A stretch of DNA of 28,863 bases from assembly GCA_036339465.1 (NCBI GenBank), contig JAYZAY010000005.1, positions 1 through 28,863 of the forward strand. Direction: 5' to 3'. Position numbers and translations under genes: made by a program. How positions within the stretch are numbered: the stretch's first letter is position 1; every line of letters starts with the position of its first letter. Source of the DNA: Myxococcota bacterium (lineage in GTDB: Bacteria; Myxococcota; XYA12-FULL-58-9; JABJBS01). Below, one piece after another: positions 1 through 28,863 of the stretch. The notes under the pieces were generated by a model. That model was not told the DNA's origin. It worked only from the letters and a program-made list of their open reading frames with translations, and ran no database searches.

Positions 1-1347
1 TTGATGCTTCCCTACTTTTTTAGACAGGTTGAAGGCTGTCTTGAGTCCCAGACCGGTGAGGCGCGCCACCATCCTATTTTGGAATATATGCAAATCTTTG
101 ACCGCTTTTGCGGGTTCTAGGATCCCCTAAGTTGTGTCCTAATTACCTGATAACCTCCCTGACAGAGTAGGTTCTTAGGCCTCCCCCCAAAAAGACATGA
201 GCTTGGCCCACGGTTTTGGCGGCCCACGCCGGCGTCAGCAAGCGTCTTGAGAAACTAAAAAATTGCAGACTTAGTTATGGCCAGCCCTTTCACCCATACA
301 GACGACACACCCAGAGATAGAATCTTCCCAACCAAAGGGTGGGTCTTCCTAAGAGTCTAGTGCTCGTTGCCTGTGAAGCAGCATACCAGGTGACTGCCTT
401 AGCGCTAAAGAATGTTAAGGCTAGGGCGCTAGGACATTGGAAGAGAAGAAAGTCAGAACAACAAAGCACCTTATCTGGTAACGACTCAGCCTGCTAGACA
501 CGGAAACGGCCATTAAGACAAACACTTACCGCTTTCATAGTAAAGCGGGTTAAACGTTTTAAGGCGACGACAGTTCACCATCTTGACGCTTGCACGAATT
601 AGGGGCCTTGCCATGGGGTGCTGATGCTTCGGCAGACAATTTTGGGTAATCGTTTCAAGCACATGCCTTGGAGCCAGGTTTCCACAAAACCATCTCACCC
701 GCAAAAGCTCTGCGGCGCTGTGGCACCAAAACATAATTGGCTCGTTCGGATGATACTTGCTTAGACAGCAGAGGGCGGAAGTGAGTTGCGAGAATCGTGA
801 CATAAGTATTTAGAAATCTACCACGAAGAAGCTTATGGCTGCTCCTCGGTTTTCGGGTTTGCCTGTATCACTTCTTAGTGCCTGCCCTGGATACCTCGAC
901 CAGACCTTAATATCTTCCCCGCGTGCCTTTCGTAACTCTTTAACTGTAGTTTACACTTCTCTGCTTTCTGGTTTTCGCGACATGGCTCCTGAGCGCCTTC
1001 GTGATAAGGGGGTGTTAAGGTGACTGGACAACCCTCTTTTCTGCAACAACCGCGAGCACATATCCCGAGTTACCTGTAAAACAGCATCCAAGCTTTCCGG
1101 ATTTACCCCGCGACACCCCGCCCTCCGAGCTGTTTACAGGCATCTCGCTATAGGGCTTTGGCGGGTGTACGGCCCTGAGCTTAACATTAAGGCAGCTCGC
1201 AGCCGTATTGGCAAACGGGTAAACCGCTTAGCCGGTTGGAAGAAAAACAGCTTTCCTCGCTTACCTGGCCGGCGGGACGGTGGTAAGTGGGCTCGCCGCG
1301 AGGGCGTTTGACTGGCCAGGCACAGACCAGCCAAAAACTGCCTAATT

Positions 1348-1523
1348 GCCGAGCTGCTTAATGGCTTTACCGGCTAAGTGCTTTGCCGTGCGGCCGCCTA
1401 GACGCGTAATCGATTAAGAGCCTAACAGCTGAGCTGCTTAATGGCTTTACCGGCTAAGTGCTTTGCCGTGCGGCCGCCTAGACGCGAAATCGCTTAAGAA
1501 CCTAATAACTGAGCTGCTTAATA
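1348..1523 (+). repeat. 80-bp tandem duplication (about 2.2 copies; each unit is ten octamers)
   Basis: 56 bp identical at 1351-1406 and 1431-1486; GAGCTGCTTAAT recurs at 1351, 1431 and 1511. Confidence 0.95.
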
Positions 1524-1590
1524 GGTGAGCCGCCTAATAGCTCACCTGCCTATCTGCTGAACTGCTTAATGCCTGAACTGTATACATCTA

Positions 1591-1719
1591 AGCTGCCTTT
1601 TTGCTGAGCTGCCTTTTTGCTGAGCTGCCTTTTTGCTGAGCTGTCTTTTTGCTGAGCTGCCTTTTTGCTGAGCTGCCTTTTTGCTGAGCTGCCTTTTTGC
1701 TGAGCTGTCTTTTTTGCTG
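1591..1719 (+). repeat. 8 x 16-bp tandem repeat AGCTGYCTTTTTGCTG with a 64-bp higher-order period
   Basis: Units start at 1591, 1607, 1623, 1639, 1655, 1671, 1687 and 1703; copies 4 and 8 carry the C>T variant. Confidence 0.97.
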
Positions 1720-1788
1720 AGCCATCTAGCCGCCTGACCGCCTACCTGCGTCACTGGCTACATGCAGACCTGCCTATTTGCTTAACCT

Positions 1789-1947
1789 GCCTAGCGGCTT
1801 ACATGCCTAGCGGCTTACATACCTAGCGGCTTACATGCCTAGCAGCTTACCCGCCTAGCGGGTTACATGCCTAGCAGCTTACCCACCTGACGGCTTACCT
1901 GCTTAACGGCTACCCGCCTGACGGCTTACCTGCTTAACGGGTGAAGC
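1789..1947 (+). repeat. About 10 x 16-bp tandem repeat GCCTAGCGGCTTACAT, degenerating rightwards
   Basis: Units start at 1789, 1805, 1821, 1837, 1853, 1869, 1885, 1901, 1916 and 1932. Confidence 0.93.
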
Positions 1948-2431
1948 GGTCTCGTCGGGAATCCACCTAACCGTAGAGCGGCTACGCCACTCAAGCAGCA
2001 GTGCAGGCGTAGCGCTTTACCCGCAGCCCGCTGCTCCTTCTCGAAGGTTCGCCGCTTTAGCCTCTTGCTGGGTTGAAGCTGCAACGCTTTTCATCTAAGG
2101 CCGTTTCCTGCCGAGATGTTTTACCCCTTCGATGCATTACCGCTAGACGTCTTCCTGGCACAGCACCACCACAGCGCACCGACTTCCTGCTTTAATGCGT
2201 CGCCCCAGTGCAGCTTCCCTGGCAAACAGCGCAGCCGCCTTTCTCTTTGGCGTCATCCCGGTGTCTTCACCTTAGCGCCTAGCCGCTATTCCGTCTATTC
2301 ACTTTCCCGGAACCACGGCAAACTGCTTAACCCTCAAGGCTCCGATACCGCTCTGGCTCCGTAGCTCCTAAATGATATAGCGCTCAAACTTTCGACCACT
2401 AAAACCCTTTGCAACTAAAACGGTAAAAAAA

Positions 2432-2460
2432 TTCACAAGGTTCCAAGGCAAGGGTATGTT
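2432..2460 (+). promoter_or_regulatory. Possible sigma70-type promoter of the par operon
   Basis: TTCACA-17 bp-TATGTT preceded by A-tracts, 72 bp upstream of the parA ATG. Confidence 0.4.
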
Positions 2461-2532
2461 CTCCCCATCACCCTAACAACGCCGCTGGGCAGCGAGTATG
2501 GGGCCAACGAAATTTACAATGGTGAGAAGACC

Positions 2533-3330
2533 ATGCATAAAATCACAATGAGTCAACTGAAGGGTGGGGTGACCAAAACCGCCACCGCTGTCCATCTGGC
2601 CAAAGCTCTCGCAAAAAGGGAGCGGAGAACCCTCTTTATCGATCTCGATCGGCAAGCGTCCGGCTCCCTCATTCTTGGTGTGCCCACATCCCAAGCACAG
2701 CAAGCCTGTGTTGGCGACTGCCTTGGCCCCAAAGCCACCAAGTCCTTGCTCGACATCCTGGTGCAACCCAACAAAGAACAATCTCTCTATATAGCACCAG
2801 CTGCACCGCGGATGACTCAAATCGAAAGTGACCTCTACAAACACGCTCAGAGGGCCATGTTTCTAGACAAAATCCTCAACGAGGTCGAAGACCACTTTCA
2901 CTACGTTGTCATCGATACGCCACCAACCGACCAAACCTACACTCAGGCGGCACTCTTTGCTGCCGAATTGGTCCTCGCGCCCCTACCTTACGAGAGCGGT
3001 ATGCTCCAAGGTTGGCAAGACCTGTTCAACACCCTGACTGAGCTAAATGAATTTCGCAATGCCCCAGCCCAAATTGCAGGCGTCGTTACCAAATTCGACC
3101 GACGTGTTTCTATCACCAATTCAGCCTTCGAAGAAAAATTCCAATCGCTGGGCATGCCACTGGCAGAAACAACTATCCCAAAATGCGAAAAGATAAATCA
3201 AGCGGCCATCGTTCATCAAAGCCTCTTTGAATACGATCCAAAACATGCCGCATGTACCGCGTTTTTAAAATTAGCAGACGAAGTAATAGACGTCTTTGAA
3301 AAAGGTGAGGAGCAACGTCATGTCGCTTAA
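2533..3330 (+). CDS. parA: ParA/Soj-family partition ATPase (type Ib, no N-terminal HTH)
   Basis: Deviant Walker A KGGVTKT, A' motif IDLDRQ, Walker B YVVIDTPP, C-terminal T.IP....I.QA motif; 265 aa. Confidence 0.93.
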   Translation: MHKITMSQLKGGVTKTATAVHLAKALAKRERRTLFIDLDRQASGSLILGVPTSQAQQACVGDCLGPKATKSLLDILVQPNKEQSLYIAPAAPRMTQIESDLYKHAQRAMFLDKILNEVEDHFHYVVIDTPPTDQTYTQAALFAAELVLAPLPYESGMLQGWQDLFNTLTELNEFRNAPAQIAGVVTKFDRRVSITNSAFEEKFQSLGMPLAETTIPKCEKINQAAIVHQSLFEYDPKHAACTAFLKLADEVIDVFEKGEEQRHVA

Positions 3331-3634
3331 AAACAGTGCTGTAGCCGCTAAAAAGAAAAGCCTTTTAGCCATACCAGATCCAGAAGACCGCGAACTGCCA
3401 AAGAAATCCAGTAAGCCGGCGGCTGTCGTCGTTTCTGACCAAACCACCGATCCACAAGGATCCCATCCTCAACCCCAAACCACCACCAGCGAGGAGAGTA
3501 AGCGTAAAGTCACTCTCTACTTACCAACCGCCGTTCATAAGCGACTCAAGCACCTCGCCGTGGACCGAGATAGCCAAGTCTCCGCCATCGCCACGGACAT
3601 GTTGATACAGGGTCTCGAAAATATCAACGCATAA
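3320..3634 (+). CDS. Small ribbon-helix-helix centromere-binding protein (ParG/Omega-like), 104 aa
   Basis: GAGGAG RBS before ATG 3320, overlapping the parA end. Disordered N-terminus, then KRKVTLYLPTAVHKRLKHLAVDRDSQVSAIATDMLIQGL (beta-alpha-alpha RHH pattern). Confidence 0.82.
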   Translation: MSLKNSAVAAKKKSLLAIPDPEDRELPKKSSKPAAVVVSDQTTDPQGSHPQPQTTTSEESKRKVTLYLPTAVHKRLKHLAVDRDSQVSAIATDMLIQGLENINA

Positions 3635-3770
3635 ACATTTCGTATCTTGCACCCAGGCCCTCTTTTAAGCACGTGCCATAAGAATTCCATTCGCGGCGCC
3701 ACACCTAGCTCCGAAATCCTCACCAAACAAAAAAAATTTGAACTCCGCGCCCACACAACCCTCTCAAATC

Positions 3771-3818
3771 TGCACTGCCCGCTAACACCAACCCACGGGT
3801 GCACCGCCCGCTAACACC
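3771..3818 (-). repeat. Two inverted-orientation iteron-like repeats
   Basis: TGCACYGCCCGCTAACACC at 3771 and 3800. Its reverse complement GGTGTTAGCGGGCRGTGCA resembles the array sequence AGTGCTAGCGGGCGGCGCA. Confidence 0.7.
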
Positions 3819-3985
3819 GCGCACGAAAAAATAACCATGACCAACTTCTCCCCAAACACCCACAATACGAATACCTCTTTTATTTCCAGATACTTACGTA
3901 AGTCCCAACCTCCATCTCTCCGGTCGACTTGCGCTAGATTGGTCGCTCGACCTCACAAAAAGATCCAAATCCGATCAAAACGATG

Positions 3986-4174
3986 GCGCACAGTTCATAA
4001 ATGCTAGCGCACAGTTCATAAATGCTAGCGCACAGTTCATAAATGCTAGCGCACAGTTCATAAGTGCTAGCGCACAGTTCATAAGTGCTAGCGGGCGGCG
4101 CAAAAATGCTGGCGCGGGAAACAAAAATGCTAGCGCACAGGTGCAGAATGTTGGCGTCCAGTGCAAAGATGACT
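3986..4174 (+). repeat. Iteron array, 21-bp unit GCGCACAGTTCATAARTGCTA (5 near-perfect and 4 degenerate copies); replication origin
   Basis: Units start at 3986, 4007, 4028, 4049 and 4070, with degenerate units at 4091, 4112, 4133 and 4154. The period is two helical turns and the array lies directly upstream of the initiator gene. Confidence 0.9.
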
Positions 4175-4255
4175 TAATATCCATTAAGATTGTTAAAGAT
4201 TTTCAGCTCTACTATATAAATAAGATACTAGATCAATACTAGATCTACTAAAAGG
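4172..4255. promoter_or_regulatory. AT-rich DNA-unwinding element of the origin
   Basis: AT-rich tract between iterons and rep, with repeated AAGAT and ATACTAGATC x2. Confidence 0.65.
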
Positions 4256-4262
4256 CAACCCA

Positions 4263-5858
4263 ATGAGTGACCTTCATGATTCTGAAAATCAATCCAATGA
4301 CTACCCAGCGATTCCAGGGCAAATGAATCTCTTAGACAAAATTTCTCCTTATCGCCATCGCTCCGTTGACGATTTGAACCTCATTGAATTGCCAATTTCC
4401 TTATTGAGCAACTCCAATCAAGGTCTCGCACGCATGAAATTAGAGAGAGATCCAGGGGGGATGTTACGGATCCCACTTTCTCCAGATTCTACACGTTTTC
4501 TTTTGGTTCCTTCAGCCGAGGCTGTGCCCACCGCTCTCGGTGAACGTGTTTTACTCGCCCTCCTTTGGATGCACAATGACTTGTATCAATTTGCGACCCC
4601 AGAAATCACCTTTGATGTGAATATGTTTTTATCCACATATCTTTATCCCAATGTGAAAACACGAATTTCCCAGAGCCAACGCGATGCAGTCCTACAAGAG
4701 CTTGAGTGGTTCTCGTCAATGAGGTTAGGTGCTGTTGATTTTTTTCAACGCGTCATTCGTGATGTTGGCTCTGAAGAGGTTGTGATGCGAAACCCCCAAA
4801 ATGCAGCTATTTTTGAACAATTCCAAATTCATGCCCGAAGGCGCGATGCAGAGCCAGCCAAACAATCCAAACGTGGTGCTCGTCGCGTGGTTTACGAAAG
4901 AAAGGGTGGCCCTATTCGCGTCACGATACGCTGGGGAGAAACGGTGTACCGCTCACTTGCCAAAGATAAGCTGACCAAGCGACTCAATCCGCTTATCTTG
5001 TTGGAAGCTAAAAACCCACTCGATTTAAGATTATACCGTTGGCTTGATAAGCATTTTTACAAAATTGACGAGATCTTTGTTGATTCAATCATCAATTTTG
5101 CGCGCTACAAGATGTTTATGCAGGCGCAGAAACTTCATCAGAGTCCAAAGACCGCCTCCAAATACGCGATGACCAAGATTGAGCAAAGCCTCGAAAGATT
5201 ACGAGGTTTAAATTATCCTGTTTCCATTGAAGCCAATACTCGTTTTGATGACTACCGAATTACTTTTAAAAAGTTGGATATCAGCCAAAAAGACCCAAGC
5301 TCGGTAGTTGAAGCAAAACTCACGGAATCCGACGACCTGTTCCTTTTGTCCTTTTTTACGAAGCTACGTTTTGGAGATGCTGCACCAGATAGACCAATTT
5401 ACAACACCAAAGAAAAGCAGCTTGCCAAGAAATTTCTGGCGACATACAAAACCCTAGCTTACGCCAAGGAAATCGTGCAAGAGTGCTTCGGGATTATCAA
5501 ACGGGCTAAGGGCACCACCGAACACGTAAAAGCTTTTACCTATCTCACGTATTTTGCCAACGACGCTGAAGCCAATCTCAAGAAATCCAAACGTCGTCAG
5601 AAACCGAAAGAGAAAACCAATCCACTGGATGCTTGGGATATCTATCGAGAGAACCAACTTGAACAAGCAAAACGCGCCATGGCCTCCAATGAACAGGACG
5701 AAATGAGAGACGACATAGCCCGTGAATTAACGCAGGATGTTCAGTTTGGAAAACACAATGAAAAAACCAAACAGGCGCTTATTACGGCAGCTCTTGAAGA
5801 CGAACTTCTTCGGCGCTTGGGCGCTATGGATGAGCAGGAATTCCTAGCAACGTTATAA
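4263..5858 (+). CDS. repA: Plasmid-type replication initiator (RepA/RPA-like), 531 aa
   Basis: N-terminal DDLNLIELPISLLS and central PLDLRLYRWLDKHF resemble RPA-family motifs (DEMNLAEFP; P.ARRLYR.LDK.F). Adjacent to iterons and par genes. Confidence 0.78.
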   Translation: MSDLHDSENQSNDYPAIPGQMNLLDKISPYRHRSVDDLNLIELPISLLSNSNQGLARMKLERDPGGMLRIPLSPDSTRFLLVPSAEAVPTALGERVLLALLWMHNDLYQFATPEITFDVNMFLSTYLYPNVKTRISQSQRDAVLQELEWFSSMRLGAVDFFQRVIRDVGSEEVVMRNPQNAAIFEQFQIHARRRDAEPAKQSKRGARRVVYERKGGPIRVTIRWGETVYRSLAKDKLTKRLNPLILLEAKNPLDLRLYRWLDKHFYKIDEIFVDSIINFARYKMFMQAQKLHQSPKTASKYAMTKIEQSLERLRGLNYPVSIEANTRFDDYRITFKKLDISQKDPSSVVEAKLTESDDLFLLSFFTKLRFGDAAPDRPIYNTKEKQLAKKFLATYKTLAYAKEIVQECFGIIKRAKGTTEHVKAFTYLTYFANDAEANLKKSKRRQKPKEKTNPLDAWDIYRENQLEQAKRAMASNEQDEMRDDIARELTQDVQFGKHNEKTKQALITAALEDELLRRLGAMDEQEFLATL

Positions 5859-5917
5859 TCGTCTCCGAAATTCTCTGAATTTTTCTTTCAATTAAGGCCG
5901 GTGATTTCGTCGGAGGA

Positions 5918-5930
5918 GGGGAGGGAAGGG
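5918..5930 (+). other. Two overlapping KOPS-like octamers (GGGGAGGG, GGGAAGGG) pointing toward the dif-like site
   Basis: Match GGGNAGGG; a third (GGGCAGGG) is at 7709-7716. Confidence 0.5.
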
Positions 5931-6327
5931 GACTGACCTAACATCCGGCACTCTTTAATTTGCATTGACGCACCTGTATTACATTCGAGGCTTAAATGGT
6001 CCCGTTTGACAGGTGTCGCAGAAAGGCCCAACCGTAATATACGAAACATCGACTTCAACAGCTTTCTTGGTGTGTAGACATCTCTTTCCCTATGTCGTGC
6101 AAAGAACTTTGGGCTTGCCATCCATGCGAGGCGGACTTGTTCATCCCCACCGAATGCGCACAGATATTGAGTGTTTAAAATACAAGTATTCAGTTTTTCC
6201 CCAGAGAGGTAAGAGGCTTTATTTTCTTTTAGACATCCTAAGTAGCTGTTATTAAATCTGAATTTGTTTGGTTATGTAATCTTCAAGTTGGTGTTGCTAT
6301 TTACATACTTGGTGGTAAGATAGGACC

Positions 6328-7506
6328 ATGATTCAAAGAGAAATGGCACCAGAGCTTATTCAGGTAGCCAATGAGTATCCGGTTGTTACCATCCTCGGGC
6401 CGCGCCAATCAGGAAAAACGACCTTAGCAAAAATGACTTTTCCTGATTACGACTACTGCTCTCTTGAGGAGCCCGATGTTCGAAACTTTGCATCTACTGA
6501 TCCCAGGGCATTCTTAGCCCAATACCAAAAGGATGTTATTTTTGATGAGATTCAACGTGTCCCCACGCTCCTGTCCTACATTCAAACTCTAGTCGATGAA
6601 CATAATTTTAAGGGACGCTTTATTTTAACCGGATCCCATCAACTAGAGCTTAGGGCTGAAATATCTCAATCCCTTGCTGGACGAACTGCTATCCTCTCAT
6701 TGCTTCCTTTAAGTATCAGTGAGGTCAAAACCATCAAACAATTCGAGAATAAGGATGACTATATCTTCAATGGATTTTTTCCTCGAATTTACAATGACCA
6801 TTTAAATCCAACCCGCGCTTATTCCAACTACTATAAGACCTATATCGAGAGAGATGTCAGGCAACTAATCAACCTTAAAGATGTATCGCAATTCGAGAAA
6901 TTCTTAAGGCTAATGGCAGGCAGAGTAGGGCAAGTTCTAAACTTAAGCTCTCTTTCAAACGATGTGGGTGCGAGTAGTACCACCTTGAAGGAATGGCTTT
7001 CTATTTTGGAAGCTTCATTCATCGTTTATAAACTACTTCCATACTTTGAAAATTTCGGTAAAAGAGTCATTAAGTCACCTAAATACTATTTTACAGACGT
7101 TGGACTTCTCTCTTACCTTCTTGGAATCGATAAGAAAGAACAAGTATTAAGGGATCCCTTGATTGGAAATATCTTTGAGAATCTAGTTGTCATTGAATGT
7201 TTAAAGAACCGGTATAATCAAGGTAAGGAGAGTAACCTCTATTTCTTTCGCGACAGCAATGGAAACGAAGTTGATCTTCTTTTGGATAATGCAAGAAAGC
7301 TTACACCTGTGGAGATTAAATCTTCTTCCACCTTTAATATTAACTTTACTAAAGGAATCAAAAAGCTCCAAGGGATCACGGCTAATTGTACACAGGGTTA
7401 TGTGGTTTATGCTGGAGACTTCTTTCCCGTAACCGAGGAATACCGGACGATTCATTTTACGGCGGTGAATTCCTTAGGTAGGGATTTTGGTAGTGAGGTT
7501 AGGTAG
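6328..7506 (+). CDS. AAA_14/DUF4143 family ATP-binding protein
   Basis: Walker A GPRQSGKT, Walker B IFDEIQ, ILTGS, KSPKYYFTDVGL, C-terminal EVDLL..PVEIK. More AT-rich than its neighbours. Confidence 0.93.
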   Translation: MIQREMAPELIQVANEYPVVTILGPRQSGKTTLAKMTFPDYDYCSLEEPDVRNFASTDPRAFLAQYQKDVIFDEIQRVPTLLSYIQTLVDEHNFKGRFILTGSHQLELRAEISQSLAGRTAILSLLPLSISEVKTIKQFENKDDYIFNGFFPRIYNDHLNPTRAYSNYYKTYIERDVRQLINLKDVSQFEKFLRLMAGRVGQVLNLSSLSNDVGASSTTLKEWLSILEASFIVYKLLPYFENFGKRVIKSPKYYFTDVGLLSYLLGIDKKEQVLRDPLIGNIFENLVVIECLKNRYNQGKESNLYFFRDSNGNEVDLLLDNARKLTPVEIKSSSTFNINFTKGIKKLQGITANCTQGYVVYAGDFFPVTEEYRTIHFTAVNSLGRDFGSEVR

Positions 7507-7523
7507 GAGGTTTTGTCTTGTGT

Positions 7524-7551
7524 AGTTATGCGAACAGTTATTCTCATAACT
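7524..7551. other. Palindromic tyrosine-recombinase-type core site (11-6-11)
   Basis: AGTTATGCGAA-CAGTTA-TTCTCATAACT; arms match at 10/11 positions as an inverted repeat. Confidence 0.55.
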
Positions 7552-8056
7552 TACGCCCGTTTATATATTCCCCACAATCAATTAACCCCAAAGCACCAAG
7601 CCAAAAAAAAACTCCATGTAACACCAGCCCCATCAGGCGCTTCAGCCTGGTCTGCCCCAGCTTTTTCGAAGCTTCAGCCTTTTACAATTTACGCGTAGGG
7701 CCTTTTTCGGGCAGGGGTGGGTTGCATGCCGCAGCAAGCTTATTGGGTGGGTACCTATCTCTGCAAACAAGAAAGAGGGAGAGAAAGACATATGCGCGGT
7801 CGTGGTGGACTCTACAACGAAGAGTTCAGGTGGGTAAAAAGCTTCGCTGGAGTGCGTTACGCCGGCAGAGATACTTGCAGCCATACTCAATTGCCGAGCA
7901 AAAGCCGCAACTAAATCAAGAGCCACGCAATACGGAGCCACGTCCATTTTATCAAAGTGAAATTTATACTCTGCAAATTACACAGTAGGCCAAATTGACA
8001 TGCCGGCTCTATTTACGCAGATAAATGGAACAAAAAGTAGGCACGACTTTATAATG

Positions 8057-8084
8057 GTGCCTGATAATACATATTATGGATAAC
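8057..8084 (+). other. dif-like XerC/XerD recombination site
   Basis: GTGCCTGATAA-TACATA-TTATGGATAAC has the conserved ATAA-N6-TTATG core and 17/28 identity to E. coli dif. It is intergenic, and KOPS-like motifs converge on it. Confidence 0.65.
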
Positions 8085-8693
8085 CCATAACATAAAGTGA
8101 GTGTTGTCCAGGCAACTTTCAAAAGTCGGTACTTTTCTTGATCCGTTTTTTTCCTTCGTCTTTGTTATTCGAAGCCGCACGCACTCAATCTATTGCTCTT
8201 TTCCCAAGAACCCCCTGGACGAGGAGGATACAAATTATTACTTTCCCGTTCCCACAAAGACATTACTTTCCCCGTCACCATTGAAACCGATCTGGCGTAA
8301 AAATACGAGGATTCTTAGGAAGTAGTTGAACTCCCTTTAATCCAACTTACGAGACGACGTAGCCCTATGACGATTCCCACAAGGCACCTACCGTTTGATG
8401 ACGCTCGGAATATGGCAGGTGTTTTTCTGGGGGAAGCCTCTCTTTTACGAGGCTGAGAAGCTTGTTTAAATTTCCCCTTCATTTAAGCTTCAATCAGCAG
8501 CGCAGGATTTCACCAACACGTCCTGGAGAGAGTTTTGACCATAAAGCATCAAGTCTTGAACTTCTTGTCACTTTTTATGGAGAGCTTGGGCCATACTCAT
8601 CTACAGACGAAACATGATGGATAAAAGTAATTGGGACAAAAAGGAAAAGGCCGTTGATTTAAATCCACATCACCCGTGACCGCCTTATACACC

Positions 8694-9914
8694 CTACGAA
8701 GATACCGGTCTGCTCTTCGTAACCTTAAAACCGGCATCCACGATAGTAGTCACAACGGCTAGCTCGTCCATAGTACCTTTGACCAATGCCTGCCCAGCGG
8801 CAAAAGTAACCTCGGCACTTTCAACGCCCACCATAGCCATCAAACACTTCTGCAGACGGGAAGAACACCCACCACACTTCATCCCCTCAATTTGCAATGT
8901 GAACACAGATGGACCCACGTCACCCATACGACGGGGAAGACGTTGCCGGAGGTCGTCGAGGGCAAACTTTGCCAAAAGCCCGCTGAGGACCACGGCCGAG
9001 AGGGTTATCCACCAAGAAGTTGATTCGTGCGTGTGCTGCATCAAATCGAAAACCTGGTCGGGAAATAGCGAGTCAAAGAGCAAACCCAAACTGACACTCC
9101 CAATCACAATCGTCGCCAAATAAACCCCAAGCACTCGCTTACCAAGTCCTCTATACACGGCTCCTACCGTCGCCACATTGGTCGCGGGACCCGCCATAAG
9201 GAAAACCAAAGCAGCGCCCGTGGGTAATCCACTCGCAATTAATGCCGCCGCAATGGGGACCGATGCAGTGGCGCAAACATAGAGGGGAAGACCAATCATC
9301 AGGGCCCCAAGCATCGCCAACCACGGATCTGCTGCGCCCAATTCTACGATCCAACTCTCCGGTGCAAACACGCCGATGGCCGCCGAGACAACGATACCGA
9401 AAATGAGCCACCGCCAGACAGTCTGTAAAATTTGAAGTCCATGTGTAACGCCGTCATACAAACTTGGACGTGCGCCCTTTGAATTGGTCACTCCGAAATG
9501 TCCTTGCCTATTCTCGGGCTCTACCCAATCCGCCAGGAAACCTCCCACCAAGCCGGTAAGTAAAGCACTAAGAACCTTGAAGATGGCGAAGGGCCAACCC
9601 AGCAAAGACGCACTCACCAAAATTGAATCCACCCCCGTCTGAGGCGTGCTTATCAAAAAGCCCGTCGTCGCACCACGGCTGGCACCCTGCTGCCGCAGGC
9701 CGAGTCCTGTGGGGATAACTCCGCATGAACAGAGAGGAAGAGGAACCCCAAGTAAGACGGCTTTGACCACACCCCAAAATCCACGCAATTCGCGCTGAAT
9801 GAAATTCTTCGGAATAAAGACATGCAATAGTCCGGCGATGCCGGCGCCAAGAAGCAACCACGGAGAAAGCTTGAGCATAATAGCCCAGAGGGCCACGAAC
9901 ATTTCCATTATCAT
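8694..9914 (-). CDS. SO_0444/ArsP-type metal efflux permease with C-terminal HMA domain
   Basis: PLPLCSCGVIP, ISTPQTGVDS, PLYVCATASVPIAA and AGPATN motifs; C-terminal GMKCGGC. Confidence 0.92.
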   Translation of the reverse strand: MIMEMFVALWAIMLKLSPWLLLGAGIAGLLHVFIPKNFIQRELRGFWGVVKAVLLGVPLPLCSCGVIPTGLGLRQQGASRGATTGFLISTPQTGVDSILVSASLLGWPFAIFKVLSALLTGLVGGFLADWVEPENRQGHFGVTNSKGARPSLYDGVTHGLQILQTVWRWLIFGIVVSAAIGVFAPESWIVELGAADPWLAMLGALMIGLPLYVCATASVPIAAALIASGLPTGAALVFLMAGPATNVATVGAVYRGLGKRVLGVYLATIVIGSVSLGLLFDSLFPDQVFDLMQHTHESTSWWITLSAVVLSGLLAKFALDDLRQRLPRRMGDVGPSVFTLQIEGMKCGGCSSRLQKCLMAMVGVESAEVTFAAGQALVKGTMDELAVVTTIVDAGFKVTKSRPVSS

Positions 9915-10634
9915 TCCAACCCCAACCTCTTTGCTGGCAACTTATAGATAAACTCTACAAACGCATCACGAGAGCATCAACCGAAGATTGACGATTCCGC
10001 AGAGCTTGCCATACGCTACAAACAAAACCAACCACGTGGGAATCATGACTCAATCTATTAGAATCATCTTCTTTTTCCATAAAAATAAACGATCCTTTCA
10101 CCTCCCTGAGTCGCCAAAAAGATTTCCCATCTATTTTGCAGATATTCGGTGCCTAGGGATTCCATTGGCAAGCGCCTCGGCAGTAGAGCATTCGGATGGG
10201 TCAGTCATAATGTTGTAGAGAATCTGTCGCCCCTCAAAAGGAAACTGACCGACAACTCTGTCTTATCGACTTTGACGATTCCGAGTTTCAACATTATCTC
10301 AATGATTTGGTTCCGATAGTTTATACCTTTCCCCAAAGCACCCTCAACCAAGCGGCGTATGCGACTTTCTTTTTTAATCATCGTGTGTTGGGCTAGGGTC
10401 GTTGAAGCTTGGGGCTCCTTACCTATTCCGAAATTCTTCTCTCTTTTTACAATTCCAGCCCCCATGCTCCATACACCGAACGTTAAACTCGACCAAGACG
10501 ATGCACTCGAATTGAGCCTGGTTTTGGGGACCCCGATTTATTGATGCACGCGGATTACGAAAACATCGTCAGGGAGTGTTTAGCGCAAGACCTGTATCAC
10601 GATAAATCCCAAATTGGCGGGCTCCTCTTAGGTT

Positions 10635-11087
10635 TCACAAAAGGGCTTCGAGCCATCCATCGAGGCAAATATTCAATCGGTTTCGGCAGGCGATAAAGGC
10701 ATCTAAGTTTTGACCCACAGGATCCGTAATCCCGGTGAGGGGTCGAGAATGCTCTCCGAACTCCCACATACAGACGATTTTTTCCGTTAGTTCAGGTGCA
10801 TCGCCATGAAGCATCTTTTTATGCTCCGGTGCCATTCCCACAATGTGATCACATGTGGTCAAAAGAGAGATGCGTATCCCCTGGGAACGATGGTGGGAAA
10901 TATCAATACCTATATTTTTCATGGCTTCAACGGCATGAAGTGAAGCGGATTCGCCCTCAATCTTGAGGGTCCCCGCGGAGCAAACCTGTGCGAGAATGTT
11001 CAGACGCGCCAACTTGGCAATGGCCAAGCCTTCGGCCATGGGTGAGCGACAAATATTCCCACTGCAAATGAACATGACCTTTATCAT
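10635..11087 (-). CDS. Low-molecular-weight protein tyrosine/arginine phosphatase
   Basis: CSGNICRSPMAE P-loop, SAGT and the DP motif (ITDPVG). Confidence 0.93.
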   Translation of the reverse strand: MIKVMFICSGNICRSPMAEGLAIAKLARLNILAQVCSAGTLKIEGESASLHAVEAMKNIGIDISHHRSQGIRISLLTTCDHIVGMAPEHKKMLHGDAPELTEKIVCMWEFGEHSRPLTGITDPVGQNLDAFIACRNRLNICLDGWLEALL

Positions 11088-11646
11088 TTTATCTCTCCGA
11101 ATGCCCGGATTGCTAAGGCTTAACGTTGACCATCAAATCAGAAAGTTTATCTTTCACTATACTTTTCAAAATGACGAGACGTGCATACCCATAGATATGG
11201 AATCGTTTTAGGAATCGTTTTAGCTATCCTTCACCTCGCGACCGAATTATAACCAGACCCAAACATGACATAACCTCCTTAATCGAAGTTCCCAGCCTTA
11301 AAATGCGCCAATAAAAACGCACGTATTTTCCCGTTGCCTCGAAAAAGGGCGGCAGTTGGCTCCCAAGGGCATGGTCTGGACCTTTGACACTAGTTACCAC
11401 GAAGGCAAAGTAAGAGAGCACTCAGCAGAAACAACCCTACATGGATTTACGATGTTGGATCCGTTGCCAGGAAACTTGGGCGACTCCGACCTTCGAAGAA
11501 ACCTATAGATATCGAGATTTTTTCAAACCAATAAACCAGCCACAAAATGGAAAACAAACCCAGCCATGGCCACGAAATTCATGGCATGTAATTACCTCTA
11601 TTCAACGCTCTCTTAGAATGCATCAGCGCCTATTCTCACTTCGAAC

Positions 11647-12582
11647 CTATAACTTGGGCTTAGCCCCCAGCATCGACCCTGTTCCTAAGTTAGGTTCTTC
11701 CTCTAACTCAGACTCTTGCTCTAATCCTGACGCCTCCCCGAACTCGGACCCATCTGATGGAATTAACGAGGGCTCTACTCTTTCTGGCTCTTCCAAAGCA
11801 TTCCCCACCCTCTTTGAAGGATTTCCCACCCTCTCTGAAGGATTAAGTCCCAAGAGGGAATCGAAGTCAAAACGCTCCGTCACGAGTTTATCGGTATCTT
11901 GGTAAAGACTCTTTTTTTGAGCTTGTCGCGCCATATTGGCTATGGTTTGACCGGGTACCTCTTTGTTCACGAGATTAACCACCCACATGGGGACCCATCC
12001 TCCCGGGTCCGCCTCCACAGCATAAGTAACCATGGTTTTGTTGGGGCCCTTGTATTCTAAAACCCAACTTCCATTGCACCTTTCCATACGTTCAATGCCG
12101 TTTTGATGAGGAATGTCTTTATGTGGGACACTCCAAAATGGAGCATGAACCGTATGAGATTTTGGATCAAAAACAAGACCTGTTCTCAAAATAACATCCC
12201 GGTCACTTACCATAATAAAGGGACTGTCCATATGGTTGTAGACCGTGAATTCCGACTTGGAGTGGGTATCAATGATCCTAAAATCCACCGTTTTGTCTAG
12301 AAGTTTTTTCTTATGATCCGTGTCGTACAATACCACAAAGATATCTCGTATGGGTGCTTCAATCAGACCCTGCCCTTTGAACATCACCAGCGGAGGGGCA
12401 GCACCCTCCCCATCACCGATGGCAAGGCCCGCGAAATGCCCATTTTGAAAAAATAAGGCAAAAGCAACAAGGAATAATGCGAAAACAAAAATAACCCTCG
12501 AGCGGCTTAAATAGGTACTGCGAACTTTGTTATCATCGATTCCCGAAGCGTCATTTGCAGAACCCGGCTTCTCTTGAGACAT
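11647..12582 (-). CDS. Membrane-anchored START-domain lipid-binding protein with an acidic low-complexity tail
   Basis: GGGAG RBS before ATG 12582; N-terminal TM helix; FKGQGLIEAPI, VSDRDVIL, GSWVLE, VTYAVEADPGGWVPMWVVN. Confidence 0.85.
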   Translation of the reverse strand: MSQEKPGSANDASGIDDNKVRSTYLSRSRVIFVFALFLVAFALFFQNGHFAGLAIGDGEGAAPPLVMFKGQGLIEAPIRDIFVVLYDTDHKKKLLDKTVDFRIIDTHSKSEFTVYNHMDSPFIMVSDRDVILRTGLVFDPKSHTVHAPFWSVPHKDIPHQNGIERMERCNGSWVLEYKGPNKTMVTYAVEADPGGWVPMWVVNLVNKEVPGQTIANMARQAQKKSLYQDTDKLVTERFDFDSLLGLNPSERVGNPSKRVGNALEEPERVEPSLIPSDGSEFGEASGLEQESELEEEPNLGTGSMLGAKPKL

Positions 12583-12875
12583 GGCCACTCCCAAAAAAAA
12601 CAATACATACTGAAAACCTATGATTCAGGAAATCGGCGTAGTGTACCCCGTACCCTTTATGTTAATGGGCAAAGGGCATCGCAACAACACCTTTTAGAGG
12701 GGTGGGAGATGAAAATCCGAGGTGGGAGATCCCCGTACCTGTCATTTGCTTTCACAAAGTTCAGATATAAACTGACCGGTGGGGGAGATGCCTTAAGTGA
12801 CGGATTTTGTTTCTAATTGTTAAGACAAAAGAAACGACAACTTGACAACCGCACCCCATCTCCTTATCGGAACCA

Positions 12876-14144
12876 ATGGAATCACCAATGCAAATGGGCA
12901 TAGCTGAAAAACTGGACCGACTCTCTGAATCGAGCCTCATAAGGCTTGAAGCCACAGTAATTGGACTCACCTTCTTAGGGCTTATGCTGGTAACCCAAAA
13001 AATTCCCGTGGGCGATATGCTCCTCTATCAAAATGTGGGCGAATCAATTCTGAAGGGTTTGATACCATATCGAGACTTCACCCTCGAATACCCACCCTAT
13101 TGCATCCCACTCTTTATTTTGCCCGCCGCACTCACCACAGAAATCACGAACTATCAATTCTTATTTTGCCTGCAGCTAGGCATCCTTGATATTCTCCTGA
13201 AGCTCTTTTTTTTGAAGGCAATCGGGTCAGCCGCGCCCCCATCCCGCCAACTTGCATGCCTAGGTCTGTATTGCCTCAGCAGCCTCTCCCTCGCTTATCT
13301 CTATCTGCGGCGGTTTGACTTGGTCGTCGCTATGACTGTTCCCCTCGCTATCCTTAGCTTTCGGAAAAGCAAGTGGACCGGGTGCGGATTTTGGATTGGG
13401 ATCGGTACCCTCATCAAACTCTACCCCCTACTATTTATTCCACCAGCAATGTTCCAAGCCCATAAGGAAAACCGGCTATACCCACTCATTCGAGGAGGGC
13501 TATTGTCAATCATTCCCGCGCTACTCCTCTTGCCTTGGGCACCCTGGTGGAAATTTATTCTCTTTCATACAGAAAGAGGTTTGCAAGTTGAATCCCTTTA
13601 CGCTTCCCTCCTTTGGGCCTTCCGATTTCTTGGCATCGATGTGGTGTGGACATTCAATCACTCCTGGTGGGAGATTCAAGGAAGCGTCGCCGATGCACTC
13701 ATTCCATTGGCAAGAATACTCTTTATTGGAACGGTTCTTTTGTCCACCTTTGCGGCTATAAAACTCGTAAGGGCCTCATCGCCACCCCACCGAGAGAGTA
13801 ACTTCCTCATTGCCATGCTGCTGCCACTCATGGCCTTTGTGACCTGGAATCTGGTGTTGAGCCCCCAATATCATATTTGGTTAAGCACCCTCTCGGCCTT
13901 GGTTTTTGCCACCACCACCACGGCTTCCCTAAAAAGAGACATGGCCATCCTAACCTTAATTTCCATTTGCGTTCCTCTCTACTACCCCTCTAGATCCTAT
14001 CATTACGGATTGGATGCCCCTAAGACATGTGTCTTATTGATTCGAAACATCGGCTTGGTGGTCATCTGGCTCAATTTATTAAAACATGCATTCCGGGGGG
14101 GGAGACACAACCCTACCCAAATTGAAGGAGGACGACTTCCTTGA
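12876..14144 (+). CDS. GT87/DUF2029-like integral membrane glycosyltransferase (GT-C)
   Basis: D..LY, PYRDFTLEYPP, RFDL, KLYP, RGLQVESLYAS and VLSPQYHIWL motifs; many TM segments. Start could be 12888 or 12894. Confidence 0.85.
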   Translation: MESPMQMGIAEKLDRLSESSLIRLEATVIGLTFLGLMLVTQKIPVGDMLLYQNVGESILKGLIPYRDFTLEYPPYCIPLFILPAALTTEITNYQFLFCLQLGILDILLKLFFLKAIGSAAPPSRQLACLGLYCLSSLSLAYLYLRRFDLVVAMTVPLAILSFRKSKWTGCGFWIGIGTLIKLYPLLFIPPAMFQAHKENRLYPLIRGGLLSIIPALLLLPWAPWWKFILFHTERGLQVESLYASLLWAFRFLGIDVVWTFNHSWWEIQGSVADALIPLARILFIGTVLLSTFAAIKLVRASSPPHRESNFLIAMLLPLMAFVTWNLVLSPQYHIWLSTLSALVFATTTTASLKRDMAILTLISICVPLYYPSRSYHYGLDAPKTCVLLIRNIGLVVIWLNLLKHAFRGGRHNPTQIEGGRLP

Positions 14145-14281
14145 TCCCCTGCCGCCCACCCTTGCTGAACCGAAAAGCCATCGCCATAGGGTCAACCCAA
14201 AAACATCCCAATATGCGCTACTAATGGTGCCCATACTTATAGGCTAATCCGGTTATCTTTAGGGGCACTGGGCGCGCTATA

Positions 14282-14539
14282 TTAACTCTCGCGTTTCTGA
14301 AAATTCCACTCAGACTTTTTCCCCATACTTCCCACGCCAACCGCGCCTTTTGGAGCGCCACAATAGGGACAGAATCTCCAAGGACGCTCGGTAGGCTTCC
14401 ATTGGATATGACCACAGGCACCACATTCATAATTCTTTTTTCTTTCCTTGCTAGTGCCTACACGCAGAAGCCACACCGCGACAATCAAGCTGACCACAAA
14501 AGCCGCTACCACGACGTATCTGAAATCCCATGCTGTCAT
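14282..14539 (-). CDS. Small membrane-anchored zinc-ribbon protein
   Basis: N-terminal TM helix followed by CGAC...CPYC. Confidence 0.6.
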   Translation of the reverse strand: MTAWDFRYVVVAAFVVSLIVAVWLLRVGTSKERKKNYECGACGHIQWKPTERPWRFCPYCGAPKGAVGVGSMGKKSEWNFQKRES

Positions 14540-15060
14540 AATCTAGCAATAGACTAAGCGATCTAGGATTTGAAGGCCAATATCCACCCTCAAATCCAAA
14601 GTAAAAATTCATCCATAGGGATCTTGACCTCGCACCAGTGGCGACGCGATGTCGGCTTCCACGCGCAAACGATTAATGAACATCAGCCACCTCCAAAACA
14701 CAATTGCCAGAAGTGAAAGTCGATTTTATTCGAGGTAAAAAGCGCCGTCGATATAGATCCGAACCAAGACCTCGGTTGTATCTAAAGCTTTCGCAGATCG
14801 AGCTGGATGGGCATACACTTAGTTAGCCCCAGTTTGGGATTTTCGTTCACAATCGATTCAAAGCAAAGCCTGTCATGGGCATCGATATTCAGTCACCCAT
14901 CGCTACCTTCACCTGCCAGAGCGGGTAAACCATTTGGGTCGATGGTTTTAACCTGAGACATCCCATTCGGAACAAAAATTTGGATTCTGGTCCACATCGG
15001 TCAGGTGAAAATCTTGTTCATTGGTGGGATGGCCCTAAGTGAGCTTCCATTAATACAAAC

Positions 15061-15101
15061 GCGATCCCCACAGGCTAGGCTCCCTTTCCAGTGGGGATCG
15101 C
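15061..15101 (-). terminator. Intrinsic terminator-like hairpin after the acyl-CoA dehydrogenase pair
   Basis: 11-bp stem GCGATCCCCAC/GTGGGGATCGC, followed on the minus strand by GTTTGTATT, 22 bp past the stop codon. Confidence 0.65.
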
Positions 15102-15123
15102 TATCTTTAAAAGCCCCAAACAC

Positions 15124-16335
15124 CTAATGGAGTTCTTTGGACGACTTACGTAAAAGACGACGCGCAATAATCAATTGCTGAATCTGTTGAGTCCCTTCAA
15201 AGATATCCGTAATCTTAATATCCCGCGCCCATTTCTCGAGAAGTTCAGTCTCTCCATAGCCTATGGCGCCGCACAATTCCACACAGCGCAATGATATTTT
15301 AGTTCCCACCCTTCCCGCCTTCGCTTTGGCCATGGACGCTTCTTTAGAGTTGGGTTGGCCGTTGTCAGCCATCCACGCTGCTTTCAATGTCAGTAGGCGA
15401 CTGGCTTCCAATTCGGCTTCCATACGAATAATCTCCGCCTCGATGGCACCCTGATCCCAAACCGAACCACGGTAGTCGGGTTCGATTCCTTCCCGTGCGA
15501 AAAAATCCTTGGTTAAATCTAAAGACGCCTTAGCCACCCCAATGGCCATGGCCGCAACCACAGGGCGCGTATTATCGAAGGTCTGCATCGCGCCGGCAAA
15601 ACCCTGGTCTTCTTTGACTTCGGGCTTGCCGAGAAGGTTGTTTTTGGGAATGCGACAGTCCCGAAGGATTAAGCTGACGGTATCCGATGCCCGGATCCCC
15701 ATCTTGTCTTCGACCCGCTCCACAGAAAATCCGGGGGTACCTTTTTCAACCACAAAGGATTTAATTCCGACCTTACCCTTACTCTTGTCGGTGGTGGCCC
15801 ACACCACCGTCAAATCAGCCCGCTCGCCACAGGTTACGAAAATTTTCTCGCCATTGAGAACCCAAGTCTCACCGTCCAAGACCGCAGTGGTGGAGATATT
15901 ACTCGAATCGGATCCAGCGCCTGGCTCGGTGATGGCCATGGCTGCCCACTTCCCTGAAAACCTCGCCTTCTGCTCCGCCGATGCCACCGCCGCAATCGCA
16001 GAATTTCCAAGTCCCTGCCCGGGAATCGTCAGGGTTAAGCCCAAGTCGCCCCAAGCCATCTCAAACAGGGTGAGCACCGCCAACATATTCTTCCCGTTTT
16101 TGACACATTTTTCCCCGGCATCGTTTTCTTCTTTCTTGCTGATGTGACTAGCACCGACGCCCTGCCCACCATCTTCCATGCCTTGGAGGATCTTTCCAAA
16201 AACGTCCAATTCCACAGGGTAGGTATGCTCGTGGGTATCGTATTTTCTCGAAATAGGGCGCAACATGGACTCAGCCACTTCGGAAGCCAAATGTATCATA
16301 CCTTTAAGTCTTGGGGGTATTTCTAAATTAATCAT
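15124..16335 (-). CDS. Acyl-CoA dehydrogenase, FadE23-like (catalytic subunit)
   Basis: AMAITEPGAGSD, LNGEKIFVT, KMGIRASDT and RDIKITDIFEGTQQIQ with the catalytic Glu. Confidence 0.95.
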   Translation of the reverse strand: MINLEIPPRLKGMIHLASEVAESMLRPISRKYDTHEHTYPVELDVFGKILQGMEDGGQGVGASHISKKEENDAGEKCVKNGKNMLAVLTLFEMAWGDLGLTLTIPGQGLGNSAIAAVASAEQKARFSGKWAAMAITEPGAGSDSSNISTTAVLDGETWVLNGEKIFVTCGERADLTVVWATTDKSKGKVGIKSFVVEKGTPGFSVERVEDKMGIRASDTVSLILRDCRIPKNNLLGKPEVKEDQGFAGAMQTFDNTRPVVAAMAIGVAKASLDLTKDFFAREGIEPDYRGSVWDQGAIEAEIIRMEAELEASRLLTLKAAWMADNGQPNSKEASMAKAKAGRVGTKISLRCVELCGAIGYGETELLEKWARDIKITDIFEGTQQIQQLIIARRLLRKSSKELH

Positions 16336-16349
16336 CGTATCTCCTTCAC

Positions 16350-17666
16350 TTAAGCCATCAGATTGCCGACAAGAACTGCGCCTGCGCGCAATTGTCGGTA
16401 CCAGAGTTCGGTGGGGTGTTCACAAACAAAACCGTGACCACCCAAAAGCTGAACCGAATTGCTGCCAATGATCATGGCATGTTCGGCGCAAAAGGTGTGG
16501 GCCAGAAATGCTTCTTTTTGAAATGCCAACCCCTGCTCGGCCCGACTCGCCGCGCGGAGCACCATCAACCGCATGGCTTCAGTTTCGGTGGCCATATCCG
16601 CAATGGTAAAAGCGACCCCCTGGCGATGGGTGATGGGCTCACCAAAGGCAATGCGCTGATTGCCGTAATCGATGACGTAGTCCACCGCAGCTTCGCAGGC
16701 ACCCACCATTAAGCTGCAAAGGGCCAGCCTCCCCAAATCCACGAGTCGCGCGTGGTTGTATTGGATTTCTTTTTCTCCCAAAAGCGCGTTTCGGGGAACC
16801 AACACCCGATCTAAGTGTATTTCCGCCAATCCCGCCCCCCCCAACCCCATGCTTCGCTGGTGTTCAACTTTGAATCCCTTGGCATGACTTTCGACAATGA
16901 AGCCCCGTGGTCCCACCCCTTTGAGGTGGGCCAGAACCAGAAAAACCTCAGCTCGTTTACCGAGGGGAACCATGGTTTTCACGCCACACAGACGATAGCC
17001 ATCCGCCACCTTCGTGGCAGTGGTTTTGAATCGAGTGGGCGCAAAACGCAAAGTGGGCTCCATGAATGCCATCGTGGCCACCGCCATAGCTTCCCCCACA
17101 AAAGCGGGCAGAAACCGTGCCTGCTGTGCACTGGAACCGAATTCGCTGAGGGCATTCACAAACGACAATGGGGCCAGCAGTGCCATGGCCAAGGAAAAAT
17201 CCCCTTTGGCCAATTCTTCGGCAATCAAGCAACTCGTGAGAGGGGAGCGCGCCGTGGCCGCGCCGTCCAATGCTTCGGGAATCGCTAAGAGATTGAGGCC
17301 CAACTCTTGACTCTGGGCCAAGACTTCATCGGAGATATCCCACGCCTTGTCGGCTTTACGGGCTTCGGGACGTAAGACGTTGGCCGAAAACCGCACCAAC
17401 ATCTCCCGCAGCATTCGCTGCTCCTCGGTGAGAGAAAGATCAAATCGCTTGGGGGGCTTGCTTGCCACCCTGAGGCGATCTTCGGGGAGTAACTCTTTGA
17501 TCGGTTTGAATTTGCTTTGAGCCACCACACCAACCTGAACACCGGTTTTGACGCCCTGATAAATCAGTTCTTCGGCTCGGTGGCGGATCCCCCATTTGTC
17601 TATGACAGGCGAGGTCGAAAATCGGTTGAGGATTTGTAGGACATGCCCTATCGGGGTTCGTTTCAT
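16350..17666 (-). CDS. Acyl-CoA dehydrogenase, FadE24-like (probable non-catalytic partner)
   Basis: AAGGAG RBS before ATG 17666; FDLSLTEEQ, R.AFGEPITHRQGVAF, VQLLGGHGF..EHP.ELWYRQLRA; no C-terminal catalytic Glu. Confidence 0.92.
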   Translation of the reverse strand: MKRTPIGHVLQILNRFSTSPVIDKWGIRHRAEELIYQGVKTGVQVGVVAQSKFKPIKELLPEDRLRVASKPPKRFDLSLTEEQRMLREMLVRFSANVLRPEARKADKAWDISDEVLAQSQELGLNLLAIPEALDGAATARSPLTSCLIAEELAKGDFSLAMALLAPLSFVNALSEFGSSAQQARFLPAFVGEAMAVATMAFMEPTLRFAPTRFKTTATKVADGYRLCGVKTMVPLGKRAEVFLVLAHLKGVGPRGFIVESHAKGFKVEHQRSMGLGGAGLAEIHLDRVLVPRNALLGEKEIQYNHARLVDLGRLALCSLMVGACEAAVDYVIDYGNQRIAFGEPITHRQGVAFTIADMATETEAMRLMVLRAASRAEQGLAFQKEAFLAHTFCAEHAMIIGSNSVQLLGGHGFVCEHPTELWYRQLRAGAVLVGNLMA

Positions 17667-18205
17667 GGGGTGCTTTCTCCTTATGGGTCTGCACCATAGT
17701 CTTTTGTACATAGGAAGTTCAAATCCTTAAATCCTTTGCATCAATCGGTCAGGGACCAAATCGTAGTTAAAATAGAGAGAGGCCCCATGCCCGTTGTTCA
17801 AGACTCTAGGTGTGGAGGTGTTGTTTTGCGCTCTGAGGTGGTTTCGGCACAACCTTCCGCGGAGAAACACCGAAGCTTAAGTCACCTAATTCAATCCATT
17901 TTCCCGACAGATGAGGTGGAATGCGCAATTTTTATCCTAAGATTCCGTAGAATAGCCTACCCGGAAAAAATCCCAGCCATAGCCCCTTTGTGCCGTGGCG
18001 AGGCCTCTTTTTGAGGGTAGGACCGCCCTCCCCTGGCCCCCAATAAAAAAACTTGTATCTCAATCCAAGCTTACGGGAACCTCGATGCGGCCCTAAACAA
18101 CAACTTATTAACATGTGACAAGAAAATATGGACTTTTCTAGAGTTTTGGACTTCACAACAAAGCGCAACAGCGTACAATACCGAGTTGGAGAGGGAGGTG
18201 AACCC

Positions 18206-18451
18206 ATGAGCTCTGAACATGCTAAGGCATTTCGAAAAGCGATGACAGCTTCCATGGAACTGCAACTTGAGATCAAAAGCGCCGGCGGCCAGGACATAAG
18301 CCTGGAAGAAATGGTCAACTTAGCCCACAAACACTGGTACGACTGTACACCAGACGAAATTCAAGAAATCCTAAACCACCCACAGAATTTCAACGATGAC
18401 GCCCCAAGGAACAGGAGCGGAGAAAATCGATGGTGCGCCCTGGGCTGGTAA
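18206..18451 (+). CDS. Nif11-like leader-peptide family protein (81 aa), possibly degenerate
   Basis: GGAGG RBS; MSSEHAKAFRKAMTASMELQLEIKSA...LEEMVNLAHKHWYDCTPDEI follows the Nif11 pattern MS.E..KAF...V..D..LQ..LK.A...E..V.IA...G...T.EEL. Confidence 0.65.
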   Translation: MSSEHAKAFRKAMTASMELQLEIKSAGGQDISLEEMVNLAHKHWYDCTPDEIQEILNHPQNFNDDAPRNRSGENRWCALGW

Positions 18452-18997
18452 CCTTAGGATTAAGCTCGCACCAAAAATAGAAGTGCCAGAGGGAACAAAG
18501 CAAATCTCAAAAGTGGCTTGAGATTTTATCCCCTCTCTCCCAAAAAGATGATTCGGAAGAATATGCTCAACCGATGATTCTCCTTTAGAGAATAAACCCG
18601 GACAAAAGGAACCTGAGGCCGGTACCATCGGCTTTCGAAAACGAGTAACTCTCAGCACCGGAAAAACATGGAATTCCTGCAACGAATCAACAATCCTGCG
18701 CAACCGAAGAAACGAGGCTAGAGTATAGACAACGGCTCCATAGGTGAAAAAACCACTGCGCGAACCTAGCCCCCAGGTCAGAAGAGCTTTGCGCCCTTGC
18801 ATGCATCACTATCCAGTGTTGTGCGTCCTGATGATACATGATTGATAGGCAAATCGGGGCGTGTTTGTTTAGGAGCAGATTGAAGCGTTTTTTCATCAGA
18901 CCCGACACAGGAAATCAGGTGCCGTATGACTCTTAGTCGATTTAAGTGCAAAGGACCTAACACAATAAATAATGTGACCGTAAGATTCTGGGTTGAT

Positions 18998-20065
18998 TTA
19001 GGCGTTTGCTGGCTTCTCTGCAACAATTCTCCAGTTTAAGTCGGCTATCTTGGCTTTTTCGGCCTCAGTCCATGATTCACCACCGGTTTGCAGTAAATTA
19101 AGCGACTCCTCTACCCATGGAGGCATGATGCGTATTTTTTCGAGGGCTCTGATGGCCTTTCGAGCCAATAAGATTAGGTCCCGTTTTTGTTCACAGATAG
19201 GCCAGGCGACACTTTTTGAGGGAGCAGAAAGGATCAGGTGAAACCCCGCTCTTTCCAGTGCCCCACAGACATCGGCAGGATACATGGATTGTGTCGCTGC
19301 CAAGGTTGGCAAATAAGATTTCTGCAAGGCCACATGTTCTTGATTATTCCAATCAAAATGTGACGTTAACAAATACTCAGAGCAAGCATACCGAGCACCA
19401 GGGATTAACACGCGGTACATTTCTCGAGCATGAGCATCCAACTCTTTTTTCTTGAAGAAAGGCCAAACGGCCTGAACAGAATAGCAACCATCAAAACTTT
19501 CTGACTCATATGCTAGCGATTCATGATGATTCCCCACTTTGTAGTGGAGCTGAGCGCTCATCTTACATTCTTCTGCCCAGCTGATCGCATTTGCAATTTG
19601 GTCTGAGTCGATATTGTATCCAGACACTTCCCCACCTGTCATAGTCGCAAAATAATACGCTATCCTTCCCCTTCCACACCCCATGTCTAAGAGATGTGAA
19701 TCCTCCGGATCCTTAAGATTTAGCTCTTTAAGAATATCTTGTTCGCATAGCAATTGGTTCCCATAGAGGCCCTCATTTTCGTCGAGCTGTGGTGGAATAT
19801 ATAGTTTTTCCAAGTCGAAAACGGAGAGCATGTTGTTTAACACTTTATAATAAGCCGCAACAGCCTTCGTCTCATCTTCTGTTTTAGTCTCTTCGCCGTC
19901 TTGCATGGTTTGAAAAAACTTGTAGGCATCGAGGCATGCATGTTTGTCTTTTTGCGACATGGTTGCCAATCGTTTTATGCCCTCAAACGATGTCTTGGCC
20001 CTATACCAATTGGCCTTCAACCCATTATTTTCGCGTTTTAAATAGTTTCCTATTGATAATGCCAT
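18998..20065 (-). CDS. Class I SAM-dependent methyltransferase, sterol C24-methyltransferase-like, 355 aa
   Basis: GAGGG RBS before ATG 20065; LLDMGCGRG, SFDGCYSVQA, EMYRVLIPG..Y..SEYLLT..FDWNN.EH, C-terminal IVAEKP. Confidence 0.8.
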   Translation of the reverse strand: MALSIGNYLKRENNGLKANWYRAKTSFEGIKRLATMSQKDKHACLDAYKFFQTMQDGEETKTEDETKAVAAYYKVLNNMLSVFDLEKLYIPPQLDENEGLYGNQLLCEQDILKELNLKDPEDSHLLDMGCGRGRIAYYFATMTGGEVSGYNIDSDQIANAISWAEECKMSAQLHYKVGNHHESLAYESESFDGCYSVQAVWPFFKKKELDAHAREMYRVLIPGARYACSEYLLTSHFDWNNQEHVALQKSYLPTLAATQSMYPADVCGALERAGFHLILSAPSKSVAWPICEQKRDLILLARKAIRALEKIRIMPPWVEESLNLLQTGGESWTEAEKAKIADLNWRIVAEKPANA

Positions 20066-20231
20066 GGCCGTTCCCTCTTCGTCGGCACTAACCCAGCACC
20101 TTGGGGTATGTAGATAGCCAAGTGTGGCATTGATCCGATTGTTCCCCTGCCAGACTCGCCCGTTAGAAATTGCTATCTTTGGACCCAAATAACATATTCA
20201 CAGATTGTGTAAATCTGTAAGGGGATCCCCA

Positions 20232-20545
20232 TTGAGTAAACCATTTTGGTCTGGAAATGGAAAAAGCCCCCACAACGATACCGACGCAGAAAACCGAATC
20301 TCTAATGTCGCCTTTGAGTGTTTTCAGCGCCTAGCTGTTGAAAGGACGACCATGAGCGATATCGTCAAGTCAGCTGGCATTACTCGTCCAACTTTGTACA
20401 AGTACTTCAAAAAAAACATGTCATTTTTGTGGCAATCCACAAAGTAGCTTACATTTTTTCTGAGTTGCTTGTTGCTCATGCAAAACAATTTGGCACCATA
20501 GAAGAGCGCATTGTAGAAACCATTATTGATGTTGTGAGTGAATAA
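20232..20545 (+). pseudogene. TetR-family regulator pseudogene (frameshifted and truncated)
   Basis: HTH TTMSDIVKSAGITRPTLYKYF. The frame breaks at an A8 run (20409-20416); the shifted frame continues HVIFVAIHKVAYIFSELLVAHAKQFGTIEERIVETIIDVVSE and stops at 20545. Confidence 0.75.
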
Positions 20546-20737
20546 TATTTTACTTGGAGGCAAAAACTAAAAGTTGATACCAACCCGCACTTTGACGATA
20601 ATTTCTCCGTGTAAAAAATCGGCAAAAAAATGTTTGTGATTAAATATCGATGTTGCTTCATCTCGTCAAAAAGACCGCGTCAATCTTTGTCATCAAGACA
20701 ATGAAAGGGCATCGGCAACTATAAAAGGATTGAAAAT

Positions 20738-21595
20738 ATGAGCTTGTTTCGTTTAATTGTTAGAGCAAGTTTCCTTCTCTTAATCCCTACTTTCGCAAGT
20801 GCCGGCGATATAGGATTAGATACCAGCGTTTATGCTTCCTACGGGTTCGCCAATGGAACCTATGATAAGGATGGCAAAAAAACGGACCTCCTCGATGGTA
20901 CCAGTGGCAGCTTTCTTTTGATCGACCTAGGTGTCAATTATCAACTTATGGATAGGCTTAAGCTCAACATTGGACTGCCCCTCGTTCAAAAATCCTTCAA
21001 GATGGAAGCAATAGGGTTAGACGAATCCACTTTTGGATTGGGTGACCCTAGCATCGGCGCTACCTACTCTCACAACATTTCCGCCGCATTCTCGGTAAGA
21101 GGCGCTCTTAGCTTCAAAATTGCTCTCGGTAAAAAAGACCATTTCAAGGCCAACGCCAGCAGGGGTGACCACCACCTAAACGCGAAATTCATTATAAGTA
21201 CCAGTCCCATCGACAATCTGGGCATCGACTTAGATGGTGGTTATATCCTCACCCTAGGTGGGCCCACCGACGGTGCCGACATGGGAGACATCATCTACAC
21301 CAACCTCTATCTAGGTTATGAAATTTCTGGTTTAACACCCCGTTTGGGTGTGCACTTCTTCACCCAAGGTGAACCGAGCAACACAACCGCTAACCTACTT
21401 CGAGAATACCCCCAACAAGGCATCAGCCTTACCTTCGACCTCGCCTACGAAATCAGCGATGGTATGACCGTCAACGCCGGCATCGGAACCCGACAAATCC
21501 ACGAAGGAACCAATCTTCCTTGGGGATTTGCGCTCATGGGGAAAAACGTTAAGTACGGCCGGTCTTTCGGACTTGGGTTCAAAGCTGAGTTTTAA
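20738..21595 (+). CDS. Outer-membrane beta-barrel protein (putative MetA-pathway/transporter-like)
   Basis: Signal peptide ending ASA; amphipathic beta strands; GLGD motif; C-terminal GLGFKAEF. Confidence 0.75.
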   Translation: MSLFRLIVRASFLLLIPTFASAGDIGLDTSVYASYGFANGTYDKDGKKTDLLDGTSGSFLLIDLGVNYQLMDRLKLNIGLPLVQKSFKMEAIGLDESTFGLGDPSIGATYSHNISAAFSVRGALSFKIALGKKDHFKANASRGDHHLNAKFIISTSPIDNLGIDLDGGYILTLGGPTDGADMGDIIYTNLYLGYEISGLTPRLGVHFFTQGEPSNTTANLLREYPQQGISLTFDLAYEISDGMTVNAGIGTRQIHEGTNLPWGFALMGKNVKYGRSFGLGFKAEF

Positions 21596-22162
21596 TCCAA
21601 ATATTCAATGAATCCCTCTCGAAAGAACCAAAAAGCTCCTTCCGCTACCTGAAAACCGGTAGAGGAGAGACACTTTTTCTTGGTTCTTACGGGGAGAGAG
21701 AGTCCCATATTGAGCGTAGCCTAGCGACTCGCGCTTCATCTTCGGATCATTTTGCGAAGCGGTGAATTCCGAGAGCCTTGGAACGGAAGTTTCCATAAGA
21801 GCCAAATCTCTTCCGTTGCTTATGTTTATAATGCAATGCGTTACAGTAAAATCAGATGAATGTCTTTTTTGGTGCCCCTACTAAGTCGCCCATAGGATCG
21901 AAGTCGCCCTGATTCATCTTGTTTATTCAAGGCGACCTGATTGAAAGGAACCTCCTTTTTTTGGGGGTTGGGTTTCCAAGGAGACACCATTGTTGTGTTT
22001 CACAGGTAATTTCGACGCACCAGCTCCTCCCACCATCCGATACTCAGCACGACAGAAGTAAATTTCCTTCGGGAATCAAGACTAGAATACTGCTACCAAC
22101 AAATCCAAATAAGTTACCTCCCTCTCTTAGTGACGGTGAAGTCCTGAAAAAGAGCGACGACC

Positions 22163-24811
22163 ATGATTAGAACACTGAACCGCATTATCCCCACCGCTTT
22201 ACGGGCATTCCAAACCCCGGTAGCACGCCCCCTTCTGCGCTCTCTTATGACCGACACCCGAGCCACAGCACTAAAGCCCTCCCTCTGGGGAGCACAGCGC
22301 TCCATGGGGCTCCCCAATAACGGAAGATGGGGAACGACTCTCCCACGCTTTGTGAGCACCACCGCCACTCTTGCACCCTTAACCCCCAAAGCACACTACG
22401 AGCGAGCCATCGCTAAAGGGAAACCCTTAGGGGATTTCCGGGACTGGCGGATTCGAACCGCCGGAGCTGACGTGAGCTTCAAAACCGAGGGAAACGGCCA
22501 AGTGTGGCCGGCGCTTGTTTTAGAGAAGATTACATTCGTAGATCCAAAACCCAGGGACCTTATTCAGGAGAACCTCCAAAACTTCACCCATGTGACCACC
22601 CTCGAGGAGTTGAACGACGTCATCGTTAAGCTGATTCAAACAGAGTCGCCTTATCTCCGTGTGACGGATACGAAGTCAAAAGCCCTCAATGAGAACCACG
22701 GTATTACCAACCTGCGCAGGCAGGCGTTTATCCGGGCGCTCCGTGAGAGCGCGCTTGGCCAGACCCAACTTTCACCCTCCGATCGGGTGAAGGCGTTGGG
22801 GGTGATTGAAACGACGAATCTGAAACTCGCCACGGGGCGGAATTATGTAATGAAGGTGGGGAGCCACACAAACTACTGGCCCTACTGGAAAAATTATATT
22901 CCCCCACTGGTGCGTCTGCTGGAGCAGCACAAGGAGGGAGATCCGGGCTGGCATCAAATCAAGAATCGAATCTCGGATATTCTGCGCCGTAAAACCGCCC
23001 ATAACAGAACGCTTGATGAGAAAGACATCGAAAAAACCATGAATTTGGCGCTGGTAATGAGGCCTATGTTCTCCAACAACATGGGGCACCGAGTCTCCAT
23101 GGCCAAAGACAGCACCACCTTCAACCCTAAATACGAGCTACTCTCCATCGCAAAAACGGGCCTCCCAGAGGGGTTTGAGGAATACGCGGGCATACAGCTG
23201 GTGCGAGAGGAGCAAGGAACCATCCGAGTGGATTTCATGAGCGAGACGGATTCAACGGCAGCGAAACTCTCGCGGAAAAAGATGGGCCAGAAGATACCCG
23301 CAGCGTTACTCGATTTTGTCGAGAGTTGGGAGGTTCCAAAATCAGAATGGAAAGACCTCAACTTTCGCGAATTCGTACCGACCGAGCGACCCCGCCGCGG
23401 CGTGCCCATGGATTGGAATAACGACGGCGAGATCAGCTTCACCAAAACAGATATCTCCTGGTGGGGACATTGTCATAACGAAGCACCCCTAAACGCCATG
23501 GACATCGATCCACAGAAGGGGGTAAGCTTTTACCGAGCGACCCCGGGACTGAACCCAGAAACGGCAATGCAATACTACAGCGCCGCAGAGATCTGGGATA
23601 TTGCGGGCGCTTTCGTTTCAGACCATGAGGGCGGTTACACCGTCGTTGGCAGTGGCAGCCAAGCCAAGGTTGACTCAACCACCTTTGTGGGAATTCGAAA
23701 CCGCGGCCGCAACACACTCTCGCTTCAATTACCCCACGGTACGGTTCAGTTGACGGCGGAGTTGGTAAAACTCGTGAACGCGCAGGGAAAGGATTTCGAC
23801 CCTAAAAAAGCTTTTCGTCCCTATATGGAAAACGACGACGGCACCTTTGATGTCAACCCGTTTTTTGCGGGGGAAAATCCGAAGATCCCCGGGCTTATTA
23901 CCATCGATGTGGCAAAGCACGAAATCAAATTGGAGACCGAGTTTATCACCTTTGCCATCAATGGGCACCGGATGAAGGCCTGGGATTCCATCTCGATTAT
24001 GCCGGGTGACAAAAAATTTATCAAAATTGGCGAGGAGATCACCTCATTAAACCCCGATGGACGTGGCGGTGAGTTGACGCAACATTTTTATAACGCGCAC
24101 TCCGAGGAGTATTACAGCGTAATTAAAGCGGTGAATCCTAACAATAACTACGTGCCCGTTGAGATTGAGACCTCCGAACCCGTTAAGATAACCGGGATCA
24201 TGCATTCTAGTGACACCGAGTTTGACTCTTCCAAAGAGCTCTTTGAGTTCTATATGGAAAATCCAGGATTGCCCAAAACATATGACACATCTCCTGGCGA
24301 GGCGGTATGGAATTATCCCGTGAACAAGGAGTCCTTCGTGATGAAGAAGGAGGCCACGAGAGTGGAAGGCGGGAAGGCGTTCACCTATCGAACCTTCGAG
24401 TTGTCCTACACCACCATGGGGGGCCCTGGTAAAAAGGTGAATTTTATTCTGAAATACAATGAAGCCGGCGAAATCGTTGCGGACCTCGGCCTCGATCCGC
24501 TTCCGGATTTCGCTTATCGCTATGACCGCTGGGTTTCGGCGCCGGTGACCTCCGATGCAAACGGCAAGACCGCGGTGAATGCGAACGCCCTTCGAAATGG
24601 ATACCTCTTAAATCGGAATGGTAACAACTTTGATGACGTTCAGACGGACTTGTGGAAGAGCCAGGCCGCCATCCTTTACGCAGGATTGAGCAACACCTCG
24701 ATAATTGGGACAGCGTTTCTTTTTGAGACCCAAGACGGTGAATTCATCCGATTCACGAATCGAGAAGATTTTTTGGCCGCCGTGGAAGCAGATAAGAAGC
24801 TTCAGAAATAG
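22163..24811 (+). CDS. 882-aa protein with a GP42/TGase-elicitor-like Cys-His catalytic domain and a long Arg/Thr/Leu-rich N-terminal extension
   Basis: SWWGHCHNEAP (C437-H438) and DTSPGEAVWNYPV (W716) parallel the W.G.CHAWAP and D...G.EVWNQPV motifs of the family. Confidence 0.65.
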   Translation: MIRTLNRIIPTALRAFQTPVARPLLRSLMTDTRATALKPSLWGAQRSMGLPNNGRWGTTLPRFVSTTATLAPLTPKAHYERAIAKGKPLGDFRDWRIRTAGADVSFKTEGNGQVWPALVLEKITFVDPKPRDLIQENLQNFTHVTTLEELNDVIVKLIQTESPYLRVTDTKSKALNENHGITNLRRQAFIRALRESALGQTQLSPSDRVKALGVIETTNLKLATGRNYVMKVGSHTNYWPYWKNYIPPLVRLLEQHKEGDPGWHQIKNRISDILRRKTAHNRTLDEKDIEKTMNLALVMRPMFSNNMGHRVSMAKDSTTFNPKYELLSIAKTGLPEGFEEYAGIQLVREEQGTIRVDFMSETDSTAAKLSRKKMGQKIPAALLDFVESWEVPKSEWKDLNFREFVPTERPRRGVPMDWNNDGEISFTKTDISWWGHCHNEAPLNAMDIDPQKGVSFYRATPGLNPETAMQYYSAAEIWDIAGAFVSDHEGGYTVVGSGSQAKVDSTTFVGIRNRGRNTLSLQLPHGTVQLTAELVKLVNAQGKDFDPKKAFRPYMENDDGTFDVNPFFAGENPKIPGLITIDVAKHEIKLETEFITFAINGHRMKAWDSISIMPGDKKFIKIGEEITSLNPDGRGGELTQHFYNAHSEEYYSVIKAVNPNNNYVPVEIETSEPVKITGIMHSSDTEFDSSKELFEFYMENPGLPKTYDTSPGEAVWNYPVNKESFVMKKEATRVEGGKAFTYRTFELSYTTMGGPGKKVNFILKYNEAGEIVADLGLDPLPDFAYRYDRWVSAPVTSDANGKTAVNANALRNGYLLNRNGNNFDDVQTDLWKSQAAILYAGLSNTSIIGTAFLFETQDGEFIRFTNREDFLAAVEADKKLQK

Positions 24812-25282
24812 AACCTGTGGGAAACCGTTCTCTAAAAACAACGCACTCAATGCACCAACCAATTGTCCCAGTTCCTCACCAATCAGGAGTGGAAAACCTC
24901 CTTATCCTTAGAAATGTCAAAATCCCCGTTTCTCGCTTTCATAAACACATTGGCGCCCCGCCAACACATGGTTTGTCGGCTAAAAAACCTAGCGGTATAT
25001 GGGGTTGGTTTCAGGATTTTTCGAGCAAAAGATAACGGCTGGCCTACGCTGTTAGGGGGATGACTAGACAGCCTTGTCGAAGTGCCAGAAATGCAACCGC
25101 TCGGTGAACTAAAAGGCAGGGTAATTTCGATTCTGTAAGGCAATGATTCAAAAAACGGCACAACCAAAATCACGGCAACAAAAATACCCCATACCCTCAA
25201 TGAGATGACCGAATTAGAACCTAGAAATCCAAATAGAAACATGCTACCAAACCCTAAGAACCATGCGTCTTTAGGAACGGAA

Positions 25283-26539
25283 ATGTCGAAAATATCTCGA
25301 ATAATTAGCCAGTTACTTGCCCTCGCTGGGCTTTCGGCTGCGATCTACCTGACACGCCTTCATTTTATCGGCAGTGGTGCAGAAAGTGTGCTCTGCAGCA
25401 CCCTCTCTGACAGCGGCTGCACTCTCGCTCTCAATTCCCCTTTCGCAACCATCGCTCATATCCCCCTCTCTCTCTTTTTGATTGGCGTTTATGCCACACT
25501 TTTCTTGGCAGGTTGGTTTTACACCGGAGCCCGCAATACACGTCCATGGGCAATCATAGCGAGCATTTTATGCGTGGTCATCCTTACCGGCGGCATTTTC
25601 TTGCTCGGCGTTATGGCTGAATCTAAAAGTTATTGCCCTCTCTGCCTCTTTATGGATGGGTTCAATCTCATTTTGAGCTTTATTTGGTTGCGTTCGGCTC
25701 TCGGGCAAGGCGGACCTATTGTCGGTGTTAAACCAATTACCATAACCACGCTTATCTTACTACTTGTGGTCTCATTGGTGGTAACCACAAAAAATCAACT
25801 ACTGACAGAATCGAGCAAATCTCAATCAACTCCAGCAACCGCAGTTCCCATTTCCACTCCCAATCATAAACTCACCGTCGAGCAATGTCAGGATGTCGAA
25901 CTCTCGGCCCTCGAGATTTCGGATTTTCTTTGCCCCTATTGTAAAAAATTAGGCTACAACCTTTCCAACGTTCTGACCGATTGCGGAGCCCGGGTCGATA
26001 AACGTTTCGTCCATTTCCCCCTAGACAAAAGCTGCAATCGCTTTCTTTCCCGTGACCTTCATCCGGGAGCGTGTCGTCTTGCCGAAGCCTCGGAATGTGC
26101 GCGAATCCAAGGTAAATTCACAAGCTTTGCTGCGGCGCTCTTCACCGAAACCCCGAAAACCGATGATGCCCTCTGGGCCCTGGCCACCAAACAGGAACTC
26201 AACCTCAAGCAATTCCAAACCTGCTTGGGAGAAAGGCAAACCCAAGACCGCGTTCGAACTGATATTGAATTGGCCCATCGGCTTGGTGTTCGCGCCACGC
26301 CTACTTTTTATATCAACGGGCGCCGTCTCGAGGGCGCTCTTTCCAAAGAGCTTCTAGAAGTAGAAATTTCGAGAGCACTGGGCAAAGACCTGCAAGAAGC
26401 GAAATTCATTTCCGGACAACCTACCACAAACGGAAGCTGGCCCACTTCCGAACCGGTCGAGGCATGTGGTGCCGAAAAATTCAGCCTGGAAATGGAAGGC
26501 TGTAGTGCTCCACAAGAGACCGATTATTTCGCTCCCTGA
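25283..26539 (+). CDS. VKOR-DsbA/thioredoxin fusion disulfide-bond formation protein
   Basis: VKOR loop Cys pair (C.......C...LNS), CPLC, then DFLCPYC, HFPLD..CN and cis-Pro motif ATPTFYINGR. Start could be 25205 or 25241. Confidence 0.9.
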   Translation: MSKISRIISQLLALAGLSAAIYLTRLHFIGSGAESVLCSTLSDSGCTLALNSPFATIAHIPLSLFLIGVYATLFLAGWFYTGARNTRPWAIIASILCVVILTGGIFLLGVMAESKSYCPLCLFMDGFNLILSFIWLRSALGQGGPIVGVKPITITTLILLLVVSLVVTTKNQLLTESSKSQSTPATAVPISTPNHKLTVEQCQDVELSALEISDFLCPYCKKLGYNLSNVLTDCGARVDKRFVHFPLDKSCNRFLSRDLHPGACRLAEASECARIQGKFTSFAAALFTETPKTDDALWALATKQELNLKQFQTCLGERQTQDRVRTDIELAHRLGVRATPTFYINGRRLEGALSKELLEVEISRALGKDLQEAKFISGQPTTNGSWPTSEPVEACGAEKFSLEMEGCSAPQETDYFAP

Positions 26540-27090
26540 AACCCTTTCCCTATCCTGAGTAGTGCCTCATTCAACGTCCAAGAAATTTTCATGGGCCGAC
26601 TCCGGTTGATTGCGCATAACCTAAAAGTTAACCGGGGCTCACTCACGCCAATCCTAAGGTATGAGTCGATTTTTCGCAATCGCGTTGAAAGAGAAACCAA
26701 GTACAAATGAGATTCAATGGCCCCGCGATGGAAACCCAGACGGCGTAGATATACCCTCTACCAAAGTAGCTACCACTCACATAAATATTGAGTAAGAAAA
26801 AGTCAGAACCAAAGCAAAACCAAGAACAAGCCATAAAAGAGAGAAAGAGGAGCCACGACATCGCCCATTCCATTCATCGATTACCTCACCACCAGAGCCC
26901 ACCTGGGCGCTTCGGAGGCAGTGCAACACCGCCCAGTATACCAATGAGCCCCGAGAACAAGGTAACCACCGCCGGTCTGATGGGCAATGGGCACCTGGCT
27001 TTTGAGAACAAGACTCCCCAGGCGACAGTACAAATAGTAGCCGATGGGTTTCTCGACACCCCGACGCTTAAGCCATCGCTCGCGGATACA
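26540..27090 (-). pseudogene. Decayed CDP-alcohol phosphatidyltransferase-family gene
   Basis: Fragments in shifting frames: LKRRGVEKPIGYYLY (from 27072), LPIRPAVVTLFSGLIGILGGVAL (from 26987), GEVID/GMGDVVAPLSLFYGL (from 26890). It lies directly downstream of an NTP transferase; the end coordinate is approximate. Confidence 0.55.
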
Positions 27091-27092
27091 AG

Positions 27093-27863
27093 TCAGCCTC
27101 TGTGCTGGGATTGTGATGCCTCTTTGCCACTCTGGAGAATTTTGTGGCAGGATCGGGCGTATTCAAGATCCGTGGCGTTGTCCACTTCAGACCAGAGCCG
27201 GCCTTCAACACCAATGCTGCCCATCTGCCAGCCATGTTCCTCGAGCATCACGTGGTAGACATCTTCGTAGCATGCGTCGGTACGGCCTTCCCGATATACA
27301 ACACGTTCAATACTCTCGAAAAGAAGGTCGGCATCGGCTGCGCCAATCTTTTCGACGCCAATGGATTCACCCTGAGCCTCGTCTATTTCCAACCATTTCC
27401 CAAAAGCCAAAATCTGTCCGGTATCACTGATTTTGGCTTTCATCGCTTCTATATCCCGGGCCGCCCCCAAATCGATCACAGCTACCGAAGGTAGGGAATC
27501 CTGGACAAGGTGGCGAAGAATACCGGTATCGAGCACCAAGTCCCCATCCATTTTTATAAAGTCTGATTTTCCTATGGCATCCCGCGCAACAAAAACGGAA
27601 TGTGCGTTGTTGGTGGTTTCAAATTCAGAATTGAACACGGTGCGTACGGGGATTTCTGACGGGGTCCTGTCGAGCCAGCTACCCAGGGTGTCGGAGCGGT
27701 AGCCGGTGACGACAATCACTTCATCCATCCCAACTTCAGCGCATTGATCGATGATTCGTCCCAGCAATGTCGTTCCCCCAATGTTCATCAACGCTTTGGG
27801 GCGGTCCGTCGTGAGAGGCATCAATCGCGCTCCCATGCCAGCGGCAAGGATCAGTCCTTTCAA
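27093..27863 (-). CDS. NTP transferase, phosphocholine/inositol-phosphate cytidylyltransferase (LicC/IPCT-like)
   Basis: ILAAGMGARL.P.T..RPKAL, VTGY, TNNAHS, DGD, GESIG, YED and WSEVDN motifs; GGAG RBS with TTG start. Confidence 0.88.
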   Translation of the reverse strand: MKGLILAAGMGARLMPLTTDRPKALMNIGGTTLLGRIIDQCAEVGMDEVIVVTGYRSDTLGSWLDRTPSEIPVRTVFNSEFETTNNAHSVFVARDAIGKSDFIKMDGDLVLDTGILRHLVQDSLPSVAVIDLGAARDIEAMKAKISDTGQILAFGKWLEIDEAQGESIGVEKIGAADADLLFESIERVVYREGRTDACYEDVYHVMLEEHGWQMGSIGVEGRLWSEVDNATDLEYARSCHKILQSGKEASQSQHRG

Positions 27864-28339
27864 TTGAGTTCTCCTTTACCCCATAAACGCGTTCCGTGGG
27901 CCACAACATGCAACCGATGCTACCAGCACACCGCTAGGATAACAAGCCAACCGCTAGGACTTACGGCGAGCCTTTTTACGCACAATCGTACAACCTTGAC
28001 CACCTTTAATCCTCACTGACTCAATAGAACCCGTAGAGCGAATGACTAATGATAAAAGGGAATGCGCCCTCTGCTTCAAGAAAGCTTCCTATGGCAATGG
28101 CCGCAAAAAAGACAATGCAGTCCATGCGTCCCTCATATAAACCAAGTATTAAAGACAACTGAAAACGCCAAAACTCATATAAAACCACAGAAATTCGCTC
28201 TCAAGATCAAAAAAGCGAAAACTGGAACCGGATTCGCTCCCCTCCTTCACCGACAACCACCTCTCAACACATTCCCAACCAATCTCTCGCATCCTCGGAA
28301 ACACCACTTATCCATCCATGCCTTCACTATATCCGGCTA

Positions 28340-28568
28340 CACATGGAAAGCCCCAGACCCCGTCCACCCCCCTCCGGCGGGTTTTGCGGCAAGAAATCTG
28401 CGCGGCAGTTCCCTCCAAGATAGCCTCCTACAGGCCATCTCCGTAATCACCAACGGTAGCCAAAACACCCCCATGACCCTCTTTGTCCCTAGGTTTACAG
28501 GAAAGATGAATACATCCATAAAAGCGCTCATCACCACTGTATTTGAAGGCTTCAGTACTCCCAATTAG
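28340..28568 (+). pseudogene. Possible remnant of a class I cytochrome c C-terminal half
   Basis: PPPAGF...AISVITNGSQNTPMTLF resembles P.P.DF...I..G..GT.MP.F; no CxxCH motif found. Confidence 0.25.
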
Positions 28569-28863
28569 GCAAGTTTTTCAGGTTGCATCAAGAAATTCTT
28601 GATGCGCCTTAACTCTCAAAAACTCGTCTCCTTCAACTCGCCAAGAGTCACTCAAGGTCTTTCTCTATTGGACATAATCTTCATTAAATTGCGGACCGAA
28701 CTTACAGATTCCTCGGCACCAGACGGTTTTCCTCGTAACGAATCTACCTCACAATCTTTGTTCACCAAATCAATAGCACCATCGTTTTAAGAGGTGAAAA
28801 GCAAAGTGGGAATTTCCAAGATTCTCGGTGTTCGGTTTTCCCACTTCCTTACCCCCCCGTGCG

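Follow-up and report, generated by a model that had tools for sequence, protein, structure and literature searches.

At the plasmid sites cer and psi, the XerC arm is the one that diverges, and accessory sequences are needed. Elements of the IMEX type, among them the CTX/TLC phages of Vibrio and the gonococcal island, are integrated at dif. According to PMC9765430, plasmids commonly carry Xer sites such as cer, and LME-1 of Legionella is an IMEX element integrated at dif. Chromosome II of Pseudoalteromonas, as described in PMC7858055, has RepA and ori2, is replicated in one direction, and carries its dif2 site 4-27 kb from ori2.

The window analyzed here is a complete 28.9-kb contig (C5) from a Myxococcota metagenome-assembled genome (MAG) of 102 contigs and 4.17 Mb, with approximately 7% of the genome unassembled. 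Because the window is one whole contig of such a MAG, the structure of its replicon cannot be read from it. It shares with mini-F (RepE/ori2), R6K (Pi), RK2 (TrfA), and RPA (PF10134) plasmids the presence of 21-bp direct repeats and an AT-rich stretch upstream of an initiator gene, and, as in iteron plasmids, a parA-type partition operon adjoins rep. Its similarity to Pseudoalteromonas chromosome II, as presented in PMC7858055, lies in an initiator and origin of plasmid type, a dif-like site within a few kb of that origin, and a GC skew of one sign; in contrast to that chromosome, the window covers only 28.9 kb with no core gene seen, the XerD arm of its site is degenerate, and its genome holds five such modules, not one. 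Like ColE1 cer, pSC101 psi, and the pdif sites of Acinetobacter Rep_3 plasmids, the putative host-Xer site lies on a plasmid-type backbone by rep/par and has diverged from chromosomal dif, and several dif-like sites with differing centers occur in the genome. On the other hand, it is the XerD arm that diverges, unlike in cer and psi, and no paired sites bracketing the modules of this genome were seen. The module resembles IMEX elements in having no integrase of its own and in lying beside a dif-like site with one poor arm, but it differs from them in carrying a full replication and partition kit, in having no second flanking site, and in having the poor arm on the wrong side for a simple single integration.

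A plasmid-type origin with partition genes

The iteron array (3986..4174, + strand) comprises five 21-bp direct repeats (3986-4090) followed by four in-phase degenerate copies (4091-4174). TRF reports the 21-bp unit at 3986-4093 with 5.1 copies and 98% matches. The copies at 3986, 4007, and 4028 are perfect, those at 4049 and 4070 have one mismatch, and the degenerate ones have seven (4091, 4112, and 4133) or eight (4154); no further copy was found in either orientation in the rest of the window. Between the iterons and the start of rep lies an AT-rich stretch (4161..4262, no strand assigned) with 71% AT, compared with 54% in the iterons. It contains an 11-bp direct repeat with two GATC (4225-4245) and is a candidate unwinding element. 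Unlike in iteron plasmids, no DnaA box with at most one mismatch to the 9-mer was found at this putative origin (3701-4300).

The rep gene (4263..5858, + strand) encodes a 531-aa initiator. Unlike the initiators of iteron plasmids, it had no match among Pfam and NCBIfam models, and no plasmid in PLSDB encodes a detectable relative. A profile built from the five paralogs of this genome and one relative matched 1006 proteins at E ≤ 1e-3. When 30 proteins sampled from the best 150 were compared with Pfam, 27 matched PF10134 RPA (25 above the cut-off), with Rep3_N and TrfA each matched beside it in six; PF10134 includes the initiators of plasmids from Deinococcus-Thermus and Planctomycetes. Among the distant members of the family, P0058 has matches in 105 plasmid records, where the matching genes are labeled replication initiator protein A; three of these plasmids share one Planctomyces strain, and every one of the three has an RPA paralog of its own. 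In the AlphaFold model of Rep (pLDDT 87.3), the predicted fold is similar to RctB domains 2-3 (E 1.9e-4), RepE54, and Pi, which were the best PDB matches; many RepE54 entries were found, with TM up to 0.69 on the target. In contrast to RepE-type initiators, Rep has 531 aa, and its helical C-terminal half (approximately 200 aa) lies outside the coverage of those structures. By family homology and predicted fold, Rep is a tandem winged-helix initiator of a divergent RPA/RepE-like branch within the RPA/Rep_3/TrfA group. Its proposed activities are binding to the 21-bp iterons, opening of the AT-rich DNA, and autoregulation of rep.

Upstream of rep, parA (2533..3330, + strand) encodes a 265-aa Walker-type partition ATPase (Pfam AAA_31, 5.3e-33; CbiA, 1.5e-14), the best NCBIfam match of which, ParA_partition (1.1e-24), falls under the cut-off of that model. 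The next ORF (3296..3634, + strand; 112 aa, probably starting at the ATG at 3320) encodes a small basic protein with an RHH-like C-terminus (weak match to PF20605 Antitox_RHH, E 0.013-0.015), a candidate ParG-like centromere-binding partner. Tandem arrays upstream of parA (1340..1933, no strand assigned; TRF) consist of an 80-bp unit in 2.3 copies and three arrays of 16-bp units in 8-13 copies, and their position suggests a candidate centromere (parC/parS-like). A second module of the genome, C21, has a 16-bp array of other sequence at the equivalent relative place and a 116-aa ORF in the slot following parA. ParA and its small RHH-like DNA-binding partner would partition the replicon via the upstream 16-bp arrays, the likely centromere. 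Between rep and the dif-like site, an AAA_14/DUF4143 ATPase (6328..7506, + strand; Pfam DUF4143, 8.8e-50; AAA_14, 2.9e-28) appears as cargo.

A dif-like site and five paralogous modules

The dif-like Xer site (8057..8084, + strand) is intergenic, 2.2 kb downstream of rep and 3.8 kb from the iterons, and is composed of a XerC-type arm GTGCCTGATAA, the center TACATA, and a degenerate XerD-type arm TTATGGATAAC. Against a matrix and consensus built from the sites of 20 related genomes, it is the top match of the whole assembly (24.9 bits, the next best having 19.7). The relatives' own sites are near-invariant (ATGTCTGATAA-TATATA/TGTATA-TTATGTAAACT) and score higher (32-49 bits) because the XerD arm of the window site is degenerate (3.6 of 20.0 bits, compared with 14.4 of 19.2 for the XerC arm and 6.9 of 9.5 for the center). 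The XerC arm has the same sequence as in the G005 site, and the center the same as in the G008 site; agreement with the lineage consensus extends to the center and to 10 of the 11 XerC-arm positions shared by G005. No site with a canonical XerD arm exists anywhere in the assembly, no second site was found on the contig or in the assembly with up to eight mismatches allowed, and no XerD-type recombinase was found in the assembly.

The genome holds five paralogous Rep-iteron modules: the window and contigs C21, C45, C68, and C86. The Rep paralogs are only approximately 29% identical, and the repeats differ from module to module. All four other modules have tandem repeats directly upstream of rep; the unit measures 21-23 bp in C21, C45, and C86, whereas in C68 the only one is of 142 bp. 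Such 21-23-bp repeats were also found at three of four loci of other genomes and at 10 of 14 metagenome loci; the iteron-rep arrangement is a conserved trait of this initiator family. The two top dif-matrix matches of the assembly, C5:8057 (24.9 bits) and C21:28773 (19.7 bits), both lie within 3 kb of a rep paralog, and C45 has a weaker, one-mismatch dif-like site 1.7 kb from rep. In C86, a tyrosine recombinase adjoins rep in place of such a site. Sites with at most one mismatch number 16 genome-wide, and therefore approximately 0.03 would be expected per module. The slot between rep and site is variable: C45 has a gene for an HD-domain protein there, and C21 one for an Eco57I-type methylase. 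In the contigs of four relatives, the surroundings of rep showed no dif-like site, and of 14 metagenome loci only L096 has one. The metagenome and relatives' contigs are short, and those lineages may use other site sequences. Within this one genome, the data suggest that dif-like sites go with rep modules; since they travel with these modules, the window site is more likely to be a module part than a chromosome terminus. Binning into one MAG is no proof that the module contigs share a cell.

GC skew runs from -0.17 to -0.27 at 1.5-4.5 kb, left of the origin, is close to zero between 4 and 8 kb, and takes values of -0.06 to -0.2 farther right; its sign does not switch in the window, either at the origin or at the site. 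The part from rep to the ATPase has a low GC content (0.39-0.45). KOPS-like GGGNAGGG motifs number three on the + strand (5918, 5923, and 7709) and seven on the - strand (between 12368 and 18026), so that their polarity flips at 8057-8084, with just two independent loci on the left side. By the direction of flank skew, the site lies on the fork-arrival side of the iterons with its XerD arm facing the fork in the window, C21, and C45. No origin-type switch was found in any of the four modules having two flanks, which fits unidirectional or passive replication and not a bidirectional origin. Since the C23 and C16 loci of the same genome show sharp origin-type flips, a functional plasmid origin firing in both directions would be recognizable in the window as well. 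In C21, the module skew is opposite to that of the flanks, and the orientation of the module relative to flank skew is the reverse of that in C5, C45, and C86. The earlier note had described an iteron-AT-rich-rep origin with par genes, a dif-like site at 8057-8084, and C>G skew on both sides, all of which are borne out by five iterons, the 71% AT stretch, the initiator and ParA, the match to the lineage consensus in XerC arm and center (XerD arm degenerate), and negative skew left of the origin and right of the site. Neither a better dif elsewhere in the assembly nor a normal skew switch at the iterons, either of which would have spoken against its readings, was found. Its proposal of KOPS-like polarity toward the site agrees with the flip and is tempered by the two independent loci on the left.

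Plasmid backbone, secondary replicon, or chromosomal terminus

It is fairly likely that a plasmid-type theta replicon of low copy number has its maintenance backbone in 1340-8084 and that 8057-8084 is not the main-chromosome terminus. What the sequences show directly are the features themselves, the homology and predicted fold of Rep, an iteron-rep arrangement conserved across the family, the agreement of the site with the lineage's dif consensus, and the co-occurrence of sites and modules. On balance, the site is also judged likely to be the module's own dimer-resolution or integration site. Host Xer recombinase(s) would work it as a module component, either for attachment or for resolving replicon dimers, the task of cer and psi on plasmids and of dif2 on chromids. 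The earlier note treated an origin beside dif as an anomaly, a premise that fails for plasmids, given the Xer sites such as cer that they commonly carry according to PMC9765430; the closeness of origin and site is probably ordinary plasmid design. A chance or unrelated AT-rich palindrome, for example a regulator's operator, would leave only the Rep/Par module meaningful. The site has five mismatches to a proteobacterial dif consensus, which ten other genome places equal or better, and ranks 262nd of 467 against E. coli dif; GATAA-N6-TTATG alone occurs 19 times against nine expected. Such an origin of the site is nevertheless highly improbable, as besides the agreement in XerC arm and center, the longer pattern TGNCNGATAA-N6-TTATG occurs six times in the genome against approximately 0.1 expected from its 13 fixed bases (roughly 50 times over-represented). 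It is present in 21 of 30 relatives, and its copy number stays at one or two per genome throughout the order, whereas the reversed-pattern control gave one match in total. When translated from the ATG/GTG in the arm, four of the six pattern sites reach a stop within 8-14 codons and the C24 site after 41, while the C4 frame continues beyond 61; the arm is therefore no conserved gene start. By its sequence, 8057-8084 is a real Xer-type site.

The site might instead be the dif of the main chromosome, where a Rep/Par plasmid was integrated by Xer in an IMEX-like manner and is now passively replicated. Its top rank, the lack of a canonical XerD arm elsewhere, the XerC arm and center shared with G005 and G008, the right-flank skew that aims forks at it, the flip in GGGNAGGG polarity, and the foreign-looking GC content and near-zero skew from rep to the ATPase all agree with this. 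Efficient integration at dif is described for a Legionella plasmid that carries 22 bp of the site (PMC9765430). Among 28 sites of relatives, eight are no more than 1.2 kb away from the end of a contig, a pattern that variation of populations at dif would produce. However, a Xer crossover should give the site an element-derived arm on the element side and a chromosomal arm on the far side, so that the degenerate arm facing the chromosome-like flank counts against integration. There is no second site, the left 8 kb has no arm of opposite skew, similar degenerate sites lie beside other rep modules with none at a skew switch, and a canonical dif may be missing with the unassembled part of the genome. 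Integration at the chromosomal dif is accordingly considered unlikely; of this proposal in the earlier note, the best dif candidate stood, while the second copy was absent and relatives share no synteny able to reveal an empty site. As a sub-case of the plasmid-backbone reading, the contig may tentatively be assigned to a megaplasmid or chromid, an autonomous secondary replicon that is copied in one direction from the iterons, with the dimer-resolution site just before the end of the path. The single skew sign over 28.9 kb is consistent with such a replicon, and so is the placement of the site, 3.8 kb from the iterons where the fork would arrive, with equal geometry at C21 and C45; Pseudoalteromonas chromids have dif2 4-27 kb from ori2, and theta replication of plasmids is described as mostly unidirectional (both in PMC7858055). 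The divergence of the Reps and their repeats is as expected for compatible co-resident replicons, as in the Planctomyces strain. The five module contigs are free of tRNA genes, of which 1.5 would be expected; the ORFs scanned on C5, C21, C45, and C86 included no ribosomal protein, polymerase, or tRNA synthetase; and no core gene was recognizable on the 28.9-kb contig. Family relatives keep two control regions collinear over at least 17 kb but have no synteny with the right flank. Yet passive replication by a larger replicon yields an equal skew, the reversed C21 copy looks unlike the driver of its own contig, and the sharp flips at C23 and C16 speak against an unseen bidirectional origin. The contig ends have no overlap, no circular junction was found among the Logan contigs compared (four runs), and binning leaves the shared cell unproven. 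Thus, the unidirectional chromid of the earlier note retains its origin, nearby site, and single skew sign, but within 28.9 kb only; passive replication of the module as part of a larger replicon is the slightly stronger possibility, itself a little short of even.

Assembly continuity and the right border

A chimeric join near 7.5-8.6 kb, which would have undermined the reading in the earlier note, was not seen where checked: one Logan contig of run X1 covers 7250-8374 with zero differences, and one of run X2 covers 8273-8680. Both sides of the site region are covered by Logan contigs in all four runs (three studies). Logan depth is flat across module and flank in these runs, and there is therefore no sign of multicopy or variable insertion. 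To the right of the site lies a degenerate copy of a dispersed repeat of approximately 240 bp (8380..8616, - strand). Pfam returned nothing for this repeat, which has six further copies in the genome; the window copy has no long open frame, whereas copy C86b has a 124-aa frame. The repeat is outside the replicon kit and marks its right border region.

Iteron origin, partition genes and a divergent initiator

The draft genome to which contig C5 belongs (G000) comprises 102 contigs and 4.17 Mb, with 92.8% completeness and 1.4% contamination; C5 itself has a length of 28,863 bp. The replication and partition module recognized on C5 in the earlier note proved to be real, with iterons, an AT-rich stretch, an initiator gene (rep, 4263-5858) and a ParA gene. 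Using TRF, 5.1 copies of a 21-bp iteron unit with 98% matches were found at 3986-4093, and position by position the array shows three perfect copies, two with a single mismatch, and four degenerate copies, still in phase, that run on to 4174. The 102 bp from the array to the ATG at 4263 are 71% AT and hold an 11-bp direct repeat with two GATC motifs, and in 3701-4300 no sequence within one mismatch of the 9-mer DnaA box could be detected. The ParA protein (2533-3330) matches AAA_31 at 5e-33. Compared with type Ib partition systems, the small Walker ParA is clear, the ribbon-helix-helix partner is weak (C-terminus of a small ORF overlapping parA, E 0.013-0.015), and tandem arrays with a 16-bp period, detected by TRF over about 600 bp upstream of parA (1340-1933), represent a putative centromere. 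The first 1.3 kb of the window contains no ORF longer than 96 aa, tRNA, or Rfam family.

The 531-aa product of rep is predicted, from distant relatives and its modelled fold, to act in replication as an iteron initiator of a divergent branch. No match was found for it in Pfam even at E<=10 or in NCBIfam, and its four paralogs in G000 have no Pfam match at E<=1. Its sole relative in a word-indexed protein search was P0002 (27% identity), which itself matches PF10134 (RPA) at 2e-11. A profile built from the five genomic paralogs and P0002 retrieved 1006 proteins at E<=1e-3, approximately 40 of them full-length and many sharing only the first ~210 profile positions. Among 30 matches sampled from the best 150, 27 carry PF10134 (25 above the cut-off) over the same N-terminal ~210 positions, six also match Rep3_N, six match TrfA, and three have no match at all. 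Thus, although the window protein fails a direct match to PF10134 or related models, it joins the RPA/Rep_3/TrfA initiators via intermediate sequences. The AlphaFold model (40-sequence alignment, mean pLDDT 87.3, pTM 0.66) shows a tandem winged-helix fold, for which Foldseek returned three matches at E<=0.001, all of them RctB entries (best: RctB domains 2-3, E 1.9e-4). Ranks 4 to 43 (E 0.003-0.3) were iteron initiators, including RepE54 (dozens of entries, target TM up to 0.69), the Rep-iteron-DUE complexes 8aan/8ac8, Pi, and RepE; a PDB sequence search with the profile gave nothing relevant. No tblastn match to the window protein was found among the 72,556 plasmids of PLSDB. P0058, a remote member of the family, gives matches on 105 plasmid records from Deinococcus, Thermus, and Planctomycetes, to genes annotated as "replication initiator protein A"; three of these plasmids belong to one Planctomyces strain. 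This divergent initiator branch is new, and it is missed by current family models and plasmid databases.

Four further intact paralogs, 29-31% identical, are present in G000 on contigs C21, C45, C68, and C86. Repeats of 21-23 bp lie directly upstream of rep in C21, C45, and C86 (C68 has only a 142-bp unit), as well as in three of four loci from other genomes and 10 of 14 metagenome loci. ParA adjoins rep at least at C21 and C45, and C21 has the same order as C5, namely 16-bp array, parA, small ORF, iterons, and rep. The C68 module is truncated by the contig end. In the C86 module, a tyrosine recombinase gene immediately follows rep, and both are bracketed by two same-orientation copies of a dispersed ~240-bp repeat (C86:5123-5351 and C86:18858-19098). 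Other copies of this repeat, which are 72-82% identical to one another, were found at C56:3898-4142, C46:20572-20797, C58:18994-19142, and C50:18653-18742, and at 8380-8616 on the minus strand of the window. An open frame persists in some of them (124 aa in the second C86 copy), and the window copy is degenerate; no Pfam match was found for the product, and the open copies are presumably similar to an HNH-endonuclease family in its N-terminal part. Directly downstream of the C21 rep paralog (C21:17891-24440), two ORFs, each about 1100 aa long, were also noticed, one with Eco57I/MmeI-type methylase domains; they are putative restriction-modification cargo of that module.

The search was extended to 30 related genomes, all of them drafts of 50-930 contigs. 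The initiator family is carried by relatives whose MAG records bear the titles "uncultured Bdellovibrionales bacterium" or "Myxococcota bacterium". One full-length copy was detected in each of G001, G004, G008, and G019, and two short fragments in G017, indicating a patchy distribution of the family.

Dif-like sites of the lineage and of the rep modules

Judged by the E. coli 28-mer and the proteobacterial dif consensus, the intergenic dif-like site at 8057-8084 is unremarkable and is not singled out; these motifs were therefore replaced by a lineage-derived pattern and matrix. The motif GATAA-N6-TTATG occurs 19 times in G000 (nine expected), and six of these occurrences have TGNCN at the left. 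The 13-base dif pattern could be detected in 21 of the 30 relatives, with one or two copies each, and a reversed-pattern control occurred once across all 31 genomes. The main sites of the relatives are almost invariant and provide a new working dif consensus for this uncultured marine order, consisting of ATGTCTGATAA, a TATATA or TGTATA centre, and TTATGTAAACT. On a matrix made from the sites of 20 relatives, the window site ranks first in G000 with 24.9 bits (the next has 19.7), and the relatives' own sites score 32-49 bits. This lower score is due to a degenerate XerD arm: the XerC arm reaches 14.4 of 19.2 bits, the centre 6.9 of 9.5, and the XerD arm 3.6 of 20.0, the last being off at four of 11 positions, so that an 11-6-11 match to the lineage dif fails. 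It has the same XerC arm as G005, which belongs to the same family, and the same centre as G008. The site thus appears real and lineage-typical, yet half degenerate.

No site in the G000 assembly combines a dif-like left half with a canonical XerD arm. Only one Xer-like gene was found in this 92.8% complete assembly, on C66 (266 bits with the XerC model and 237 bits with the XerD model); a XerD-type gene above 320 bits is present in G002 and G005 and was not detected in G000, G001, or G003. The roughly 7% of G000 that is unassembled may perhaps include the real dif and a xerD gene.

With regard to one site per replicon, G000 contains six exact matches to the pattern, no two of which have the same centre. 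Besides the window site, they are located at C4:61096-61123 (-), C12:44416-44443 (+), C21:75568-75595 (-), C24:47294-47321 (+), and C91:16706-16733 (-). These five have non-canonical XerD arms and are all non-coding or nearly so; three lie less than 2 kb from a contig end, and the genes flanking the canonical dif of G003 have counterparts about 5 kb from the C24 site. These sites may be the difs of several replicons, scars of IMEX elements, or borders of the pdif type. Two other explanations were rejected. An ATG/GTG in the arm does not mark a conserved gene start, as four of the six frames close after 8-14 codons (eight from the GTG of the window site), that at C24 closes after 41, and that at C4 is still open past 61. 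The sites are not the ends of one repeat element either, as there is almost no flanking similarity, with only C12, C24, and C77 sharing 37-55 bp. In related MAGs, eight of 28 dif-pattern sites (L030-L032, L038, L047, L048, L052, and L053) are within 1.2 kb of a contig end, which points to dif as a frequent break point of assemblies, by population variation there or low terminus coverage.

A relationship between these sites and the rep modules was observed. The two best matrix matches in the assembly, C5:8057 and C21:28773, are both less than 3 kb from a rep paralog, and a one-mismatch site on C45 is 1.7 kb from rep; none of the three has a canonical XerD arm. With 16 sites of at most one mismatch in 4.17 Mb, approximately 0.03 would be expected per module. 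Outside G000, one of 14 metagenome loci (L096, contig Ga0066639_10022991) has a nearly perfect palindromic dif-like site, AGTTCACATAA TACATA TTATGTGAATC, at about 2667-2694; a distantly related rep gene, preceded by 22-bp repeats, lies 1.8 kb away. In G000, dif-like sites whose XerD arm is weakened accompany plasmid replication modules, a link that is new, like the lineage consensus. Replication, partition, and multimer resolution together would correspond to the pattern of a plasmid backbone, and plasmid Xer sites such as cer are given as the original case in one account (PMC9765430). The earlier note had set an iteron origin a few kilobases from a dif-like site against the usual opposite placement of ori and dif. 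The observation holds; the paradox mostly dissolves, because a Xer site near a plasmid-type origin is normal and expected on plasmid backbones and has been described for one-way chromids.

Strand composition and fork direction

The impression that the plus strand of C5 is C-rich on both sides was borne out by computed skew, which is -0.17 to -0.27 at 1.5-4.5 kb and -0.06 to -0.2 further right of 8 kb. It is about zero at 4-8 kb, where GC falls to 0.39-0.45. No skew switch could be found in C5 at the iterons or at the site, and instead of a terminus-type change from plus to minus, skew is negative or zero on both sides of the site, with only 8 kb to the left. On C30, which carries dnaA-dnaN, skew turns positive to the right of these genes, indicating that the leading strand is G-rich and that forks cross the right flank of C5 leftward, toward the site. 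The motif GGGNAGGG occurs about 3:1 on the G-rich strand genome-wide. The remark that KOPS-like motifs point to the site from within the replicon part holds with a limit on the left, since GGGNAGGG occurs there on the plus strand at 5918, 5923, and 7709, which are only two loci, and on the minus strand at seven places right of the site.

The canonical dif of G003 (L054, G003:C329, site 5504) also lacks a switch, with skew of about -0.16 and -0.13 on either side in a 15-kb contig; a skew switch is thus a weak criterion in these drafts. Its left-flank genes have their orthologues at G000 C24:39.7-42.5 kb, in a stretch of opposite skew sign. Consensus dif sites on larger contigs of the more distant G007, G018, and G013 were discarded for this comparison, skew there being too weak (~+/-0.02), and the 86-kb complete RPA plasmid pPL62-2 of Planctomyces gave no readable skew pattern.

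None of the four modules with two flanks has an origin-type switch. Sharp origin-type flips from minus to plus were found at two other places in G000, one at about 11.3 kb on C23 (11099-11560), where divergent genes are separated by densely packed short repeats, and the other at about 30 kb on C16 (29400-31700), at a 767-aa ORF full of 21-42-bp repeats. Both are likely to be other plasmid-type origins. The sharp flips there and their absence at the RPA-like modules imply that the latter either fire one way or are carried passively.

Nature of the site and of the replicon

The assembly around the site appears sound. Four metagenome runs of marine or seawater origin, taken from three studies, contain the window stretch, and the join near the site is not chimeric where checked: in Logan contigs, one run spans 7250-8374 without differences, another spans 8273-8680, and all four cover both sides, although one of the four may be the source of the assembly. 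In the same contigs, which are short (0.25-2 kb, depth 1-8), depth is flat over 1-12000, and no joint, alternative junction, circular junction, or empty-site form was seen on this stretch, an absence that means little at such length and depth. Since G000 and all 30 relatives are drafts, replicon-level questions are not answerable from C5 alone.

Regarding the origin of the site, it was probably brought by the module, given the company of such sites and rep paralogs on C5, C21, and C45. The opposite reading, a true chromosomal dif at which a plasmid has integrated, would explain why the window site is the best dif candidate of the assembly, but after a single Xer crossover the chromosomal XerD arm is expected to lie far from the element, and it is that arm that is degenerate here. 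Moreover, there is no second dif-like site in 1-8056 (1.3 kb of contig lies to the left of the par arrays) and no copy within eight mismatches elsewhere in the assembly. Comparison for an empty site found that family relatives share single genes and no gene order with C5; the only C5 ORFs recurring on the relatives' contigs compared encode a methyltransferase and ArsP, and dif neighbours differ among G002, G003, and G005. Integration at a chromosomal dif is considered unlikely.

Whether C5 belongs to an autonomous replicon replicated one way cuts across these readings. A chromid-type combination of plasmid-type origin, nearby dif-like site, and one skew sign holds on the 28.9 kb at hand. On C5, C21, and C45, the site is on the side where the fork, judged from flank skew, returns to the iterons, and its XerD arm faces the fork; the sample is three, and the chance that the other two match C5 is approximately 1 in 16. 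The same geometry occurs in the Pseudoalteromonas chromids, for which dif2 is reported 4-27 kb from ori2 in a source that also describes plasmid theta replication as mostly unidirectional (PMC7858055). The Rep paralogs are old and have distinct repeats, like those of compatible replicons, and the right flank of C5 has scattered single genes in common with family relatives, as against two control regions collinear over at least 17 kb. No core informational gene was seen among the scanned ORFs of C5, C21, C45, and C86, which fits an autonomous plasmid and leaves C5 without the core genes of a chromid. C5 also has no tRNA or Rfam match, and the five module contigs have no tRNA with 1.5 expected, a difference that is not informative. 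Several points favour passive carriage by a larger replicon: the C21 module sits in a 79-kb contig and has skew opposite to both of its flanks, its orientation relative to flank skew is reversed compared with C5, C45, and C86, no circular junction and no terminal overlap or repeat was found for C5, and MAG binning is no proof that the module contigs share one cell. On balance, an autonomous one-way replicon may be proposed for C5 only tentatively, its probability being clearly below even.

A more far-reaching picture, at present improbable, is that this marine uncultured Myxococcota/Bdellovibrionota-like host keeps several co-resident secondary replicons, each replicated one way from its own RPA-like initiator and carrying, before the fork's return, its own dif-like site with a private hexamer and an XerD arm facing the fork. 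If so, the ori-beside-dif geometry of one gammaproteobacterial chromid would hold as a design rule throughout a plasmid family. Autonomous modules would mean a many-replicon genome outside the usual phyla and a second, independent case of an origin-adjacent dif with one-way replication; integrated modules would mean that several intact iteron origins are tolerated inside one chromosome.

Just right of the site, at 8694-11087, a gene for an ArsP-type permease with a fused heavy-metal-associated domain is followed by a low-molecular-weight phosphatase (arsenate-reductase-like) gene, in a stretch with a GC of 0.52-0.53, above the contig mean.

Follow-up and report, generated by a model that had tools for sequence, protein, structure and literature searches.

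An Arg-rich leader in place of a folded N-terminal domain on a GP42-like enzyme of a marine Myxococcota bacterium, with localisation as its best reading

The locus and the enzyme body

We analysed a 28,863-nucleotide stretch of DNA (hereafter the window) from a Myxococcota bacterium (assembly GCA_036339465.1, contig JAYZAY010000005.1, positions 1 to 28,863 of the forward strand). Within it lies a gene for an 882-residue protein, P0001, in which a basic leader precedes a large folded body. The features of this gene and of the DNA just upstream are listed below, with positions counted from the first letter of the window.

21596..22162, no strand: upstream intergenic region, 567 bp
22145..22147, + strand: in-frame TGA stop, 18 nt 5' of M1 (from reading the sequence and the list of open reading frames)
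22163..24811, + strand: open reading frame of 882 aa (P0001), basic leader plus GP42/TGase_elicitor-like body
22163..22378, + strand: leader, residues 1-72, with 9 Arg, 1 Lys and 1 Asp; rich in Thr, Ser, Pro, Ala and Leu; predicted disordered
22169..22210, + strand: predicted cationic amphipathic helix, residues 3-16 (RTLNRIIPTALRAF), muH 0.87; AF2 helix at residues 2-15, with low confidence
22217..22303, + strand: residues 19-47, with helix-prone segments 19-28 and 39-47 and the kept motifs R..LRSLMTDTR and W42
22247..22249, + strand: alternative in-frame ATG, M29, without a Shine-Dalgarno-like motif upstream
22304..22306, + strand: alternative in-frame ATG, M48, a possible internal start; the GGGGAG before it ends at a distance of 11 nt
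22334..22372, + strand: residues 58-70 (TTLPRFVSTTATL), candidate processing or recognition site ahead of the folded body
22385..24808, + strand: folded body, residues 75-882, pLDDT mostly >90; predicted GP42-type transglutaminase/papain-like core with large beta-rich insertions
23459..23488, + strand: motif WWGHCHNEAP, W433-P442, holding the protein's only Cys, C437, followed by H438
24284..24322, + strand: motif DTSPGEAVWNYPV, D708-V720, with invariant D708, N717, Y718 and P719; candidate region for the third catalytic residue

Neither Pfam nor NCBIfam holds a family for P0001. Its description as a bacterial enzyme in the first-pass annotation had been an assumption; its identity as an enzyme comes only from fold and motif evidence. 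Matches to PF16683 (TGase_elicitor) stayed below threshold and were confined to 6 of the 42 relatives in the alignment, the best having an E of 0.045. The predicted structure of the body had 3TW5, the structure of Phytophthora sojae GP42, as its top Foldseek match (prob 1.00, E 4.6e-4, 172 columns), and VIA-align placed 265 of 344 residues on the same structure (Z 7.8, rmsd 4.7; next match Z 4.8), spanning the range 180..845 of the model. By profile, D708-V720 was the only stretch that aligned to the 3TW5 sequence, and it did so weakly (E 0.52); D708 and N717 within it are candidates for the third catalytic residue, which in enzymes of this type is an Asn on a core strand or an Asp on a nearby helix. 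In the Atlas, the body had TGase_elicitor clusters as neighbours, which shared 187-191 features with it at a score of 0.89 and had a TM of 0.51-0.52 by hit. The pair C437-H438 was invariant in 42/42 aligned members, and a catalytic His directly after the nucleophile Cys ("CH") is an unusual arrangement noted in one report for GP42 (PMC10318531). Taken together, the structural similarity to 3TW5, the invariance of the CH motif and the TGase_elicitor clusters in the Atlas lead us to conclude that the body is, on its modelled structure, a distant GP42/TGase_elicitor-type cysteine enzyme.

GP42 (3TW5; PF16683) was the best and the only clear fold match, and the two proteins have in common both the Cys-His pair and a D...VWN.PV stretch. 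They differ in size, as GP42 has ~350 aa whereas the body described here has ~810 aa with large beta-rich insertions, and P0001 has neither a signal peptide nor an above-threshold Pfam match. The family of P0001 is also bacterial (Myxococcota-type MAGs) and has N-terminal modules that GP42 lacks. Its enzymes may have transglutaminase, protease or deamidase activity.

Composition, translation and conservation of the leader

Residues 1-70 had been described as containing 9 Arg, 1 Lys and one acidic residue, with no hydrophobic Sec h-region and with RFVSTT at their end, and residue counts and a hydrophobicity scan bore out each of these points. The acidic residue is D31, Ser and Thr together number 15, the net charge is +9, and RFVSTT occupies residues 62-67. 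Given the acidic fraction of the body (0.133), the probability of finding at most one acidic residue in 72 is 0.0004, and 9/10 basic residues are Arg, compared with an R/(R+K) of 0.42 in the body (P = 0.0024) and 0.52 genome-wide. A Sec or Tat signal peptide was rejected: the top 12-aa Kyte-Doolittle mean across the leader was 0.68, which leaves no Sec h-region, and residues 1-72 contain no RR pair, so that the Tat motif is absent.

We compared this N-terminus with those of 2925 proteins from crude gene calls of the genome. At most one acidic residue in the first 70 aa was found in 29 of these proteins, and at most two acidic with at least eight basic residues in 27; most such acid-poor N-termini belong to signal-peptide or transmembrane proteins, a Lys-rich histone-like protein, a ribosomal protein or doubtful starts. 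Only 0.2% of the 2925 N-termini attain the muH of residues 3-16, which tops the 22 that are basic, acid-poor and non-hydrophobic. In the AF2 model, pLDDT fell below 50 at residues 1-6 and 10-68 and was ~90 from residue 70 onward.

The likeness to a mitochondrial presequence that the first-pass annotation had pointed out was likewise recovered. The N-terminus is cationic, Arg-biased and acid-poor, and it also begins with a predicted amphipathic helix and has a conserved Arg-Phe/Leu near the end of the leader. MPP-type cleavage contexts have an Arg at -2 or -3. The leader contains R62-F-V-S, the MPP motif definition being degenerate, and all 4 homologues keep Arg62 with a Phe or Leu directly after it, ~10 residues before the folded body. 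Matches to the phi-x-x-phi-phi (Tom20-type) motif, whose definition is also degenerate, occur at residues 5 and 25.

The in-frame TGA at 22145-22147 makes M1 the sole possible start upstream of M29 and M48. Alignment of homologues upheld M1: the same Met start was found in P0001, P0053, P0002 and P0070, four proteins from two lineages, and M48 is absent in P0002 and P0070. Frame 0 had the best coding score of the leader on the same strand (+3.9, against -60 and -20), and leader GC3 (0.60) matched that of the body (0.63).

The leader form is kept in P0053, P0002 and P0070. Between the two lineages, 22/47 and 26/47 of residues 1-47 were identical (47-55%), as were 45-46/68 of residues 73-140, and the two indels in the leader were both in frame; 27% of body windows of 47 aa were no better conserved than the leader. 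Across the leader homologues there were 9-11 Arg, 0-1 Lys and 1-2 acidic residues, and the amphipathic moment ranged from 0.73 to 0.87 (0.84, 0.73 and 0.73 for residues 3-16 of the homologues). Conserved motifs run throughout the 72 residues (TDTR, W42, GTTLxRF, STLxPxTP), and the sole natural variant in the leader among contigs from four studies, 22192 C>G at Pro10, is synonymous. These sequence comparisons show that the leader is under purifying selection in a small clade.

Could the leader nevertheless carry no signal, either because translation begins at M48 and residues 1-47 are 5' leader RNA, or because it is a tolerated, functionless disordered remnant? The GGGGAG at M48 is a better Shine-Dalgarno-like motif than the AAGAG at M1, codon usage in the leader scores low (3rd percentile among real gene starts), one antisense frame scores nearly equally (+2.2), and one gene caller put the start of the P0004 orthologue downstream, all of which weigh against the leader as a gene start. 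However, the frame is open from a shared Met in four proteins and two lineages at 47-55% identity with indels in frame, and M48 is not conserved. A Shine-Dalgarno-like motif is in any case missing in 359 of 1465 confident genes of the genome, the conservation of the leader lies within the range of folded body windows, and its composition and amphipathicity are maintained across lineages. We therefore consider an absent signal unlikely, and translation from M1 is supported, indirectly, by the sequence evidence. Given the hallmarks, translation from M1 and selection, the leader behaves as a signal rather than as noise or a mis-called start.

Family N-termini and the origin of the leader

The family alignment comprised 42 members. 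An N-terminal region of 113-151 aa with at least 10 acidic residues was present in 39/42, and in this canonical architecture a folded helical N-domain of ~90 aa (pLDDT ~88-90) is followed by a Pro-rich linker; the basic leader was carried by 3/42 rows. The basic-leader proteins formed one clade (100% SH-aLRT), nested among canonical forms that include the genome's own paralogue on contig C85. No remnant of a canonical N-domain was found in any frame of the upstream intergenic region 21596..22162, within which there is one sigma-70-like site (21825-21852, + strand). We conclude from this phylogeny that the basic leader is a derived replacement of the folded N-domain in one young marine paralogue clade.

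N-termini vary elsewhere in the family as well. N-terminal hydrophobic signal-like stretches were present in P0087, P0115 and P0119 (3 of the 15 distant members fetched), and P0089 and P0106 have a P_proprotein domain at the C-terminus. Judged by these sequences, the family N-terminus is the variable, localisation-determining part of the protein. Members came mostly from Myxococcota MAGs, and the Atlas neighbours also included Bdellovibrionota. A survey for similar N-termini, as proposed in the first-pass annotation, returned no other protein of the genome with such a leader: a leader profile run against 25,528 six-frame fragments matched only P0001 itself. A search with the leader region returned nothing at E ≤10.

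Where the leader may direct the enzyme

The assembly is 92.8% complete and the genome measures 4.2 Mb. The organism seems to be flagellated, marine and free-living; among the runs listed, its DNA occurred in seawater or marine metagenomes sampled by several studies, with one coded exception. The genome contains one FHIPEP gene, that of the flagellar export gate, and a T6SS, with TssC and PAAR on contig C54; Phage_GPD/VgrG had no match in the genome. Three paralogues of the enzyme lie on contigs C5 (the gene at 22163-24811), C85 and C40, none of them near T6SS genes. The family was present in 13/41 genomes and TssC in 7/41, with both in 3, and five genomes of at least 90% completeness had the family without TssC.

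Our best reading is that the leader is a lineage-specific localisation element that serves either in membrane targeting or as a non-classical export tag. Of these two roles we tentatively put forward the first, in which the leader would dock on a membrane as a cationic amphipathic helix with a flexible tether. The first ~16 residues would fold into the helix on contact, and the helix would dock on a membrane that is anionic and negative inside, which may be the inner membrane of the producer or, after release, the membrane of a target cell. The other ~55 residues would form a flexible tether recognised by a partner and ending at the conserved Arg-Phe/Leu site, which is possibly processed. Such docking would draw on the same physics as a mitochondrial presequence and would require no mitochondrion. 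We infer the docking, the role of the tether and its processing from the features described above. Cationic amphipathic helices are common to targeting peptides and HA-RAMPs (PMC8049325). The leader resembles helical amphipathic antimicrobial peptides and membrane-targeting helices in this respect, but antimicrobial peptides are free whereas the leader is part of an 882-aa enzyme and is conserved over 55 further residues. Two points weigh against membrane docking, namely the presence of Pro10 in the middle of the helix and the low AF2 confidence there. In addition, motif-level conservation over 72 residues exceeds what a simple lipid anchor needs. Such conservation would be expected if a translocon, adaptor, protease or other protein recognised the leader, and to that extent it speaks for an export tag or organelle import.

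The second role, a non-classical secretion tag in which the Arg-rich leader would load the enzyme onto an export machine such as the T6SS, by analogy to RIX, we consider rather doubtful. GP42 is a secreted or cell-wall enzyme, other branches of the family are extracytoplasmic (Sec-like signals, P-domain), the genome encodes a T6SS, and motif-level conservation along the whole leader would fit protein recognition. Compared by description, RIX is likewise an Arg-rich N-terminal segment of ~55-70 aa, placed ahead of a body with toxic or enzymatic function in a marine T6SS+ bacterium, and its authors speculate on further family-specific T6SS secretion domains (PMC10435454). However, RIX occurs on diverse C-terminal domains in association with T6SS and, in that report, is described only from Vibrionaceae and Moritellaceae (PMC10435454), whereas the leader is found on one protein family, without polymorphic cargo and unlinked to T6SS genes. 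The distance of all three paralogues from T6SS genes, the missing Phage_GPD/VgrG match and the failure of the family to track the T6SS across genomes also argue against a secretion tag.

It is unlikely that the leader is a zymogen pro-peptide that keeps the transglutaminase-like enzyme inactive until cleavage at Arg62. N-terminal pro- or activation peptides control microbial transglutaminase and factor XIII, the conserved Arg-Phe/Leu lies immediately ahead of the folded body, and the leader sits at the same place before the catalytic body as the canonical N-domain and linker. However, an inhibitory peptide needs no strongly amphipathic, Arg-biased helix at the extreme N-terminus, and AF2 leaves the leader undocked (pLDDT <50), which is weak evidence because only 3/42 alignment rows carry it.

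The destination proposed in the first-pass annotation, mitochondria of a eukaryotic host or prey, fared less well than the presequence physics and the selection behind it. As an organelle-targeting peptide, the leader would take an enzyme already delivered to a eukaryotic host or prey cell on into the mitochondria or plastids of that cell and would be cleaved near Arg62, and this we regard as quite improbable. Cysteine enzymes with a transglutaminase/papain-like fold are common effector chemistry, and all the physical hallmarks are conserved, including net +9 over 70 aa, a top-0.2% helix, two phi-x-x-phi-phi matches and an Arg-Phe/Leu ~10 residues ahead of the folded body. Mitochondrial presequences typically have 20-60 aa, and a leader of 72 aa is long for one. 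The T6SS offers a route, as some T6SSs act on eukaryotes (PMC10435454), and there is a precedent in EPEC Map, whose N-terminal targeting sequence directs it to mitochondria after T3SS delivery (PMC3015060). Like mitochondrial presequences and Map, the leader has a cationic, Arg-biased amphipathic N-terminus, an unstructured stretch and an Arg site before the mature domain. Unlike Map, however, P0001 has no known eukaryotic host, and neither a second, injectisome-type FHIPEP copy nor a match to a VirB4-type T4SS ATPase was found in the 92.8%-complete genome. This outcome of the proposed survey for T3SS and T4SS genes also gives no backing to the alternative suggestion of a T3SS-type export signal, the one FHIPEP being flagellar. 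The apparent free-living marine habit, the flagellum, the 4.2-Mb genome and the restriction of such a leader to a single protein likewise leave the host or prey destination without backing. Finally, import machineries accept ~3-5% of random genomic sequences if these form cationic amphipathic helices (PMC8049325), and presequence-likeness by itself is therefore weak evidence with a low prior. We give equally little credence to a presequence for organelle import or prey-membrane translocation acquired by one paralogue in an uncultured marine predator-like bacterium.

It is hardly credible that the leader is an encapsulation peptide that recruits the enzyme into the genome's bacterial microcompartment (BMC) shell by an N-terminal amphipathic helix and linker: encapsulation peptides have such a helix-plus-linker architecture, BMC-H, BMC-T-like and BMC-P shell genes adjoin an aldehyde dehydrogenase gene on contig C61 and a tandem-BMC protein is encoded on C9, but the gene lies on C5, far from both loci, the C61 aldehyde dehydrogenase has a helix-linker N-terminus that is roughly neutral against +9 for the leader, an 810-aa transglutaminase-like body is no known type of BMC cargo, and relatives in the same family occur without the leader form.

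If the leader is a mere membrane tether, the gain is a modest one in annotation. If it were a presequence for an organelle or a prey membrane, the enzyme would be an effector acting inside an energised compartment of planktonic eukaryotic or bacterial prey, and a free-living marine bacterium would have evolved a presequence de novo by replacement of a folded domain. Should the leader function in targeting or export, it would provide a clean natural example of signal origin: one recent paralogue has exchanged its folded N-domain for a disordered cationic amphipathic leader, and the older domain survives in sister copies of the same genome. This would bear on a matter of debate, whether any cationic amphipathic sequence can readily give rise to an organelle presequence. 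The analysis further draws attention to an uncharacterised family of GP42-like cysteine enzymes of ~900 aa.

An arginine-rich leader and its start codon

The query protein, P0001, begins exactly with the sequence that the first-pass annotation had likened to a mitochondrial presequence, and we divided it into a leader (residues 1-72) and a body (residues 73-882):

22163..24811 (+): P0001, query ORF of 882 amino acids

Hydrophobic stretches are absent from residues 1-70 (maximal 12-residue Kyte-Doolittle mean 0.68), as expected from the claimed lack of a Sec h-region, and the segment contains nine Arg, one Lys, one acidic residue and 15 Ser+Thr. The presequence-like composition was also borne out, and beyond chance: given the 13.3% acidic share of the query body, the probability of at most one acidic residue in 72 is 0.0004; the R/(R+K) ratio is 0.90 in the leader vs 0.42 in the body (P = 0.0024); and the amphipathic moment of residues 3-16, 0.87, is attained by 0.2% of the genome's 2925 scorable N-termini. 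These N-termini come from our own crude gene calls (3218 genes, 84% coding), of which 2925 proteins were long enough to score. At most one acidic residue in the first 70 was found in 29 of the 2925, and at most two acidic plus at least eight basic residues in 27; nearly all acid-poor N-termini elsewhere belong to signal-peptide or transmembrane proteins, a Lys-rich histone-like protein or ribosomal protein S11, or have doubtful starts.

The leader profile matched only the query itself in a six-frame translation of the genome; this survey for similar N-termini, suggested in the first-pass annotation, thus returned no second leader-bearing protein, and we rejected a module common to several proteins. 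A database search with residues 1-75 scored 79 candidates with none at E ≤10, but was so insensitive that even P0002, a leader-form homologue, went unscored; an ESM Atlas search with the same residues gave nothing usable.

With an in-frame TGA at 22145-22147, translation beginning before M29 and M48 can start only at M1. Checking the start by homologue alignment, as had been proposed, supported M1: the same first Met occurs in four proteins of two lineages that can be aligned throughout, namely P0001, the fragment P0053 (87% identical), P0002 and the fragment P0070, and the two leader indels among them, of 4 and 2 codons, are both in frame.

Identity of two leader-form homologues to P0001, by residue range
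Homologue: residues 1-47; residues 48-72; residues 73-140
P0002: 22/47; 11/25; 45/68
P0070: 26/47; 13/25; 46/68

Conservation no better than that of the leader is seen in 27% of 47-residue windows in the folded body. The codon-usage log-odds of codons 1-70 are +3.9 in frame 0 vs -60.6 and -20.4 in the other same-strand frames, and GC3 of leader frame 0, 0.60, agrees with that of the body, 0.63. A 91-residue antisense ORF (22114..22389, -) overlaps the leader and scores +2.2 vs +3.9 for the sense strand, which probably reflects how unusual the leader is in composition (its second codon positions have a GC of 0.61). Contigs from four studies (X2, X4, X5 and X6) show very few differences from the window, and their sole leader variant, 22192 C>G, is a synonymous change in the third base of Pro10, a single change being too few for pN/pS. 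When close-relative DNA was sought for dN/dS, genome_contigs and metagenome_contigs yielded at best forms that were 48-49% identical and carried the canonical N-domain, the folded helical region of most family members.

Against M1, the leader codon score reaches just the 3rd percentile among real gene starts, GGGGAG stands 11 nt upstream of M48 while M1 is preceded by AAGAG only, the gene call of the relative P0004 starts downstream, and no RNA run is among the sequencing runs listed as containing the locus. One DNA run with the locus (X14, share 0.23) is labelled as a single organism rather than a metagenome. On balance, we accept M1 as the start codon; M48 may see some use. We consider it improbable that the leader has no function or that translation begins downstream.

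The putative enzyme body and its family

Neither Pfam nor NCBIfam assigned P0001 to a family. Its family is small, with 47 matches in a word-indexed search and, among 1.84 billion representatives, 79 at E ≤0.001 and 42 at ≤1e-30; where a source is named, the members are hypothetical proteins of Myxococcota, 'Deltaproteobacteria' or Kofleriaceae MAGs. AlphaFold2 (42-row alignment) gave a mean pLDDT of 88.1 and a pTM of 0.83, with pLDDT values that are below 50 for residues 1-6 and 10-68 and mostly exceed 90 across the body (residue ~70 onwards).

The only clear structural match of this model was GP42, a Phytophthora sojae transglutaminase (PDB 3TW5; Foldseek probability 1.00; VIA-align Z 7.8, rmsd 4.7, 265/344 residues; next Z 4.8). 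The family profile also matched the 3TW5 sequence weakly at DTSxGxAVWNYPV (E 0.52), the corresponding Pfam family (PF16683, TGase_elicitor) was detected below threshold in 6/42 members, and the nearest ESM Atlas clusters of residues 73-882 are TGase_elicitor proteins, mostly of Bdellovibrionota and Myxococcota. In the accessible text of a classification paper, GP42 is singled out because its catalytic His directly follows the Cys ('CH') (PMC10318531), an arrangement matched by C437-H438 within the invariant family motif WWGHCHNEAP. A phmmer search of residues 405-520 against the PDB returned chance antibody matches only. From the fold match, the weak profile and sub-threshold Pfam matches, the Atlas neighbors and the 'CH' motif, we read the body as a distant GP42-type cysteine enzyme of putative activity, much enlarged relative to GP42. 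Bdellovibrionota and Myxococcota, the main sources of the Atlas TGase_elicitor clusters, are phyla rich in predatory bacteria; the literature matches listed contained no link between the TGase_elicitor domain and Bdellovibrio, myxococci or predation.

Origin of the leader

Of 42 aligned members, 39 have 113-151 residues ahead of the body, with at least 10 acidic ones among them and the pattern MSTxGVRxRF ... ALLQPAxYL. Folded alone from 14 relatives' loci, this canonical region forms a helical domain of ~90 residues (pLDDT ~88-90) and then a Pro-rich linker that is disordered; a fold search with the domain gave no specific match (best Z 6.0, generic helical repeats). P0010, P0011, P0026 and P0039 carry canonical-type N-modules by eye. 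The genome encodes three paralogues: the query with its basic leader, one on contig C85 with the canonical domain, and one on contig C40 whose N-terminus is short and whose C-terminus carries acidic repeats. The C40 paralogue (L003 1465-4176) ends in at least seven tandem acidic Ser/Thr/Glu-rich units of ~19 residues (TSPASEEASETxEAATN). The family is present in 13/41 genomes including this one, the leader form is absent from all 40 relative genomes searched, and matches of same-family genomes to the query begin no earlier than about residue 75 and have ≤49% identity.

In a quick maximum-likelihood tree (SH-aLRT support, midpoint root; careful search unfinished), P0001, the N-truncated P0003, P0002 and P0004 form one 100%-supported clade with a long stem (0.54), nested in a 100%-supported canonical marine group that includes the C85 paralogue. 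Because of this nesting, we conclude from the sequence tree that the leader is derived and arose once, after duplication.

A source for the leader was not found by hhalign against the canonical N-domain or by frame searches of the upstream region and canonical N-module DNAs. Homology to the canonical domain was rejected (hhalign probability 0.09%); MAFFT places the LLQPxxY of P0002 under the canonical LLQPxxY, which is anecdotal. Remnants of the old domain were likewise not detected, as no frame of 21501-22460 fits the canonical profile (best E 0.41), and a frameshift origin was rejected since no frame of 15 canonical N-module DNAs fits the leader profile (best E 0.57).

Possible roles of the leader and its surroundings

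We tentatively favor a localization role, in which the cationic amphipathic helix would dock on an anionic, energized membrane; behind it, a conserved and flexible stretch would lead to an Arg-Phe/Leu site. A rather unlikely alternative is a non-classical secretion tag for an export machine such as a T6SS, akin to RIX, the Arg-rich N-terminal T6SS domain of Vibrionaceae effectors; motif-level conservation along all 72 residues would suit a protein partner, but no other cargo bears the leader and there is no T6SS linkage. The genome has one TssC and a PAAR protein, both on contig C54, and no match to Phage_GPD. Among 41 genomes the family occurs in 13, TssC in 7 and both in 3, and five genomes that are 92-100% complete (G002, G011, G016, G025 and G037) have the family and lack TssC; the family's distribution across relatives does not follow that of T6SS. 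We doubt that the leader is the pro-peptide of a zymogen.

The destination first proposed, mitochondria of a eukaryotic host or prey, is unproven, and we regard an organelle-targeting peptide as very unlikely. The physics fits and precedents such as EPEC Map exist (PMC3015060, as far as its accessible text goes), but neither a delivery system for it nor a host was identified, and presequence resemblance can be supplied by ~3-5% of random genomic sequences according to the accessible text of PMC8049325. The suggested survey for T3SS and T4SS genes, run on this 92.8%-complete genome, detected no VirB4 and a lone FHIPEP gene; being single-copy, the latter is taken to be the flagellar export gate.

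Least probable is a peptide for encapsulation in a bacterial microcompartment (BMC); the genome encodes BMC shell proteins along with an aldehyde dehydrogenase, and no encapsulin shell was found in it. The compact BMC locus on contig C61 (L057, G000:C61:17000-36999, ~8040-10905, -) comprises BMC-T-like, BMC-H, BMC-P (EutN) and aldehyde dehydrogenase genes, the N-terminus of the last resembling a classical encapsulation peptide; a neighboring gene encodes glycine dehydrogenase (GcvP), and a separate tandem-BMC protein is encoded on contig C9.

Across 24 loci of relatives, with 47 flanking proteins, and the C85 locus, no neighbor gene was found to recur. Other features of the window are:

2533-3330: ParA-type ATPase gene (AAA_31/CbiA)
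3986-4093: near-perfect 21-bp tandem array downstream of the ParA-type gene (5.1 copies, 98% matches)
4263-5858: 531-residue ORF after the array, no Pfam match
8694-9914 (-): ArsP-type permease fused to a heavy-metal-associated domain
10638-11087 (-): low-molecular-weight phosphatase/arsenate-reductase-type gene, near the permease
20738-21595 (+): outer-membrane beta-barrel gene (Phenol_MetA_deg) just upstream of the query
25205-26539 (+): VKOR membrane domain fused to a DsbA/thioredoxin domain, an envelope disulfide-bond-forming enzyme, downstream of the query

The region 2533-5858 looks like an iteron-type replication/partition module, and 8694-11087 (-) like a small cluster for resistance to metals or arsenic. 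A beta-barrel gene also lies just upstream of the C85 paralogue (L002 2499-3488, -, OMP_b-brl); the two barrels are unrelated (E 2.9), relatives lack such an arrangement, and it is probably coincidence. In three loci a HEAT-repeat gene directly follows the family member (L003 4270-5181, for the C40 paralogue; L005 3721-4221; L028 8773-9720), and its product may be a partner or inhibitor of the enzyme.

The finding is real and moderately interesting. Its components, a GP42-like enzyme and a cationic amphipathic leader, are of known kinds; as far as the accessible text of the literature searched goes, their combination is new, and so is the clear origin of a leader by domain replacement in one paralogue. 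Elsewhere in the family, among 15 distant members, P0087, P0115 and P0119 have a basic n-region followed by a Sec-like hydrophobic stretch, P0106 has a similar stretch after 45 residues, and P0089 and P0106 carry a C-terminal proprotein-convertase P-domain, a domain that the Atlas also lists together with TGase_elicitor in Myxococcota. From these Sec-like N-termini and P-domains, we conclude that at least some branches of the family act outside the cytoplasm and that the N-terminus is the part of the protein that varies with localization.
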